Notes: generated by a model from the sequence alone, not told the origin. 64,000 nt of DNA from a virus (IMGVR_UViG_3300037424_000117:2529-66528); one strand, 5' to 3'. Shown: positions 1 through 64,000, numbered from the stretch's first letter. Made by a program: numbers and translations.

Positions 1-603
1 GACGGCTGCTTTCTCCGGCTTCAGAAGAATGCCGGCGAGCAGGCCGGGACCGAGCGCGTCGAGGGCGGCAATCGGTACGGAGTATTTGGCTGCGGTAAGT
101 GGATCGTCGAGTCCAGCTTCACGTTGTTCGTTGTAGACATCGCCGAAGTTCTGCACGTAGGACGGCACAAACGCGCCAGCAGCACCGCCAACCATCGAGG
201 CTAGGGCACGCTCTCCCATAAGACGTGCGCCACCCTTAGCGCCAAGGAAGGCGGCTAAAGCGGTAAGTGGGAGTTGTACTGCGTTCTCGGCCAAGAGGCC
301 AGCGGCATAATCCGCAGCGGTGCCGAGAGAGTTGATGTCCGTGTACGATCCAACACGAGGTGCCAGATCAGCAGCCTGCGCGTTGAGGTCGGTAGCGATC
401 TCGCCTGCGCGAGACTTGACGGCGCCAAACCCTGTGCCCTTGGCAACCGCTTCTGCACCGCGAGCAACTTCCGCGCCGAGGCGCAGTGCTCCACGTTTCA
501 GACCTTTTGATACTTCGCCCGGACCCTTGATGTCGCCGAAGATGCCCTGATCCGTCGTTTCATCCAGCCCAGCTACGGGGTCAAGATTGTCAAACAAACC
601 CAT
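1..603 (-). CDS. N-terminal part of a large internal virion protein (runs off the left edge)
   Basis: ATG at 603 just after the stop of the upstream gene. My translation MGLFDNLDPVAGLDETTDQGIFGDIKGPGEVSKGLKRG... stays open to base 1; Ala/Gly-rich. Confidence 0.75.
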   Translation of the reverse strand, partial: MGLFDNLDPVAGLDETTDQGIFGDIKGPGEVSKGLKRGALRLGAEVARGAEAVAKGTGFGAVKSRAGEIATDLNAQAADLAPRVGSYTDINSLGTAADYAAGLLAENAVQLPLTALAAFLGAKGGARLMGERALASMVGGAAGAFVPSYVQNFGDVYNEQREAGLDDPLTAAKYSVPIAALDALGPGLLAGILLKPEKAAV

Positions 604-612
604 TTGGTTTCC

Positions 613-1797
613 TTATTGAAGAGCGGGAAGTCCGTACTCCGCAAGACGTGCGTTCAATGCGTCACGTACTTTCTTGGTGTTGCCCTGTGCCTTCAGCGTG
701 GCTTGTGCCTCGGCCAGCGCGCGGGCGGAATCATAACCAGCCGGTAGTTCCTTGCGCACTGCGAGCTTCTTTGCCACGCCACGGTTTACTTGAATGACTT
801 CCGCTGGCGCGCCGGGGACCATCGACGGAATCACCGTCGTGTTCTCAGGCTTGTTGTTGCCTTCTTCGGCCTTCATGAATGCGGCCTCACCGCGCAAGTA
901 TGCGCCTCGCGCTGCCAATGCGGCAGTAGCGGCAGCAGCATCTCTACGAGCGCGCATGCCAGATGCGTCGATTGCCACGCGCCCACCGCGAGTAATACCC
1001 GCCCCCGGTGCTGTTGGGGTCGCGCCGCCGCCACGGAATTCGCGAGTCTCGCCGGTAGCTTCATTGCGAATGAACCCGGTGCCGGCTGGCAAGTCACCGG
1101 TATAGGGACCGTCCAGCGCTGCGGAAGCAGCACGATTCGATGTTGCGACGCGACGGACGCTCGGGGTCACATCAGGGACGGCAGAAACCGGAGCTTGTGT
1201 GGCGAGAGGCGGAACAACCGGGGCCGGCGCGGTTGTGTCAACGGGCTTGACCATTCTTCCTGACGCTGGATCGAAGAACGATCCACCTGTGAGCATGCGA
1301 CCCACGCGGGGAGCAATGCCGAAGGACGCGTAGTCGCCAATATTGCGCGCTACGTTTACCACGTTGGCACCAATCCGACCGGGCGTAGTGCTGGCATCAA
1401 GCCCGACTGACTCGCCGAGGGCCGCGACATCTTCCGGTGTATCTACGATGGATTGAACCGCGCCGCCAGCAACGCCACCGATTGCACCGAACTTGCCCAC
1501 ACCACGGGCAACGCGAGCGAGGCCGCGACCAGTGATAGCTGGGTTCAGAAGGTTGCGCAACCGCGCAAAGCGAGTGAGCGGAGCAGCTTCGGCAGCAACA
1601 GCGGGGGCGGGAGCAACGGACGGCGTAGCGCCTGCACCTCTGAAGATGTTGCCGGCTGCTTCCATGCGGGCAACGGCTGCTTCGCCGAACTTGGCGACAC
1701 GAGCAGCGCGATTGGCGCGGGCCAACACTTCCGGGTTGACGGCGTCTTTTGAGGACAGCGCGGTCTCGTATGTTGAAATGTCGAATGGGCTTGCCAT
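613..1797 (-). CDS. putative internal virion/ejection protein (394 aa)
   Basis: Long ORF with RBS (aaggag), Ala/Gly/Pro-rich, inside the structural operon. Confidence 0.65.
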   Translation of the reverse strand: MASPFDISTYETALSSKDAVNPEVLARANRAARVAKFGEAAVARMEAAGNIFRGAGATPSVAPAPAVAAEAAPLTRFARLRNLLNPAITGRGLARVARGVGKFGAIGGVAGGAVQSIVDTPEDVAALGESVGLDASTTPGRIGANVVNVARNIGDYASFGIAPRVGRMLTGGSFFDPASGRMVKPVDTTAPAPVVPPLATQAPVSAVPDVTPSVRRVATSNRAASAALDGPYTGDLPAGTGFIRNEATGETREFRGGGATPTAPGAGITRGGRVAIDASGMRARRDAAAATAALAARGAYLRGEAAFMKAEEGNNKPENTTVIPSMVPGAPAEVIQVNRGVAKKLAVRKELPAGYDSARALAEAQATLKAQGNTKKVRDALNARLAEYGLPALQ

Positions 1798-1806
1798 GTT
1801 ATCTCC

Positions 1807-3609
1807 TTATGCGACGCCTTCAGCTTGCAGCGTTGTGAGCGCGTTGATCGCGTTGATCGCGCCAGCGGCCAGCGCTCCGGTAACAGAGGCACCTTGACCA
1901 GCGGCGGTCAACTTCAGTTCCTGCGCAGCTACGATTCCTTGGAACGTAGTCTTTGCATTCTCGATCGCAATTTCGGATGTCTTGATGTTCGTTTGGTAAT
2001 CGAGTGCACGTGAGTTCTGGATCAGGCGCAAACTCTCGGCGGCTGCTGAGGCTGTAGCCTTGTACGCCTCGATGTCGGCAGTGTAGCCCGAAAGAAGCGC
2101 GGTCACGTTCGCTGTCTGTCCTTGCAGGTCTGCACGGTACTGATCTACGCGAGCCCTGAACTCTTCGACTCGCTGATTCCCCTTCGCGATTTCCGAGTTC
2201 AGGCGCGCAATCAGGATGTCGGATTTCGTTTTGGCGCCGGCAACCTTGGAAGTGTACGCTTGAACTTCAACTTGGTACGCCTGCATCTTCGAGATTTCTC
2301 CCTTAATGCGGCTGTCGTACATGTTGAACTCGGCAACCTTCGCTTGCACCTGCGACGTGAAAGCGTCGATCAGTGCACGGAACGAGTCAATGCGGATGCG
2401 TTCGATGCCGGCCTGAATGCTGGCTGCTTCGAGCCGCGTCTTGTACACGCTGACCACGGTATTGACCGCGTCGAGTTGCGCTGAGTACAGCGCGACCACG
2501 TTACGCTGAATCTCTGACTCGATGCGCTTGCCTTCCATCGTGGTGCGATACACTTCAACCAGCGCAAGTTGGGCACGAATGCGTGCCTCGAACACCTGCG
2601 CTTCGGTCTTGTACGCTTCGAGGCGCGCGTTAAAGCGCAGCACCTGCGTCTTGAAGATTTCGATTGAGGCTTCCAGCGTGGCCTTCGCCGCGTTGAGCGC
2701 ACGTTCCATGATGCTGTTATGGAAGCCAATGAGAATCTGTTCGAGCCCCTTGACCTGTTCGATCGTGAACTGGCGGGACTGTACGAACAGGTCACCGCGC
2801 TTGAGCGCAATCTCGCGCTCGATCGAAGCGAGTTTGCTCGCGAGGAACTGCCGGGCGCGTTGCAGCGCCACGTTCAAGTCACCCGGAGCCATCATGAACC
2901 CGCGTGCGGCGGCGTTCACGTACAGTTCGTCCATATCGGCGGACGCAGCTTCCGACTCGCGGTCGCGTGCGCGAGACCATAGGCCCGCTTCGTCGAGGGG
3001 TTCAATGCCGTAGCCGCCGTTCTCCAAATCATTCAGGAGCTTCAGCTTCAGTTCGTCGAGTAGAGCGGACTGGTACAGCACCTCGTTGAACGTGAATATG
3101 TTGCTCGGTACCAGCAAGTCATCTTCCGGCAGCGTCGCAGAGAAGTCAGGAATGCTGATGCTTGGAACATCCGGCAGCACAATGCCAGTGAACGTGGGCG
3201 CAACTGGGAACGTGATGTCCGGAGCGCTTGGGATCACCGGGTCGCTGATAGCGGGCGCGACCGGGGGTGTCGGCAGAGCGCCGCTGGGTGCGTCTGGAAT
3301 CGTCAGGATCGGTGCGGCCTTGTCAAAGTCAGGTACCACCACGTCAGGTAGCGTGGAGATGAGAGAGTCAACAAAGGTCGGAAGAATGGCGGCAATCGTA
3401 GGAATAGCCGGAGGCACTGGGCGGAACCCAAACAGGGTAGCCGCCACGCCGCCGTCGCCGTTGCTCACGTAGTTGGTTTCTGGCAGACCATCAATGTTGA
3501 TGCTGTCCGCCGAGGCAAGGCTCGATAGTGCATCGAGAAATACCTGCGCCTGCGCGACGGCGCCAACCGCAAAGTCGTGCTGCTCATTGATGATGTCTTG
3601 GACGCCCAT
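1807..3609 (-). CDS. coiled-coil virion protein (600 aa), probable internal/ejection protein
   Basis: Pro-rich N-terminal third followed by long heptad-like helical region; RBS gagagg; position in tail module. Confidence 0.6.
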   Translation of the reverse strand: MGVQDIINEQHDFAVGAVAQAQVFLDALSSLASADSINIDGLPETNYVSNGDGGVAATLFGFRPVPPAIPTIAAILPTFVDSLISTLPDVVVPDFDKAAPILTIPDAPSGALPTPPVAPAISDPVIPSAPDITFPVAPTFTGIVLPDVPSISIPDFSATLPEDDLLVPSNIFTFNEVLYQSALLDELKLKLLNDLENGGYGIEPLDEAGLWSRARDRESEAASADMDELYVNAAARGFMMAPGDLNVALQRARQFLASKLASIEREIALKRGDLFVQSRQFTIEQVKGLEQILIGFHNSIMERALNAAKATLEASIEIFKTQVLRFNARLEAYKTEAQVFEARIRAQLALVEVYRTTMEGKRIESEIQRNVVALYSAQLDAVNTVVSVYKTRLEAASIQAGIERIRIDSFRALIDAFTSQVQAKVAEFNMYDSRIKGEISKMQAYQVEVQAYTSKVAGAKTKSDILIARLNSEIAKGNQRVEEFRARVDQYRADLQGQTANVTALLSGYTADIEAYKATASAAAESLRLIQNSRALDYQTNIKTSEIAIENAKTTFQGIVAAQELKLTAAGQGASVTGALAAGAINAINALTTLQAEGVA

Positions 3610-3640
3610 TGAATTACCTCTCGTGAACCAGTATTATACC

Positions 3641-5452
3641 CTAAAACACCCGGCGTCGCAGAACATCTGGACGCAGGATCAGGCTGTTGATTGCAAAGTC
3701 CGAGCCATCTACGTTCTCGTATCCGAACTGCCAGTAGGTCGATTTCGGACCCTTGCCGATCTGCACTCGGCGCTGTTGAATCTCGGTGTTGCCGTTGTCC
3801 GGCAACAGATACTCGCGGGTGCCCTGACCCTGCGTAGCAGTCGTGAACTTGCTGTATCCGTCCGAGCGGTACCCGATATAGATTCGCGGGATGCGCTTGT
3901 TGAAGCTGGTGCCGTAAGCCAAATTGCCCCATAGCACTCTCGCGGCGATCTCGTCGCCGTCGTCCGTTGTGCTGGCGTCAAGCACGCGAATGCCGGTCGG
4001 GCCAGCCGCGAGCATGCGCCCGCCGAAGTTGGCAAAGCTGTTGAAGTTGAAGTTGGTGTACTCAGTAAGCGGACCTTTGCGCATATTGAGCGCCCAGATG
4101 CGGTACTCGCCTAGTTCGGCTTGGTAGCCAGTGGCGACGAGTTGCAGCATCGGCAGAGTCATGCCGGCCACGTACTCGATCGTGCCGTGCTCGCTCGCGA
4201 AAAGTGTCAGGCTCGGCAGTATGATGTTGACCACACCAGCGGTGCCAACGAGGCCGGAACTGGCAAGGCGCATACGAGGGAGCACCAGATTCATCGTGCC
4301 GAGAGCGCCCGAGATGCCGGTGGCGCTCAAGCCAAACAGAGGCAGCGTGTTGCTGGCGAGGTATAGTCCCGGCGCTGACGACTGTGCGTCCAGCGTCAGC
4401 ATCGGTAGCGTCAGGATAGCCGATCCTACCGCGCCGACTGCGCCCTCGGACAGCAACGTAAACATCGGCAGTGTGTTGCGCGCTGCGATGTCGTCGTTGG
4501 ATAGCAGCGTCAACATCGGAAGCACGATGCCAATGGCGCCTGAGTTGGCTACTCCGCCAAGTGCATCGAGCGTGATGCGAGGAAGATCAATATCGGCGGT
4601 GGCAAACGATCCGATCGGATGACCTTCGCTGACGAGCGTAAACATCGGAAGCGTTACAAACGCAGCATCAAGCACGGTAGCAAATGCGTCCATAGTCTGC
4701 ACAGGAATGTGCAGACTTGCTGTTCCTACCGCGCCTACTATGCCATCAGATGCCAATGTCAGCATCGGCATAGTAATGTCCACGTTCGGGCCGTATGGGG
4801 CATCGAACGGAGTAAAGTCATTGTCGCTGGGGAATATGGCTTCGTCGCCTATGTGCCCCTCGTCTATGTGGCCGGAAAAGCCGAGAATTATTGGGACGCC
4901 CCAGCGAAAGACGCCATCTGAAACGGTGACCGATACTGCGGACGACTCGAAGTCAACCAGCGTTCCATTGAAGTGCAACGAATATCTGTCATTTATGTGG
5001 TCGTACTGGATGGCGATGTGGTTCCACTGTGTGGCAGCAAAATCAGCATTGCCCTCAGTGACCTTGTCGAGTATGTCAAATGAAGTGCCATCTGTTCCAA
5101 CGCTCCATGTGAGAACAGGTATTTCATCGACCTCGGCAATGCAGACTTGTACTGCGTCGCCATTTGTACTCGAAGCAAACGCGAACAGCCGGCGAGTGGC
5201 GGCGGAGAGTGGAACTGCATCGTCGTACCTGTACCAAAAGTCAACTACCCAGCTATCCGGCCCGAGAGTGTCAACGTCGGTAGATTCGATATAATTCGAC
5301 CCGTCCAGCAACAACGAGGCGCTGCCGAATTTGCTCTGAGCGGTATCTAGTTCCGCGCCGTTGTTTGTCCACACGTATCCAGCGGAACCGGTGTCCGGAT
5401 ACGTAGTGGACGCGTCGGTGCCATCAAGGTGCAGAATTGATAGGTCGGCCAT
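3641..5452 (-). CDS. tail protein with N-terminal LamG/ConA-like domain and TLPMxTL repeats (603 aa)
   Basis: LHLDG...LDTAQSKFGSASLLLDG...WNHIAI...GHIDE pattern typical of phage LamG domains; repeated LPM(L/F)TL motif. Confidence 0.65.
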   Translation of the reverse strand: MADLSILHLDGTDASTTYPDTGSAGYVWTNNGAELDTAQSKFGSASLLLDGSNYIESTDVDTLGPDSWVVDFWYRYDDAVPLSAATRRLFAFASSTNGDAVQVCIAEVDEIPVLTWSVGTDGTSFDILDKVTEGNADFAATQWNHIAIQYDHINDRYSLHFNGTLVDFESSAVSVTVSDGVFRWGVPIILGFSGHIDEGHIGDEAIFPSDNDFTPFDAPYGPNVDITMPMLTLASDGIVGAVGTASLHIPVQTMDAFATVLDAAFVTLPMFTLVSEGHPIGSFATADIDLPRITLDALGGVANSGAIGIVLPMLTLLSNDDIAARNTLPMFTLLSEGAVGAVGSAILTLPMLTLDAQSSAPGLYLASNTLPLFGLSATGISGALGTMNLVLPRMRLASSGLVGTAGVVNIILPSLTLFASEHGTIEYVAGMTLPMLQLVATGYQAELGEYRIWALNMRKGPLTEYTNFNFNSFANFGGRMLAAGPTGIRVLDASTTDDGDEIAARVLWGNLAYGTSFNKRIPRIYIGYRSDGYSKFTTATQGQGTREYLLPDNGNTEIQQRRVQIGKGPKSTYWQFGYENVDGSDFAINSLILRPDVLRRRVF

Positions 5453-5479
5453 TTTGTCTACCTATGAGGCAAAATTAAA

Positions 5480-5517
5480 GGCCCGCAGGAGTAACCTGCG
5501 CCACTCGTGCGGGCCGG
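5480..5517 (-). terminator. probable intrinsic terminator
   Basis: ggcccgca/tgcgggcc stem followed on the minus strand by TTTAATTTT, just after the 261-aa gene. Confidence 0.55.
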
Positions 5518-5531
5518 CTTGCGTAGCACTA

Positions 5532-6317
5532 TTACGCCGCAGGTTGGGTAACAGTGAAGGCGGTGATGGTCTGAACAGCCGCAGTCACGATCGCTGTCGA
5601 AGTCAGGTTCATGTTCGCACCGGAAGTACCGACGTTACCGTCGAGGCGCATGAGAACTTTGTTCGTTGCATCGGACGCACCAGCATCAGCTACGGTGCCC
5701 ATCAGACGGAACCAGCCGGCTGTCGCAGTTGCGACGGCGGCGCCGGACCACGTTTGCGTGGAGTCTTTGACGAGCGAACCATCAGTCGAGACACCGAACT
5801 TCAGGCCATTGACGTTGTTGACGCCGGAAGCCATGTTGGTATCGGTCTTCGTGATGGTCGTGACTGTCGAGGCAACAACCCAACCGTTCGGCAGAGTACC
5901 TTGACCGGGAAGCGCAGTGATCGTGATAACGTCAACTGTGCCACCGACGTTGGACGCCTTGAAGAGCTTGTTCTTCGGGTTTGCATTGATCTTCGCAACA
6001 ACGTCGGTCGCGGTTTGAATCAACGACGTGTTAAAAGGCGTCGAACTGCCCATGATTTCGATGCTGTTGACGGTAAGCGTGTCCACGGAACCTGACGCGC
6101 CGCCAGTCAAATCGACGGAACCGGACGACTGAACCTCGGCAGTGAATGCGCCTTGGTTATCTGTGATAGTGACGAGCAGTGTACCAGCTTCAGCATCGTC
6201 GGCAAGAGTAGGCTGGGAGCCGGTGAAAATCTTGATGCGGCCACCTGAGAACGCGCCCTCGAAAGAGCCGCCTTCAAGAAGGAAGTTACGCAGAGCGGTG
6301 GAAAGACGAAGTGCCAT
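5532..6317 (-). CDS. virion structural protein (261 aa)
   Basis: MALRLSTALRN... Thr/Gly/Ser-rich beta-type sequence; RBS aaggag; structural operon. Confidence 0.65.
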   Translation of the reverse strand: MALRLSTALRNFLLEGGSFEGAFSGGRIKIFTGSQPTLADDAEAGTLLVTITDNQGAFTAEVQSSGSVDLTGGASGSVDTLTVNSIEIMGSSTPFNTSLIQTATDVVAKINANPKNKLFKASNVGGTVDVITITALPGQGTLPNGWVVASTVTTITKTDTNMASGVNNVNGLKFGVSTDGSLVKDSTQTWSGAAVATATAGWFRLMGTVADAGASDATNKVLMRLDGNVGTSGANMNLTSTAIVTAAVQTITAFTVTQPAA

Positions 6318-6347
6318 GATGAATCTCCTTTAAGATATGTTCTGGGG

Positions 6348-7607
6348 TTAATCTCGTAGTGCTGCAACGTACTGAACTGTTCCCTTGTGCCGACGAATCA
6401 TGCCTGCCCCCTTCGTCGCGGTCGGAATTGCAAACCGATCCTGCGTGATGTTTGTAATCTGTCCGCCGTCACGGGCCACGCAAATGCCCTGCGTCGTAGT
6501 AAAAACTGCAACTGGTCCATTGCCCTTGCCATCGGAAATCATGTCGGCGGTACAGTAGTCTGTTGTGCCGAGTATCGCGCCATAGCTCAGGGCGTCATTG
6601 AACTCCCATTTTTCTGGGATGCTGCCCGAAAGCCAGAACAGGGCATCAGATGTACTCAAGTATACACCGTCGTTCATGGGCTCCACAAGGGTAATGTCTC
6701 CGGCAAACGGGTAGTTCTTGCGGAGATCGAATAGCTCATAGGCAAGCGGCTCGGAGTAGAACAGCACGGACCCCGAGGCCACCAAGGACCGGCCATTGAA
6801 CGCGCGTACGATCTGGCCGGCTGGAGGCGGGCCGAAGAACTGGGTGCTCAGGGCCACGGTCTGCTTGACCGGCGCGACCAAGTTGAAGGTCGTCTGCGCG
6901 TTCGGGATCGTGCCTGCGTGGTACAGGGTCTCGGAATTAGTGTCCGTAGCCCAGACCAGCTTAGCGAAAACGCTGGGGTCGTATGACACCGGTAGGTCGG
7001 TCAGGGCCATACCACCCTCGGTAACTTCAAAGCCCTCGGCGCGGGGGGTTCCGGACTGTTGGCCGTCATTGCGAATGAAGGTCACGGCATATTGGTATCT
7101 GCCGGCCCGTAGGGTGCCTCCCATCGACGCAGCGTTGCCTTGGGCCATTGGGGTAGCCAAGCCCCACGTGCGTGCCTCTCCGGCCTGCACAACGCCCGTT
7201 TGGAGGCCGTTCGACCAGCCCACGTAGCTGCCCATAACCGCGTATGAAATGTCGCGGAGCGGGATCAGGTCGGTTCTGAGCGTGTCGAAGGTGAAGTCCG
7301 GGAAGACGCGGATCAAGTCGGTGCCATTGCGGGAGGCGAGGCACATGCCGGCGCCGACGAATATCGAACGGATGTCGCCTGACACCACTGGCGCACTGAA
7401 TCCGGGACGGAGGGAGATTTCGAGGCTGTCGTCGATGTCCACGTTCGTAGCAACGACGAGGTCTTCGAGGCCCAGACGCTCAGCCGGGACCACATTGCGG
7501 AGCCCGGCGAATTCGCTGTGTTCGTAAACGCCCTCGTTTGGGTTAGTAATTGCCACGGTCCCACGCTCCGCGTACCCAGCCGCCGAAACGGAAGCGCGCT
7601 GGACCAA
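6348..7607 (-). CDS. putative tail nozzle/tubular protein (419 aa; start may be ~7550)
   Basis: Beta-propeller-like composition, directly downstream of the adaptor gene as in podoviral tails. Confidence 0.5.
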   Translation of the reverse strand: MVQRASVSAAGYAERGTVAITNPNEGVYEHSEFAGLRNVVPAERLGLEDLVVATNVDIDDSLEISLRPGFSAPVVSGDIRSIFVGAGMCLASRNGTDLIRVFPDFTFDTLRTDLIPLRDISYAVMGSYVGWSNGLQTGVVQAGEARTWGLATPMAQGNAASMGGTLRAGRYQYAVTFIRNDGQQSGTPRAEGFEVTEGGMALTDLPVSYDPSVFAKLVWATDTNSETLYHAGTIPNAQTTFNLVAPVKQTVALSTQFFGPPPAGQIVRAFNGRSLVASGSVLFYSEPLAYELFDLRKNYPFAGDITLVEPMNDGVYLSTSDALFWLSGSIPEKWEFNDALSYGAILGTTDYCTADMISDGKGNGPVAVFTTTQGICVARDGGQITNITQDRFAIPTATKGAGMIRRHKGTVQYVAALRD

Positions 7608-8307
7608 GGGTCATCTTCATGAAGTCGTTACGGGCTTCTCTGCACTGGCGGTCGAATTCTTGAAGGTAGCCAGCGCCGAGGCGAGCCGCAGCGGCGTCCA
7701 CGTTCGGAGTGGTCAGCGCCTTGCCGGCTGCGTACATGCAGAGCAGTTCGTGGTACTCAGCCTCGATCTCGCATTCGGCAGACGGGGTAGACACGGTAAG
7801 CTGCACGATGGGCAAGTGAGACACGCGCATCTGAGCGACGAGGCCGTTCTCCGTTATACTAGGAGTCGCGCGGAAACGTATAACGCGCGTCTGCACATCG
7901 ACCGCGTACCAGTTGGGGCGACCCGGAGTCTCGATGTATGGAGAGTTGATGTCGAAGAAATCTTGGTTCGGGTAGGAGAACACGCGCGAAGTGATGTCTT
8001 CGAAGCTGATGTTGCGAAGATGCAGATCGGAGTCGGATAGATTAACCGACAGCACTCGGAGAACACGCGAGTGCAGATCATAGTCCTTCACGCCGGTCGC
8101 CAGCGTCACACCTGTGAACGCGGCCTTTGCCACCGTGTATCGCGAGTTGAGACGCCACGTCTTGCGAGCGAACTCGTCGGCGCCCCTGTTGAGAAAAGTG
8201 ACAAGAGATGCGTCCGAGAAGAGGTCATCGGGGACGCCGGCAAGCAATTCGGCGCGGTCGTCCAGATAAACTTTCGCGGTGTGTTCCAGCATCTCTTGCA
8301 GGTTCAT
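7543..8307 (-). CDS. head-tail adaptor / tail tubular protein A-like (254 aa)
   Basis: MNLQEML...FLNRG...EF, G.P.WY, EYHELL...AAGKA pattern of podoviral adaptors; position after capsid genes. Confidence 0.6.
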   Translation of the reverse strand: MNLQEMLEHTAKVYLDDRAELLAGVPDDLFSDASLVTFLNRGADEFARKTWRLNSRYTVAKAAFTGVTLATGVKDYDLHSRVLRVLSVNLSDSDLHLRNISFEDITSRVFSYPNQDFFDINSPYIETPGRPNWYAVDVQTRVIRFRATPSITENGLVAQMRVSHLPIVQLTVSTPSAECEIEAEYHELLCMYAAGKALTTPNVDAAAARLGAGYLQEFDRQCREARNDFMKMTLGPARFRFGGWVRGAWDRGNY

Positions 8308-8308
8308 G

Positions 8309-8791
8309 TTACACCTCGTTGCTGTTCAGGTCTTCAAATGTCTGCACGCGCTTGCCGTCGCTGTCGATCGCCTTGCCGAGTTTCTGGTAAGGGAAGCGGC
8401 GAACCTTGCGGGTAACGGAGCCGTTCGGCATGCCGGTGGCGCTATCCACTGTCGTGATCGCCTTGTCAAGAATTGCGTGGTCGAGCACACCGAGAACTTC
8501 GAGCGGCACTTCCACTACGCGGCCACGCGTGATCTGGTATACGCGGCCATTCACGCCGACAGGCACGAATGAAAGCTCGGTCGCGTCATTGCCTTCATCA
8601 ACGATGATGGCCCAGCGCTCTTTGCTAGATGCGCGAGACGCATTGGCTCCCGGAATAACAAGTTCCGGTGCTTCTTGGGCGGAAAAATTTGCCGCCGTCA
8701 GTTCTTCGATGATCTTGGTCAGGCGCGCGATCTCTACGTTTTGTGCCTCGACCAACTTAACTTCCAACCCACCGCTAACTGCTGTTTCCAT
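8309..8791 (-). CDS. conserved phage hypothetical protein (160 aa)
   Basis: Contiguous ORF with RBS in the capsid operon; VPVGVNGRVYQITRG.VEVP motif. Confidence 0.7.
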   Translation of the reverse strand: METAVSGGLEVKLVEAQNVEIARLTKIIEELTAANFSAQEAPELVIPGANASRASSKERWAIIVDEGNDATELSFVPVGVNGRVYQITRGRVVEVPLEVLGVLDHAILDKAITTVDSATGMPNGSVTRKVRRFPYQKLGKAIDSDGKRVQTFEDLNSNEV

Positions 8792-8809
8792 AACCCCCTC
8801 CTGTGTTGG

Positions 8810-9097
8810 TTAGTATTTCGAACGCGCGATCGGCGCTTCTGATGCCTCGCTGAATGCGTCGTCGTATTCTTCGGACTTGCTCACGATCGCCGGTAGTTTT
8901 TCTTTGAGCAACTTCAACAGTGCTCCGGTCGATGAGGCCACGATAACCTCCGGGGCCGGTGAGGACATGTACGTGCTGCCTTTCTTTGCGTTGTTCTTCT
9001 TGACTTTCTCTTCTGCCTCGACATCCTTCAGCTTGATGACGAAGCCGTTGTCTGCCATGCAGATTGTGCAGATTTCGTTCTCGCCGTAGAGGCCCAT
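8810..9097 (-). CDS. hypothetical protein (95 aa)
   Basis: RBS aaggagag upstream of ATG; fits the operon. Confidence 0.7.
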   Translation of the reverse strand: MGLYGENEICTICMADNGFVIKLKDVEAEEKVKKNNAKKGSTYMSSPAPEVIVASSTGALLKLLKEKLPAIVSKSEEYDDAFSEASEAPIARSKY

Positions 9098-9116
9098 GAC
9101 ACTCTCCTTAAAGACG

Positions 9117-9149
9117 GAGTGGTCCCTACCTTTCGGCGAGGACCACCCC
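9117..9149 (-). terminator. stem-loop, possible terminator after the capsid-associated gene
   Basis: gtggtcct/aggaccac stem with GAAA-type loop on the minus strand, followed by gtcttt. Confidence 0.45.
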
Positions 9150-9156
9150 TTCTAGG

Positions 9157-9624
9157 TTACGCCCACGCGATCCAGTGTGCTTGCACGCTGGTTGCGATCA
9201 GCGCAGCCGGGATGCTGACGCCCGTGAACTTCTCACCCGCGAGGTTCAGACGCGAGTTGTCGGTAGCTTCGGAGGCTTCGGTAAGCGGCAGGCCAACGCT
9301 GGTTGTACCAACGACGCCCTTCGCTGTCTCGTACACAGTCCATGTGCTGACGGTGCCGGAATCGAAGTCTTTGATCATGCTCGGCATGCCGGATGTTTCG
9401 AGGGTCAGAGCGCCGTCATTGGCTGTCTTCCAGCCGTTGGCGTCAGCCATTCCGTCGAACACTTCGTACGAAATCTCGGTGCCGCTGGCGTCGATGATCT
9501 TGAAGTAGCGCGGCTTGAAGCCGAGGTTCAGGATGGACTTCTTCACGGTGCCGGTATCTTTGAACGAACCGGACGCGAAGTAGACCACCGGGATTGCGTT
9601 GTGGTTTGCTGAGGTAATAGCCAT
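9157..9624 (-). CDS. putative capsid decoration/minor capsid protein (155 aa)
   Basis: Immediately after the major capsid gene, strong RBS, Thr/Ser-rich. Confidence 0.5.
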   Translation of the reverse strand: MAITSANHNAIPVVYFASGSFKDTGTVKKSILNLGFKPRYFKIIDASGTEISYEVFDGMADANGWKTANDGALTLETSGMPSMIKDFDSGTVSTWTVYETAKGVVGTTSVGLPLTEASEATDNSRLNLAGEKFTGVSIPAALIATSVQAHWIAWA

Positions 9625-9659
9625 TGCATGTTCTCCTTGGTGATGGTTTCGTCAGAACC

Positions 9660-9675
9660 GGGGGCCGAAGCCCCC
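9660..9675 (-). terminator. cUUCGg hairpin after the major capsid gene
   Basis: Minus strand ggggg-cttcgg-ccccc then ggttct; weak U-tract, so possibly an mRNA stabiliser or leaky terminator. Confidence 0.4.
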
Positions 9676-9686
9676 TAGTTTACTGA

Positions 9687-10673
9687 TTAGTTCGTCGCAG
9701 CCACTTCACCGCGAACGAGCCAGAGGTCGTTCAGGATGACGGTAGTTTGCATTGTCTTCCAGCCGGCTGTGCCTTTTTGGGCCAGCGGGTCGCCGATCAC
9801 GGCTTTCGGATTCACGATCATGATCGACAGGCTGTCCTTGCCCTTCAACGGAACGATCGCGTACGCGTCTTGCGAGATGTACAGGATCGGGTACACGTCG
9901 GCGTTGGTGCCGGTTGTCGAGACCATTGTGCTGGTCAAGCCACCCGCATCAGCGAAGGCAGTGAAGATTGTGCTGCGAAGGTAACGAACGTCTTCGACGG
10001 AGCCGATCTCGTTCTGGTACGGAGTCACGGTACCGTACTGCTTCGTGTTGATGAAGCCATCCATGTTGCGGATGTCGGTTTCGCAGTCCGTGTGGCAAAG
10101 CGCGATGAAGGCCGCTTCGATCGGTTCAGTGCGGAAATTCGGAGTCGAGGCAACTTGCGTTGTCACGAGCTTGGCGTTCTGGCGCTTCAGCGCCCGCGTG
10201 ATACGACGTTGCAGGTCCAGCGTGACCGGCGTGTTCACGTCGGTACGGGCAGAACCGTTCGCGTAGAAGACGTTGGTGCCGGCCTTGATCACGTTCCAGC
10301 GCAGGGTCTCGACGGTCTGAGCAGCTTGCTCGCCCAGAATGTCGGTAACTTGCTGGAGATACGGGTCTTCGTGCGTGTCGCCAATAACGTCGGACCACGG
10401 AATGAAGTCGCCGTATTGTTCGAGTGTGGCTGTGACATCGGTCACGAACGCTTTCTTACCAGCAGGCGTCACACCCTCGACGAGCGGTGTCAGCGCGAGA
10501 GGCAGCGCGTTGTAGCGGCGGAACTTCGCAACTTTCGTCACGTTGTTCGGCATCACGTATGTCTGACCGAACTTTTCCAGCACGAGGACCGGAAGGCCGC
10601 GAGTCAGCATCTTCACCACCGCGTGGGCGGCGGTACGGGGCGAAATATCACCGTAAACTTGTGTGGTTGACAT
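9687..10673 (-). CDS. major capsid protein, N4-gp56 family (328 aa)
   Basis: YGDISPRTAA...FRRYN.L..A.TPL.EGVTP...L.QYG...DPL.Q.G..GWK signature. Confidence 0.92.
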   Translation of the reverse strand: MSTTQVYGDISPRTAAHAVVKMLTRGLPVLVLEKFGQTYVMPNNVTKVAKFRRYNALPLALTPLVEGVTPAGKKAFVTDVTATLEQYGDFIPWSDVIGDTHEDPYLQQVTDILGEQAAQTVETLRWNVIKAGTNVFYANGSARTDVNTPVTLDLQRRITRALKRQNAKLVTTQVASTPNFRTEPIEAAFIALCHTDCETDIRNMDGFINTKQYGTVTPYQNEIGSVEDVRYLRSTIFTAFADAGGLTSTMVSTTGTNADVYPILYISQDAYAIVPLKGKDSLSIMIVNPKAVIGDPLAQKGTAGWKTMQTTVILNDLWLVRGEVAATN

Positions 10674-10714
10674 GCTTGTTTCTCCTATTGGATGATGAAA
10701 TTATTACGTGACGC

Positions 10715-11179
10715 TTACGCTTTTTCGAGCAAGACCGAGACCTTGAAGGAACCGGTCGTGTGGTCGGTTGTTCCGCCTGCGTACTTGAACACAATCGACG
10801 CGCCGGCCACACTCTTCGTGTCGCCAGTTGTCGTTTGCGGCAGCGGAGTTGATCCCCATGCTGAGCCTGCGGCAGCGATAGCCTCGATGCTCGCGTTCGG
10901 GATTGTCGTCCACACAGTTGTGGCGTCGGTCAGGGTAATGGTACGATCACCACCGGCCCCGAAGTTTGTGCCACCACCTTGCATCTTGATGTCGCGAACA
11001 CGATACTGGTCGGTTCGCTTGGCTGGTGCGAGAACTGTTACGCTCTTCGCGCCATCCAACGTCGCAGCGCTGAGTACAACGTCAACCCAGAACGGCGTGC
11101 CGTCGATAACGTCACGCATCGCTTCTTTGATGTTGTTGTTCAGTTGCTGGCGGTTGATGACTGATTTGGAAATCGCCAT
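10715..11179 (-). CDS. virion protein (154 aa)
   Basis: Between scaffold and capsid genes, RBS aaggag. Confidence 0.6.
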   Translation of the reverse strand: MAISKSVINRQQLNNNIKEAMRDVIDGTPFWVDVVLSAATLDGAKSVTVLAPAKRTDQYRVRDIKMQGGGTNFGAGGDRTITLTDATTVWTTIPNASIEAIAAAGSAWGSTPLPQTTTGDTKSVAGASIVFKYAGGTTDHTTGSFKVSVLLEKA

Positions 11180-11197
11180 TACGTTTCTCCTTGTCGG

Positions 11198-12244
11198 TTA
11201 CTTCTTGCTCGCTAACGCCATCGCCTCATCCCAGCCGGCGTCGAAGTTGTTCTTATCGACACCCTTGTCTTGGACTTGACTGCGCTGCGAATCCACCGGA
11301 GCCAGAGCCGCGACCTTTTTTGGGTCGGGTTCGGACTTCTTTGTCGTGGGAGCAGTAGTAACGTCATCCGCCTTTGGGGTAACAATTCCACTTGCATCCT
11401 TGAAACGCTGAACTAAGTCATTGACTTCTTCAGCAGTACCGCCAGTATAAACCTCTTTCAGTGCTTTCTGCAAGTACGCTGGTTGGGTGTTGATCCACGG
11501 TTCCAATTTCGGATGCACGTCGTCGAAGTCCGGATGGGCCGTGCGGATGTCGTTGAAGTGCTGCGTTTCCTGCATTTCCTTCTGGCTTTGCGCGATCGGC
11601 GCGATGTCACCGTAGATGTGTTTCAGCACGGCCTTCATCGCTTCGCCCTGCGCCGTATCCGCCAGCGCGGAGTTCTTCTTGAATTCCAACTCGAACAGAC
11701 GGGCGATGTCTTTCCATTCGCCCTTCAGCGCGTCGAGTTCCGTCACTTCTTCGGCAGACAACTGGCGAGCAGCAGCATCTGCGGCTGCATCAGCAGCGGT
11801 CTTCTCGTCGGCGGCTTTCTTCGCTGCGGCATCTTCAGCGGCCTTGGTCTGCGCCTCGATGATTGCCTTCGCGGTCACGGCGGCAATCGCAGCCGGCGTG
11901 TTCGCAGCAGCCTCGTCGGCCTTGCGCTTCGCTTCCGCATCATCCGCAGCCTTCTTCGCAGCAGCTTCGGAATCCTCGCGGGCTTTGGTCTGCTCCGCAG
12001 TTTCCGACGCTCGGGCTGCGTCAGCAGCGGCCTTGTCGGCAGCAGCTTTTGTCGCAGCGGCTGCGTCAGAAGCGGCCTTCTCGTCGGCGGCTTTCTTCGC
12101 GGCATCAGCCGCAGCATCGACTACCGGTTCTTCCTTCTTGGCTGGCGCCGTGTCAAGACTGGTACCAGCTACCGCCTCGTTGAATGCAGCCGCGAATGCG
12201 TCGTCGCCGTCGTCAACCGACAGCCCCTCGTTTACTGTGGTCAT
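11198..12244 (-). CDS. capsid scaffolding protein (348 aa)
   Basis: Acidic N-terminus (DDAFAAAFNEA), Ala/Lys-rich AKKAADEKAA repeats, HPDF motif; between portal and capsid. Confidence 0.75.
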   Translation of the reverse strand: MTTVNEGLSVDDGDDAFAAAFNEAVAGTSLDTAPAKKEEPVVDAAADAAKKAADEKAASDAAAATKAAADKAAADAARASETAEQTKAREDSEAAAKKAADDAEAKRKADEAAANTPAAIAAVTAKAIIEAQTKAAEDAAAKKAADEKTAADAAADAAARQLSAEEVTELDALKGEWKDIARLFELEFKKNSALADTAQGEAMKAVLKHIYGDIAPIAQSQKEMQETQHFNDIRTAHPDFDDVHPKLEPWINTQPAYLQKALKEVYTGGTAEEVNDLVQRFKDASGIVTPKADDVTTAPTTKKSEPDPKKVAALAPVDSQRSQVQDKGVDKNNFDAGWDEAMALASKK

Positions 12245-12522
12245 GTTCTATCCCCCTGTTGTGTTTTCGTGATCACGGGATTGGGATTCAGAATCGACTT
12301 CACGATCCCTTCCCATGCCGTGTACTGCTGTTGGTATTTAACCAACTCTTCCATCCCACTCGCTCGCTGCCACTGATGCAGAGCCGCCGCCTGTTTCATC
12401 CTTGCGTACTGAATAACGGCTCTGAGTTCTGCCGAGTCCCGAGCTTGATTCAGGACTCGCAGTACCTCAGCTTCCTCCGGTCGTAGTTCCTGTCGCTGGT
12501 TCGTTTGCGGCGCTGATTGCAT
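12241..12522 (-). CDS. small hypothetical protein after portal (start uncertain, likely near 12465)
   Basis: Stop overlaps the scaffold ATG (ATGA coupling); helical sequence. Confidence 0.55.
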   Translation of the reverse strand: MQSAPQTNQRQELRPEEAEVLRVLNQARDSAELRAVIQYARMKQAAALHQWQRASGMEELVKYQQQYTAWEGIVKSILNPNPVITKTQQGDRT

Positions 12523-14485
12523 TTGTGAGCCCCTCCAAAATAGTCTTCACTGTGTCATTCGTTGCGGACGAGTCGGCCTTGTTCGCGAGCGCCACGTTCT
12601 TCAGCGCCTGTGTCAGCACATTCTTGATGTCCGCTTGCGCCTTCGCTGTTGCCAGAGCTTGTATTTGCGCGAGGTTCTGCGCCTGCGCTTCAATCTTCTT
12701 GTTGGCCGAAACTTCGTCGTCCAGAATATCTTCCGGTAGATCGCGCGCCTTCATGCGCTCGACGAGCAGTTTGCGGCTGTTGATGTGCGGTCTTTCATCT
12801 TCCGACAACGAAACACGGAACGCGTCGAGCGATTGCGCGCGGACTTCTTTCGCGACCAGCGAGGTCGATCCTCGCGAGATCACGGAGAAGTCGCCCTTCG
12901 CTTCCTCATCGGTGCCGAACTCCATATTCCAGTTGTATTGCGAGCCAATCACAGACTCGGTGAACATGTCGAAGTTGCGAACGGTGTCGCGAATCGGCAG
13001 GGCAGCAGCGCCAAGGAACATCGACGCTCCGCCTTGAGTGCGCAGCGCTTCCGATCCGCCCTGTCCCACGTCGCCAAGTGCGGGCGGAGGAAGCGCGGTT
13101 TCGGTGTCGGCGAAGTTCATGAACAACTCGATGATCGTGACGAGTTCAGGGATGTGGCTATCCACCTTGATCTCGCGAATGGCCGGGGCTTGACTCTCCG
13201 AACCAGTCAGGCCATCGCGATAGAAAATCTTGAACGCGTGAACGTCCATGCTCTGTCCAGCGAGCAGCAACTCGTGGTTCGCTTCGAGGATCGGCCCGCA
13301 CGACACGCTCGCGTTGTCGAGCAGCATGCGAGTCGCTTCGCAGACGCCCATCTGGCTGTCGCGCATGATCGCGGGCAGGCCAATACCGAGGATGCTGATG
13401 TCGTCTTCCTCGTAGATGAACGTGTGGTTTGGTCGAATCTTCACCTCGAACGGGTTGATGATCGCCTTGATCACGACGCTGTCAAGCGTCCAGACATTCG
13501 CCTCGAACTGCGACGACAAGCGATCGTCAGCGATCTCCACGCCACACGCCTTGAGTTCGTGGCCGTCAACGAAGCCCCAGTATTCGAGCAACTCGTACTT
13601 GCGCCCGCTCAGGTCCGTGACGTTCTTGCGGTCGCCAGTAACTCGCAGCGACTGCTCCCACCATCTCTCCTTGTAGTTGCCACCGATGTTGTTCTTCAGC
13701 CAGTTCTTGATCGCGTCACCCATGAAGTCGGGGCGCGATGCTAGGTCGGTGACTTGCGAGCGCGACATGATGTGGCGTTCGAAGTCGCCGTCTTTCTGTT
13801 CGAGGGTCTTCGCGGATAGGTCCGGGTAGTGATTCCACACGGGGACGACTTCGAAGTACGGCTGGAGCTTCTGTGCCTCGAACGCAATGTAGCGCCCAGT
13901 AATTGTGTCGCGCTTCCACGACCGAGTCTTCGCGGTCTTGATCAGTGGACCCTTCAGGACGCCGGCTGAGTACAGCACGGCGGAGAACACGACGCGCTTG
14001 CAGAGCGAAATATAACTGATCTCGTCAAGCTGATCCTCCATGATTTTTTCCATCTTCGCGCACTTCTTGGTCGCGAATTCCGCGATAGCGCGCTCGATCA
14101 CTTCGCTCGGAAGCTCCGTGCCCTCCGGCAGTCCATTTTGCAGCGTATCGAGAACGGACTGCGTGTCTTCCTGACTCAGATCGGGAATCGGCGATGGACG
14201 AATTCCCCAATTTTTCTCTGTCTGCGGGAACATCATTTCCATCAGCCGTGCAACCGTCCCAATCACCTTCGTGCGCGTCACCTTCGGGTAAGCGCGCGAC
14301 TGGTCGGCAGGAATGCGACCGTCGATGTCCGGATCGTAGATACCTCGGAACTGGCGCAGGTTGCGCAGCCACTGTTCCTCGATCACGCGCCGGTCGCCGC
14401 TGTAAGTCTCAAACAGCGCGTTCATTCTGACGCCAAACGTCTTCATCGCGTGCTCGTTCATGACCGGCGTTGCTGCATCTGCCAT
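12467..14485 (-). CDS. portal protein (672 aa)
   Basis: Follows TerL; W..NLRQF.G.YD start, long C-terminal coiled coil typical of podoviral portals. Confidence 0.85.
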   Translation of the reverse strand: MADAATPVMNEHAMKTFGVRMNALFETYSGDRRVIEEQWLRNLRQFRGIYDPDIDGRIPADQSRAYPKVTRTKVIGTVARLMEMMFPQTEKNWGIRPSPIPDLSQEDTQSVLDTLQNGLPEGTELPSEVIERAIAEFATKKCAKMEKIMEDQLDEISYISLCKRVVFSAVLYSAGVLKGPLIKTAKTRSWKRDTITGRYIAFEAQKLQPYFEVVPVWNHYPDLSAKTLEQKDGDFERHIMSRSQVTDLASRPDFMGDAIKNWLKNNIGGNYKERWWEQSLRVTGDRKNVTDLSGRKYELLEYWGFVDGHELKACGVEIADDRLSSQFEANVWTLDSVVIKAIINPFEVKIRPNHTFIYEEDDISILGIGLPAIMRDSQMGVCEATRMLLDNASVSCGPILEANHELLLAGQSMDVHAFKIFYRDGLTGSESQAPAIREIKVDSHIPELVTIIELFMNFADTETALPPPALGDVGQGGSEALRTQGGASMFLGAAALPIRDTVRNFDMFTESVIGSQYNWNMEFGTDEEAKGDFSVISRGSTSLVAKEVRAQSLDAFRVSLSEDERPHINSRKLLVERMKARDLPEDILDDEVSANKKIEAQAQNLAQIQALATAKAQADIKNVLTQALKNVALANKADSSATNDTVKTILEGLTNAISAANEPATGTTTGGS

Positions 14486-14487
14486 CG

Positions 14488-15909
14488 TTATCTCCTTGTG
14501 TAACCGCCGCGACTACGCTGCTGCGCCGCGATTAGTTTCTTGCGTTCCGCTTCGCCATCGGCCTCGTCAACGCCGAGTTCGAAATACATGTCACCGTACT
14601 GACTAGCCTCGCAAATGTGCGAGAAGATGTTCTTGAGGGGGGCGTCCGACGCAATTCCTTTGCGGCTGATCGGATAATGATACCCGCCTTTGAGCCCTCT
14701 CTTCAAGTACGAGCATCGCGGGTCTATGAGATACGACGGCCCCATCTCCGTGTTCATCACGAGAAACGAGTCAGTCGCACCAACGCGCTTGATCGCGTTG
14801 TTTGTCATCGCGAACTTGATCTTCTTGAACCCGGCACCCGTGAAAATCGTCTTGCACGTCGCCTCATCATTCTGCGACCGGTTGCCACCGCTGGGGTCGC
14901 CAGTGATGAAATACCTGAACCCCTCGTACTTGCTGCGGAGCAACGGCTTCAGGCGCTCCTTGATGCAGCGCTGGAGCCCCATGTTCTCCGTCACGATCTC
15001 ATCGAGCGTGAGCACTCGCCCGAACGCGTCCTGCTGCTTGAACGTCATCGCGGGCGTCATCCCGAAGTCCGCGCTGATCACGAGCAGCCTATTCGGATCG
15101 GGCCGCAGGTATTCCTTCGCGATGTGCCGCTCCGGGTCAAACATTGGGTGCACCGGTTTGCCGGACTTCGACGTGCCGTACTCACCCTTCACGTACATCT
15201 TAATGAACTCGTTCGTCTTGTTCTTAGCGAGGTTCACGTAGTACCCCGGCGCCAAGTGGTCGAGGTTCTCAGCCAATTCCGAGAGCCCGCTCGGCTGCTT
15301 CCACCCGTGCCAGCCGTTGTCTTCGCACGGTTTGCCATCGACATCCAGCCCTTCGAGGTTGTTGTACCAATACGAGTCTTCCTCGGGAGGGTTCGTGTCC
15401 GCCCAGATGCCAGCCCACGACGGGCCATCGCCGGCCTCGCGCCGCGACGGGTAACGGTCAATACGACCGTCAAGCGCATCCATGATGATCGCGGGAATCT
15501 CGCGGCACTCGTTGATCCAAGCGCCGGTCAATTCGAGCGAGAGCAGATTCTTAACGTCTGCTTCGTCGTCCAACGCCCGAAAAATCACCTCCGCCCGTAC
15601 ATCCCCCATTGTTATGTAGTAAGTCTTCCCGGTCTCCTTCCAGTGGCCGATCGTCCCGTCAGGGAACCACTCGAACCACGTCTTCATCGTCGTGTCGCGC
15701 AACTGCGGCATCGTGTTGCGCACAATCGCCCAGCGGCTGCGGCGGAACCCATCGCGCCCGCGCTTCTGCATCATCGCCCGGCGAGTGATCTCGATCACAC
15801 ACCCCGACGACTTCCCGCTACCGAACGGCCCCATGATCACGCGACGACGTGCGTCGCTCTGCATGAACCCGCTGACGGTGCGCGGCGCGATGTAATTCAG
15901 GTGATCCAT
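14488..15909 (-). CDS. terL: terminase large subunit (start MDHLNYIAP)
   Basis: Walker A GPFGSGKS, Walker B-like AWINE, coupling DTNPP, RuvC-like ISADFG, GDPSG and C-terminal SHICEA. Confidence 0.95.
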   Translation of the reverse strand: MDHLNYIAPRTVSGFMQSDARRRVIMGPFGSGKSSGCVIEITRRAMMQKRGRDGFRRSRWAIVRNTMPQLRDTTMKTWFEWFPDGTIGHWKETGKTYYITMGDVRAEVIFRALDDEADVKNLLSLELTGAWINECREIPAIIMDALDGRIDRYPSRREAGDGPSWAGIWADTNPPEEDSYWYNNLEGLDVDGKPCEDNGWHGWKQPSGLSELAENLDHLAPGYYVNLAKNKTNEFIKMYVKGEYGTSKSGKPVHPMFDPERHIAKEYLRPDPNRLLVISADFGMTPAMTFKQQDAFGRVLTLDEIVTENMGLQRCIKERLKPLLRSKYEGFRYFITGDPSGGNRSQNDEATCKTIFTGAGFKKIKFAMTNNAIKRVGATDSFLVMNTEMGPSYLIDPRCSYLKRGLKGGYHYPISRKGIASDAPLKNIFSHICEASQYGDMYFELGVDEADGEAERKKLIAAQQRSRGGYTRR

Positions 15910-16190
15910 TACGCCGGAATCCAGATCGCGTTGAGTCCGAGCGCCGATCCGACATCCTTGAACCTGTGCTTCGTGGCGCGCCAGTCGCATCCGGGACGGT
16001 ACGACTGGTTGTACACCCAGTTCCACAACTGCGCGGTCCACTTGAAGTTGAACTTCTTCGCCGCCGTGCGCCAGCCAGTGGTGTCAACATACGGCCCGAG
16101 GCCAATTACGTCGTACACATACACCCCGGTGCGCCAGTCGTTCTCGAACTGCTCGATCAGCCAAAAGTGTCTCACGGCTTCATCCCCCAT
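15909..16190 (-). CDS. hypothetical protein (93 aa)
   Basis: Stop overlaps the TerL start; Trp/Tyr-rich. Confidence 0.55.
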   Translation of the reverse strand: MGDEAVRHFWLIEQFENDWRTGVYVYDVIGLGPYVDTTGWRTAAKKFNFKWTAQLWNWVYNQSYRPGCDWRATKHRFKDVGSALGLNAIWIPA

Positions 16191-16363
16191 GTTGGCGCCA
16201 GAGGATAACTCATCTGGCAGTCGCAGTGCACCACCCACGGCGCATTAACCACTCTGCATCTCGGGCACTCCCAACCCTGCCTCGCCGGCTGTTCCGTATT
16301 GCCACCACGAGGCCGGTAACACATGCAAACCCCACTGGCCGTGCAAGCAGCGCAACTCATCAC
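16172..16363 (-). CDS. small Zn-ribbon-like protein
   Basis: GWECPRC..VNAPW...CDC motif; start overlaps the TerS stop. Confidence 0.6.
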   Translation of the reverse strand: MMSCAACTASGVCMCYRPRGGNTEQPARQGWECPRCRVVNAPWVVHCDCQMSYPLAPTWGMKP

Positions 16364-17037
16364 TCGCCCTCCTGATCAATGACTGCAACCGACTTCTGGG
16401 CAACGGTGCTCAACGTCACGGGCGCAGCCCCACCCACGAACGTGACGTTGAGCGCGAAGCTGCCTCCGCCCTTGCCTCCCCCAGCATTATCATCCTTCGG
16501 CTCATACCCCGCGACCTTCGCGGTCCACTTGATCAGGTCGGCGCGAACCGACGCGGGGACTTCCGGGTCGGTCGCGATCTGGTACGAGTGCGTGAGCAAG
16601 TCCTCAGCCTGAATTTTCGCCTTGAGCTTGAATCCGATCCCCGAGGTCTTTATCTCATCCTTGTACGCGACGACCGTCCGCTTGAACGCTGGATCGTTCG
16701 ACAGCGCGACAGCGGCATCTTCTTCGTAGCCGTAACGCCGATACGTCTCACCCGGTTCGTCGATGTCGAGCGCGATCTCGTAGGCTAGTCGCGGGTCGAA
16801 GCTCATCTCGCCTACCGAGCGTGCCTTGTAGCCCGGAGGTAGTCGATCTGACTGTCTCACATCTTCGCGACCGGGAAGCGTGGTCTGGATGCGCGTGCCG
16901 TCGCGGGCCACGTCGATCACTTCCCGGATCGTCGGTAGCGCGCGAGCCTGTGTCGCTGTCGGCGCCGTGGGCAGCTTCGCCGCGAGGTAAGCCGGGGCGT
17001 CGGCCAGTGCGATATTGATCAGTTCGGCGTTGTCCAT
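16360..17037 (-). CDS. probable terminase small subunit (start MDNAELI)
   Basis: Position upstream of TerL; helical core FKLKAKIQAEDLL...VRADLIKWTAKVAG. Confidence 0.65.
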   Translation of the reverse strand: MDNAELINIALADAPAYLAAKLPTAPTATQARALPTIREVIDVARDGTRIQTTLPGREDVRQSDRLPPGYKARSVGEMSFDPRLAYEIALDIDEPGETYRRYGYEEDAAVALSNDPAFKRTVVAYKDEIKTSGIGFKLKAKIQAEDLLTHSYQIATDPEVPASVRADLIKWTAKVAGYEPKDDNAGGGKGGGSFALNVTFVGGAAPVTLSTVAQKSVAVIDQEGE

Positions 17038-17072
17038 GCGCCCACTATACAGGGGGGCCGGGAGGCTGTCAA
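17037..17072 (-). promoter_or_regulatory. sigma70 promoter for the packaging/structural operon
   Basis: TTGACA(17072-17067)-17 bp-TATAGT(17049-17044)-GGGCGC-ATG. Confidence 0.8.
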
Positions 17073-17641
17073 GTCTTTGTGCTGTCAAGCTGTTTACACG
17101 TTAGGCACTAACCCGGATAGCGCCCAAAATTTTGGGCAGTGCTCCTGTTCGACTGTCAAACGGTGTACATCCCCCTAAAATTGCCCGGTCGTATACGCGA
17201 TTTGGAGTACACGGCGGGAGGGGCGCGCAGGATTGCCCCCAAGCCCCCCGTCTGACAGTGAAAAAGGATGCTTATTTCACAGCGACACAGTCTGACTGTC
17301 TGACAGTGGCGCTGTCATACACCCGGCGCCCGTCATACAGCGGCAATGCGAGGCAATCACGCTGTTACACTGTCAGACGCCATAGCTAGTAACGATTTGG
17401 CGCTTGCTAGTAGCATTGCTAGGCCATGACGCCATGTCATACGCTGCACACCATGCACATGTAGTAGATAGTAGATAGATAGTAAGAATAGAAGAGAGAA
17501 ACAGGAGAGCTTCGCGTGAGAGAAAATCTGTGAGACTGTATGACAGCGGCGAGCAAATTTGCACGCGAAAAGATGCGATGCCCTCGTTTTTCCGCTGCCT
17601 TTCTTACTAGCAACGCATATCACAGCCTGACAGTCTGACAG
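17066..17641. repeat. cluster of 10 TGACAG/CTGTCA hexamers
   Basis: Copies at 17066, 17082, 17153, 17253, 17301, 17312, 17370, 17541, 17628, 17636 in a non-coding divergent region. Confidence 0.75.
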
Positions 17642-17695
17642 GGTGACGATCACGCCGCGCGCATCGCAGCAATGCAACTAGCAAGCGGCCTTTCG

Positions 17696-17724
17696 CTTAC
17701 TGTCCACGCTATGTGTGCTATAAT
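17696..17724 (+). promoter_or_regulatory. early promoter (extended -10)
   Basis: TGcTATAAT at 17716-17724, then RBS aggagg and ATG at 17755. Confidence 0.65.
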
Positions 17725-17754
17725 GAGCGCTTCACAATCACATAGGAGGATTAA

Positions 17755-18396
17755 ATGCCGCATAACGACGGTTCGCTCACGCAACAGGAGCAAATTGCAG
17801 CATGGCGAGCAGGTGGAAAGCAGGGTCCGCACCCGTGCCCGCCAGCGAAAACGCCTGAGCAGCGCAGGGTCCGCGCCGAGATTGACGCGCTACTGAAGCA
17901 GTTGAAGCGGGGCAAATACGCACCTCGTGTGCTGTCTGACAGCGAGATAGCCGACCGGGCCGAGGTCAAGCGCCTTCGTCGGGCCGCTGTCATACAGTCG
18001 GGCGTGCAACGGGTGCGCAGCGGTCCAACGAAGCAGCAGATAGCCGAGTCGTGGCTGGCGCGCGGGCGACCGGCTGATGAGCCCGTGCCCGACCTAGTCC
18101 AGCAGCAGCAAGCGGCCAAGGTGCGGTGGAATAACAAGCGACTCATCGAGGCCGCACTGCGCAAGCTGGAGCGCAGCACAGCGCCACAGGTGGCGGCGCA
18201 GGCACCGCTCCGGGGGCGTCCGGACCTACCGCTCGACAGTGTCGCAGGCGCGCGGCTGCAAGTCTGGTTTGCCGTCTGGGATGGGTGTGTGGTGCCGGCA
18301 GAGTTTGACGACGAGCCCGTGCGGTATGGCGTGGTGACGCGGGTGGATTGGCAGCGCGTGCCAGTGCTGGGTGTTGGGCGCTGGGGCAGCAAATAG
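17755..18396 (+). CDS. first early gene, basic hypothetical protein (213 aa)
   Basis: Strong RBS aggagg; Arg-rich. Confidence 0.65.
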   Translation: MPHNDGSLTQQEQIAAWRAGGKQGPHPCPPAKTPEQRRVRAEIDALLKQLKRGKYAPRVLSDSEIADRAEVKRLRRAAVIQSGVQRVRSGPTKQQIAESWLARGRPADEPVPDLVQQQQAAKVRWNNKRLIEAALRKLERSTAPQVAAQAPLRGRPDLPLDSVAGARLQVWFAVWDGCVVPAEFDDEPVRYGVVTRVDWQRVPVLGVGRWGSK

Positions 18397-18441
18397 ATCG
18401 CCGGGGAATCAGGGAGTTGTGCAATTAGTTGGGCTGGGGTG

Positions 18442-18471
18442 TTGACAGGGTCCGGGGCGATCTGGTAGTGT
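18442..18471 (+). promoter_or_regulatory. early sigma70 promoter
   Basis: TTGACA-18-TAGTGT. Confidence 0.55.
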
Positions 18472-18533
18472 CCGTCCCGCACTGCGATGGAACGGCACCC
18501 GACCGGCTCGGGGATGGATAGGAGGGTAAGACG

Positions 18534-18929
18534 ATGAGCAAGAAGCACAAGTGGGAAAGAGAAGCGCCGAAGGATGCAGCAGCCGAGGCGCGAGTCACAC
18601 GGCGCGAATGGTTCGCGGAGCGGCGCGTTGTCTGGAATCTGATCAACGCGCTGATCGCTGAGGGTTGGGTGATTCCTGCGGTGGATGATGGCGAGGAAGT
18701 TGTGAAAGTGGACAACGATCCGACCGCAGCGCTTAATGCGGTGTTCGCTGTAGACGAGGCGCATATCATCGTGCGCAGCGCCAGCAATCAGCGTGCCGGG
18801 AATATTTTTATCGTGCTCGGCAATAGCGCGGAGGAAGTCGTTTGCGACTGGGGCTGGAAGGATAATGCAGTGGGCCAGAGGTTCGACAGGTTTGTCGAGT
18901 CGTTCGACGCTGAGCAGTACGCGCGATAG
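18534..18929 (+). CDS. early hypothetical protein (131 aa)
   Basis: RBS ggaggg; IFIVLGN..EEVVCDW motif. Confidence 0.75.
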   Translation: MSKKHKWEREAPKDAAAEARVTRREWFAERRVVWNLINALIAEGWVIPAVDDGEEVVKVDNDPTAALNAVFAVDEAHIIVRSASNQRAGNIFIVLGNSAEEVVCDWGWKDNAVGQRFDRFVESFDAEQYAR

Positions 18930-18996
18930 CACCCGGTGCGCACTGGCAACAGTGCGCACCGAGGGCGACTTGCCCGGCACACAGGAGCACAGCACC

Positions 18997-19170
18997 ATGA
19001 TTAGCGTTTATTCATCACAGGGGAAGCGATGGGGCAAAAAGCGCGTGCCCGATTGCGAGTGCAGCTACAATTTCACGTGCCGCACGTGCCTAGTCGCTGG
19101 GCTGCAAGAGGGCATGCCGCAGCGGCCACCGAAACAACTGACAGAGCAACCACACAGGGGGCAATCATGA
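18997..19170 (+). CDS. early Cys-rich small protein (57 aa)
   Basis: RBS aggag; CxC...CxxC. Confidence 0.6.
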   Translation: MISVYSSQGKRWGKKRVPDCECSYNFTCRTCLVAGLQEGMPQRPPKQLTEQPHRGQS

Positions 19171-19364
19171 GACGCAATCTAGCAAATCACGCAGGGGTCC
19201 ACCGCGCGAATTGGATGATTCAATTTGAAGGCCATGTGGGCATAGCAGATCGCAAGCTCGCGATCTACAAGCCGGGCGACTTCTGGGACAGCGCCACGCA
19301 CGCGTTCAACACCGGGAAGACTCCGGGCGACGCGGCCAAGGCGTACGTGGAGTCCCACAGTTAG
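19167..19364 (+). CDS. early hypothetical protein (65 aa)
   Basis: ATGA coupling with the previous gene. Confidence 0.65.
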   Translation: MRRNLANHAGVHRANWMIQFEGHVGIADRKLAIYKPGDFWDSATHAFNTGKTPGDAAKAYVESHS

Positions 19365-19367
19365 GGC

Positions 19368-19396
19368 TTGACACTGGAAACGGATTCGACTAGAGT
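19368..19396 (+). promoter_or_regulatory. early promoter with inverted repeat over the spacer and -10
   Basis: TTGACA-17-TAGAGT; arms 19376-19387 and 19393-19404. Confidence 0.8.
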
Positions 19397-19442
19397 CCGT
19401 TTCCGGGGCGACTTGCCCTCAACTGAACAGGAGCACAGCACC

Positions 19443-19574
19443 ATGAAAACCATCATCGTACAGCGCGTGATCAACGGGAAGCCCGCAGACATCAAGCTCA
19501 CGCTCGAAGACGCGTCACCCGAGAATGTCGCGCTGATCATCGAGCACATCCGCCGCATGGAGGGGGGCGAGTAA
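19443..19574 (+). CDS. early hypothetical protein (43 aa)
   Basis: RBS aggag, MKTIIVQRVING... Confidence 0.6.
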   Translation: MKTIIVQRVINGKPADIKLTLEDASPENVALIIEHIRRMEGGE

Positions 19575-19653
19575 GCCCGAGTCCTCTGCATGCGTCTGGG
19601 CGACCGGGCGCATGCGGGCCGACTTGGCCGACACTGACAGGAGCACAGCAATC

Positions 19654-20208
19654 ATGGCACACATCAACGGCTCAGGAATTCAGCAGCACAGCGACGGCGG
19701 GCATCTGCCCTACGTGGTGTACATGCTCGGGGAGTACACCGACCACGGCGCGCTGGTGAAAGAACGCATAATCGTATCGCTGGCCGGCGAGCCTCTGACC
19801 GAGGCCGCGACTTGGCGCGAGGGCCACGCACTGGCGCTCGAATTCAAACGCCGCGACGTGCGCGACAGCGTGACAGCGCGATTCATCCGGGCTGACTGGG
19901 CCGACGCTGTAGCGCACCTCGTGGATCACCCGGCGCTCATAGCGGACGCGCAGCGCGAACGCAACGACCACCTCATGATGTACGGCGACGCGAATCATGT
20001 GCCGCTGACCGGGCAGGACATGCTCGCGTGGAAGCGGGCCGAGGCTCGAAAGTTTGAAGAGACCGAAGCCGCCTATCAGGCGCGCGAAGCGGAGATGGCA
20101 GCGGCCCGAGAAGAGTTCTACGCTTCGGCAGAGGAACAAGGCAGCGAGGCGCTGGACGAGCTACGCGGGCGTGAACTTGCGCGCCGGGCTCTGGGCATCA
20201 TCGAGTAA
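19654..20208 (+). CDS. early hypothetical protein (184 aa)
   Basis: RBS aggag then MAHINGSG...; coiled-coil C-terminus. Confidence 0.7.
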   Translation: MAHINGSGIQQHSDGGHLPYVVYMLGEYTDHGALVKERIIVSLAGEPLTEAATWREGHALALEFKRRDVRDSVTARFIRADWADAVAHLVDHPALIADAQRERNDHLMMYGDANHVPLTGQDMLAWKRAEARKFEETEAAYQAREAEMAAAREEFYASAEEQGSEALDELRGRELARRALGIIE

Positions 20209-20281
20209 CGCGAATCGCACTACAGCCGCGTGACAGGCGGCTGAGTGGGCGACTTGCCCGAGTTGATAGGAGGTTAGCACC

Positions 20282-20602
20282 ATGAACTTGCAACTTGTAC
20301 CAGCCGCAGCCGTCACCGTGCGCATCAAGTGCGTGCGCTGTCACGGCACCAGCTTCGTGGGTAAGGGTGGGCACAAAGTGTACGCCGACCTTGACGGTGT
20401 GCCGTTCGTGGATTACTACTGCGAGCCGTGCCGCGCACACATTCTCGTTACCAGTGGCGGACGCGAGGGCATTTGCGCCGACGCGCTGCGCTACGGGCGG
20501 GAGCCGCTGAAGCTCGGCAGCACCATGATCGAGGTGCGCATTGGCGAGCGCTCGCCGCTGCTCACCCAGTCCTTCGAAACTTTCAACAGGGGGCAAGCAT
20601 GA
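20282..20602 (+). CDS. early Zn-binding hypothetical protein (106 aa)
   Basis: RBS aggagg; CxxC...CxxC. Confidence 0.7.
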   Translation: MNLQLVPAAAVTVRIKCVRCHGTSFVGKGGHKVYADLDGVPFVDYYCEPCRAHILVTSGGREGICADALRYGREPLKLGSTMIEVRIGERSPLLTQSFETFNRGQA

Positions 20603-20928
20603 AAGACTGGAGCGTGCACAAATCCGAGGTGCCGTTGTTTGCTATCAGCACATCGCACAAGTGCGGGTGGCGGGCGTTCTACGTGTCTGTCAGGGTGCAG
20701 ACCGCAGGCGCTAACGAGTGGCACCAGCGCCAAGTGTTTCATCTTGGCATTGACCCGACCGCATCGCGGCCCAGCATTTTTGGGGCCGTGCAGTGGCACA
20801 GGCGCGGCTTTAGTTGGCGCGTGCCAATCAAGCTGATTAGCTGGCGCATGGTCATGCGCTTCCCGTTCCTGCGCCGCCTGTACGTGTGGCAGGGGCACAT
20901 GCTGTTTAAACTAGACGGGAGGTTCTGA
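20599..20928 (+). CDS. early Trp/Arg-rich hypothetical protein
   Basis: ATGA coupling; MKDWSVHK... Confidence 0.55.
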   Translation: MKDWSVHKSEVPLFAISTSHKCGWRAFYVSVRVQTAGANEWHQRQVFHLGIDPTASRPSIFGAVQWHRRGFSWRVPIKLISWRMVMRFPFLRRLYVWQGHMLFKLDGRF

Positions 20929-20936
20929 CCGGGGGC

Positions 20937-20965
20937 TTGACACTGCCAGCGCATTCGTGCAGAGT
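20937..20965 (+). promoter_or_regulatory. early promoter with inverted repeat over the spacer and -10
   Basis: TTGACA-17-CAGAGT; arms gccagcgcattc/gagtgcgctggc. Confidence 0.75.
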
Positions 20966-21005
20966 GCGCTGGCGGGGCGACTTGCCCGAGTAGAAAGGGA
21001 CCAAC

Positions 21006-21161
21006 ATGAAACGCAGAGCACACAAGGCACTATTGGCACGCATCCCGGCGATTGATCCGGCGCTGTACTTCCTGCGGCCCGCATTCCCGCTGACTAACCC
21101 GGTGCCGCAGGACTTGCCGGTCCACGTCAGCGTGGCGAACATGCACAGGGGGCGAGCATGA
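21006..21161 (+). CDS. early hypothetical protein (51 aa)
   Basis: Own translation MKRRAHKALL...; RBS aaaggga; ATGA coupling to the next gene. Confidence 0.5.
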   Translation: MKRRAHKALLARIPAIDPALYFLRPAFPLTNPVPQDLPVHVSVANMHRGRA

Positions 21162-21391
21162 ACATTTACAACCACTTCGACTACACCACGCAGGGACGCA
21201 GGCCGACAGCGGCGCAGATAGTCGCAGCATGGCGCAACGCTGGCAGGCCCGCGCAATTCTCGGTGCAGTACGGCGAGACCGAGGCCGAGTTTAACTACGG
21301 CTGGCGCGGCTGGGATGACTCGGGCAACGGTTGCCGAGGTGTTGACCGGCTCGCTGTGATCAAGGCTCTCGCCGGGCAGTCGCCGGCATGA
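21158..21391 (+). CDS. early hypothetical protein (77 aa)
   Basis: Coupled ORF chain. Confidence 0.65.
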   Translation: MNIYNHFDYTTQGRRPTAAQIVAAWRNAGRPAQFSVQYGETEAEFNYGWRGWDDSGNGCRGVDRLAVIKALAGQSPA

Positions 21392-21591
21392 GTGGGCAGC
21401 GCATGAGCGCCGAGGCACTGGCGCAGATGGATCACGTTTTTTATGGTGCGCTTCAGGTGATCAATCGACACAAGAAACCGGGAGAGGTGCACCATCCTAT
21501 CCCGCTGCGGTACGTGACGCGGCCCGCTCACGTGCCGGAGGCAAGCAACGACGGGCTCAACGTAATCGAAGGGGGTCAACATGGCTCTTAG
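21388..21591 (+). CDS. early hypothetical protein (67 aa)
   Basis: Coupled ORF chain. Confidence 0.55.
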   Translation: MSGQRMSAEALAQMDHVFYGALQVINRHKKPGEVHHPIPLRYVTRPAHVPEASNDGLNVIEGGQHGS

Positions 21592-21802
21592 CGTTTGCAA
21601 CGGTTGGCACATCCGGCACAGCAGCACAGCGCCACCGACCGGGCAGTGGCGCGCCACCCGGCACGGCGTGAGCATGTGCGCGGGCTCATACCACGCACTG
21701 GTCAACATGATCCAAGAGCGAAGCGCAGAGGAACGCGCAAGGCGTGGGCCAGCATGGGATGGAATGGCACCGCGAGGTGTCATTAAAACTCATGGCGTTT
21801 AA
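21581..21802 (+). CDS. early hypothetical protein (73 aa)
   Basis: RBS gggg; overlapping chain. Confidence 0.5.
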   Translation: MALSVCNGWHIRHSSTAPPTGQWRATRHGVSMCAGSYHALVNMIQERSAEERARRGPAWDGMAPRGVIKTHGV

Positions 21803-22061
21803 ACGCCTCACAGCAGCACAGCGCCGCGCGCTGATGTACCTGCGGGCACTGGGCGAGATGTTGCCCAATCCGCAGGACGCCCGCTCGCTCAAGGTGCTCG
21901 CGAGGCGCGGGCTCGTGCGCTATCGCAAACGGGACGGCATCCGCTATGCCGTGTTGCGTGACGGGAACGCCGAGGCAGCGGAGAAGCGCAGACTAAAGCG
22001 CGCGACCCGGTACTTTGGCTGGACCGAATCAGGAGAAAGGGAACACCATGAAAGCGTATAG
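21792..22061 (+). CDS. early basic protein, winged-helix-like (MAFKRLTAAQRRAL...)
   Basis: LT..Q..AL...L..L..RGLV pattern. Confidence 0.55.
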   Translation: MAFKRLTAAQRRALMYLRALGEMLPNPQDARSLKVLARRGLVRYRKRDGIRYAVLRDGNAEAAEKRRLKRATRYFGWTESGEREHHESV

Positions 22062-22269
22062 AACGGTCAGGGGTGCCACTCAGTACAAGCCAGCGCTCGA
22101 AGACGTGGAGGCCGCGATCCACGGCGACGAGATGACGGGCTTTTGTCTTGCGTGCGGTGACTCACAGGGTGGTGTCGAGCCCGACGCCCGCAAGTACAAT
22201 TGCGAATCGTGCGGCGAGCCGAAAGTTTACGGCGCGGAGCAGTTGCTGCTGATGGGGCTCGTGCACTAA
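22048..22269 (+). CDS. early Zn-ribbon protein (73 aa)
   Basis: GFCLACG...VEPDA..YNCESCG...VYGAE. Confidence 0.75.
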   Translation: MKAYRTVRGATQYKPALEDVEAAIHGDEMTGFCLACGDSQGGVEPDARKYNCESCGEPKVYGAEQLLLMGLVH

Positions 22270-22275
22270 AAAGGC

Positions 22276-22304
22276 TTGACACTCGCAGCGCATTCGATTA
22301 GAGT
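22276..22304 (+). promoter_or_regulatory. early promoter with inverted repeat over the spacer and -10
   Basis: TTGACA-17-TAGAGT; arms cgcagcgcattc/gagtgcgctgcg. Confidence 0.8.
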
Positions 22305-22348
22305 GCGCTGCGGGGGCGACTTGCCCGATTACCTGACAGGGTGACAGC

Positions 22349-22555
22349 ATGGGAACGAGAACAGCAGCAGCAACTAACTTTCGGGTGCGCGACGCGCTCT
22401 TAATTGTTAGCGAGCTTATCGGTTGGGCTGATGACGACGCCGACCACGCAAGACGCAGCGATGCGCCGAACGTCGCGCTGGATGATGATAATCGCGCGGC
22501 GCACTTGCGCAAGGCGTACAGTCTGATCCTTGGCACCATCCGGAGCGAATCATGA
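22349..22555 (+). CDS. early hypothetical protein (68 aa)
   Basis: Follows a cassette; coupled to the next gene. Confidence 0.6.
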   Translation: MGTRTAAATNFRVRDALLIVSELIGWADDDADHARRSDAPNVALDDDNRAAHLRKAYSLILGTIRSES

Positions 22556-22929
22556 AAGCGCCACAAGTTTTTAACAGCATCGACGACATCCGCGCGTACC
22601 ATGAGCGCGTGCTCGGCGGGCATTTCTTCCGCGAGGCTCGCAAGTTCAATGGCAAGGTGTACCCGGAGATTTATCCGGGCCGCGAGGGCTGGCCTATCAT
22701 CGTCACGAGCGAGAAGCAGCCGAGTGACTGGACCGGCTACCATCCGCGCCGATACACCGTGCGACAGTTGAACGAGCGCGGCGGGTTCGACACGATCAAG
22801 CCGACGTTCGAGAAGCGGGAAGTGTCCGGCTTCGGATACTGGGCAAGCCTTCGCGGCGCTCGCCACTTCGCGTACAAGGTGTCACACGATCAACTCACAG
22901 GCGGCGATCACTACGGGGAGAAGTCATGA
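22552..22929 (+). CDS. early conserved phage protein (125 aa)
   Basis: HFF...VTSE...RRYTVR motif. Confidence 0.7.
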   Translation: MKAPQVFNSIDDIRAYHERVLGGHFFREARKFNGKVYPEIYPGREGWPIIVTSEKQPSDWTGYHPRRYTVRQLNERGGFDTIKPTFEKREVSGFGYWASLRGARHFAYKVSHDQLTGGDHYGEKS

Positions 22930-23069
22930 ACAATTTATACTATCCGGTCGGGGACTTCGTTGTGCAGAAGTACCGCGCGCAGCGGCGCAAGGTCGGCGCG
23001 TATCAGACCGCGCGCAACATGCGCAAGCAGGGCTTTCCGCTCTGGCTCACGCGGCTGGTGCTACTATGA
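22926..23069 (+). CDS. early hypothetical protein (47 aa)
   Basis: Own translation; ATGA coupling at both ends. Confidence 0.6.
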   Translation: MNNLYYPVGDFVVQKYRAQRRKVGAYQTARNMRKQGFPLWLTRLVLL

Positions 23070-23572
23070 ACCGGCAGGAGTTTAACACGCACTGCTCGGC
23101 GCTGACGTGGGTTGTTATGCGCCGGGCTCTTGACGTGCTCAAGGTCCACGGCTTCGATGGTGTTGTTGCAGTGGATGATCCGCCCGCTTCATTCGATGGA
23201 CTGCGCACGCGGTACAGCATGCTAAAGCACGTCGGTGCGCGCCTGTTTCCAGTGCTGGGCACTCACTGCGACGACGTGATCTATGACACGCCACACGTCA
23301 ACATGCTCTACCGTGGCTGGCATGATCTGACGCACATTGAATTGAATTGGGGCTTCGGATACGCCGACGAGCTTATCGTGGCGCGTCACAAGTCGCTGAG
23401 CATCCCCGAGGGTCCGATGCGCGACATCATGCTCGCCGATGCGGTGGGCGAATCCCAGTTTGCCAACGCTACGGGCGGCAAGTTCCCGCGCCGGCAACGA
23501 GACTGGGCTTTCGACTACGTGAACTGCGGCTTCGCGGTTGCGCTGGAAATTCACCGGCACGACACAGCATGA
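23066..23572 (+). CDS. hypothetical protein with NxxYRxWHDxxH motif (168 aa)
   Basis: Motif NMLYRGWHDLTH...E suggests a metal-binding site. Confidence 0.65.
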   Translation: MNRQEFNTHCSALTWVVMRRALDVLKVHGFDGVVAVDDPPASFDGLRTRYSMLKHVGARLFPVLGTHCDDVIYDTPHVNMLYRGWHDLTHIELNWGFGYADELIVARHKSLSIPEGPMRDIMLADAVGESQFANATGGKFPRRQRDWAFDYVNCGFAVALEIHRHDTA

Positions 23573-23793
23573 CAGCGCGACTCGTGCACAGCGCGCCGCA
23601 CGTGTGCAGCAACGGCGGCGAGCCGATGATCTGGCAACCTGCCGGTCGGCGCTTCTACTGCCCGAAGTGTCACGCGGTGGAGGCGCCGGCAGAGTACCGG
23701 GAATGTTTAAACACGAAAGTGCTTGACAAGTCCGGAACAGGGGCGGATGATACGCCACCAACCGATCAACCTGAACCGACGAGGTACGCATGA
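23569..23793 (+). CDS. small Zn-binding protein
   Basis: HVCSNGG...YCPKC; coupled. Confidence 0.5.
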   Translation: MTARLVHSAPHVCSNGGEPMIWQPAGRRFYCPKCHAVEAPAEYRECLNTKVLDKSGTGADDTPPTDQPEPTRYA

Positions 23794-24377
23794 AAACGAA
23801 ATTTGAAACCCGCGAACAATGGCTCATGGCCGCAGTCGAGCAACTCCGCCCGCTGTTTAAACAGGCGGGCACGCCTCTTCCCGAGGCGATGCGCTTCACC
23901 GTCTCATTTCCGTGGCAGGGCGCACGGGGTAGCATCATCGGCCAGCACTTCCCGGTGAGCATGAGCAAGGACGGCACGCACGAGATGCTGGTCCACCCGA
24001 AGCTCGACGACCCGTACGCAGTGGTCGGCGTGATCGCGCATGAACTGGTGCACGCAGCGCTCCCGCCCGCATCAAAGCATGGCCGTGACTTCGCGAAGCT
24101 CGGCAAGGCCGTGGGCCTGACCGGGAAGCCCAAGCACATGGGCAACGGTCCCGAGTTCGACAAGACCGTGACGGACCCGATGCTCAAGATTCTCGGCGCC
24201 TACCCGCACGCAGGGTTCAACGTGCACGGTCGGGGCGGCGTGAAGAAACAGACCACGCGCCTGCTCAAGTGCGAGTGCGCCGCGTGCGGATACATCGCCC
24301 GCGTGAGTGCGAAGTGGATCGACGAAGTCGGCCCGCCTATCTGCCCGACCGACGAGATGCCGATGGAGGCCGTATGA
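23790..24377 (+). CDS. SprT-like zinc metallopeptidase (195 aa)
   Basis: HELVH + HG..F motif; C-terminal CxC..CG and CP..D Zn ligands. Confidence 0.8.
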   Translation: MKTKFETREQWLMAAVEQLRPLFKQAGTPLPEAMRFTVSFPWQGARGSIIGQHFPVSMSKDGTHEMLVHPKLDDPYAVVGVIAHELVHAALPPASKHGRDFAKLGKAVGLTGKPKHMGNGPEFDKTVTDPMLKILGAYPHAGFNVHGRGGVKKQTTRLLKCECAACGYIARVSAKWIDEVGPPICPTDEMPMEAV

Positions 24378-24475
24378 TCGCGTGGTTCTACGACAACATC
24401 GCGCCGGTACTCTTCGGCGCCGCCGTCGTGTACTTCTTTGCAATGGCTGGCTGGGCGCTGTACAGGCGCAAATGA
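24374..24475 (+). CDS. small membrane peptide (33 aa)
   Basis: RBS ggagg; single hydrophobic helix. Confidence 0.55.
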   Translation: MIAWFYDNIAPVLFGAAVVYFFAMAGWALYRRK

Positions 24476-24609
24476 AACTCACCGGGTACGCAGCGTACGG
24501 CACGACGCGACGCAAGGCGTTGCGTGGGCTCTGGGCGTTCATCGAAGTGCTGGAAGTGGAGCACCTCTACACCAAGGCGTTTAAACGGCACTGCTTGACA
24601 GCGAAATAA
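24472..24609 (+). CDS. hypothetical protein (45 aa)
   Basis: ATGA coupling. Confidence 0.45.
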   Translation: MKLTGYAAYGTTRRKALRGLWAFIEVLEVEHLYTKAFKRHCLTAK

Positions 24610-24623
24610 GATCGGCGCATAGT
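24595..24623 (+). promoter_or_regulatory. sigma70 promoter
   Basis: TTGACA-17-CATAGT then RBS aggag and ATG 24645. Confidence 0.7.
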
Positions 24624-24644
24624 GCGCGACACACAGGAGAAATC

Positions 24645-24989
24645 ATGAAATTGAGCGAGATATATCGGAAGGCGGCAGAGAACTACGCGAACAACTTGGG
24701 CGGTGGCTATGGGTGTTGCGCCGCTATCTATCTTGCCCGGCACGGAATACGAGCGAGAGGGAAGTACAACTTCGACCCCGATGGGTCTGGGCTTGTGTTC
24801 CATGATGATGACCCCGAGCAAGCATTTTTCCGCTGGCTGTTTGCACCATCGGCAAGCGCTGCATTAGTTGGCGTGTACTGGTGGGAGAGCCCATACAGTG
24901 ACTCAGCCAGCGAATTTAAAAAGGACAAGCAAGCTCGTGTGCTCGCGCTCCTGCTTGCAGCCGAGATTGCTGAGGGGGCAGGAATATGA
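24645..24989 (+). CDS. hypothetical protein (114 aa)
   Basis: RBS aggag. Confidence 0.7.
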   Translation: MKLSEIYRKAAENYANNLGGGYGCCAAIYLARHGIRARGKYNFDPDGSGLVFHDDDPEQAFFRWLFAPSASAALVGVYWWESPYSDSASEFKKDKQARVLALLLAAEIAEGAGI

Positions 24990-25141
24990 CCATGCTGACC
25001 GAGTTGCTGAGGACGGAAGAGTTCGACACTACTGAGCCCGCCACGTTCTACGTGCCGGGGGCCACAGGGTGGGACGACAAGGAACTGCCGGCCAAGATGA
25101 AGGCCGCGTTCAATCCCAGCGACGAAGGGTGGGACGAGTAA
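24986..25141 (+). CDS. acidic small protein (51 aa)
   Basis: Own translation MTMLTELLRTEEFD...; stop overlaps the next ATG. Confidence 0.55.
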   Translation: MTMLTELLRTEEFDTTEPATFYVPGATGWDDKELPAKMKAAFNPSDEGWDE

Positions 25142-25434
25142 TGGCGAAGAAAATCGCAGAGGCGATTGTGAGCCAACTGGCGGACGCCTACGGCGAACTG
25201 CTGGAAGCCAAGCGCGAGATTCAAGCAGAGATGGACGCGCTGAAGGACAAGATCGTGCAGCTAGGTGGCGACGTTCAGGGCGACGAGTACTGCGTGCACA
25301 TCACGCGTGCGTACACGCACTCGCATTATGGAATGCTCGCATACCTGCGGTCCTATCACCCGCTAATCGTTAGCCGGTTCGAGACCACGCGCTGCTACTT
25401 CCGCACGACAGCGATGAAGCTGAAAAAATGCTGA
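25141..25434 (+). CDS. hypothetical protein (97 aa), N-terminal coiled coil
   Basis: MAKKIAEAIV...; TAATG coupling. Confidence 0.6.
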   Translation: MAKKIAEAIVSQLADAYGELLEAKREIQAEMDALKDKIVQLGGDVQGDEYCVHITRAYTHSHYGMLAYLRSYHPLIVSRFETTRCYFRTTAMKLKKC

Positions 25435-25613
25435 CCGCGCTCCAGTCGGCGAAGATCAAGACGGCCAGCAATCTAGCCGAGGCGCGCGAGGCACTACTGC
25501 GCACGCCTAGCAGCGTCCTCTGGAATCGTGGCGAGGGAGAACTGATCCACGAAATGATTGCGAGGATCGACACGCTCATCAGCCGAATTATCACCAACGA
25601 GGAACTGCCGTGA
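25428..25613 (+). CDS. hypothetical protein (61 aa)
   Basis: Coupled chain. Confidence 0.55.
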   Translation: MLTALQSAKIKTASNLAEAREALLRTPSSVLWNRGEGELIHEMIARIDTLISRIITNEELP

Positions 25614-25780
25614 CCCGCGCTCGCGTCACTCTGGACGTGGACTACGACCCTGACCTGACGGGCGCGATCCACTGGGGCGCGTTCGCAACCATCTTCGCAG
25701 CACAGGCGAAGGTGCGACTGATCAAGACGGAGGTGGACCTTAACCCGCCGACCGAAGTAGAGACCAAGGTTTCGCAGTAG
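25610..25780 (+). CDS. hypothetical protein (56 aa)
   Basis: GTGA coupling; own translation. Confidence 0.5.
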   Translation: MTRARVTLDVDYDPDLTGAIHWGAFATIFAAQAKVRLIKTEVDLNPPTEVETKVSQ

Positions 25781-25821
25781 CCGGCACCGGGCACTGGTGC
25801 ACTTGAATAGGAGAAACGGAA

Positions 25822-26280
25822 ATGGACAGGAAAATCAGCAATCAGATGTGGCTCTGGGGTGCGGTACTCGCTACCATGCTCGCGCTGAGTAACGGAGGCG
25901 TTGCTCGCGCGGAAGACGCGCCGACAAAACCGACACAGCCGGTGTTCGCGCAAGCGGCTGAGTTTGTCCAAGTTGACAACATCCCGTGGTGCATCGAGGC
26001 ATCGAAGATCGCGCTTCAACTCGCAACCGGCGCGGTGGCCGAGAACTGGGACACCGTGACGACCGCTAAGCACATCAGCTTCGGCGAGGAACCGGTGCCC
26101 GAGAGTGAGAACATCTACCGTGCGATGTTTGCGCTGCTCTTCGCGACCGACATCCATAACGCGCTCGCCTATGTCGCATCGAACCCGGCCACACCCGTTG
26201 ACGAGTACGCGACCCGCGCAACGCAGGTGATACTGGAATCCTGCGCGTATCAGTACGGAAAGAACGTGGCGGGTAAGTGA
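25822..26280 (+). CDS. exported/periplasmic protein (152 aa)
   Basis: Signal-peptide-like N-terminus ending VARA-E; RBS aggag. Confidence 0.7.
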   Translation: MDRKISNQMWLWGAVLATMLALSNGGVARAEDAPTKPTQPVFAQAAEFVQVDNIPWCIEASKIALQLATGAVAENWDTVTTAKHISFGEEPVPESENIYRAMFALLFATDIHNALAYVASNPATPVDEYATRATQVILESCAYQYGKNVAGK

Positions 26281-26447
26281 TGGCGGCGTCACGCATGCTG
26301 GCTGTGCGCATTCCCGAGGAACACTACGCCGCGCTGGAGTTGCTGGTGCGGGCGCAGCGTGCAGCCGGGCATGACGTGACGCTCTCGAAGGTGGTGCAGC
26401 AGCACATCGGAAACTTGGCAGCAGTCATCATGGAGAAAGCAAAATGA
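26280..26447 (+). CDS. ribbon-helix-helix-like DNA-binding protein (55 aa)
   Basis: Own translation; MLAVRIPEEHYAALELL...TLSKVVQQHI fits the beta-strand/helix/helix RHH pattern. Confidence 0.55.
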   Translation: MAASRMLAVRIPEEHYAALELLVRAQRAAGHDVTLSKVVQQHIGNLAAVIMEKAK

Positions 26448-26974
26448 TCTGGAAAAATACTGAAGCAGTGCACGACGAAGCGGATAAGAACGACCCGGCA
26501 GTTGAGACGCACGAGCAGTCAATCACGCGCGAAGCGCGCGAGAACGGCTTCGATCTTAACGCTCCGCTGTTCACAAAGGACGGCGACAGCGTTCGCATCG
26601 TAGGCTTCGACCACGCGAATCGTTTCGGCTGGCCGATCATCGGTGAGATTACGGACACAGAAGTTTCCTTCGATGGCATCAAGGGCACGAGCACGAGGCT
26701 CGCGAAGTTTGATACTACTGGAGCCATCTGGGCCGCTACTCCGTCAGCGCGGGAGAAGCACTCGCTGCAACGGAACCTCATCAAGTGGCACCGCCGGCAA
26801 CCGAAACCGGAGTCCGAGGTTCTGGAGTTGGAGTCGATCATCTATCAGGTGCAGATGACTCAGCCCGGCAAGAACAAGGTGAAGATCACGCACCTGAAAT
26901 TGCCGGAGCCGATATACTTGGACAAGGGTGTGACGCTCTCGCTCATCAACACGCAAGCACGCGCAATTAAATAG
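26444..26974 (+). CDS. hypothetical protein (176 aa)
   Basis: RBS ggag; ATGA coupling. Confidence 0.6.
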   Translation: MIWKNTEAVHDEADKNDPAVETHEQSITREARENGFDLNAPLFTKDGDSVRIVGFDHANRFGWPIIGEITDTEVSFDGIKGTSTRLAKFDTTGAIWAATPSAREKHSLQRNLIKWHRRQPKPESEVLELESIIYQVQMTQPGKNKVKITHLKLPEPIYLDKGVTLSLINTQARAIK

Positions 26975-27062
26975 TCCTCAAAGCCTGTGCCTCAGAGATG
27001 GGGCGCAGCACTGTGATGATTACCCGGCACCGGGGCACAGGTGGGCAGTACAGGAGGACAAC

Positions 27063-27287
27063 ATGAAGCGTACCGTACAGATGACCAAGGGGAACATCCC
27101 CGATCTACGCAAGCCCGCGAAGAACTATGGCCTACTCACAGTGGTGGGCCAGAATCCCCGCCGCCCGTGGACGCCCGGCCCAGTGATCGACTTCCACAAG
27201 TCCTACTCCAAACGTGTGGCTGCGGCCCGCGCAGAGCAGGCTAGGATCGACGCGAAGCGGGCAGACGCCGCCGAGGTGGCAGCATGA
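27063..27287 (+). CDS. hypothetical protein (74 aa)
   Basis: RBS aggagg. Confidence 0.65.
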   Translation: MKRTVQMTKGNIPDLRKPAKNYGLLTVVGQNPRRPWTPGPVIDFHKSYSKRVAAARAEQARIDAKRADAAEVAA

Positions 27288-27796
27288 ACGCGAAGCGAGC
27301 CAAGGCTCTCAGAGCAGCCGCAAAGTATCGCAACCAGACCGCGACTCCCGGCACCATGCCGTTCCCCGGCATCATGCCGCGCGGGTACCGGTTCCCGGTC
27401 GTCAATCGAATCACCAAGCTGGTGCGTGTGTTCAGTCGCATCAAAGGCCAGCCGCGCAAGTTCATCGAGGTGCAACGCATCGAGAACAGCGGCGCGTTCT
27501 CTCGTCTCGGTAACTTCTATTCGGCTGAGCCGGTCTGGAAGATGGCGTGGTATCCGAAGCTCGACGAGAACGGAAAGCCGGTAGGCATCGTGGTCGAAGG
27601 ACAGGGCGCGGGCGAGTGGGGGCAGGCGTTCGAGATCATGCCGGTCAGCAAGCCCGGTCGTTTAAACGCGAAGCAACCGAAGGGCATCTACCGCGAACTG
27701 AAGCGGCTGGAGCGCAAGGTCGGGCTCGCCAACATCATTAAGGGGGAACACGACTGGCGGCAAATGTCGCCGGAACAACAGGAGGTGGTAGCATGA
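27284..27796 (+). CDS. basic hypothetical protein (170 aa)
   Basis: MNAKRAKALR...; ATGA coupling. Confidence 0.7.
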   Translation: MNAKRAKALRAAAKYRNQTATPGTMPFPGIMPRGYRFPVVNRITKLVRVFSRIKGQPRKFIEVQRIENSGAFSRLGNFYSAEPVWKMAWYPKLDENGKPVGIVVEGQGAGEWGQAFEIMPVSKPGRLNAKQPKGIYRELKRLERKVGLANIIKGEHDWRQMSPEQQEVVA

Positions 27797-28182
27797 GGCT
27801 CAGCATCGCAATTCGGCTGGGACGCAGCCGCAAGGGAGTAAGCCGCACGAACGTGGCCGGCTGCTACTTCTCCCCCGTCACCGGCAACGGCACGCTGCTG
27901 CTTGATACGCTGGCAGCGGCGCACCTTGGCAGGTATCGTGATCTCTCCGCGTTCCGTGGAGATGAGCGCGATGCTGCCACGCGCATCACGTTCGAGGTGA
28001 TCGACGCCTTCCCGGTGCTCGGCCAGCGCGTGAAGACTATCAGCAGCGCGTTCGCCAAGTCGCTGCGTGAGGCCGGCCTGCCGTTCGAATCGCGTGAGTG
28101 GTCGCTGTTCAAGGCGATCACTGCGCTGGACTTAAAGGGCAACACATCCATCGCTGACCTGATGGAAAGGGGGTCGCTGTGA
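27793..28182 (+). CDS. hypothetical protein (129 aa)
   Basis: RBS ggagg; coupling. Confidence 0.65.
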   Translation: MRLSIAIRLGRSRKGVSRTNVAGCYFSPVTGNGTLLLDTLAAAHLGRYRDLSAFRGDERDAATRITFEVIDAFPVLGQRVKTISSAFAKSLREAGLPFESREWSLFKAITALDLKGNTSIADLMERGSL

Positions 28183-28448
28183 GCGGCACTATCTGTTATT
28201 TTGTTGGCGGTCCTCTGGATTTGACCAAGTGTGCTGTTGAGCGTGCAGAGCCTCACCTGTACGCATTGGGAAGTCCAGCGCTTACACTCAGCCAAATCAA
28301 CACCAAGACTCAGGGAGATAACGTAATAGACTTGATCGAATCGCGCCACAGGTATCGGCGCACCATGCCGCTAAAAATTCGTAGCGTTGTGGAGCCGATG
28401 TTAGTCTACATCTACGACGGCCAAGAATATAAGGAGGGTGTGCTATGA
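28179..28448 (+). CDS. hypothetical protein (89 aa)
   Basis: YFVGGPLD motif; coupling. Confidence 0.6.
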   Translation: MSGTICYFVGGPLDLTKCAVERAEPHLYALGSPALTLSQINTKTQGDNVIDLIESRHRYRRTMPLKIRSVVEPMLVYIYDGQEYKEGVL

Positions 28449-28678
28449 GTGTGAACGGCATGAAGGGCGACAAGCCGCGTATCAGGGCCAAGGTAGTTAA
28501 CACGGCCACGGTAACGCCTAGGCATGAAGTAGTTGAAGCCATTCTCGGGCCGCGCTACATCTGGGCCTTGCACACTGAGCCCGTGCGCCGGTTGGTGGAC
28601 TACATCACGGCATTGGAAGCTAAACTTTGTCAGTGTCCGCCGAGTAGCGGCATCGACATTTTTCGTGGAGACAGATAA
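28445..28678 (+). CDS. hypothetical protein (77 aa)
   Basis: RBS ggagg; coupling. Confidence 0.55.
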   Translation: MSVNGMKGDKPRIRAKVVNTATVTPRHEVVEAILGPRYIWALHTEPVRRLVDYITALEAKLCQCPPSSGIDIFRGDR

Positions 28679-29160
28679 TGGGCACGCTTCGCATCGTGTG
28701 GTATTACGCTGAGCGCCCGCTGCTATGTCTCGCCGCGCTTCTGGTGGCCGCAGGCTCAGCGATAATGTTCGCATACGCTGGCGAGGAACTGACCGCCGAG
28801 GGCCGCAAGATGTTTCAGGTGTTGCATGAGCAGCAGGGGTACCCAATGCCGATGTCATATCCTGAATACCACATCGGACCCACCGAAGACATGCCGTCCT
28901 CGTGCTCCCGTTACGTGGCGTGCTACGCGAGGGGCCACGTGTGGCTGCTCGCACCCATGCTGCTGGCTGACAAGCAGGAGCGGCTTACCAGCCTGCTCCA
29001 CGAGAACGTGCACCATCTCCAGTGGGAGAAGCGCGGCGACGCGATGAACTGCGAACAGAACTACGACCGGGAGGTGGCGGCATACAGTGCGCAGCAGATT
29101 TATGTTTCCGAGAATTACCGGCAGTACATCCGAGTTCACATCCCTCCATGCACACCATAA
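28678..29160 (+). CDS. membrane-anchored/exported zincin-like protein (160 aa)
   Basis: N-terminal hydrophobic helix; HENVH then E..AY third-ligand motif; paired Cys. Confidence 0.65.
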   Translation: MGTLRIVWYYAERPLLCLAALLVAAGSAIMFAYAGEELTAEGRKMFQVLHEQQGYPMPMSYPEYHIGPTEDMPSSCSRYVACYARGHVWLLAPMLLADKQERLTSLLHENVHHLQWEKRGDAMNCEQNYDREVAAYSAQQIYVSENYRQYIRVHIPPCTP

Positions 29161-29390
29161 AACGAGACGACGACATGCACGACATCGAGAGCGACGGGCT
29201 CATCGAAAAGATGCGCCGGCTATCGAGCGACAAGACGGTGAACCTGCCGCCGCAGGCGCGGGCCGATCTCACCGTGCTCGCGTTCGCACTGGAGCAGGCG
29301 ATCCTAGCTGGCAGTATTCCGGGGACTGTCAGCGCGTGGGCCAAAGCCCGGCAATACTACTGTGCATGTTCAGGGGAGCCACTAATCTAA
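29148..29390 (+). CDS. hypothetical protein (start 29148 or 29175)
   Basis: Stop overlaps the next ATG. Confidence 0.5.
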   Translation: MHTIKRDDDMHDIESDGLIEKMRRLSSDKTVNLPPQARADLTVLAFALEQAILAGSIPGTVSAWAKARQYYCACSGEPLI

Positions 29391-29656
29391 TGATCACTAC
29401 CAGCATTTTCGACAAGGAAGCGGGTCGCGGTGAAACTCGGGAGGTAGAGAGCCTGCTCCGCGTCGCCGAGTACAAGAAGATTGCTCGCAGGCTTCTCGAC
29501 GGCGGGCTGTTCCTTGACTCAGAAGCCCTACTGATTCCGTGGGGTGATGAGCGCTTCCGCCGCATGTTTGCCGGCATGGCAGCGACACAGGCGCACGATG
29601 CAGAACAGTTTCGCAACGTGTCCGCATTCGTGCGGGCACTCATCAAGGGGGCATGA
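29390..29656 (+). CDS. hypothetical protein (88 aa)
   Basis: MITTSIFDKE...; coupling. Confidence 0.55.
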   Translation: MITTSIFDKEAGRGETREVESLLRVAEYKKIARRLLDGGLFLDSEALLIPWGDERFRRMFAGMAATQAHDAEQFRNVSAFVRALIKGA

Positions 29657-30030
29657 TGTTCGACTCACTACCGCCACTCGAAGAAGTCGTGGTGCACTTT
29701 GCATCATACCATCAGGACCGGACCAACCAGCATAACGAGACCAACAACTGGGGTCTGGGCCTGCACTTTACGCGCAACGAGCGCAGCCGGTACGTGGTGG
29801 GCACGTACAAGAACAGCGACTGGAAGCAGTCGATCTACGCAGGCGTGACGTGGGAATTGTACGCCGCTGGCCCGCTATCGTTCAATGTGCTGGCGGGTGG
29901 CATCACTGGGTACAACATGGCAGTGATGCCGGTCCTACTCCCCGAGGGTCGGCTGCACTTTGGCAATACGAGCCTGATCGTCACCTACGTGCCGGGGATA
30001 TTTGGCTTCTCAATCGGGCGGAAGTTCTGA
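29653..30030 (+). CDS. PagP-like beta-barrel protein (125 aa)
   Basis: SYH...NETNNWGLG...GTYKNS..K.S.YAG...GGITGY alternating beta pattern; C-terminal Phe. Confidence 0.6.
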   Translation: MMFDSLPPLEEVVVHFASYHQDRTNQHNETNNWGLGLHFTRNERSRYVVGTYKNSDWKQSIYAGVTWELYAAGPLSFNVLAGGITGYNMAVMPVLLPEGRLHFGNTSLIVTYVPGIFGFSIGRKF

Positions 30031-30212
30031 TGCTGCCCGGAGGCATGACGCCGGCTGAAGCTGAGCAGATGAACAGGGCATGCAACACACTCGTGCGCTC
30101 AATGTTCCCGTTCGCTACCCAACTGGAACTATACGGCGCGCAAATCCATCTGGACGCAAACACACTGCAACCCATCGCCGTCACGTGTGGCGGAGTCACC
30201 AAGGAGATTTGA
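30030..30212 (+). CDS. hypothetical protein (60 aa)
   Basis: TGATG coupling. Confidence 0.5.
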   Translation: MLPGGMTPAEAEQMNRACNTLVRSMFPFATQLELYGAQIHLDANTLQPIAVTCGGVTKEI

Positions 30213-30243
30213 CTTCACCATCCTCCCCATAGTATAATGGGCG
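30209..30243 (+). promoter_or_regulatory. sigma70 promoter with GGGCG discriminator
   Basis: TTGACT-18-TATAAT-GGGCG. Confidence 0.75.
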
Positions 30244-30365
30244 TTGCGTAAAGTGGTTTGATCCTAGACCCAATCCAATCACACTCTCACAAGGAGGTAC
30301 GATATGCGGTTCGAGTGCTAAACGAACTTACAAAATGACTAGCAACTTGTGATCATACTGACCAG

Positions 30366-30400
30366 AAGCGCCCCGGCTCATGAGGCTGGGGCGCTTGTTT
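30366..30400 (+). terminator. terminator/attenuator-like hairpin
   Basis: aagcgccccggc/gctggggcgctt stem then gttt; ATG of the next ORF lies in the loop. Confidence 0.55.
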
Positions 30401-30640
30401 AAACGAGGGGACCGCGTGTACATTCTCAAGACTCCAGAAGAAAACGCAGAGCAGGGTGTGGACATTCCGCGCATCGAAGCGTTCGACTCAGGGCATCTTG
30501 GCCCGTGGCAGACGGTCCTGCTCATGCAGGACATCATGGAAGCCGGCGCACTGCATGTGCTGCCGCACAAATTTCTAGTCCTCTGCGCGTACTACGCAGA
30601 GGTTGGCTTGTTGACCACACCTCTCAGGAGAAAACACTGA
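30380..30640 (+). CDS. hypothetical protein (86 aa)
   Basis: Stop overlaps the next ATG; no clear RBS. Confidence 0.5.
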   Translation: MRLGRLFKRGDRVYILKTPEENAEQGVDIPRIEAFDSGHLGPWQTVLLMQDIMEAGALHVLPHKFLVLCAYYAEVGLLTTPLRRKH

Positions 30641-31143
30641 TGGCACGCGCAACGCACGTCAAGAAAGCACGCAAGGATATTCCGGGCACCGACATCAAGG
30701 CCGGCGACTCGTACTACTGGTGGAAGTTCATGGTCGGCGGGCGCGGAGGGCCGAAGCACTATAGCAAGGAGCAGCCACGACCCAGCCAGCTTACCCAGTC
30801 GGAGTATCTGGGCACGCTCTACGATCTTCAGGATCGTCTAAGCGCACTGCCCGCCGACTCGTCGCTCGCTGATGAGGTGCAGAGCCTTGTCGATGACATC
30901 CGCCAGCTAGGCGAGGATCAAACCGACAAGCTCAACAACATGCCCGACAGCCTGCAACAAAGCAGCACAGGTGAGATGCTGCAAGAGCGCGCGGACGCGA
31001 TGGAGTCTGCCGCGTCGGAACTGGAGGGGCTCGACCTGTCCGAGTATGACAAGGAAGAGCACGGCGAAGACTACGAGACCGAAGATGAATACTGGCAGGC
31101 CAAGCTCGAAGAAATTCACAACAGCATCTCGCTGGAAGGATGA
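30640..31143 (+). CDS. hypothetical protein, acidic coiled-coil C-terminus (167 aa)
   Basis: MARATHVKKARKD...YYWWKF; NMPDSLQ.S..GE.LQER motif. Confidence 0.75.
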   Translation: MARATHVKKARKDIPGTDIKAGDSYYWWKFMVGGRGGPKHYSKEQPRPSQLTQSEYLGTLYDLQDRLSALPADSSLADEVQSLVDDIRQLGEDQTDKLNNMPDSLQQSSTGEMLQERADAMESAASELEGLDLSEYDKEEHGEDYETEDEYWQAKLEEIHNSISLEG

Positions 31144-31373
31144 GCATGAACGCTAAGCTGCTCGACCGCTGGGCAAACATCACGATGTTCGTTTTCAACG
31201 GCGGTTCGATTATGCTCGTGGCCTTCGACCACATGCTGCTCGCCGGTATCAGCGGCCTACTGTCTGAGCCGGCCTTCGCCTACTTCTCATGGAAGGCGCG
31301 AAGCTGGGCACTCGGGGCGCTGACTGCATGGTGGACTGGCTGGTGGGCAATCGTCTTGCTGAAAGCTATGTGA
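31140..31373 (+). CDS. small membrane protein (77 aa)
   Basis: Two to three hydrophobic segments; coupling. Confidence 0.65.
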   Translation: MSMNAKLLDRWANITMFVFNGGSIMLVAFDHMLLAGISGLLSEPAFAYFSWKARSWALGALTAWWTGWWAIVLLKAM

Positions 31374-31528
31374 TGGCAACCAACTGGAAGGCCATGCAGG
31401 TACCTGTGGACAAGAAGTCCGCGAAGGGCGGAGTGTATCATCCGGCCCGCGACTGTTCCGTCAAGCGCATGGCGATGGGTAGCTGGCGCGCCAACCAATC
31501 TAAGGGAGGGGCACTGCGCCCGCGCTGA
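31373..31528 (+). CDS. basic small protein (51 aa)
   Basis: TGATG coupling. Confidence 0.5.
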   Translation: MATNWKAMQVPVDKKSAKGGVYHPARDCSVKRMAMGSWRANQSKGGALRPR

Positions 31529-31530
31529 TC

Positions 31531-31956
31531 ATGACAACCATCATCGCCACGCCGACATCAATCTACTCCGACTCGAACGTCGTTGACTCGAACGCGGTGT
31601 TCAAGGCGCAGAAAATTTTCCGCTTTCGCAACCGCCTCGTCGGCTGTGCCGGCGATGCTGACATGTGCCTCGCGTTCCAAGAGGGGATGCGACTGGGGCG
31701 CAAGCCTAAGATTCCGCCGAAGACAGACGACGAAGAGCGCAACTTCAACGCGCTGGTCGTGGACAAGAAAGGCATCTGGCACTTCGACAGCACGTTCTCT
31801 GGCGACCTTGTGCTCGAACCGTTTATGGCCGTTGGCACAGGGGCAGATGCAGCACGGGGTGCCATGATGCACGGCGCGTCCCCGGAGCAGGCGGTTGAGA
31901 TCGCGTGCCGCATCGACAGCAATTCGCGCGGACCCGTACAGGTGCTCACTCTCTGA
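31531..31956 (+). CDS. Ntn-hydrolase, HslV/proteasome-beta-like (141 aa)
   Basis: MTTIIA N-terminal Thr, SDS, K, GCAG, AVGTG...A.GAM...AVEIA...D..S.G. Confidence 0.75.
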   Translation: MTTIIATPTSIYSDSNVVDSNAVFKAQKIFRFRNRLVGCAGDADMCLAFQEGMRLGRKPKIPPKTDDEERNFNALVVDKKGIWHFDSTFSGDLVLEPFMAVGTGADAARGAMMHGASPEQAVEIACRIDSNSRGPVQVLTL

Positions 31957-33965
31957 TGCAGCTATTGACCGTTGACTTTGAAACGTACTATGACGTGGAC
32001 TACAGTCTCGACAAGCTGACCACAGAACAGTACGTTCGCAACCCACTCTTTGAGGTAATCGGAGTGGGTGTTTCTATTCCCGGTGGCCTGCGCCACTGGA
32101 TGGAAGAGCGGCAGTGGCGCGTGTTCGCCGCCTCGCTCGACTGGTCGCAGTACGGCGTGCTCTGCCAGCACGCGCACTTCGACGGGTTGATCATGAGTCA
32201 CCACTACAGAGCGCTGCCGGGCATGTGGCTCGACACGCTGAGCATGGCGCGGGCGCTGTACCAGACAGATACACGGCTGGGCCTCGAACAGTTGATGCAG
32301 TTTCTTGGCGTCGGCAAGAAGGGAACGTACTACCTGAACATGAAAGGCAAGCGCCGGTCTGAGATGACAATGGCGCAGTGGCTGGAGTATGGTGACTACT
32401 GTTTAAACGACTGCACCGGGACAGAGGGTATATTCTCAAGAATGCTACCTTTGTTCCCAAGACGAGAACTCGACGTGATCGACATGAGCGTGCGCCAATT
32501 CACTGAGCCGGTGTTCGTGTTAAACGAGGATCAGATGCGCGAGTATTCAGTCCGCGAACTGGCCCGGCGCGCTGCGCTGTTCGAGGAACTGGGCATAAGC
32601 AAGAAGACGTTCAGCAGCAGCGACAAGTTCGCGAACCTGCTGCGCGAGAACGGTGTCGAACCGCCGATGAAGAAGTCCCCGAAGTGGATCGACGGCGAGA
32701 ACGAGAAGATGATCTACGCGTTCGCCAAGTCCGACCCGGCAATGCAGATGCTACTGGAGGATCAGGATGATACTATTCGGACGTTTGCGGAAGCGCGCAT
32801 TGAGTCCAAGTCCACACAGGCTGTCAGCCGCACTCAACGATTCCTTCAACTCGGTGCTGGACGCGCACCAATGCCAGTGTACACCACCGTCTACGGTGCG
32901 CACACATTCCGCGATTCAGGTGGGGACAAGTGCAACTGGAAGAATCTCAAGCGAGCACAGGAGGGGAAGCCTGACGCCGACATCATCAAGCGCAGCATCG
33001 AAGCCCCGGACGGATACGTTGTCGTCCGCGCCGACTCATCGCAGATCGAGGCCCGCTTCACGGCGTGGGCTGCGCGAGAGCAGGCAATACTGTCAGCGTT
33101 CCGAAGTGGAGCCGACATCTACTCCGAGTTCGCAAGCAAGGTTTACGGACGCCCGGTGGATCGCAAGAATGTTAAGGCGGACTTCATCCCCGGCTTCGTC
33201 GGCAAGACCTGTATTCTCGGCCTCGGCTACGGTATGGGATGGTACAAACTGGCGATGGAGTTCCTGAAGGGCGCGCTCGGGGGACCGCCGCTCGTGTTCA
33301 CGCGCAGGGACATGGAGATGTTCGGCATCGACCCGACCCGGTTCATGCACAACCCGCGCAAGGTGCAGATGGTGGCGGAAATGCCGAGTCGTTTAAACGA
33401 AGCCGACCTTCTCGTGCACTGTATCGTGTGCGAGTACATCGTGAACCGTTATCGCGACGAGAACACGCGCATCGTGGAGCTTTGGGACTTTCTGAACAAC
33501 AGTGTGATCCCGTGGATGGCTGAGGGCCGCACCGGTCCCATCTTCAGCCACAGCGACTTCGCCACGCTGGTGCCGGGCGGCATCGCCGGACCCAGCGGGC
33601 TCGTTATGAAATACCCGGACTTGCGCAGGGAGAAGAAGCGCGGCGGGCGTGAAGGGGAGATGGAGTGGACGTACCGCGACAAGCCGGGCCGGCGCAGCCA
33701 CATCTATGGCGGGCTGCTGCTGGAGAATCTGGTGCAGCGTAGCACGCGTGACATCGTGATCTATCAGGCGCTCGACATCCGAGACGCCGGCCTGCCAGTG
33801 AAGACGACGACGTACGACGAGATCGTCGGCATTGCGCCGGAGCACGAGGGCGCGCAGTGGGTGAACTTGCTGGTCAAGACAATGAAGACAGCGCCACAGT
33901 GGTGCAGTGATCTGCCGCTAGGTGCCGAGGGTGGGTGGCACAAAACTTATGGGGGTGCAAAGTGA
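31956..33965 (+). CDS. family A DNA polymerase with 3'-5' exonuclease (669 aa)
   Basis: ExoI DFET, ExoII HFDG, ExoIII YC.ND; motif A DSSQIEAR, motif B K...LGLGYG, motif C TYDE. Confidence 0.95.
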   Translation: MQLLTVDFETYYDVDYSLDKLTTEQYVRNPLFEVIGVGVSIPGGLRHWMEERQWRVFAASLDWSQYGVLCQHAHFDGLIMSHHYRALPGMWLDTLSMARALYQTDTRLGLEQLMQFLGVGKKGTYYLNMKGKRRSEMTMAQWLEYGDYCLNDCTGTEGIFSRMLPLFPRRELDVIDMSVRQFTEPVFVLNEDQMREYSVRELARRAALFEELGISKKTFSSSDKFANLLRENGVEPPMKKSPKWIDGENEKMIYAFAKSDPAMQMLLEDQDDTIRTFAEARIESKSTQAVSRTQRFLQLGAGRAPMPVYTTVYGAHTFRDSGGDKCNWKNLKRAQEGKPDADIIKRSIEAPDGYVVVRADSSQIEARFTAWAAREQAILSAFRSGADIYSEFASKVYGRPVDRKNVKADFIPGFVGKTCILGLGYGMGWYKLAMEFLKGALGGPPLVFTRRDMEMFGIDPTRFMHNPRKVQMVAEMPSRLNEADLLVHCIVCEYIVNRYRDENTRIVELWDFLNNSVIPWMAEGRTGPIFSHSDFATLVPGGIAGPSGLVMKYPDLRREKKRGGREGEMEWTYRDKPGRRSHIYGGLLLENLVQRSTRDIVIYQALDIRDAGLPVKTTTYDEIVGIAPEHEGAQWVNLLVKTMKTAPQWCSDLPLGAEGGWHKTYGGAK

Positions 33966-34294
33966 CCGAAGTAAATGGCATGACAGGGGAAGAGTTGGGC
34001 GAGAAGCTGAACGAAGCTAACGCAGCGCCAACAATGACACTGAGCGAGCGCGTGCTGGAGATGACGACGCAGGAGAAGATCGACTACTCGGCTAGGCTGA
34101 ACACGCCGTGGCAGAAGCCGCTGCTCACAGTGCTGAATGGGTACATGAAAGAGTACCCGCCAGCGACCACACGTCCAGACGTGATTCAGGCAGTGAGCGT
34201 GCAGCTTCCGCTGCGTGCGTTCATCGCACTGATGAGCGCCGCGCAGTGCGTGATAATCGCAGCGAATGAGAACCAACCGAAGGAGGCCGCATGA
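33962..34294 (+). CDS. hypothetical protein (110 aa)
   Basis: GTGA/ATGA coupling on both sides. Confidence 0.6.
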   Translation: MTEVNGMTGEELGEKLNEANAAPTMTLSERVLEMTTQEKIDYSARLNTPWQKPLLTVLNGYMKEYPPATTRPDVIQAVSVQLPLRAFIALMSAAQCVIIAANENQPKEAA

Positions 34295-34761
34295 AACAAG
34301 TCTACCTCGCCGGTCCAATCACGGGCCTGACGTTTGAAGGCTGCACTGACTGGCGCGACTACGCTACTGCCTCGCTCGCTGACAACGGCATCAAGGGTCT
34401 GTCGCCCATGCGTGCTAAAGAATTTCTGAAGCATCTCGGCCCGCTGCCGGCGCTCAAGAATTCCAAGGAAGACTACGAGTACGCCCAGTACGGGTGTCTC
34501 GCGTCGTCGCGCGGCATCATGACCCGCGACCGCTTCGACGCCACGCGCTGCGACGTGCTGCTGGTCAATCTGCTTGGCGCTGAGCGTGTGTCCATCGGAA
34601 CCGTGATGGAGATAGCGTGGGCTGATCTTCGTCGCACACCGATCGTCGCAGTGATGGAAGAAGGAAACGTCCACGAACACGGGATGGTCAATGAAGCAAT
34701 TGGCTTCCGTGTGACGACGCTCGACGAAGCACTCAACATCATCAAGTCCATTCTCATCTAG
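34291..34761 (+). CDS. nucleoside 2-deoxyribosyltransferase / dNMP N-glycosidase family protein
   Basis: VYLAGP, RD....CDVLL, SIGT.ME.AWA signature. Confidence 0.85.
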   Translation: MKQVYLAGPITGLTFEGCTDWRDYATASLADNGIKGLSPMRAKEFLKHLGPLPALKNSKEDYEYAQYGCLASSRGIMTRDRFDATRCDVLLVNLLGAERVSIGTVMEIAWADLRRTPIVAVMEEGNVHEHGMVNEAIGFRVTTLDEALNIIKSILI

Positions 34762-34769
34762 GAGGATTC

Positions 34770-35561
34770 ATGCAAATCATCGGACTGCACGGCCCCGCCC
34801 GTGCTGGCAAGGACACCATCGCTGACTACTTGGTCAGCCGCTACGGCTTTTTGAAGTTCGCATTCAGCGACGCGCTCTACCGCGAAGTCGCGGACGCCTA
34901 CGCGCTTCCCGACGAGAGCCTGCTACGCGGCGAATCGACGAAGGAAGTCACGACTCCACGCATGGCACTCGACCGTTGCGACGACCCGGTCTTCGCTGAA
35001 CTCGCCCGCTCGGCGATTCTCGAAGCGCATCAGGGACTCGCGTTCCCACGACAGATTGGCCTGTCTCCGCGCTGGGTGCTGCAACACTGGGGCACCGAGT
35101 ACCGCCGCGCCCAAGACCCTGATTACTGGGTCAAGCAGGGCGACCTGTGGATGCAGGCGTTCGTGAATACACTGAAGCGGACAGTGACACAGGAAGAACA
35201 CGAGGCACTCATCGACGCTCGCCTTGCTCAGTTCAACAACGACACGCTTACTCGCGGCGAGGCTGCTGAGTACGTGCCGCCAGTTGGAATGGAGTACGTC
35301 GTTGACCATCCCGGCGTGGCTGTATCCGGCGTGCGATTCCAGAACGAATACGACTGGCTGAAGCGGTATAATGGTGTTCTATGGCACGTCACTCGCCGAG
35401 GGGTTCCGCCTATCGCTCTGACCAAGCACGTGAGCGAACAGGCGTTCTCGTTACTCACTGGTGACAAGCTGATTCAGAACAACACCACAGTCGAACGTCT
35501 TCACACCGGGGTCGTGCTCGCTCTTCAGGGCAACGACATCGTCAACACAGCGGAGGAATAA
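34770..35561 (+). CDS. deoxynucleoside monophosphate kinase
   Basis: IIGLHGPARAGKDT P-loop; FSD.L; R..LQ.WGTE.RR; VRF.NE; H.SE. Confidence 0.9.
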   Translation: MQIIGLHGPARAGKDTIADYLVSRYGFLKFAFSDALYREVADAYALPDESLLRGESTKEVTTPRMALDRCDDPVFAELARSAILEAHQGLAFPRQIGLSPRWVLQHWGTEYRRAQDPDYWVKQGDLWMQAFVNTLKRTVTQEEHEALIDARLAQFNNDTLTRGEAAEYVPPVGMEYVVDHPGVAVSGVRFQNEYDWLKRYNGVLWHVTRRGVPPIALTKHVSEQAFSLLTGDKLIQNNTTVERLHTGVVLALQGNDIVNTAEE

Positions 35562-35564
35562 ACC

Positions 35565-36821
35565 ATGCACTTGCCTGACAAAAAGAAGTTCGAACAGTTG
35601 CTCGGCCTGATCGACGGCGGGATGACAATATCCGCAGCCGCCCGCAAGGTCGGCGTGCCGCGTCCAACAGCACGCGATTGGAATGCTGGTCGGGCTCGGT
35701 TCACCAAGGCTCTGAAGGCAAGCATCGTGGCAGATAAGCAGCAAGGCCCGAGTCAGGAGGAAATTCTCACAGCGCGGGTAAAGCTGCTGGAGGGGCAGAT
35801 CAAGGCCAACAAGAAGGAAGACCTGTCTGCTCACCACATCCGCACCGCGATCGTCGGGCTGTACGCCGACGTGAGCGCGGCGCCGGAGGAACTGTGGACG
35901 TTCACCACGCGCTCGAAGGAGTCCGCGCCGGGCGTGCCCACGTTGTTCCTGTCTGACTTGCACTGGGGCGAAGTGGTTCACCCCTCGCAGATCAACGGGG
36001 TCAACGAGTACGACATGGCGATTGCAGCCAAGCGCCTGAAGTCCACCATCGAGTCATCAATCCACTTGCTCAAGATCATCTCTCCGGGGATGGACTACCC
36101 CGGCATCGTGTGCGTGCTCGGCGGTGACATGATCAGCGGCAACATCCACGACGAGTTGATGGCGACCAACGAGATGAACACCATGCCGACGCTGCTAGAC
36201 CTGTTCGGCAAGCTGACCAGCACCATCGAGTACCTTGCCGACCACTTCGGTCGCGTGTTCCTGCCGTGCGTGTCCGGGAATCACGGGCGCGACACCAAGA
36301 AAATCTGGGGCAAGGACCGGCACCACACATCGTTCGACTGGCTGCTCTACAACTTCCTTGCGAAGCGCTTCGAGAACGACGACCGCGTGTGCTTTTTCAT
36401 CCCTGACGGTCCCGATGCGCTGTATCGCATCTACGACCATAAGTACCTGCTCACCCACGGCGACAGTTACCGAGGCGGTGACGGCATGATCGGGTGCTTG
36501 GGTCCGATCCTCCGTGGCGACCACAAGAAGCGCAGCCGCAACGCGCAAGTGGACATGGAGTTCGACACCCAGATCATGGGCCACTGGCACCAGTACATCC
36601 ACCACTCACGCGTGATCGTGAACGGATCACTGAAGGGCTACGACGAGTACGCGTACTCCAACAACTTCGGGTTCGAGCGCCCGCAGCAAGCGCTGTGGCT
36701 GACGCACCCGTCGTACGGCATCACGTACCGCATGCCCGTGTACTCGGACAAGCACCGTCCGCAGCACAAGACTGACTGGGTTAGCTTTAGTGGTGGCGCT
36801 GTAGCTCCGGCTAAGGTATAA
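35565..36821 (+). CDS. HTH + calcineurin-like metallophosphoesterase (418 aa)
   Basis: N-terminal HTH (ISAAARKVGVPR.T); SDLH.G, GD, GNH, HGD, GHWH motifs. Confidence 0.85.
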   Translation: MHLPDKKKFEQLLGLIDGGMTISAAARKVGVPRPTARDWNAGRARFTKALKASIVADKQQGPSQEEILTARVKLLEGQIKANKKEDLSAHHIRTAIVGLYADVSAAPEELWTFTTRSKESAPGVPTLFLSDLHWGEVVHPSQINGVNEYDMAIAAKRLKSTIESSIHLLKIISPGMDYPGIVCVLGGDMISGNIHDELMATNEMNTMPTLLDLFGKLTSTIEYLADHFGRVFLPCVSGNHGRDTKKIWGKDRHHTSFDWLLYNFLAKRFENDDRVCFFIPDGPDALYRIYDHKYLLTHGDSYRGGDGMIGCLGPILRGDHKKRSRNAQVDMEFDTQIMGHWHQYIHHSRVIVNGSLKGYDEYAYSNNFGFERPQQALWLTHPSYGITYRMPVYSDKHRPQHKTDWVSFSGGAVAPAKV

Positions 36822-36834
36822 TGCCCGATACACC

Positions 36835-38721
36835 ATGAGCGTCCGACTTATAAATATCCCGGCCCCGACCGAATCCCCAGCCGATCAGTTCAAGCGGCTG
36901 GGGGTTCCTACTCGCGTTGACGTTCTCACCGATGCGGACAACGTGTGGGTGCCCTATGCTGCGAGCCTGCTGTACCGGGCTCGCGCGTTCCTGAAGGTGA
37001 ACCGGCAGAAATTGTTCGCCCGGCACTACACCATCGGTGATGTGAAAATCTTCATCCGCATCGGGCCGGGCAGCGAGTACATTCAGATTCGTGCCGGCGA
37101 ACCGGGCAGCTTTTATGTTGTACCAGTTGTGTTCAAAATTTCAACCGCAGCAACCACGACCGGCGATGCGGCATTTCTGAACAGCACTCTTACTAAAGCG
37201 AGCCCGGTCGAAATTGACTTAGAAATTCCGTCTATGTTCCCACACGGAGCGCCGGGCCGCAAAATCTTTGCGGGCGCAAGCGACGGCGTCGATCGCGGAT
37301 ACTTGTCTGGTCAGACACTGATCACGGGGGGCAACGCAAAAGTTGCAAACACCGCTGGAGTCTTCAGGCATACGTACATCGAGGATGATGTAGCGAAGGT
37401 AGAGTTCCTGCATGGCGTAGCCGGCCCAACCGATCCGACGCCAAGCAATAACGACGGGCTGTGGTACCACTCCGCCGCACTTGGAGACCAGCTTGTCCGG
37501 TTTGTTGACCTTCCCATTGACCGTAGACCCGCTCTGCATGTGTCCATGTTCGCCTCGAAGGACGGTAAAAAGATAGTGGCGGAAGAACAGTTCGCTCCTG
37601 ATCTTGTTCCTGATCCGGGATACGACGACTGGTTCATTCTTCGGTCGATCATTGACGTTGATCTTGGCAACCCAGACAATCCGGTTGTGGTATCCGACTT
37701 CTCAAACCCCGGCGTGTATCCGGGCTCGACGTTTGAACTTGGCGGAACAGGCTCCACAGTTGCTGATTCAACTGGGGCAGGAACTTTTGAGTCGCCGCAC
37801 ATTTCAACATTTATCGGGGAGTTGACTTACCCGGTCAGCACTGCCATAGACAGTGCCAATGAACTAATTCAGACAATCGTTCTGCTGGAGTACAACTACA
37901 GAAACGAATTTTCTTCTGCGTCGAGTGGCAACTTTGCCATTGGGATCACCACTCATCGCAAGGTTTCTACATCGTCGCCGGCAACCATCAGGGTAGAAGC
38001 TCCGGGAATGGGCATAGATATTCCGTTCAACTTCACAGGCAACAACCGCGAGATTGAGTTCGAGGCAACGGAATTCTTCTTCCCTACTTCGTATAGCATA
38101 AGCACTCTAGTGCCCCCGTTTTCAGACACCAGTGGTGTAGCCGGGGGCAATGCTTCGGTGCTACAGTTTGCGTTCTCGAACACTGCCCACAAGGCAATTG
38201 TTTACCTGCTCGATGAAGTATATGGAAACAATGAGTACGGTGAAATTTTTGGGTCTCCTAGTGGATACTCAGTATCACGCACACGCACCGTCGTACGAAC
38301 GCGGCGCATCGTCGCTCATGTAGGAACGGCAACTCATGTGCTCTCTGATGTGATCGACGAGGCCGCGCCAGTTGGGCCGACTGATGTCATCATAGCATCG
38401 GAGTTTCCCGATGCTGGAGTTCCGACAGGCGTGACATTGCCCAGCGCTACACACCCAAACTTATACTTCCGTGCAAACCGAACTCTGGGGGACTTCGTAC
38501 AGGTTGCTACCATTGACAGCACCAAATATATTGGCTCTGTCAAGCTGCCCCCTGACCCGTTCAGCGACGCGGATGAAGATCGTGAATGGTTCACCTTCAG
38601 CCACAACGATGTCGCGCTGAAGAAGACGATTGTGAACCACGTACTCGAACCAGCAGAACCGATCGAGGGCGCAGCGCTCGACGACTACAAGATTTGGTTT
38701 ACCGTAATCCGCGCCATCTAA
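36835..38721 (+). CDS. 628-aa beta-rich protein, possibly virion/receptor-binding; atypical codon usage
   Basis: Long ORF rich in Thr/Ser/Gly; many A/T third positions after ~37100. Confidence 0.6.
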   Translation: MSVRLINIPAPTESPADQFKRLGVPTRVDVLTDADNVWVPYAASLLYRARAFLKVNRQKLFARHYTIGDVKIFIRIGPGSEYIQIRAGEPGSFYVVPVVFKISTAATTTGDAAFLNSTLTKASPVEIDLEIPSMFPHGAPGRKIFAGASDGVDRGYLSGQTLITGGNAKVANTAGVFRHTYIEDDVAKVEFLHGVAGPTDPTPSNNDGLWYHSAALGDQLVRFVDLPIDRRPALHVSMFASKDGKKIVAEEQFAPDLVPDPGYDDWFILRSIIDVDLGNPDNPVVVSDFSNPGVYPGSTFELGGTGSTVADSTGAGTFESPHISTFIGELTYPVSTAIDSANELIQTIVLLEYNYRNEFSSASSGNFAIGITTHRKVSTSSPATIRVEAPGMGIDIPFNFTGNNREIEFEATEFFFPTSYSISTLVPPFSDTSGVAGGNASVLQFAFSNTAHKAIVYLLDEVYGNNEYGEIFGSPSGYSVSRTRTVVRTRRIVAHVGTATHVLSDVIDEAAPVGPTDVIIASEFPDAGVPTGVTLPSATHPNLYFRANRTLGDFVQVATIDSTKYIGSVKLPPDPFSDADEDREWFTFSHNDVALKKTIVNHVLEPAEPIEGAALDDYKIWFTVIRAI

Positions 38722-38732
38722 CAGGGGGAACT

Positions 38733-39308
38733 ATGAACCACCACATCATGATTGATTTGGAAACACTCGGCACTCACCAGACAGCGCCCATCGTCACAGT
38801 CGGGCTCGTTGTGTTCTACCCTACCGGGCAGGACATCGTTGATACCAGAGCATTCGTCCTGAACGTGGATGCGCAGGCGAAGATTGGGCGTATCGCGCAC
38901 TCTGACACTCTGGAGTGGTGGCTGCGGCAGGACAAGTCAGCGCAGGAAAAATTAGCCGACGCGCTGCTTCTGGGTAGACTTATCGCGAGTGGCAATCTGC
39001 ACACGCAACTGCTCAATGTGGCTTCCTACATTAGTCTCACAATTGGCGACTTCGGAATGGTATGGGGTTACGGCGCGAACGAAGACATCGCGTGGCTAAG
39101 CGGTTTGTTCGATAGCGTCGGCATCGCACGCCCGTGGCACTACCGCAAGGTGGCCTGCTATCGCACGATCCTGCGCGAGCACGGAGCGACCGGGGATGAC
39201 TGGGTTGCTCCGACCGTTGCGCACGACGCGGTAGCTGACGCCGTCGCACAGGCCAAGACCTTGCAGCGCATCTGCGCTCGCACCGGTCGCAACATGGAGG
39301 ACGCATGA
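38733..39308 (+). CDS. DEDDh 3'-5' exonuclease
   Basis: IMIDLETL, WGYG..ED, HDA..DA..QA. Confidence 0.85.
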   Translation: MNHHIMIDLETLGTHQTAPIVTVGLVVFYPTGQDIVDTRAFVLNVDAQAKIGRIAHSDTLEWWLRQDKSAQEKLADALLLGRLIASGNLHTQLLNVASYISLTIGDFGMVWGYGANEDIAWLSGLFDSVGIARPWHYRKVACYRTILREHGATGDDWVAPTVAHDAVADAVAQAKTLQRICARTGRNMEDA

Positions 39309-39745
39309 CCGACTTCGTGCTAGGCTTCGCGTTCGCTGGCGAAAAGGTTGTGCTCATCCAGAAGACAAAGCCCGAGTGGCAGAAGGGCAAACTAAATGGA
39401 CTCGGCGGGAAGGTTGAAGTTGGTGAGCACCCGTTACAGGCTATGGTACGGGAGTTCGAGGAAGAGTGTGGCATTCATGTCCCTCTCAAACAATGGACTC
39501 AGTACGCCGAGATGCATTCGGGCCAGCACTTGATACACGTGTTCAAAGCCGAGATCAATCCTACCGTGTCGCCACACGCGTTTAAACAGACAGACGAGGG
39601 ATGGGTCAGTCTGTACTACTGGCCGTCTGCCGCACAACTCAGCTATGCGCTGCCGAATCTGGCGTGGCTGATCCCGCTTGCGAGGATGGAGGCCGGAGTG
39701 TATGCCGACATCTTTTACCCGCACGATCCTCTGGAGAAGAAATGA
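39305..39745 (+). CDS. Nudix hydrolase
   Basis: Nudix box GGKVEVGEHPLQAMVREFEEECG. Confidence 0.9.
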   Translation: MTDFVLGFAFAGEKVVLIQKTKPEWQKGKLNGLGGKVEVGEHPLQAMVREFEEECGIHVPLKQWTQYAEMHSGQHLIHVFKAEINPTVSPHAFKQTDEGWVSLYYWPSAAQLSYALPNLAWLIPLARMEAGVYADIFYPHDPLEKK

Positions 39746-40431
39746 GCCACGTCGCTTGGTCGCACTCACGCGTGAAGGACTTCGTGAAGTGCGCCTATAT
39801 GTTCTACATGAAGTCGCTGGCCCCCAAGGGCGAGCGCGTCAAGTTCATTCAGTCCGACGCGATGAAGCAGGGCGAGCTTCAGCACGCGATGCTGGAGAAC
39901 TACGTGTCGAAGGGCACGCCGATCCCCGAGGCTTACCGCGCCAAGCTCCAGCCGATCGGCGACGCAATGAAGGCGGCTGACGGTCAGACCTTCACCGAAC
40001 TGGAACTCACGCTGAACGAGAGCTTGGTCCCGTGCGGATGGTTCGCCGAGGAAGCCTTCGTGCGCGTGATCATCGACGTGATGAAGATCAACGGGCCGGC
40101 CTGTTTCGTCGGCGACTACAAGACCGGCACGCCGGACTTCGACGAGGAACAATTGAAGCTCTTCGCCGCTGTGATCTTCCAGACATTTCCCGAGGTTATG
40201 ACTGTCACGACGGCGTACATCTGGCTGAAGACCGGCACGCTGGATTCAGCCGTGTACACACGCGACATGGTGCCGGCACTTTGGTCGGCGCTTCTCGTTG
40301 AGCCACAGCGCATGCAGGAAGCGAACGTGATGAACCTGTGGCCGAAGCGCTCTGGCCGCTGGTGCAAATACTGTGACGTGAATCGAGAGGGCAAATGCGA
40401 CAAGGCATCTACGAGGTATGGCGGTGGATAA
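39742..40431 (+). CDS. PD-(D/E)XK / Cas4-like exonuclease
   Basis: WSHS....C, G...H, ID, DYKTG, QL.L, C..C..C. Confidence 0.85.
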   Translation: MSHVAWSHSRVKDFVKCAYMFYMKSLAPKGERVKFIQSDAMKQGELQHAMLENYVSKGTPIPEAYRAKLQPIGDAMKAADGQTFTELELTLNESLVPCGWFAEEAFVRVIIDVMKINGPACFVGDYKTGTPDFDEEQLKLFAAVIFQTFPEVMTVTTAYIWLKTGTLDSAVYTRDMVPALWSALLVEPQRMQEANVMNLWPKRSGRWCKYCDVNREGKCDKASTRYGGG

Positions 40432-40936
40432 AGGTGCGGTGCTTTCGGCGTGCGGCCTGTACCGTTATTACCTGTACCGTTCATGGGACGCGACACTCCC
40501 ACGTATGGGGATCGTCATGCTTAACCCCTCGACTGCGGACGCAGAGGTCGATGATCCAACGATTCGGCGCGTCGTGTCTTTCGCGGAAGGCTTCGGATTC
40601 GGACGCGTGGATGTCTGTAACCTGTTCGCATACAGGGCCACCGAACCCGATGAACTTCTGACGGTGCTGAGCCCAGACCATGAACCGGGCAATCCGCACG
40701 CCAACACAACGGCGCTGCGCATGATGTGCGACCATGTTGACAAGATCGTGATCGCGTGGGGAAACCCGGAGATTGCGTGCATTCGCGGCTCTGGTAAGGG
40801 CGCTGTCAAGATGATGCGCGAATGGTGGGGCAAGAAGGTGTACGCACTGAAGATCAACAAGGGCGGTGAGCCGGGGCACCCGCTGTACCTGCCGGGCGAC
40901 TCGACGCTGATCGAATACACGAGGGAGCATCCATGA
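40418..40936 (+). CDS. DUF1643-family protein
   Basis: S.CG.YRY.L.R.W, MLNPSTAD...DDPTIRR, NLFAYRAT.P, AWG, HPLY. Confidence 0.85.
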   Translation: MAVDKGAVLSACGLYRYYLYRSWDATLPRMGIVMLNPSTADAEVDDPTIRRVVSFAEGFGFGRVDVCNLFAYRATEPDELLTVLSPDHEPGNPHANTTALRMMCDHVDKIVIAWGNPEIACIRGSGKGAVKMMREWWGKKVYALKINKGGEPGHPLYLPGDSTLIEYTREHP

Positions 40937-41169
40937 ACTACGACCGACGCAACATGCCGAAGTGCTTCACCTTCGTGGACGACTGGCGCGAGTGGAACCA
41001 CCACGCCGACATCGCCGACAAGCCGAAGCACCGCGCGAACTACTGTACCGACTGCCTGCCGTCGTTTAAACGGCGCATGATCGCCGAGGGCCGGTGCCGC
41101 TTCCCCGCCACGACGTTCGTCACGCACGTAGCAGTGGACCACATCGAGATCATCGGGGTGCGAGCATGA
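40933..41169 (+). CDS. Cys-containing small protein (78 aa)
   Basis: YC.DC.P.FK..M...RC; coupling. Confidence 0.65.
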   Translation: MNYDRRNMPKCFTFVDDWREWNHHADIADKPKHRANYCTDCLPSFKRRMIAEGRCRFPATTFVTHVAVDHIEIIGVRA

Positions 41170-41333
41170 GCGACGCGCTGAAGTGTTACTGTTGTGGCGA
41201 ACCGCTGGGGAAGACATTCTGCATCGTCGCATACAAGGGAAGCGATCGCGGATTTTTTGTGGCAACCAACCATGTCGAACGTGTGCGTGACAAATGTAAC
41301 ACGCTCGAACTCAAAGTGGAGGTACAGCCATGA
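41166..41333 (+). CDS. small Zn-binding protein (55 aa)
   Basis: CYCCG...H...; ATGA coupling. Confidence 0.5.
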   Translation: MSDALKCYCCGEPLGKTFCIVAYKGSDRGFFVATNHVERVRDKCNTLELKVEVQP

Positions 41334-41683
41334 CACCCGAAGGCAAGGTCAAGAAGATGATTAAGGAACACCTTGAGCAGTTCGGCGAGGACGTGTACCA
41401 GCACTGGCCTGTGCTCAACGGCATGGGCTCTCCGGAGCTTGACTGCAACCTCATCGTGGACGGACGAGATGTCAGCATCGAGGCCAAGGAACCGGGCAAG
41501 CACATGACCCCGCGACAGCAGCTTACCGCCGCCGCTAAGCGCCGCGCGGGTGGCCTAGTATTCGAAGTAGATTCAGAGTTCGACATGGCGTTCGCTGTAC
41601 GAGCAATTAAACACATCCTCGCTCACCATCCGATGAAGGCATGGGACGAAGAGCAACTTAACATCGAGAACAAAAATGTCTGA
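41330..41683 (+). CDS. VRR-NUC nuclease
   Basis: PEGKVK...G.P.LD......IEAK.PG...TPRQ. Confidence 0.85.
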   Translation: MTPEGKVKKMIKEHLEQFGEDVYQHWPVLNGMGSPELDCNLIVDGRDVSIEAKEPGKHMTPRQQLTAAAKRRAGGLVFEVDSEFDMAFAVRAIKHILAHHPMKAWDEEQLNIENKNV

Positions 41684-41903
41684 CATCATAGATGACGCGC
41701 AGGAGTACAACGAACTCTACCAGCGGGTAGCGTTCGACAACCAGCGTGCCAAGAATAAGCCGGAGTTCGACGAGCGTTTCAACGGGAAGGATTGCGCCGA
41801 GTGCGGCGAGGAACTCCCGAAGGAACGGATCGCGATGTATCGCGTCTTGTGCACGTGCTGCCAATCCGACAAAGAAAAGCGCGAGAGACTATTCGCACGA
41901 TGA
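41676..41903 (+). CDS. TraR/DksA C4 zinc-finger protein
   Basis: D.IDDAQE acidic tip; C..CGEE.P.ER......C..CQ...E. Confidence 0.85.
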   Translation: MSDIIDDAQEYNELYQRVAFDNQRAKNKPEFDERFNGKDCAECGEELPKERIAMYRVLCTCCQSDKEKRERLFAR

Positions 41904-43540
41904 GCTACCTGATCGCAACTGATCACAAGGCGCTAATCCTCAACGCTGACCAGCCGCAGGTGCTGCTGGACAGGGTGACAGGTGCGCGTCCATTCGAGGG
42001 CCACGTCGCCGCGCCTCACGACATCACAGCGACACAGCAGCTTCGCAAGCTGGGCTTCCCGATCCCCAGCCCCATCGGCTTCTACTATGACTGGCCGAAG
42101 ACTAACGGGCAGCACGTGCCGCTTGTGCACGCCAAGGAGACCGCCGCGTTCCTCACGCTGAACAAGCGGGCCTACGTGCTGAGCGAGATCGGCACGCACA
42201 AGACTGCGTCCACACTCTACGCGTCCGACTACCTGATCAACACGGGTGTGATCAGACGGGTACTGATCGTCTCGCCACTGTCCACACTGGAGCAGGTGTG
42301 GGGCGACACGGTCTACTTCACCTTCCGCGACAAGTCCGGCGTCGTGCTACACGGCACAGCGGAGAAGCGCCGCAAGCTGCTGAAGCAGGACCACCACTAC
42401 TACGTGATCAACCATGACGCGCTCGACATCATCACCGACCGCAAGTACACGACCAAGGACATTCACGGGGACAAGATGAACCCCACGGCGATCACGGCCA
42501 CGGTCAAGAAGCTCGTGGACGCGAAGCTCATGCGCGACGACATTGACCTGATCATCATCGACGAGCTTGCCGAGTTCCGCAACTACGACACGGAGCGCTA
42601 CGCGATCATGAACAAGGTGATCAAGCCGGAGCACTGGGTCTGGGGGCTCACCGGCACGCCGACGCCGAAGGATGCGCGCGACGCGTACGCGCAGTGCAAG
42701 CTCGTCACGCCGTGGACGGTGCCCAAGTTCTTCACCATGTGGCGCCAGATGACGATGATCCAGATCAACCAGTTCCGGTGGGAGGATCGCAAGGAGGCGA
42801 CCGAGATCGTCGCCGCTGCGATGCAGCCGTCCATCCGGTACAACCGGGCGGAGTGTTACGACTTGCCGCCGACCACGTACACGGGCCGCGACTGCGAGTT
42901 GACGGCTGAGCAGAAGAAGCACTACCAAGAGATCATGACCGAACTCGTAACCATGTCCTCGACCGGGCAGGTGATCACTGCGGTGAACGAGGGCGTGAAA
43001 CAGAGCAAGCTGTTGCAGATCGCGTGCGGCGTGGTGTACGACAAGAAGGGCAACGAGGTTGTGATCAAGGCGACGCCGCGCCTGAAGCTCGTGGAAGAGA
43101 TCGTGGAGCAGGCCGGCCAGAAAGTGATCGTGTTCGTGCCGTTCACGCACGTACTGAAGGACGTGGCCGACCACCTCGCGAAGCGCTGGACCGTGGAGAT
43201 GGTGCACGGCGAGGTGACTAAGTCGCAGCGCGACGACATCTTCAACCGGTTCCAGAAGACGCGCGACCCGCACATCCTCGTGGCCGACGCCCGCACCATG
43301 TCGCACGGGCTGACGCTGACTGAGGCCAGCACGGTCGTGTGGTATGCGCCGGCACCGAGCAACAACATCTACACGCAGGCGAACGGGCGCATCACGCGCT
43401 CCGGGCAGGTGAACAACACGTACATCATCCACATCAGTTCAAGCCCGCTGGAGCGCCGCATCTACAAGCGCCACCAGAATCAGACGAGTTCGCAGGGCGT
43501 GCTGCTCGAACTGATCAAGGAGATGATGTCTAGTGCTTGA
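41900..43540 (+). CDS. SNF2-family helicase
   Basis: EIGTHKT (Walker A variant), IIDE, LTGTP, HGLTLT, QANGRI.R.GQ. Confidence 0.9.
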   Translation: MSYLIATDHKALILNADQPQVLLDRVTGARPFEGHVAAPHDITATQQLRKLGFPIPSPIGFYYDWPKTNGQHVPLVHAKETAAFLTLNKRAYVLSEIGTHKTASTLYASDYLINTGVIRRVLIVSPLSTLEQVWGDTVYFTFRDKSGVVLHGTAEKRRKLLKQDHHYYVINHDALDIITDRKYTTKDIHGDKMNPTAITATVKKLVDAKLMRDDIDLIIIDELAEFRNYDTERYAIMNKVIKPEHWVWGLTGTPTPKDARDAYAQCKLVTPWTVPKFFTMWRQMTMIQINQFRWEDRKEATEIVAAAMQPSIRYNRAECYDLPPTTYTGRDCELTAEQKKHYQEIMTELVTMSSTGQVITAVNEGVKQSKLLQIACGVVYDKKGNEVVIKATPRLKLVEEIVEQAGQKVIVFVPFTHVLKDVADHLAKRWTVEMVHGEVTKSQRDDIFNRFQKTRDPHILVADARTMSHGLTLTEASTVVWYAPAPSNNIYTQANGRITRSGQVNNTYIIHISSSPLERRIYKRHQNQTSSQGVLLELIKEMMSSA

Positions 43541-43570
43541 CGGGGATTGAAGTTCGTAGTATAGTGGGCG
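43537..43570 (+). promoter_or_regulatory. sigma70 promoter with GGGCG discriminator
   Basis: TTGACG-17-TATAGT-GGGCG. Confidence 0.8.
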
Positions 43571-43588
43571 TTCATACACGGGGGTGTC

Positions 43589-43984
43589 ATGACTTACACG
43601 ACTGAGCAAATCATTGAGCAGTACATCACGCTGCGCGACCGCAAGGAAGCGCTCACCGCAACACTGAAGACCGATCTCGAACCGATCGTCGCCGCGATGG
43701 ATACGATCGAGGGATACCTGCTCGACCTGATGAACAAGTCGGGCGAGAGTTCGAAGGCCACACCTGCCGGTACCGCGTTCATCAAGACCAGCGAGTTCGT
43801 CGGCGTGTCCGACTTCGCTGAGTTCTCCACGTTCGCTGCCTCGCAGGAAGACGGCATGCGCTTCTTCAAGAAGGACGCCAACAAGACCGCCGTGCAGGAG
43901 TACATCAAGGAGCACGGCGTTCCGCCGCCCGGCATCAAGTACACCACAGCGCGCGAGGTACAGATTCGCAGGCCGAAGGCGTGA
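43589..43984 (+). CDS. conserved replication-module protein (131 aa)
   Basis: Y..LRD coiled coil; GTAF; PPG. Confidence 0.7.
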   Translation: MTYTTEQIIEQYITLRDRKEALTATLKTDLEPIVAAMDTIEGYLLDLMNKSGESSKATPAGTAFIKTSEFVGVSDFAEFSTFAASQEDGMRFFKKDANKTAVQEYIKEHGVPPPGIKYTTAREVQIRRPKA

Positions 43985-44046
43985 GACCGTACCACGTCAA
44001 CGATCAGAACCAAGCAGTTTTTTCTAAACCAAAGGAGACAGGCACA

Positions 44047-45375
44047 ATGAGCACAGCACTCGCAATTCGCGACATCCAACTGCCGGCGCACTTGCAGAAC
44101 CAGACGGCGCTGTTGAATGAGTCCAAGCAGGCAGCAGGCGGTATCAAGGCCGGTGGCTTCCCGTCGATCAGTATCAAGGGCAGCAAGTTCCACGTCAAGA
44201 AAGATGGCGAGTCGAAGATGATCAGCGACCCGCGCGACCCGCAACTTCCGCTGATGAAGCTGAAGGTTGTGATCGTCGGCTGGAACCCGAACGTCAGCAA
44301 GACTTACTTCGAGGGCGAGTACGAGGCAGGCTCCGACAAGGAACCCGACTGCCGCTCCGACGACGGCAGGTTCCCTGACGCAGACATCGCTGTCCCCCAG
44401 CACACAGACTGCACAAGCTGTCCGCAGAACATGTGGGGCTCGAAGGTCAGCAAGACATCCGGCAAGGATGTGAAGGCGTGCTCCGACAACAAGCGGCTCG
44501 CCGTTATCGCGGCGGACGCGCTGGAGTCCGAAGCGCTCGGTCTGCAAGTGACGCCGGCTGCGCTGAAGGACTTCAAGGCGTATGCTGATCTGCTGAACTC
44601 GAAGTCGATCCCGGTCCAGTCCGTCGTGACCGAACTCACGTTCGATCCACAAGCTGGCTTCCCGAAACTCCAGTTCGGTTTCGGCGGCTTCCTCGACGCG
44701 CAGCAGTTCTCCGTGATCGAGCGCCGCATGATCGGTGAAGACGTGGCCGTGATCAAGAACCCGCGCATCGTGTCATCCGCGCGAGCCAGCATCCCGATCA
44801 AGCCCGTCGCTGCCATTGTGCCGTCGAAGCCGGCTGAACAGCAGGACCAGACCCAACGTGTCAACCCGGCTGACGTGGCCGCTGCGCAGGCTTCTATCGC
44901 AGCCGCTGTGCAGCGCGACAACGAGATCGCCGAAGCAGCTAATGCCCGCATCGCTCACCTCGAACCCGGCCTGAAAGCCGCCGTGCTCGCGATGGGTATC
45001 GACTCAGTCGGCGGACAGGCGGTCCTCGCCCAGTTCCCCGCTCCGGCACCCGTTGCGCCGGTCGTGGTGGACCCGTACGCCCTCGTGCCCGAGGCAGTGC
45101 GCGCTGGCATCAAGACCGCCGTCGAAGCGAGTGGCGGGCCTGATAGCGTCGTTGGCAAGCATATCCTGAGCACCTTCACACCGACAGCCGACAAGAAGCC
45201 GTCGCGTGCCAAGAAGACTACCGAGGCAGCACCCGCCGCAGCGCCGGCTCCGGCCCAAGCGCCTGCTGCACCAACTCCTGCGCCGCTGAGCACCGCGCCG
45301 GCAGCGAACGTAGTCTCCGCACTCGGCAGCAACCTGAACGAACTGCTGGGCCAAGCGATGAAGGTGAAGGCATAA
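44047..45375 (+). CDS. ssDNA-binding/annealing-type protein with Ala/Pro-rich tail
   Basis: FPSISIKG.KF, PDC.S.DG..P, C.SCP.N.WGS....KAC pattern; RBS aaggag. Confidence 0.65.
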   Translation: MSTALAIRDIQLPAHLQNQTALLNESKQAAGGIKAGGFPSISIKGSKFHVKKDGESKMISDPRDPQLPLMKLKVVIVGWNPNVSKTYFEGEYEAGSDKEPDCRSDDGRFPDADIAVPQHTDCTSCPQNMWGSKVSKTSGKDVKACSDNKRLAVIAADALESEALGLQVTPAALKDFKAYADLLNSKSIPVQSVVTELTFDPQAGFPKLQFGFGGFLDAQQFSVIERRMIGEDVAVIKNPRIVSSARASIPIKPVAAIVPSKPAEQQDQTQRVNPADVAAAQASIAAAVQRDNEIAEAANARIAHLEPGLKAAVLAMGIDSVGGQAVLAQFPAPAPVAPVVVDPYALVPEAVRAGIKTAVEASGGPDSVVGKHILSTFTPTADKKPSRAKKTTEAAPAAAPAPAQAPAAPTPAPLSTAPAANVVSALGSNLNELLGQAMKVKA

Positions 45376-45376
45376 C

Positions 45377-45679
45377 ATGTTTGACCGCGACGGGTTCTTG
45401 TCCGTCCTCGCAAACAGCGGCCTCTCGAAAGGGGAGGCCGCTGTTCTCTACGGCGTCACGCGTCAGACGATCTACAACTGGATCGACGGCGGGGAGCCAA
45501 CTCAATCATTCATCGTGACGCATGCTGCCGCGACGACAAAGGGAGTAGCCAACGCAATGCGAGCAAAACTTCTGCCGTTCCCGGCATCGCTCACGATCCC
45601 ACAAAGGAGGAAGCGTTTAAACGCAATGGTGCAGCAACTGCACATCCTTGCGAAGCCGACCTCATTAGAAGTAAAATAA
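45377..45679 (+). CDS. HTH DNA-binding protein (100 aa)
   Basis: EAAVLYGVTRQTIYNWI helix-turn-helix. Confidence 0.8.
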   Translation: MFDRDGFLSVLANSGLSKGEAAVLYGVTRQTIYNWIDGGEPTQSFIVTHAAATTKGVANAMRAKLLPFPASLTIPQRRKRLNAMVQQLHILAKPTSLEVK

Positions 45680-45698
45680 CAGTTCCACTGGGGGAACA

Positions 45699-48566
45699 TT
45701 GGAAACAATCGAATTCCTGCGGCTCGTCACGCCATCGCACGGGCATTACTTTGCCGCCGTGCCGGCTGACTCGGGTAAGGGCTTTCGCCATCACCTGTGC
45801 GACAGCCACGCCGAACTGACAGCCAAGTGCCTTGCGCTCGACGAGCAGGGTGCCACCACATACTTCGCACTCGGATCATTCCGTGAGCCTCGCATCCAGC
45901 GCAAGAAGGGTGACGATACCTACTGGGTTGAACGCGTTCAGGAGAACGTGCAATCGCTGCGCGCCTTCTGGCTCGACCTTGACGTGGGCAAGAGCGAAGA
46001 GGGACGCCCGCCTAAGTATGACTCGCAGTCTGCTGCGGTCACGGCGCTCGGCGAGTTCCTCCACGAGTGCGGACTGCCGAAGCCGCTGCTCGTGTCATCT
46101 GGCTACGGCATCCACGTCTACTGGCCGCTGACTGCCGACATCATGGCGCCGCAGTGGAAGCAGACTGCGACGGACTTGAAGACACTGTGCGCCGGCATGA
46201 AGCTCTTGACCGATCCGATGCGCACCGCAGACAGCGCGTCCGTCCTGCGCCCGATCGGCACGCACAACCGCAAGGTGAAGGACGGCGTCGCCAGCGCGTT
46301 GCTGGTCGAAGCCGTGAACGAGATCGAGCCGATCGACTATCTCGATTTCCACAAGCGCATCTCCGCAGCACTGAAGGCGCACAGCATCGCGCCGAAGGCC
46401 ATGACGGCTGCGAAGGTGAACGCGAAGATCAACGAGGGGCTGAGCACCACAACGACCTACGCGCCCGCGAGCGCGTACCTGATTGCGAACAAGTGCAATC
46501 AGATTCGCGAGATGAAGGAGAAGGGCGGCGACATCGCTGAGCCTGTGTGGTACGCCGCGATCCAGTTGCTGAACAAGACCATCGAGGGCGAGACTGTCAT
46601 TCACGCGTGGAGTAGCGGATACAAGGGGTACAACCGTGCAGAGACTGATGCAAAGATTGCGCAAGTCAAGGGAATGGGTCCGTCGCTATGCAGCACGTTC
46701 GAGTCTCGCAATCCTGCTGGGTGTGCGAACTGCCCTTTCGCTGGAAACATCGTTACTCCACTTCAACTCGGCATTCAATTTATTGAAGCCGCAGCGCCAA
46801 AAGTTGTCATCGCAACAGATGAGGGCGATAAGGAGGTGGAACTACCGCCTCCACCGGACCCGTTTAAACGCGGGGCGGAAGGCCAGCCGGGGCTCTATGT
46901 AGACCTTGAGGGCGTGCCGATCCAGTTCTATCCGTACGATCTCTATCCGGTCGGGCTGGAGTTCGACGAGTCCGACCAGTACGAGACGACGCGCATTCGC
47001 CACCACCTTCCGATGGAGGGGTGGAAGGAGTTCACGATCCAGTCGTCGCTGATCCACTCGCCGAGGGAGTTCAACACGGCGCTCGCGGACCAGTCGGTGA
47101 AGTATTCGCCCGAGGGCAAGTTCAAAGACACGATGAGGATGTACATGAGCAGCTACCTGCAACGGCTACAGAAGGACCAGCGCATCAAAGTGCAGCACAT
47201 GAAGATGGGCTGGAAGGAAGACAACACCCAGTTCCTCATGGGCGACAAGATGTTCATGAGCGACGGCACCGTGCGCAAGGCCGGCGTGTCCAAGAAGACG
47301 CTGTCACACATCCCGAACTACGGGCCGCACGGCGACTTCGACAAGTGGAAGGCCATCACGCGCAAGCTCAATGAACCGGGCTACGAGGCGCACGCGTTCG
47401 CGATGATGATCGGGTTCGCCGCGCCGATGATCCAGTTGCTGAAGACGGACGGCGTGCTCGTGAACATGACTGGCTCGTCCGGCAAGGGCAAGTCGTCCAT
47501 CGGTCGGCTGATGATGTCGATCTATGGCGAGACCACGAAAACGGCGAACAAGTCCACGAGCAACGCGCGGATGGAGAAGCTGGGCGCCTACGGCAACATG
47601 CCGATGTACATCGACGAGTTGTCGAACATCGAGCCGAAGGAACTGTCCGACTTGGCGTACTGCATCGCGAACGGCATCGGCAAGGACCGCCTGCGCTCCG
47701 ACTCGTCGATGGCGCCGACTGCGGTGTGGAGAACGATCGTGCTGGGTTCATCGAACCACAGCCTGCACGAGAAGCTGCAACTGGCGAAGGGAGACCCCGA
47801 GGCTGAGCGCCTGCGCATATTCGAGTTCGACTTCCCCGAGGCTGAGGGCTGGTACAAGTACGCCGACAAGATTCTGCACCCGGTGCTCAACGAGAACTAC
47901 GGGCACGCGGGCGAGGCGTACATCCAGTGGCTCGTGCAGCAGGACAAGGCTTCGATCGTGAAGTCGATCATGGACCTGAAGGACTCGATCTCCGAGAACT
48001 GCGACAGCACCGGCAACGAGCGCTTCTGGATGATCGGCGCGGCCTGCGCCGTGTTCGGCGGATGCGTCGCGAAGTCGCTCGGCCTGATCGAGTTCGATCC
48101 GCTGCGCGTGCTTCCGTGGATTTACGCGAAGGTGGCGCAGATGCGCGGCAGCATCGCGGAAGCGAAGAGCGATGAGGTCTCCATGCTCGCGAACTTCTTC
48201 GACCAGAACCAGCGCGACCGCATCATCGTGCACAAGGGCCGACTCGCCGACATGTCAGAGATGTCGCGCACTCCGGCAGCGAACGGACAGTTGAGTCAGC
48301 GCATGGAGACCGACACCGGCAGGCTCTACATCAACCGCAGCGTGATCTCGGCGTGGTGCGGCGAGAAGGGATTCGACTTCCGCATGCTGCGCGACAAGCT
48401 GCGCGAGCGCAAGATTCTGCTCCCGGACGATGAGCGGATCACGCTGGGCAAGGGCACGCCATTCGCCGGCTTCCAAGTGTGGGCGTGGGTGATCGACCTG
48501 AAGCACCCGGAGTCGGAGGCACTGCTGCGCAAGAGCGGGGTTGACACGAACGAAAAGCTCAAGTAA
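45699..48566 (+). CDS. primase-helicase (AEP primase + PriCT-2 + DUF927/SF3 helicase), 955 aa
   Basis: DLD, SG.GIHVYW, R..GT.N.K primase motifs; EP.W, C..F...NP..C..C; Walker A GSSGKGKS, IDE. Confidence 0.88.
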   Translation: METIEFLRLVTPSHGHYFAAVPADSGKGFRHHLCDSHAELTAKCLALDEQGATTYFALGSFREPRIQRKKGDDTYWVERVQENVQSLRAFWLDLDVGKSEEGRPPKYDSQSAAVTALGEFLHECGLPKPLLVSSGYGIHVYWPLTADIMAPQWKQTATDLKTLCAGMKLLTDPMRTADSASVLRPIGTHNRKVKDGVASALLVEAVNEIEPIDYLDFHKRISAALKAHSIAPKAMTAAKVNAKINEGLSTTTTYAPASAYLIANKCNQIREMKEKGGDIAEPVWYAAIQLLNKTIEGETVIHAWSSGYKGYNRAETDAKIAQVKGMGPSLCSTFESRNPAGCANCPFAGNIVTPLQLGIQFIEAAAPKVVIATDEGDKEVELPPPPDPFKRGAEGQPGLYVDLEGVPIQFYPYDLYPVGLEFDESDQYETTRIRHHLPMEGWKEFTIQSSLIHSPREFNTALADQSVKYSPEGKFKDTMRMYMSSYLQRLQKDQRIKVQHMKMGWKEDNTQFLMGDKMFMSDGTVRKAGVSKKTLSHIPNYGPHGDFDKWKAITRKLNEPGYEAHAFAMMIGFAAPMIQLLKTDGVLVNMTGSSGKGKSSIGRLMMSIYGETTKTANKSTSNARMEKLGAYGNMPMYIDELSNIEPKELSDLAYCIANGIGKDRLRSDSSMAPTAVWRTIVLGSSNHSLHEKLQLAKGDPEAERLRIFEFDFPEAEGWYKYADKILHPVLNENYGHAGEAYIQWLVQQDKASIVKSIMDLKDSISENCDSTGNERFWMIGAACAVFGGCVAKSLGLIEFDPLRVLPWIYAKVAQMRGSIAEAKSDEVSMLANFFDQNQRDRIIVHKGRLADMSEMSRTPAANGQLSQRMETDTGRLYINRSVISAWCGEKGFDFRMLRDKLRERKILLPDDERITLGKGTPFAGFQVWAWVIDLKHPESEALLRKSGVDTNEKLK

Positions 48567-48602
48567 GATGTCGGTATCGGTGACGCTACGGCGCTCATCG
48601 GT

Positions 48603-48655
48603 ACCGGTGCCTCTGCCCCCCTCCCCCTGTGTAATTGGAGCCACCGGTTCTTTTT
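48603..48655 (+). terminator. terminator of the replication operon
   Basis: accggtg/caccggt stem followed by tcttttt. Confidence 0.55.
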
Positions 48656-48675
48656 AGGGTGAGCGATTAAAGGAC

Positions 48676-48709
48676 TTGACAGTCCTTTTTCTTATCGGTA
48701 AGATGGGCG
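48676..48709 (+). promoter_or_regulatory. promoter of the tRNA array
   Basis: TTGACA-17-TAAGAT-GGGCG, 8 nt before the first tRNA. Confidence 0.85.
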
Positions 48710-48716
48710 TTACATT

Positions 48717-48793
48717 CAGTCTCTGGTGCCAATTGGAAGGCGACTCCGCTTGGAACGGAGAATATGTGGGTTCGAGACCCACGGGACTGACCA
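48717..48793 (+). tRNA. tRNA-Pro(UGG)
   Basis: Cloverleaf; CTCCG-CTTGGAA-CGGAG; encoded CCA. Confidence 0.9.
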
Positions 48794-48930
48794 TTAGAGT
48801 GGGCTCTACTTTGCCCAATGCTCCAGACCACAACCGCTACGGCCCATAAAGCCCCGGCGCTGGAGTTAAGGTAAAGGTAGGAGTTGTGTCCGGCAATGTC
48901 CTCAGCGACGGCGTCAGAGCACACCCTAAT
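48793..48930 (+). ncRNA. unknown structured RNA (~138 nt)
   Basis: Ends pair 13/15 bp; internal helices; fills the whole Pro-His spacer. Confidence 0.55.
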
Positions 48931-49004
48931 GGTGTCGCTAGTGTAGTGGCAGCACGACAGGCTGTGAACCTGTCAGCGAGGGTTCAATTCCCCGCGTCAC
49001 CCCA
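48931..49004 (+). tRNA. tRNA-His(GUG) with G-1
   Basis: ACAGG-CTGTGAA-CCTGT; G-1:C73; CCA. Confidence 0.9.
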
Positions 49005-49012
49005 AGAACTGT

Positions 49013-49087
49013 GGGCTTCCATGCCAGTGGGGGCGAGATTGCCTTGCAAGCAAACTGTGGCGGGTTCGATCCCCGCGAGGTCCACCA
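49013..49087 (+). tRNA. tRNA-Ala(UGC)
   Basis: G3.U70, A73, loop CTTGCAA. Confidence 0.9.
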
Positions 49088-49093
49088 AAGAAT

Positions 49094-49178
49094 TGCGAGT
49101 TGTCCGAAGCATGGTATCGGGGCGGGCTCATAACCCGCTGCGCAAGCCTCGAAGGTTCAAATCCTTCACTCGCAACCA
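49094..49178 (+). tRNA. initiator-type tRNA-Met(CAU) with extended variable loop
   Basis: GGG/CCC anticodon stem, TTCAAAT T-loop, 12-nt variable region. Confidence 0.8.
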
Positions 49179-49183
49179 CGTTT

Positions 49184-49251
49184 CGGCGCTGGTCGTTGTC
49201 CCCAGAAATGGACGCGATTAACGGATGGGTCGCACCCTTCGGCCAGCGCCG
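49184..49251 (+). ncRNA. unknown three-way-junction RNA (68 nt)
   Basis: 12-bp closing stem cggcgctggtcg/cggccagcgccg with two inner hairpins. Confidence 0.5.
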
Positions 49252-49261
49252 TTCTAAATAT

Positions 49262-49332
49262 GCGGATGTCGCGGTGGCGCGTGACAGCCTTCCAAGCTGG
49301 TAGTGAGGATTCGACTTCCTCCATTCGCTCCA
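49262..49332 (+). tRNA. tRNA-Gly(UCC), short D-arm
   Basis: CAGC-CTTCCAA-GCTG; U73; 71 nt. Confidence 0.8.
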
Positions 49333-49339
49333 GTATTTT

Positions 49340-49414
49340 TGTCGGGTAGCTCAGTGGAAGAGCGCCGGGTCGATAACCCGTGGGTCGAAGGTTCGAGCCC
49401 TTCCCTGACAACCA
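49340..49414 (+). tRNA. tRNA-Ile(GAU), C33 variant
   Basis: Loop TCGATAA; A73. Confidence 0.8.
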
Positions 49415-49415
49415 T

Positions 49416-49491
49416 ACGCTGTAGGCCGACTCGGACGGCACTGGGTTTCTACCCCAGCTACTAGCGGGTTCGAGTCCTGCACAGCGTGCCA
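49416..49491 (+). tRNA. tRNA-Arg(UCU)
   Basis: CTGGG-TTTCTAC-CCCAG; A20 in the D-loop; G73. Confidence 0.85.
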
Positions 49492-49495
49492 GAAT

Positions 49496-49591
49496 TGCAG
49501 CGTAGCTCAACTGGGCAGAGCGCTCAGCTTATACCTGAGATAAGGGCCGGACTGGCTCACGATGGGAGTTCGAATCTCTCCGCTGCGACCA
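49496..49591 (+). tRNA. tRNA with UAU anticodon (Ile AUA reader) and 24-nt variable arm
   Basis: CTCAG-CTTATAC-CTGAG; variable stem GGGCC/GGCTC; A73; 96 nt. Confidence 0.8.
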
Positions 49592-49599
49592 AAGATTTT

Positions 49600-49669
49600 A
49601 GCCTCGCCGATGGACGGTATCATCGCTACGAACGACGAAACGGGAGTTCGATACTCTCCGAGGCTGCCA
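49600..49669 (+). tRNA. tRNA-Arg(ACG), minimal D-arm
   Basis: Loop CTACGAA; 70 nt including CCA. Confidence 0.75.
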
Positions 49670-49677
49670 CAAGATTT

Positions 49678-49762
49678 GCCCTGTTGGATGGAATGGCAGA
49701 CACGATGCGCTTAGAACGCATTGCCGAGAGGCGTGGGGGTTCGAGTCCCTCACAGGGCACCA
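49678..49762 (+). tRNA. tRNA-Leu(UAG)
   Basis: ATGCG-CTTAGAA-CGCAT; long variable arm; A73. Confidence 0.92.
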
Positions 49763-49828
49763 CGGGTGGAGCGGCTTGTAGGTTGCGGCGTCGGCTTTAG
49801 GCAGGAGTGGCGGAACCTTCACGAATTC

Positions 49829-49904
49829 GCGGGTGTAGTTCAATTGGCAGAACGGCGCGTTGCCAACGCGCAGGTTGTGGGATCGTTGCCCATCGCTCGC
49901 TCCA
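49829..49904 (+). tRNA. tRNA-Gly(GCC)
   Basis: GCGCG-TTGCCAA-CGCGC; atypical T-loop ATCGTTG. Confidence 0.88.
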
Positions 49905-49909
49905 GTTAT

Positions 49910-50002
49910 GGTAGGATGCACACACGTGCTACGGCTATGAAACCCGAGAGGGCGTAAGACAACCGAAAAGTGTGTGCAGCGGTTTACCGCCGCAGTCCTG
50001 CC
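49910..50002 (+). ncRNA. unknown multi-helix RNA (~93 nt)
   Basis: P1 ggtaggat/gtcctgcc, P2 gcacacac/gtgtgtgc, GAGA tetraloop hairpin, gcgg-ttta-ccgc hairpin. Confidence 0.55.
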
Positions 50003-50011
50003 GCCTTATAC

Positions 50012-50088
50012 GCCCTTGTAGCTCAGCAGGCAGAGCGCTCGCCTTGTAAGCGAGATGTCGGAGGTTCGAAACCATCCCTCGGGCACCA
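50012..50088 (+). tRNA. tRNA-Thr(UGU)
   Basis: CTCGC-CTTGTAA-GCGAG; two acceptor-stem mismatches. Confidence 0.85.
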
Positions 50089-50096
50089 GTTTAAAC

Positions 50097-50167
50097 GGGT
50101 TGTCGATCATGGGGTCTATGCGCCTCCAAAGCGCACAGGTGCGGTTCGATTCCGTAACATCCCGCCA
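50097..50167 (+). tRNA. tRNA-Trp(CCA), short D-arm
   Basis: TGCGC-CTCCAAA-GCGCA; G73; 71 nt. Confidence 0.82.
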
Positions 50168-50169
50168 AT

Positions 50170-50258
50170 GCGTCTGTAGCCGAGTGGCCGAAGGCATCGG
50201 GCTTTTAACCCGGCGAGCGAAGGCTCCATCACAGGTTCGACTCCTGTCGGGCGCACCA
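50170..50258 (+). tRNA. tRNA-Lys(UUU) on a class II (long-arm) body
   Basis: Loop CTTTTAA; D-arm GCC-GAGTGGCCGAA-GGC; variable stem GAGC-GAAG-GCTC; A73. Confidence 0.82.
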
Positions 50259-50263
50259 GTTTT

Positions 50264-50338
50264 GCACGAGTAGCTGAGACGGATTAGCGTCGGTCTGAAA
50301 AGCCGAACAGGGTGGCTCGATACCATCCTCGTGCACCA
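50264..50338 (+). tRNA. tRNA-Phe(GAA)
   Basis: TCGGT-CTGAAAA-GCCGA; T-loop CTCGATA. Confidence 0.88.
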
Positions 50339-50343
50339 GTTTC

Positions 50344-50407
50344 GGGGAAGTGTCCGTGTAGGTAACCCGCCATTTGGGCGGAATCTCCTGCGTCCCGCCA
50401 CGGCCCC
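50344..50407 (+). ncRNA. unknown GC-rich structured RNA (64 nt)
   Basis: gggg/cccc, ccgtg/cacgg, gtagg/cctgc and ccgcc/ggcgg helices. Confidence 0.45.
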
Positions 50408-50416
50408 AACAGTTAT

Positions 50417-50502
50417 GTATTGGACACCTGAGCGGAAGGGTACCGGGCTGTAACCCCGAGGTCGGCTAGTCCGTGTAGGTTCGAACCCTACCCAGTACAC
50501 CA
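50417..50502 (+). tRNA. tRNA-Tyr(GUA)
   Basis: Loop CTGTAAC; long variable arm; G1-C72, A73. Confidence 0.88.
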
Positions 50503-50540
50503 GTCACAAGAGTTTGCTGTTTGTAGTTGCAAGAGTCTAT

Positions 50541-50617
50541 TGCGCGGAGATGCAACAGGAAGCATGCCAGCCTTTGAAGCTGGATTCTAGTGAGTTCGAA
50601 TCTCACACGCGCTGCCA
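50541..50617 (+). tRNA. tRNA-Gln(UUG)
   Basis: CCAGC-CTTTGAA-GCTGG; unpaired 1:72; G73. Confidence 0.85.
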
Positions 50618-50619
50618 CA

Positions 50620-50663
50620 AGGCTCAGCTTGTTTTCACATCAAAAGAAAACAGGTTGCGGCCT
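50620..50663 (+). other. spacer hairpin
   Basis: 12-bp stem cagcttgttttc/gaaaacaggttg plus outer aggc/gcct. Confidence 0.5.
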
Positions 50664-50667
50664 GTAC

Positions 50668-50742
50668 GGCGAAGTGGCCGAGAGGTGAGGCGCGGGATTG
50701 TCTATCCTGCCGATGCAGGTTCGAGTCCTGTCTTCGTCGCCA
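50668..50742 (+). tRNA. tRNA-Asp(GUC)
   Basis: Loop TTGTCTA; G73. Confidence 0.9.
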
Positions 50743-50749
50743 AAGATTT

Positions 50750-50826
50750 GCCCGGTTAGCTCAGTTGCGTAGAGCGTCTGCCTTACAAGCAGAGGGTCGG
50801 CGGTTCGAGTCCGTCACTGGGTACCA
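50750..50826 (+). tRNA. tRNA-Val(UAC)
   Basis: TCTGC-CTTACAA-GCAGA; D-loop lacks GG. Confidence 0.9.
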
Positions 50827-50833
50827 GCATTAC

Positions 50834-50924
50834 GGATGGTTGGCAGAGAGGCCGATCGCGGCGCATTGCTAATGCGTAGTCCCCCAAGCGGGGACCGCAG
50901 GTTCGAATCCTGCACTATCCGCCA
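50834..50924 (+). tRNA. tRNA-Ser(GCU)
   Basis: Loop TTGCTAA; long variable arm; G73. Confidence 0.92.
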
Positions 50925-50929
50925 GAATT

Positions 50930-51018
50930 GGAAGGGTGGCCGAGCGGTCTAAGGCACCGGTCTTGAAAACCGGCAGGGCGAAAGCCTACGCGAGTTCGAA
51001 TCTACGCTCCTTCCGCCA
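50930..51018 (+). tRNA. tRNA-Ser(UGA)
   Basis: CCGGT-CTTGAAA-ACCGG; long variable arm; G73. Confidence 0.92.
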
Positions 51019-51023
51019 GATAT

Positions 51024-51099
51024 TCCGCGCTAGTATTCATGGTGAGTACCACCGGCTGTTAACCGGATGAGCTTGGTTCGATTCCAAGGCACGGAGCCA
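51024..51099 (+). tRNA. tRNA-Asn(GUU)
   Basis: CCGG-CTGTTAA-CCGG; U1-A72, G73. Confidence 0.88.
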
Positions 51100-51105
51100 G
51101 TTGTT

Positions 51106-51154
51106 CATGTTCTCGGTCTGTACACGATCCGTGAACATGTCGAAAAAGTGTACA
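51106..51154 (+). ncRNA. compact H-type pseudoknot element
   Basis: catgttc/gaacatg stem; loop tgtacac pairs perfectly with downstream gtgtaca. Confidence 0.55.
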
Positions 51155-51158
51155 AAAT

Positions 51159-51233
51159 GCACCGTGAGCATCTGGCGCAGGCTGCTGGCCCTTCAAGCCG
51201 GCAAGCAGGGTTCGAATCCCTGACGGTGTACCA
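51159..51233 (+). tRNA. tRNA-Glu(UUC), C33 variant
   Basis: CTGGC-CCTTCAA-GCCGG; A73. Confidence 0.8.
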
Positions 51234-51301
51234 ACTGACCCACTAGGATCGCTCAGGATCGACGCAGTGAAGCAGGGTGCTACCCTAGTGACCCCCTGAT
51301 T

Positions 51302-51386
51302 GGGCGTGTGGCGGAATAGGCAGACGCGCCGGCCTCAAACCCCGGTGTCACACGACGTAGAGGTTCGACCCCTCTCATGCCCACCA
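51302..51386 (+). tRNA. tRNA-Leu(CAA)
   Basis: Loop CTCAAAC; long variable arm; A73. Confidence 0.88.
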
Positions 51387-51392
51387 ACCTAT

Positions 51393-51469
51393 CACTTCGT
51401 GCCGGAGAGGCCGAACGGGGACGCCTGCAAAGCGTTTAAACGCTGGTTCGAATCCAGCCGAAGTGTCCA
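51393..51469 (+). tRNA. tRNA-Cys(GCA)
   Basis: GACGC-CTGCAAA-GCGTT; U73; unusual C1-G72. Confidence 0.88.
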
Positions 51470-51474
51470 AGCAA

Positions 51475-51514
51475 AATGCCCAGACTGGGTATACTTCTAC
51501 CCAGTCTGGGCATT
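51475..51514. terminator. perfect 17-bp hairpin between convergent tRNA and lysis operons
   Basis: aatgcccagactgggta-tacttc-tacccagtctgggcatt; minus-strand U-tract. Confidence 0.8.
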
Positions 51515-51536
51515 CTCTATTCGCGAATCGAGAAGA

Positions 51537-51926
51537 CTATACGGTTGCTTCCGCGTATGCGCTCACAGTCCCGGCGCCGACCGCGCATGACGCCTCGACC
51601 TTGATCTCATACAGCCCACGACAGTCCATCACGAAGGCGCCGGTTCCGACGCCCTGTGTTGCCAGTGTGCCGGTGGCAAACAGGAACAACCCCGCTGGAG
51701 CCGCTGTGATCGCGCTGGACAGGAGAAAGAACGGAGCATTGGGGTGGGTGCGTGCGGACACTTGGAACTGATCCAGCGCGTTGACAGACACGGCCATCTC
51801 GAAACCGAGGCGCGACATACGTTCGACGCTCATGACCAGCAATGTTGTGAGTCCGCTCAGCGGTACGGAGACCGCAAGGTTCTCAGCTTTGTTGACGCTC
51901 TTTGAACTACTTGAAAATTGTGCCAT
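51537..51926 (-). CDS. small beta-rich protein, possibly virion (129 aa)
   Basis: RBS aaggag; MAQFSSSSKSV... Confidence 0.65.
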   Translation of the reverse strand: MAQFSSSSKSVNKAENLAVSVPLSGLTTLLVMSVERMSRLGFEMAVSVNALDQFQVSARTHPNAPFFLLSSAITAAPAGLFLFATGTLATQGVGTGAFVMDCRGLYEIKVEASCAVGAGTVSAYAEATV

Positions 51927-51927
51927 G

Positions 51928-52515
51928 CTATTTCTCCTTCGGGTAGGTTTTCGCATCCCACTCGCGGATGCTGTCTAGGTCTGCTTTCCACTTGCCGCAC
52001 TGCTTCAGAATGTCGTCGTGGTTGGTGAGGATGGACTCGCGGGTAATCTCGGAAGCTCGGTAGTCGGGGCCAGCAACTCCCGAGGGATTCTCGGCGGCTC
52101 CGGGCACTCCTTGGTTTGCACGATCAATGGCGCTGTTCCACACGCGGCCAAACTCAACAGTAAAAACGGCAGGAGGCAGTGCCACCACCTTACCCATCGC
52201 GTCAGCATATTTTTCGGTTGCATCTCTGATCTCCTTGCGTCGTTGTGTCTCGGATATTTCCAGCTTCGCCTTGAGCGCTTGGTTCTTCGCGACCACGTCG
52301 CTGTTGATCTCGGCCTGCTTCGCAGCCGCTGCCTTCATGATGTCGATCGACGCCTTGTACTCGGCTGCGGCCTGCTCAACGGCGGCAGTCTTAGCAGCCT
52401 CGCACCCGCGCGAGACCCACTGCCCGCCGACGTACGCGGCGCCGATGAGCGCAGCGCCCGCGAGAGCGAGCTTCACGTACAGCATGTACGGGTTAAGACT
52501 TCCCAGCAGACTCAT
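51928..52515 (-). CDS. Rz: inner-membrane spanin
   Basis: N-terminal TM helix then coiled coil; Cys near the C-terminus; lysis cluster. Confidence 0.8.
   Translation of the reverse strand: MSLLGSLNPYMLYVKLALAGAALIGAAYVGGQWVSRGCEAAKTAAVEQAAAEYKASIDIMKAAAAKQAEINSDVVAKNQALKAKLEISETQRRKEIRDATEKYADAMGKVVALPPAVFTVEFGRVWNSAIDRANQGVPGAAENPSGVAGPDYRASEITRESILTNHDDILKQCGKWKADLDSIREWDAKTYPKEK
52005..52208 (-). CDS. Rz1: outer-membrane lipoprotein spanin embedded in Rz
   Basis: Signal peptide with lipobox LAAC, Pro-rich mature part, alternate frame inside Rz. Confidence 0.8.
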   Translation of the reverse strand: MLTRWVRWWHCLLPFLLLSLAACGTAPLIVQTKECPEPPRIPRELLAPTTELPRLPASPSSPTTTTF

Positions 52516-52741
52516 CGGTCTTGCCTCCAGCACGCATGTACAGCACCTTCTCGAACAGCTTCGGCGCGACGAGCGCGGACACGAGGATCAACAGAATCCA
52601 TTCCTTCTCCAGCACCGATGCGGCGAATGCGACCAGCATCCAGCAGATGATCGCCTTGCCGGCAACCGCGAAGATGCGGCCCTCGGAGAGTTCTCCGTCT
52701 TCGGTGCGGAACAGTTCGAGTGGGTTGCTTAGGAACTTCAT
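52493..52741 (-). CDS. holin-like protein (2 TM, 82 aa)
   Basis: Two hydrophobic helices, charged C-terminus, LS..R motif. Confidence 0.65.
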   Translation of the reverse strand: MKFLSNPLELFRTEDGELSEGRIFAVAGKAIICWMLVAFAASVLEKEWILLILVSALVAPKLFEKVLYMRAGGKTDESAGKS

Positions 52742-53169
52742 GTCAGTGACTCTTCCTCGTATGGATCGCCCGCCATTACTGTTGGCTTAGCTGCTGGGCG
52801 CTTCGTCGCGCCGCCTGCTAGGTTGGCTTTGATGCCGCGAGCTACCCCCTCAAATCCGGCGAACACTTGGTCTAGCGATGGCTTGGTTCTGGCGCCGCTC
52901 TTAGGACGCAGTGTCTTGTATACTGCATACGCCGGAATCGCGCCGGCCATCACAATGGGACCAGTTACTGGATTCTCTTGGACGTACTCCTGAGCAAACT
53001 CGCGGTGCTCAAATGGAGCGAGCACGGTTTGCATCGGATCATCGCTAGGCAGTCTCGCGCGCTGTTGCGCAAAGCTAGGCGAGGCGCCCGGTCCACCCGG
53101 AGGCAGCATCTCATCGTCGGCACTGTCTCCGAACAGTTTCGAAATGTATGACAGCAAGTCCGTTGGCAT
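52738..53169 (-). CDS. hypothetical protein in the lysis cluster (143 aa)
   Basis: Coupled at both ends; LAP.EHREFA motif. Confidence 0.6.
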   Translation of the reverse strand: MPTDLLSYISKLFGDSADDEMLPPGGPGASPSFAQQRARLPSDDPMQTVLAPFEHREFAQEYVQENPVTGPIVMAGAIPAYAVYKTLRPKSGARTKPSLDQVFAGFEGVARGIKANLAGGATKRPAAKPTVMAGDPYEEESLT

Positions 53170-53170
53170 G

Positions 53171-53734
53171 TTATTTCACCGCCCAGTTGAACAGCACGCC
53201 TGCGATCACATCGCACACGGCCATCGCGTTGTCATCAATCTTTCCACCCTCGTGAATGAAGTACGGCTCAAGGATCAGCGCCGTGCAGTTCGTCTTCGCG
53301 AGGAACGCATCCTTCACTTCGTCTCCGTCCACGTCGCCCTTGTAGTCTTCATGGCCGGGCAGGTCCATGCGGTACCAGCCGGGCTTCGCACCACGATTCG
53401 GTGCGCAGAACGTGCTGATCGCGCGCTGCACTTCGTCCGCCAGCGCTTCGCCCTTCTGGTTGCCGGGGCAGTACAGCGTCTCGCTGCCCTTGCCCTTGCG
53501 GCCCGGATCGCTGTTGAAGTGCACCTCGACCGCGAGAGTGCACTTGGCGGCGTTGATCTGGGCGATCTTCTTGGTCAACGTCGCCGGGGTAACGACCACC
53601 ACTCCCGCGCCTCGGTTGCTCAAGTACGAACCTATCAGGTCACGCCATTCGAGCGCCTTCGCGTGCTCGGTGTACTGGCCCCACACGGCGCCGGGCGCTG
53701 CTGGGTAATGCCCTGCGGATACGGCGATCTTCAT
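53171..53734 (-). CDS. endolysin, N-acetylmuramoyl-L-alanine amidase (Amidase_3)
   Basis: IAVSAGH, E, VEVHFNS, GSET, ILEPYFI zinc-amidase motifs. Confidence 0.9.
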   Translation of the reverse strand: MKIAVSAGHYPAAPGAVWGQYTEHAKALEWRDLIGSYLSNRGAGVVVVTPATLTKKIAQINAAKCTLAVEVHFNSDPGRKGKGSETLYCPGNQKGEALADEVQRAISTFCAPNRGAKPGWYRMDLPGHEDYKGDVDGDEVKDAFLAKTNCTALILEPYFIHEGGKIDDNAMAVCDVIAGVLFNWAVK

Positions 53735-53910
53735 CTCTTGAAATGCTTCTTCACAGCGGCCACCATCTTGGGCCATTCAATCACAATCCGCATGAGCGTA
53801 TAAATCCCGGTCAGGATCAGAACGATCGACGGGAGACTAAGCATCACTGAAGCGATCGTGGTCGTCGCGACAGCGACATCGAGCGTATTCTGAACTGCCT
53901 CGGCACTCAT
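53731..53910 (-). CDS. small membrane protein, holin/antiholin candidate (59 aa)
   Basis: Hydrophobic core, basic C-terminus; ATGA coupling to the endolysin. Confidence 0.6.
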   Translation of the reverse strand: MSAEAVQNTLDVAVATTTIASVMLSLPSIVLILTGIYTLMRIVIEWPKMVAAVKKHFKR

Positions 53911-53944
53911 TCGAAACTCCTTTTTTGGATGAACGATCATTATA

Positions 53945-55795
53945 TCACCAACTTGGCCCGGCATTTGACAATACCCACTCTGACTTTTTGACTGGGGTAT
54001 CGCGCTCAACTCCGCTCACTTTTGTAAGAACCCACATTACCGGTCGCGCTGCAACTCTGAAGAAGCCTATAGCAATCGCAGTAAACTGTAATAGCTGTGA
54101 GTTTAAAGCGCCAGCGAAACTTAGGGTGGCTGTCATGGAGTGGAAGTATTGCGTCCCAGACGCCACTATGTTGCCTGATAAAGCGCCTACGAATTCTACA
54201 GCGGCGGCGAGGGCACGCGATGTGCGCTTGTTAAGCGATCCCACAAACGATAGAGATGCAGCAGTAACTTTATCAGTACGTTTGGTCAACGAGCCAGCAA
54301 AGCTGAGTGCACCAGCCATAGTTGTAGATGAGTTCTTGGACATGTCGCCGACAAAACTTACGGCGGCTGTCATGACTCGTGAAGTATGCTTGTTCATATT
54401 GCCAACGAAACTAAGCGCGGCGCTCATCGAGTGCTGGTAGACAATAGGCCCACCCACTAGATTGCCCATGAAGTCGCCGACGAAATTCAGGGCGGCTGTC
54501 AGCACATGAGATGTGTGTTTGCGCAAATTGCCGGCGAAGCTCAGCGTGGCGTCCGCAGTCTTCCCAACGCGCTTGCTTAGGTTTCCGACGAAACTCGCAG
54601 CGGCTGTTAGGGCTCGCGAGGTCTGCTTGTTCAACGATCCTACGAAGCTCAAGGACGCCGGCATGTCTCGTGATGTGTGCTTAGTCAGCGAGCCGACGAA
54701 GCTCAGCGTGGCGGCGAGGGCCATCGTTACCAGACGTGATGCCGCAATGTCGCCAACGAAACTCAGCGTAGCTGTAAGGGCACGCGAGGTGCTCTTGTTC
54801 AGCGCGCCGACGAAATTCAGCGCGGCGGTGATGGCACGCGAGGTGCTCTTGTTCAGCGCACCAATAAAACTCAGCGCGCCGGATGTAGCTTTTCCAGTGA
54901 GCTTCGTCATACTGCCGACAAACGCCAACGTGGCTGTCAGTGATTGCAAGAACGGCCCGAACCCATCTGTTGGGCTAGTTGAACATGTAACCAGCGTTCC
55001 GGTAATGGTAAAGTCGCCACCGGTCCCTCTGTTCGTGGCAAAGTTGGCAACTGCCTCATCATCATCTAGGTGCTGATATATGGCCGGCGCTGTGCCGGTA
55101 GGGAGAGAGCCATCACTGCCGAGGTCAGCAGGCGAACCACTAGCGAGAATAAATCTGCGGCGCTTTAGTACGTTAGTGATGTCTAGGTACTGTCCGGGAG
55201 CGAAGTAAAACTCTGACAAGCAGCCCTCGAACCTGTCGGTACTAGCATCAAAGCCGCCAATATGCCAAGTGGTGCAATTTTGAAAACTGAATGTCGAGGT
55301 GGCGTCGATGGTAGGCTCTGGAAGAGTCACCCTAACATCGTCCACATATACGTGCACTTGGCTACTAGCAACATCCCACGCGATAAGAAGGTGGTGCCAC
55401 TCTGAACCGGCGACATAAGGGCCAAGGGCACCAGTAGCTAGCTGCGTGGTCGCGGATTCACCAAGAGAAATACCGATGCTGCCATCTGAAAACCGGGCGA
55501 TGCTAATATCCGGGTCTTGGTCAGAAGCATCCATGCCATGCAAAAAGTACAGGTTGTTGGCGTCGCCGCTGTCCAACCTGAACCACACAGAGAATATTCC
55601 CGTCTTAGCCGCAGCCACGCCGGACAGGGCGGACGCACGCGACATGATGTCTGTGCCGTCAAAGTCAGCGGCATCAGATGCAGCAAGCGGAGTATCAAAC
55701 TCTGCTTCTGCGGTTATTGGTAGCGGGTAAAAGCGCGAGAGCCATCTAACAGAACCGAGGCTAGTGTTCGGACTATATAGTCCGTTCGGGTTCAC
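53945..55795 (-). CDS. tail fibre protein: LamG domain + 18-aa repeats (616 aa)
   Basis: FSVWF...WHHLLIAWD...F.GCLSEFY LamG pattern; about 16 copies of LSFVGSLNKxTSRxxTAA. Confidence 0.75.
   Translation of the reverse strand: MNPNGLYSPNTSLGSVRWLSRFYPLPITAEAEFDTPLAASDAADFDGTDIMSRASALSGVAAAKTGIFSVWFRLDSGDANNLYFLHGMDASDQDPDISIARFSDGSIGISLGESATTQLATGALGPYVAGSEWHHLLIAWDVASSQVHVYVDDVRVTLPEPTIDATSTFSFQNCTTWHIGGFDASTDRFEGCLSEFYFAPGQYLDITNVLKRRRFILASGSPADLGSDGSLPTGTAPAIYQHLDDDEAVANFATNRGTGGDFTITGTLVTCSTSPTDGFGPFLQSLTATLAFVGSMTKLTGKATSGALSFIGALNKSTSRAITAALNFVGALNKSTSRALTATLSFVGDIAASRLVTMALAATLSFVGSLTKHTSRDMPASLSFVGSLNKQTSRALTAAASFVGNLSKRVGKTADATLSFAGNLRKHTSHVLTAALNFVGDFMGNLVGGPIVYQHSMSAALSFVGNMNKHTSRVMTAAVSFVGDMSKNSSTTMAGALSFAGSLTKRTDKVTAASLSFVGSLNKRTSRALAAAVEFVGALSGNIVASGTQYFHSMTATLSFAGALNSQLLQFTAIAIGFFRVAARPVMWVLTKVSGVERDTPVKKSEWVLSNAGPSW
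54110..54940 (-). repeat. 54-bp tandem coding repeat
   Basis: e.g. cacgcgaggtgctcttgttcagcgc at 54781 and 54835. Confidence 0.8.
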
Positions 55796-56925
55796 GTTGG
55801 CACCACTACTACGTGGCCTTTAACCTGTCTAGCCGAGCCGATGCTAATTGGCTCCATGATCGCAAGGCAGGCACTCGGTGCCACCCGCGCCAACTGAAAC
55901 ACGGATAGCACACCATCCATAATCGTAAACGCCGCGCCACCGGGGTAGTATATAGGCATCCATACCAACGGGTGACCAATCACAAAATTCACGGCCCCGG
56001 AAGCCAGTGTAGCTGACAACTGAATCTGAGTAAGGTTCTGGATGCCAATGTCGCCCGTCGCTAGTGGACAGAACCAACGGCTAAGCGGATGGTCTAGTCG
56101 TGCGGCCACAGCAGAAGCTATTCCGGTTACCGATGGTAGAGTGGCGCCCGTATTACCAGACTGATCTGTGTAGGTGCAAACGGTCCAGTTGTGCGCGGTA
56201 GCAGCAAGGACTGTGGTGACCACAATCATGAGAAAGTTATTCGCTGCACTGTCATCATTGCCCGCAGTTGTGCTTTGGTATCGACCCGGCGTTCCGTTTA
56301 CGGATTGAGTAGCAGTAGTGTTCAGTGCGGGCGTGACTGAAAACAACCGGTCGTATAGCAGCAGATTCTGAACGCTGGTGTTGGTTGCTTCTTCCAGCAA
56401 ACCTTGAACAGAAGCAACGCGCATTGTCTCCGAGGTAGTGAGGTCATGTAGGCCCAAAGCCCCGGTATTTGTTATGTCGTTCGCAGTTCCGTTCGGCACT
56501 GCTGCTCCTGCTGCCCCGGCTGGTGGAAGCGCGCCCACTCCCCATAGGTCTTGTCCCGCGCCAGCGGCGGTACCAACAGTCTGCTTTCTAAACGGCGCTA
56601 CCTGTGATCGAGCCTGCGCGTTGAATAGCAATCCAGTGAGGCCGATATTCAATTGGCCGAACTGCTGTCTGCGACTCGCTCGCCACCAGTGCGACGCTTT
56701 CTCTGCTAGTAAGTCTGCATAAGAAGCAAATTGACCACCGGGCAGGTGACCAACGAAGTCGCCGTCGCGAGTAGCCAGCACTCTACCGTGAGCGCCTGAA
56801 GCGCCCGCCACCGGGATATGCCCACCGTACCATTGCGCCTCGGGATTGCGCATGGAAGTGGAAACCAAGTTGACGTACTCAGCGCCGTACCAGCGCTCAA
56901 GTCGATCTGAAGGAATGTGTTTCAT
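55792..56925 (-). CDS. virion/tail protein, paralogue A (377 aa)
   Basis: Shares HIPS..LERW, LYDR.F, RYQSTTAG, WFCPL..GD.GI with the neighbour. Confidence 0.7.
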   Translation of the reverse strand: MKHIPSDRLERWYGAEYVNLVSTSMRNPEAQWYGGHIPVAGASGAHGRVLATRDGDFVGHLPGGQFASYADLLAEKASHWWRASRRQQFGQLNIGLTGLLFNAQARSQVAPFRKQTVGTAAGAGQDLWGVGALPPAGAAGAAVPNGTANDITNTGALGLHDLTTSETMRVASVQGLLEEATNTSVQNLLLYDRLFSVTPALNTTATQSVNGTPGRYQSTTAGNDDSAANNFLMIVVTTVLAATAHNWTVCTYTDQSGNTGATLPSVTGIASAVAARLDHPLSRWFCPLATGDIGIQNLTQIQLSATLASGAVNFVIGHPLVWMPIYYPGGAAFTIMDGVLSVFQLARVAPSACLAIMEPISIGSARQVKGHVVVVPT

Positions 56926-58049
56926 CCGGCAAGGGCTATGACGTGAGCGTTGTAATTGGTAGCTGTCGTAGCAACAGACAAAGGTTGCAGAAGCGCCAGC
57001 GCGGCATCATCAAATATCCGCACCAGAGAGTTGATAGAATTCACCCCGTCCATCACCGTAACGGCATTAGCCAGCCCCATAGGTATCCATCCGAGCGGAT
57101 GACCAATGACAAAGTTAATAACCCCGGTAGCCACGGACGCTGAGCAATCAATTTCGTTCAGGTCTGCTATTCCGGTATCGCCCGATCCTAGTGGACAGAA
57201 CCACTGACCAAGCGGTTGGTCGAGGCGTCTCACGATCGCGGCAGAGTTTCCTGTTACCTGCGGCAGAGTCTGAGCATCGTTGCCCGCCTGATCGCGATAT
57301 AGCGCGTTCCAGTTGTGCGCTGTCGCTGCAAGCGCCGTGCCTCCCACTTCGATCATCAGGAAGTTGCCTTCCGCGCTGTCGGCTGCTCCTGCTGTGGTGC
57401 TCTGATAGCGCGTGGGAACTCCGGTCACAGATTCATTGACGGTGGAGGCCATAGTCTTGTTGACGTGGAAAGTACGGTCGTACAAGAGCATCGCGTTCTG
57501 GCCTACGCTACCCGTGCCGAACAGGCCGGTGATGTGTGTGGTCAAAGCCCCACCGGGGGCTGCAAAAGGAATAGCACCCGTTGTGCCACTACCGGTAGGT
57601 GCCGCACCCCCCGGTGCGTTAGCAGCGTTCGCTCCAGCCGCAGGATGCTGACCGACTCCGAATAGACTCGTCGTGCCGTTCACTACCGACGTAACGCCGG
57701 TTTTCTGCCAGAAAAATTCACGGCGCTGGCCGGGAGTAGTAGCCGCAGCAATGAGCGCGTCGAAGTCAGCAATGGCTTTCAGCGAGTGCCCTTGGCTACG
57801 TGCTAGACGCTTCAGGTATTGTTTGGTGCGATCAACCTGATACTCGAACATGGATACGAAATCGCCGCCATTCAGGCGCCCGACAAAGTCGCCGTCGCGA
57901 GTGGCATAGACAGCACTTCCGCGTGGCATGCTGCCCACGGAGATGTGCGGGCCATACCACTTTGCTGCCGGGTTATTCATGCAGCGCGAGATGTGCTCCG
58001 CATTCCCACCGAGCCAGCGTTCGAGCTTACCTGACGGGATGTGTCTCAC
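56922..58049 (-). CDS. virion/tail protein, paralogue B (375 aa)
   Basis: Same shared motifs; ATGA coupling. Confidence 0.7.
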   Translation of the reverse strand: MRHIPSGKLERWLGGNAEHISRCMNNPAAKWYGPHISVGSMPRGSAVYATRDGDFVGRLNGGDFVSMFEYQVDRTKQYLKRLARSQGHSLKAIADFDALIAAATTPGQRREFFWQKTGVTSVVNGTTSLFGVGQHPAAGANAANAPGGAAPTGSGTTGAIPFAAPGGALTTHITGLFGTGSVGQNAMLLYDRTFHVNKTMASTVNESVTGVPTRYQSTTAGAADSAEGNFLMIEVGGTALAATAHNWNALYRDQAGNDAQTLPQVTGNSAAIVRRLDQPLGQWFCPLGSGDTGIADLNEIDCSASVATGVINFVIGHPLGWIPMGLANAVTVMDGVNSINSLVRIFDDAALALLQPLSVATTATNYNAHVIALAG

Positions 58050-58369
58050 TTGGATACCTTTTTTGGTTCGTCCCTCAGCGCCTTCAGAGCATCACCCTCA
58101 GCGCTGGTGATTGTACCCGCAGCCACTGCCGCATCCACATCCACGGTCTTCAGCATGGTTTGTAGCAGTTCTCTGGTAGATGTTTCGCTGACCGTATCTG
58201 GGCACTCGTTGGGCTCGACGTACTTGTCAATATCTACCGGATGCTCAGTAGCTGAGGCCCACGGATTACCTATGCCCTGCTTGTTGAACCCAATGATGGC
58301 CGGGCACTGAGTGCACTTCCATACGTGGTCATTGCCATCCTCGTGCGAATAGGCCCAGTTGTGTTTCAT
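58046..58369 (-). CDS. hypothetical protein (107 aa)
   Basis: RBS aggagg; H.W...C..C. Confidence 0.65.
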   Translation of the reverse strand: MKHNWAYSHEDGNDHVWKCTQCPAIIGFNKQGIGNPWASATEHPVDIDKYVEPNECPDTVSETSTRELLQTMLKTVDVDAAVAAGTITSAEGDALKALRDEPKKVSK

Positions 58370-58396
58370 CTCTTCTCCTCTCCTTACGTTCGGCTC

Positions 58397-59236
58397 TTAG
58401 CCGCCCGAAGAAATGGTCAGGGTGTATGTAAACTGGATCGAGTCGAGGTTGACGACGTTGATCGCCGAGAACACCTTGTGATCCCACATGACCGGACGCA
58501 GCGTGTATGTTTCCGTGCTGCCCGGAGTCGAACCAATGACGCCGGTCGTCGATACCATCCAGCCAGAGGCAGCGCTGTTTGAGAGCGTAACCACGCTGGT
58601 AGTGTTCGACGTGATGAGCGCGATGCGCGGAGTCGTCGTGGTATTGATGACGTGTTGTTGCTCGCCCTGAACAGTCGAGCTTGACGCTGTCAGCGGAGTG
58701 CCGGTAACTGTGCCGGTATTCGCTGTGGTCGCTGTGAACGGCGAGCCAGTGGTGCGCGCCAATGTGGCATCGTTGAAGAAACCCCACTCAGTAACCGCTT
58801 CCGAGCCGGTGTACGCGATGGTCGCAACGGACACGATCTTCTGCACCGTACCGGTCTGATCGTGTGTGAACACTTGAGTTCCAGCCACCGGAGTCTCGCC
58901 GCCCACTGTGGAGTCGGTCTCAATACGGTAGTCAGCGATGGCGGCGGCTGTTGTGCCCTTGCCCGACGCGTGGTACTTCAGCAGCTTGAACAGGTTGACG
59001 GCAGCGGCTGACGGAGATGCCCAGAGCATGTCACCGCACAGCGCAAGAACGCCGATGTTGGTAACGAGGCCGGAGCCGAGGTTGCGGTGGCCCTGATGTT
59101 TGCCACGGTGAAACAAGTCAGCGCGCAGGTTAGTACCGAACTGCAATCCGCCGATGTGCTGAGCAGAGCCTTCTGGTTCGTGGCCGATCACAATACGACC
59201 GGCGCCGAACGGCAATGCGATGATCTTACTTTTCAT
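58397..59236 (-). CDS. structural protein (279 aa, start MKSKIIALPF)
   Basis: GLVTN.G...GTTAA, VTEWG.FN, WDH.VF..INV..DSI.FTY pattern. Confidence 0.7.
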   Translation of the reverse strand: MKSKIIALPFGAGRIVIGHEPEGSAQHIGGLQFGTNLRADLFHRGKHQGHRNLGSGLVTNIGVLALCGDMLWASPSAAAVNLFKLLKYHASGKGTTAAAIADYRIETDSTVGGETPVAGTQVFTHDQTGTVQKIVSVATIAYTGSEAVTEWGFFNDATLARTTGSPFTATTANTGTVTGTPLTASSSTVQGEQQHVINTTTTPRIALITSNTTSVVTLSNSAASGWMVSTTGVIGSTPGSTETYTLRPVMWDHKVFSAINVVNLDSIQFTYTLTISSGG

Positions 59237-59354
59237 GATGTATCCATCCTCTAAAAATATCGGGCAAGAACAGGGCAGCACGGCGCCACCACGGTCCACC
59301 ACGAATTACTCTTACTGACAATTTGCCGCCGAATGCTGCGCTTGATTCCATGTT

Positions 59355-59642
59355 TTACGCTCTGTCGAACACGTTTAGTCGTCCTTCGCCCTCAACCGTA
59401 TTACCGTCACTGTCAACGATAACTATTGTTATGAGGTGCGATGCCAGATTTGTTCCGCCACTTATGCGCTGGAACACCTTCTTGCCTACCGCTGTTGCTG
59501 ATCCAACAAGTGTGAGGCCAGCCGGCGTTGCTGTGATGCTTGTGATAGATGCTATTGTGGCCGACGACGCAATTCTCGCGGTGAAATTCATCGAAAATAT
59601 CTTCGATTCGCCGGGTTGCTTTTCCAGAGTAGGGATGCTCAT
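59355..59642 (-). CDS. tail-fibre adaptor-like protein (95 aa)
   Basis: KQPGE...SMNF...ISGG......IT...DS.G..VE pattern. Confidence 0.7.
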   Translation of the reverse strand: MSIPTLEKQPGESKIFSMNFTARIASSATIASITSITATPAGLTLVGSATAVGKKVFQRISGGTNLASHLITIVIVDSDGNTVEGEGRLNVFDRA

Positions 59643-59660
59643 AGTCCACCTATTATACCT

Positions 59661-62600
59661 TTATCTGTCAGTGCCGTAAAGCTGGGTTAGCGACTCCGAA
59701 CCGCCACGAAGTGCGCGTGGCAGGAGCAGCAAATTACGTTGGTTCAGTGGCAATCCGTTCAAAGCGATGGTACGACGCAGGGACGATCCGCTGATTGCCA
59801 TCGGCATCTCCGGGTTCGCGCGGTTCCACGCCCCGATGAATTCCACGGCTTCTTTCACGCGGTCAGCATTGCCGTCGCGAACGCCCCTGATAATATCGTT
59901 CGTAATTTCCTTCTGGGCTTCCTTGTAGAACGCGGACTGCGCTTTGTCGATGCGGTCAATCTCGTAGGCATTTGACAACGCGCTGCTGCTGAACCCGAGG
60001 GTCTGCGAGAACGATTCCCATGACGAGGCCGGCACGATCTTGCGACCGCCGATGTCAGATGCGTAGCCGTCTTGGAACGACTGCACACCCTTGATCAAGT
60101 TCTGCGCGGCCAGCGGCCCGCCGACTTTCATGGCTTCCACGAACTCGCCACGGCTCAGCGCGTCGATGCCGTTCAGCCAACCGGTGGCGATGGACCCACC
60201 CGGCCCGAGCACTTCGCTCATGACCTTCTTGTAATCTGCGTCCGCAGCGCCGATGCGCGTGCCCGGCAGAATGTTGCCCAGCCCAACGCGGCTCGCGAAG
60301 TTCAGGCCGGTGAGTTGGTTGGCAAAGCCGTGCATCATCACGCCGCTAAGGTCCACGCCAACAACGGTCTCGCTGGCCGACTTGAACATGTTGCGCATCG
60401 CGCGCTTCGAATTGAACGGCGAGCCGAATACGCGCTGGGCGATCGTGTCGATGATGTCTTCAATATCCTCAGCGAACGGCATGCCTTCCACGCCGGCCAC
60501 TGCGGTCAGGCTCAGCAGCATGATCACCGCCGCCTTCGGATTCGTCTTCGACAGGTGGATCATCGTCTCCAGCATGAACAGCGGATACGCCTTGAACGTG
60601 AACAGCAGCGCGCCCACCGGGCCACGCGCGAGAGCGGGACGGTTCGCTTCGTCGTACCGACCTTGCGTCAGGGCCACGGCCTGCTGCGCGAACTTGTACA
60701 GCTTATCGCCGGCCAGATTGTTTTCCTGTCCGATCTTGTAGGCGGCGATGAAGGTCGAGATGCGGTTCCACTGCTCCGTGATCCGGAACGGTGCCATCCA
60801 CACCTCAGCCGCCTTGCGCACGCCACGGCTCATCGACAGCGTGCGGGCGCGCGTCAGACCCATGATCTGGTAGATTTCCGTGTCGAGCGTCGTGCCATCC
60901 TGCACCGCCACTGTGAGCGCGGCGCGGAGGCCGGGCACGCTGTCCACGTCAGGGATCGCGTGGCTCAAGTCCTGCAACGTGTTGATGTCCGTCAACGCCA
61001 CGTGGTTCGTAGCCGCCACCTTCAGCGCGCCGAAGGTCTTGCTGAGCGCGTTCGTGTACCCCGTGAAAGCGGACAGGTACGGCGTTGTGTTCATCGCCAG
61101 CGAGCTTAGCTGTACCGCGCCAGCAGATAGCGAGCCACCGAGGAATTGGAGCGTCGCAGCGGCACGAAGCGTGCTGGAGATTTTGTTACCGGGGTTGGGT
61201 GAGGTAACGAAGTCGGTTGTGTTGTCGGCGAGGTTGCGGTAGAATCCGGAGAGTTCTCCGTCTTCGCGCCATGCGTTTGTTCCTTCATAGATGTTGATCT
61301 CCGGTTGTCCATCGACACCGAACTTGCTCTGCACCACGGTGCCCTTCAGCGAGTCCTGAATAGCGGCGCCGAACTCGCTGTACGCGATCTTGTTCGCCAT
61401 CGTCACGCCGAACTCGGCGAGGATACGCTCGCCGTCTTCGCTGAAGCCCGGTATGTTCTTGCGGCGGAAAATGCGGTTGCGGCGCACGGAGTCGGACGCG
61501 ATCATTGACTTCGCCAAGCGCTCGCGTTCGGCCTGCGTCAACTCGATGCCGTTGCGGCGGGCCATGTCGAGGAATTGCTGGAAGCTCACGCTGCCATCGT
61601 ACTCGGCCTTGTACTTGAAAGTGTATTCTGTCTTGATGTCAGGGAAGTCCTTGAGCACGGCGTTGAGCGCGGCTATGCGACGCTCTGCCTCGCCGCGATG
61701 CTCGTTCAATTCGTAGTTAAGTGTCAGGCGCTTGCCGTCAACCTCGATGTACGTGTGCACACCGTGGTCGCCGTAACGGCGCTCAGGGAAGTAGCCGTCG
61801 TTGATCAACTGCGCAACCTGAATCGCGCGGGCGCCCTCCCACTCGGCGTACTGCTTGCTGTCCAGCCCGAGCAGTTTCGAGAAGGTGCGCTTGTCCGCCT
61901 CGAACTCCGCGTTCAGGCGGTCGGCGATCATGTCAGTAGCCTGTTTAAACATCGCGCGTTCCTTGGCGTCCAGCTTCGTAATGATGCGCTGCATGTCGGC
62001 GGAGTCGAGCGCGTAGGCATTCACCGTGCGCTCCAACAAAGCACGCGTCGTATTCTCGAAGTTCGCTGTGGTAGCGCCCTTGCGCCACTCGCTCAGCTTG
62101 CCATCCACGCTATCCACGATCAGGCGGTCCTTGCGCTGATTGTAGGAAGTCAGCACGTCGAACACGTTCTTGTAGCCGGCAGACTTGCGCGAGAGCGCTA
62201 GACCGCTGGACACGTTCTCGTCATAGAAGGTCTTGAACGACGAGGTCGTGCCGTGTGCGTAACCTTTAATGGTGTTGCCCAACACGGCGCGCTGCATGTC
62301 TTCCGGAATCTCGGCGCTGTCGATGATCTTGCCAAGCACGCTGTGCATCTGCGTAAGCTGCGCTTCACCGCGCTTGGCTTCGGTGATCAGATCGGCGAGC
62401 GCGGCGCGGCTGTAGAACCGCAGCGTGCCTTGATCTGGCTCCACGTCCGTGCGCACGATGTCGCCGTCGATCGGCTCATCGCTCATGTCAACGGCTGCGT
62501 GCGCCGGGATTTTTCCGTCGCGCACGTACTCGCGGATCGCGATGCCGTAGTTGTAGCGAGCCTTCTCGTATTCAACTGGGTCGAGCGGAACCGACAACGC

Positions 62601-64000: not shown

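What the first reader, a model, noticed from the sequence alone, without database searches (positions are those of the whole stretch)
18934..22326. Six-copy early-gene leader cassette with covarying RNA hairpins
Seen: each unit is an 11-15 bp stem, then GGGC-GACTT-GCCC, then 10-20 nt, an RBS and ATG. The long stems differ in sequence but keep pairing, use G.U pairs and GNRA loops (GCAA at 18946, GCGA near 19600). The copy at 19617 has a compensatory double change (GGCC-GACTT-GGCC), so structure with an invariant GACUU loop is under selection. Established analogues: T7 early RNase III sites, T4-type PeSL cassettes, lambda boxB. Inference: a protein-binding, processing or antitermination RNA module that also allows gene shuffling by recombination; I do not recognise the GACUU-loop motif.
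Basis: partly seen in the sequence, partly recalled or inferred. Interest (0 to 1): 0.7.

Follow-up and report, generated by a model that had tools for sequence, protein, structure and literature searches.

The report
Phage early-gene promoter/hairpin boundary cassettes
Six repeated intergenic cassettes in the early region of an uncultured podophage each combine a variable stable RNA hairpin, an invariant 13-nt mini-hairpin and a ribosome-binding leader; three also carry a host-type promoter, so they resemble the promoter/stem-loop (PeSL) cassettes of T4-like phages with an extra conserved part.

Summary
There are exactly six NNNN-GACTT-NNNN mini-hairpins, all on the + strand and all intergenic, within 3.4 kb. 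Each lies 0-2 nt after a strong hairpin and 18-24 nt before a start codon.

In these the long stem spans the spacer and the -10 box, and the predicted start site falls at the junction with the mini-hairpin.

Related metagenomic phages carry the same cassettes:
- L137, L139, L175 and L138 (down to 46% protein identity) keep the same 13-mer, while the long stems differ in sequence but still pair. In the promoter-type units 7 of 14 stem pairs change on both sides and 100% of cells pair.
- More distant relatives have clade-specific mini-hairpins: GACGT in L006 and GGCAG-ACC-CTGCC in L005.
- Homology breakpoints between relatives fall in the cassettes, which fits gene shuffling.

Best reading (about 0.45): these are PeSL-like mRNA boundary cassettes. 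The upstream hairpin closes or attenuates the preceding transcript. The junction is the 5' end of the next mRNA, made by initiation or by processing. The mini-hairpin protects that 5' end.

Main rival (0.25): the mini-hairpin is an operator for an unknown phage protein.

Rfam gave no match; RNase III-site and boxB anatomy are not met; no phage RNA polymerase was detected. I rate it a new variant of a known kind.

The parts
18934..18961 (+). Unit 1 long hairpin, 12 bp, GCAA loop; no promoter
18963..18975 (+). Unit 1 mini-hairpin GGGC-GACTT-GCCC; leader with AGGAG; ATG at 18997
19368..19396 (+). Unit 2 sigma70-type promoter TTGACA-N17-TAGAGT
19374..19406 (+). Unit 2 long hairpin, 14 bp with 2 G.U, loop GACUA. 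It spans the promoter spacer and the -10 box
19406..19418 (+). Unit 2 mini-hairpin; ATG at 19443
19585..19618 (+). Unit 3 long hairpin, 13-15 bp with G.U pairs, GCGA loop; no promoter
19617..19629 (+). Unit 3 mini-hairpin, compensated variant GGCC-GACTT-GGCC; ATG at 19654
20219..20246 (+). Unit 4 long hairpin, 7-bp core plus 3 bp after a bulge, loop GUGACAG; no promoter
20247..20259 (+). Unit 4 mini-hairpin; ATG at 20282
20937..20965 (+). Unit 5 sigma70-type promoter TTGACA-N17-CAGAGT
20943..20975 (+). Unit 5 long hairpin, 14 bp, loop GUGCA, spanning the spacer and the -10 box
20975..20987 (+). Unit 5 mini-hairpin; ATG at 21006
22276..22304 (+). Unit 6 sigma70-type promoter TTGACA-N17-TAGAGT
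22282..22314 (+). Unit 6 long hairpin, 14 bp, loop GAUUA, spanning the spacer and the -10 box
22314..22326 (+). Unit 6 mini-hairpin; ATG at 22349
17697..17724 (+). First early promoter TTACTG-N16-(TGc)TATAAT in front of gene 17755-18396. It has no cassette and is conserved in L137, L139 and L138
   Evidence: read from the sequence
18442..18471 (+). Promoter-like TTGACA-N18-TAGTGT in front of gene 18534-18929; no mini-hairpin
24595..24623 (+). Promoter-like TTGACA-N17-CATAGT with the small inverted repeat GCGCA-TAG-TGCGC over the -10 box and a cassette-type leader, but no mini-hairpin

Best explanation
The six units are composite mRNA-boundary cassettes of the early, ORFan-rich region of a podophage transcribed by the host sigma70 RNA polymerase. 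They are analogous to the PeSL (promoter-early stem-loop) cassettes of T4-like phages.

Each unit has three parts:
1. A stable hairpin of free sequence, formed in the sense RNA of any transcript arriving from upstream. It closes that transcript, acting as an attenuator and/or a 3'-end protecting structure, and possibly as a site for a double-strand-specific nuclease.
2. A junction of 0-2 nt, which is the 5' end of the downstream mRNA. In units 2, 5 and 6 this end is made by initiation, because the -10 box sits at the top of the 3' arm and +1 falls at the foot of the stem. In units 1, 3 and 4 it is inferred to be made by endonucleolytic processing.
3. The invariant mini-hairpin GGGC-GACUU-GCCC. 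It forms the 5' terminus of that mRNA, protecting it from 5'-end-dependent decay and insulating the standard SD leader that follows.

Because the mini-hairpin and leader are repeated nearly identically, the cassettes also act as crossover points that move ORFan genes between related phages.

Shown: the anatomy, the sense-strand RNA folding, the covariation, the promoter consensus, conservation in relatives, and breakpoints at the cassettes. Inferred: the start sites, processing, stabilisation and attenuation.
For: - Exactly six copies, all intergenic and on the sense strand.
- Folds have z -3.8 to -6.4 and are better on the sense strand.
- Three units have TTGACA-N17-(T/C)AGAGT, with the stem between the -35 box and just past the -10 box.
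- The -10 box lies 8-9 nt before the mini-hairpin in every promoter-type unit, including L138. A start site about 7 nt after the -10 box therefore falls at the junction.
- The linker from long stem to mini-hairpin is 0-2 nt in about 20 cassettes, while the distance to the SD varies from 4 to 12 nt.
- In the promoter-type alignment 100% of cells pair and 7 of 14 stem pairs change on both sides. None of 500 shuffles reaches this, and slid controls pair at 29-48%.
- Cassettes at matching positions keep pairing through compensatory changes: CAGCCGC/GCGGCTG here, GAGCCCG/CGGGCTC in L138, CTTGCCGC/GCGGCAAG in L139.
- Genes behind the cassettes have no Pfam or PHROG function.
- Breakpoints between relatives lie at 19000/19166, 20272, 22280 and 22364. 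Gene 18997-19170 is missing from L137 and L175 exactly at the leader.
- The PeSL description matches: a sigma70 promoter, a stem-loop containing G.T pairs placed between -35 and -10 or over the -10 box, then SD and ATG, flanking ORFans and mediating recombination (PMC2839356).
Against: - No RNA ends have been mapped. The start sites and the processing in the promoterless units are predictions.
- A pure stabiliser would not need a fixed sequence. The 13-mer is identical in about 20 cassettes of five genomes and changes only between clades. This needs either gene conversion or a sequence-specific partner.
- The long stems are followed by G-rich sequence, not a U tract. The genome's other strong hairpins (30366, 45413, 51475) have pyrimidine-rich tails, so efficient intrinsic termination is doubtful.
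- Three other early promoters (17697, 18442, 24595) work without a mini-hairpin.
Confidence: 0.45

Rival explanations
1. The mini-hairpin is an RNA operator for a phage-encoded (or host) protein that recognises the GAC of the loop and the G-C stem. It would control a six-member immediate-early regulon. The control could be processive antitermination of the nut/boxB type, with the long hairpins as barriers, or translational repression or activation next to the SD.
For: - The sequence, not only the structure, is invariant within a genome and across relatives at 46-85% protein identity, while the adjacent long stems drift freely.
- The versions are clade-specific (GACUU, GACGU, GACCC) and share GAC, as expected for co-evolution with a partner.
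- The position 4-12 nt before the SD is compatible with blocking the 30S subunit.
- The first early gene (17755-18396) has its own promoter without a cassette. It encodes a conserved Arg/Lys-rich protein.
Against: - No boxA-like element is conserved near the hairpin (read).
- A loop ending in U cannot adopt the GNRA-like boxB fold (established knowledge, not tested here).
- Six copies directly in front of SD sequences is unlike nut sites.
- The long stems lack U tracts.
- No RNA-binding or antiterminator family was found in any early protein.
- The strict 0-2 nt adjacency to the long stem, and the start site at the junction, are not explained.
Confidence: 0.25
2. The mini-hairpin and leader have no RNA function of their own. 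They are the homogenised crossover segment of recombining cassettes and are kept identical by gene conversion. Only the promoter, the SD and the long hairpin are functional.
For: - Breakpoints between relatives fall in the mini-hairpin and leader segment.
- The leaders are also near-identical, for example ACAGGAGCACAGCA three times.
- Within-genome identity combined with differences between clades is the signature of concerted evolution.
Against: - The variant GGCC...GGCC is changed on both sides and persists in four related phages as well as here. The L005 version is another paired stem. Pairing is therefore maintained.
- The same 13-mer survives in L138, where homologous DNA is only about 69-82% identical.
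- The fixed 0-2 nt spacing to the long stem is not needed for recombination.
Confidence: 0.12
3. The feature acts on DNA. The inverted repeat over the -10 box, or a hairpin of the non-template strand, modulates open-complex formation at the three promoters. Alternatively the GGGC-N5-GCCC palindrome at +1 is an operator for a dimeric repressor that shuts off early transcription.
For: - The stem covers the spacer and the -10 box, and ATTC in the spacer is conserved opposite GAGT of the -10 box.
- The palindrome sits at about +3 to +16 of the three promoters.
- A small repeat also covers the -10 box at 24614-24626.
Against: - Three of the six units have no promoter.
- G.T pairs make the opposite strand much weaker, with a 9-bp stem and an 11-nt loop. 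This argues against cruciforms.
- A symmetric change of both half-sites (GGCC/GGCC) preserves pairing, not protein contacts.
Confidence: 0.07
4. The hairpins are promoters of a phage-encoded, virion-delivered RNA polymerase that recognises DNA hairpins, as in coliphage N4.
For: - Read with a G.T closing pair, the mini-hairpin has a 5-bp stem and a 3-nt loop. This is the size class of the inverted-repeat hairpin promoters of N4 (PMC4496689; the 5-7 bp stem and 3-nt loop figures are recalled from the N4 literature).
- The phage encodes a 2447-aa virion protein of unknown function.
Against: - No T7-like RNA polymerase domain was found in the genome, although the control genomes did not ring either.
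- Neither half of the giant protein has a PDB sequence match. Its C-terminus is the PLxRFG type of F116/H66-like phages.
- On the template strand the closing pair would be an A.C mismatch.
- Consensus sigma70 promoters already drive the region.
Confidence: 0.04

Closest known systems
PeSL (promoter-early stem-loop) cassettes of T4-like phages RB49/phi1, PST and nt-1 (Arbiol et al. 2010, PMC2839356; Comeau et al. 2014, PMC4122927)
   Same: - A sigma70-type early promoter.
- A stable stem-loop with G.T pairs placed between -35 and -10 or over the -10 box.
- SD and ATG at the 3' end.
- Many copies in intergenic regions flanking ORFans.
- Indels and replacements between related phages end in the cassettes.
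   Different: - An unrelated phage (a podophage with a PLxRFG giant protein) and unrelated sequence.
- No AT-rich region upstream of -35.
- No U-rich sequence after the stem.
- Half of the units have no promoter.
- There is an extra invariant 13-nt mini-hairpin at the predicted +1, which PeSLs are not described to have.
RNase III processing sites of the phage T7 early region (R0.3 to R1.3)
   Same: They are intercistronic hairpins in early polycistronic transcripts made by the host polymerase. The proposed outcome is the same: a 3' hairpin on the upstream mRNA and a defined 5' end on the downstream mRNA.
   Different: The T7 sites are two stems around an internal loop. Here there is one continuous 12-15 bp stem followed by a separate 4-bp hairpin. 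An enclosing lower helix was tested and not supported. Cleavage is untested.
Lambda/P22 nut sites (boxA + boxB bound by N)
   Same: Both have a short G-C stem with a pentaloop starting GA. From memory, the P22 boxB loop is GACAA. The element lies in early transcripts just after promoters, and the first early protein is arginine-rich.
   Different: - No boxA.
- The loop ends in UU, so no GNRA-like fold is expected.
- Six copies, each immediately before an SD.
- No homology to N.
- The barriers lack U tracts.
5'-terminal stabilising stem-loops (ompA 5' UTR hairpin, T7 phi10 leader)
   Same: A small hairpin lies within a few nucleotides of the predicted 5' end and is followed by an unstructured SD leader.
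   Different: Those hairpins are single cases without sequence conservation across genes. Here one 13-mer is reused six times and conserved between phages. The 5' end itself is only predicted.
Hairpin promoters of the coliphage N4 virion RNA polymerase (PMC4496689)
   Same: Small G+C-rich inverted repeats are repeated upstream of early genes, and the phage has a giant virion protein.
   Different: No polymerase was detected. The hairpin is better on the non-template strand, and sigma70 promoters are present.

Membership tests
PeSL cassettes (T4-like phages) | sigma70-like early promoter inside the repeat | tested here: inconclusive
   Met in 3 of 6 units (TTGACA-N17-TAGAGT/CAGAGT). Units 1, 3 and 4 have no -35/-10 match.
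PeSL cassettes (T4-like phages) | Stable stem-loop with G.T pairs between -35 and -10 or overlapping the -10 box | tested here: met
   A 14-bp stem runs from just after -35 to 9 nt past the -10 box, with 2 G.U pairs.
PeSL cassettes (T4-like phages) | SD and start codon at the 3' end; intergenic; flanking ORFans | tested here: met
   AGGAG or AGGG and an ATG lie 18-24 nt after the mini-hairpin. The downstream genes have no Pfam or PHROG function.
PeSL cassettes (T4-like phages) | Recombination between copies produces indels and replacements between related phages | tested here: met
   Breakpoints lie at 19000/19166, 20272, 22280 and 22364. A gene is present or absent at the leader. The GGCC cassette sits before a different gene in L138. 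Mini-circles were not tested.
PeSL cassettes (T4-like phages) | AT-rich region upstream of -35; homologous sequence in T4-like myoviruses | tested here: not met
   The upstream sequence is G+C-rich (gttaGGGC, accgGGGGC). The phage is a distant relative of phage Rollin and of HMO-2011- and phiM6-type podophages. It is therefore an analogue, not a member.
PeSL cassettes (T4-like phages) | Stem-loop acts as a terminator or attenuator | not testable with these tools
   There is no U tract after the stems, unlike the hairpins at 30366, 45413 and 51475. A reporter assay is needed.
T7-type RNase III sites | About 20 bp of helix as upper and lower stems around an internal loop | tested here: not met
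   The MFE is a continuous 12-15 bp stem plus a separate hairpin. Pairing of the 5' flank with GACUUGC gives z -1.8 to +0.9 against shuffles.
T7-type RNase III sites | Cleavage by RNase III | not testable with these tools
   This needs end mapping in wild-type versus rnc hosts, or an in vitro cleavage assay.
Lambda-type nut site | boxA (CGCUCUUA-like) near the hairpin | tested here: not met
   No such conserved element appears in about 25 aligned cassettes.
Lambda-type nut site | boxB pentaloop able to form a GNRA-like fold | tested here: not met
   The loops are GACUU, GACGU and GACCC. The last base is a pyrimidine. The fold rule comes from established knowledge.
Lambda-type nut site | N-family antiterminator encoded nearby | tested here: inconclusive
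   No family hit was found for any early protein. The product of 17755-18396 is Arg-rich but an ORFan, with only 4 clusters in 5.8 billion proteins and no Atlas lead.
N4-type hairpin promoters | Virion RNA polymerase | tested here: not met
   PF00940 gave no match, though the control genomes did not ring either. There are no PDB matches. The C-terminus is the PLxRFG type. No comparison by fold was made.
5'-terminal stabiliser hairpin | Hairpin within about 0-4 nt of the mRNA 5' end | not testable with these tools
   This is predicted only. The -10 box ends 8-9 nt before the hairpin in all promoter-type units.
Rfam families | Match to any curated RNA family | tested here: not met
   The only hit is a chance-level one, on the opposite strand (E 0.28, 24.5 bits against a 45-bit threshold).

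The most novel reading that the evidence does not exclude
The GGGC-GACUU-GCCC mini-hairpin is a dedicated RNA operator. An unknown phage early protein, for example the Arg-rich product of 17755-18396, would recognise it and co-evolve with it (GACUU, GACGU and GACCC in different clades). The protein would switch a whole set of host-takeover genes on or off after transcription. That would be a new phage RNA-protein regulon built into mobile promoter/hairpin cassettes.
Probability: 0.25. Interest if true: 0.7.

Novelty: new variant of a known kind. Interest (0 to 1): 0.5.

Why it matters
Composite promoter/stem-loop cassettes that both regulate ORFan early genes and shuffle them have so far been described for T4-like myoviruses. 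An independent, sequence-unrelated version in a soil podophage clade suggests this is a convergent, general design of phage host-takeover regions.

The invariant mini-hairpin at the mRNA boundary is an added part whose role can be tested directly, whether it is 5'-end protection, a processing signal or a protein operator. Natural sets of such parts are also useful as compact, insulated expression cassettes. The natural covariation set of about 14 different long stems and 4 mini-hairpin versions is a ready-made mutational series.

Tried and rejected
- **Rfam scan of 17-25 kb.** Only one sub-threshold chance hit, on the opposite strand.
- **Enclosing helix.** MFE folds of longer pieces suggested that the 5' flank pairs with GACUUGC. 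Against shuffled flanks the duplex energies were not significant (z -1.8 to +0.9). I dropped it, and with it the T7-like two-stem model.
- **N4-like hairpin-promoter idea.** No polymerase domain or PDB match was found, and the giant protein is the PLxRFG type.
- **Search for a trans-acting factor.** No Pfam or PHROG function turned up for 25 early or middle proteins. The ESM Atlas search of the first early protein (17755-18396) gave no lead.
- **Isolated phages.** megablast against 50,697 phage records found nothing. The closest isolate, Pseudomonas phage Rollin (39% portal identity), lacks the motif.
- **IMG/VR scans.** The promoter+motif pattern found nothing. The 15-mer gave only single chance hits, apart from L057, which has two copies in the reverse orientation and is unexplained. 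The 17-mer gave only L006 itself.
- **Genome-contig scan with a 17-mer.** 120 single chance hits in unrelated G+C-rich taxa, and no prophage or host clue.
- **Metagenome scan with the unit 3 19-mer.** Of 57 hits, only L175 and L187 (the same contig as L139) are real relatives.
- **Canonical intrinsic terminators.** Rejected for the long stems because their tails are G-rich.

Full report
**Context**

The window is 64 kb of a 66.5-kb IMG/VR viral contig whose ends overlap by 127 nt, so the assembly is circular. Genes for portal, large terminase, major head protein, DNA polymerase, helicase and primase identify a tailed phage. It is only distantly related to Pseudomonas phage Rollin (39% portal identity) and to HMO-2011-, phiM6- and CHOED-type podophages.

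A 2447-aa virion protein wraps the contig ends, and its C-terminus is of the PLxRFG type. Structural genes run leftwards from about 17.1 kb. From about 17.7 kb a rightward block of small genes without known function begins. The finding lies in that block.

**Check of the observation**

- GGGCGACTTGCCC is present five times and GGCCGACTTGGCC once, at the stated places.
- Of 147 GACTT pentamers in the genome, only these six are closed by four or more pairs. All six are intergenic and on the sense strand.
- Each unit folds into a long hairpin directly followed by the mini-hairpin, with z-scores of -3.8 to -6.4.
- The complementary strand folds less well in five of six units, by up to 11 kcal/mol. 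The stems contain G.U pairs and, in three units, four extra pairs that exist only in the sense strand. The folded species is therefore sense RNA.
- Unit 4 has a shorter stem than the finding states: 7 bp, or 10 with a bulge.

Units 2, 5 and 6 start with GGCTTGACACT and contain TAGAGT or CAGAGT 17 nt after TTGACA.

- The 5' arm of the long stem is the promoter spacer.
- The loop and the top of the 3' arm are the -10 box.
- The 3' arm ends 8-9 nt after the -10 box, where the mini-hairpin begins.
- A start site about 7 nt after the -10 box therefore falls at the junction. This is an inference from the usual spacing.

In these units the long stem belongs to transcripts coming from upstream, not to the mRNA of the gene that follows. 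That mRNA would begin with the mini-hairpin.

Units 1, 3 and 4 have no promoter match. Other promoter-like sites in the region lack the mini-hairpin: 17697 (with an extended -10), 18442 and 24595.

**Relatives**

Searches with two early proteins, and a metagenome scan with the unit 3 19-mer, recovered four related contigs:
- L137 and L175: about 85-90% identical to the window over the shared early region.
- L139: 83% identity in the first early protein, 86-97% DNA identity.
- L138: 46-68% protein identity, about 69-82% DNA identity where alignable.

All carry the cassettes. The 13-mer is identical in every copy, and each genome has one GGCC...GGCC copy. The long stems are different sequences that still pair:
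- The unit 4 position has CAGCCGC/GCGGCTG here, CTTGCCGC/GCGGCAAG in L139 and GAGCCCG/CGGGCTC in L138.
- The promoter-type unit of L138 has CGTGAAGTGCA/TGCACTTCGCG around the same loop, TTCGACTAGAG.

On the alignment of six promoter-type units, all cells pair and 7 of 14 stem pairs change on both sides. No shuffle of 500 reaches this, and slid controls pair at 29-48%.

Two more distant phages were found through their terminase (58% and 66% identity). They have the same two-hairpin architecture before SD sequences with other mini-hairpins:
- L006: GGGC-GACGT-GCCC, three copies, with the promoters placed separately.
- L005: GGCAG-ACC-CTGCC.

GAC in the loop is shared by all versions except one L005 copy (AAC). 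The mini-hairpin is thus conserved in sequence within a clade and compensated between variants. The long hairpin is conserved only in structure.

**Shuffling**

Homology between the window and its relatives breaks at or next to the cassettes: at 19000/19166 (unit 1 leader), 20272 (unit 4 leader), 22280 (unit 6 -35 box) and 22364.
- Gene 18997-19170 is absent from L137 and L175, where the unit 1 leader joins the next gene directly.
- L139 has another cassette and another gene at that place.
- In L138 the GGCC cassette precedes the orthologue of gene 19443-19574 instead of the orthologue of 19654-20208.

**Comparison with known systems**

The PeSL cassettes of RB49/phi1 are described as sigma70-like promoters combined with stem-loops containing G.T pairs. 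The stem-loop is most often between -35 and -10 or over the -10 box, followed by SD and ATG. They flank ORFans, act as promoters and as terminators in reporter assays, and recombine with each other (PMC2839356; PMC4122927).

The promoter-type units fit this anatomy and behaviour, but they are analogues, not homologues. The phage and the sequence are unrelated, and there is no AT-rich upstream region. The promoterless units and the invariant mini-hairpin are additions.

The other comparisons fail on defining features:
- T7 RNase III sites need two stems around an internal loop. The enclosing helix suggested by some MFE folds is not better than shuffled flanks.
- nut sites need boxA and a GNRA-like pentaloop, and neither is present.
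- N4-type hairpin promoters need a virion polymerase, and none was detected.
- Rfam has nothing.
- The stems are followed by G-rich sequence, whereas the strong hairpins at operon ends have pyrimidine-rich tails. They are therefore not canonical intrinsic terminators.

**Mechanism**

Three constraints point to a boundary between two mRNAs:
- The two hairpins are always 0-2 nt apart.
- The predicted start site of the promoter-type units falls in that gap.
- The distance to the SD is looser, at 4-12 nt.

The upstream hairpin would end or protect the preceding transcript. The junction would be the new 5' end, made by initiation or by cleavage. The mini-hairpin would then be a 5'-terminal structure of the kind known to protect mRNAs from 5'-end-dependent decay (established knowledge for ompA and T7 leaders). 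I give this reading 0.45.

It does not by itself explain why the 13-mer is fixed in sequence. Two explanations remain:
- Gene conversion between recombining cassettes, for which there is indirect evidence.
- A sequence-specific partner. This is the main rival (0.25) and the most novel reading. The Arg-rich, conserved product of the first early gene is a candidate without any supporting homology.

DNA-level models and a phage polymerase promoter are unlikely, for the reasons given under the rival explanations.

**Verdict**

The feature is real, well supported and under selection. It is best described as a PeSL-like cassette family in a new phage clade, with an added conserved mini-hairpin of unproven function. 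That makes it a new variant of a known kind, of moderate interest.

Noticed in passing
window 17089-17754: A 666-nt non-coding divergent control region lies between the structural (leftward) and early (rightward) genes. It holds repeated GTCTGACAG / CTGTCTGACAG elements (17248-17304, 17617-17647, and again at 17932 inside the first gene) and a tagtagatagtagatagatag low-complexity run at about 17461-17485. The repeats are conserved in L137 and L138. It may be an origin or a regulator-binding array.
   Followed up: no
window 19154-19171, 20586-20603, 21145-21162: A second, shorter leader family, ACAGGGGGC(A/G)A(T/G)CATGA, is used for internal, translationally coupled genes (ATGA stop/start overlaps). 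It has no hairpins.
   Followed up: no
window 24595-24626: Promoter-like TTGACA-N17-CATAGT with a 5-bp/3-nt inverted repeat (GCGCA-TAG-TGCGC) over the -10 box and a cassette-type leader (ACACAGGAGAAATCATG), but no GACTT mini-hairpin. GTTTAAAC lies just upstream at 24580-24587.
   Followed up: partly
window 17755-18396: The first early protein (213 aa) is Arg/Lys-rich and has an internal repeat (QxIAxWxAxG[KR]xxxxPxP, twice). Only four clusters exist among 5.8 billion proteins, all from the same phage clade.
   Followed up: partly
window 59664-64000 joined to 1-603 across the contig ends: A single 2447-aa open frame wraps the circular assembly. Its C-terminal 700 aa match PLxRFG-type giant virion proteins of F116/H66-like Pseudomonas phages at 27-28% identity. 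No PDB or polymerase match was found.
   Followed up: partly
L057 (IMGVR_UViG_3300042691_025899), reverse-strand positions 9306 and 11056: An unrelated viral contig carries the same 13-mer twice, in the opposite orientation relative to the genes (GGGCAAGTCGCCC, then a hairpin, then SD and ATG), within a conserved context. This is either chance or an independent use of the palindrome-like motif.
   Followed up: no
L006 reverse-complement 12677, 14117, 15786; L005 reverse-complement 7807, 8942: More distant relatives have the same architecture of long hairpin, mini-hairpin and SD, with the mini-hairpins GGGCGACGTGCCC (followed by GGAT) and GGCA(G/A)ACCCTGCC (followed by GATAACCGACAC). In L006 the TTGACA promoters are separate from the cassettes.
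   Followed up: partly
L139 1664-1694 and 4810-4850: GTTTAAAC/TTTAAAC, the palindrome that another note reports as over-represented in this genome, also sits in the cassette-replacement junctions of the relative L139. One copy is inside a promoter spacer (TTGACT-cgcgatttaaacgcgcg-TAAAGT).
   Followed up: no
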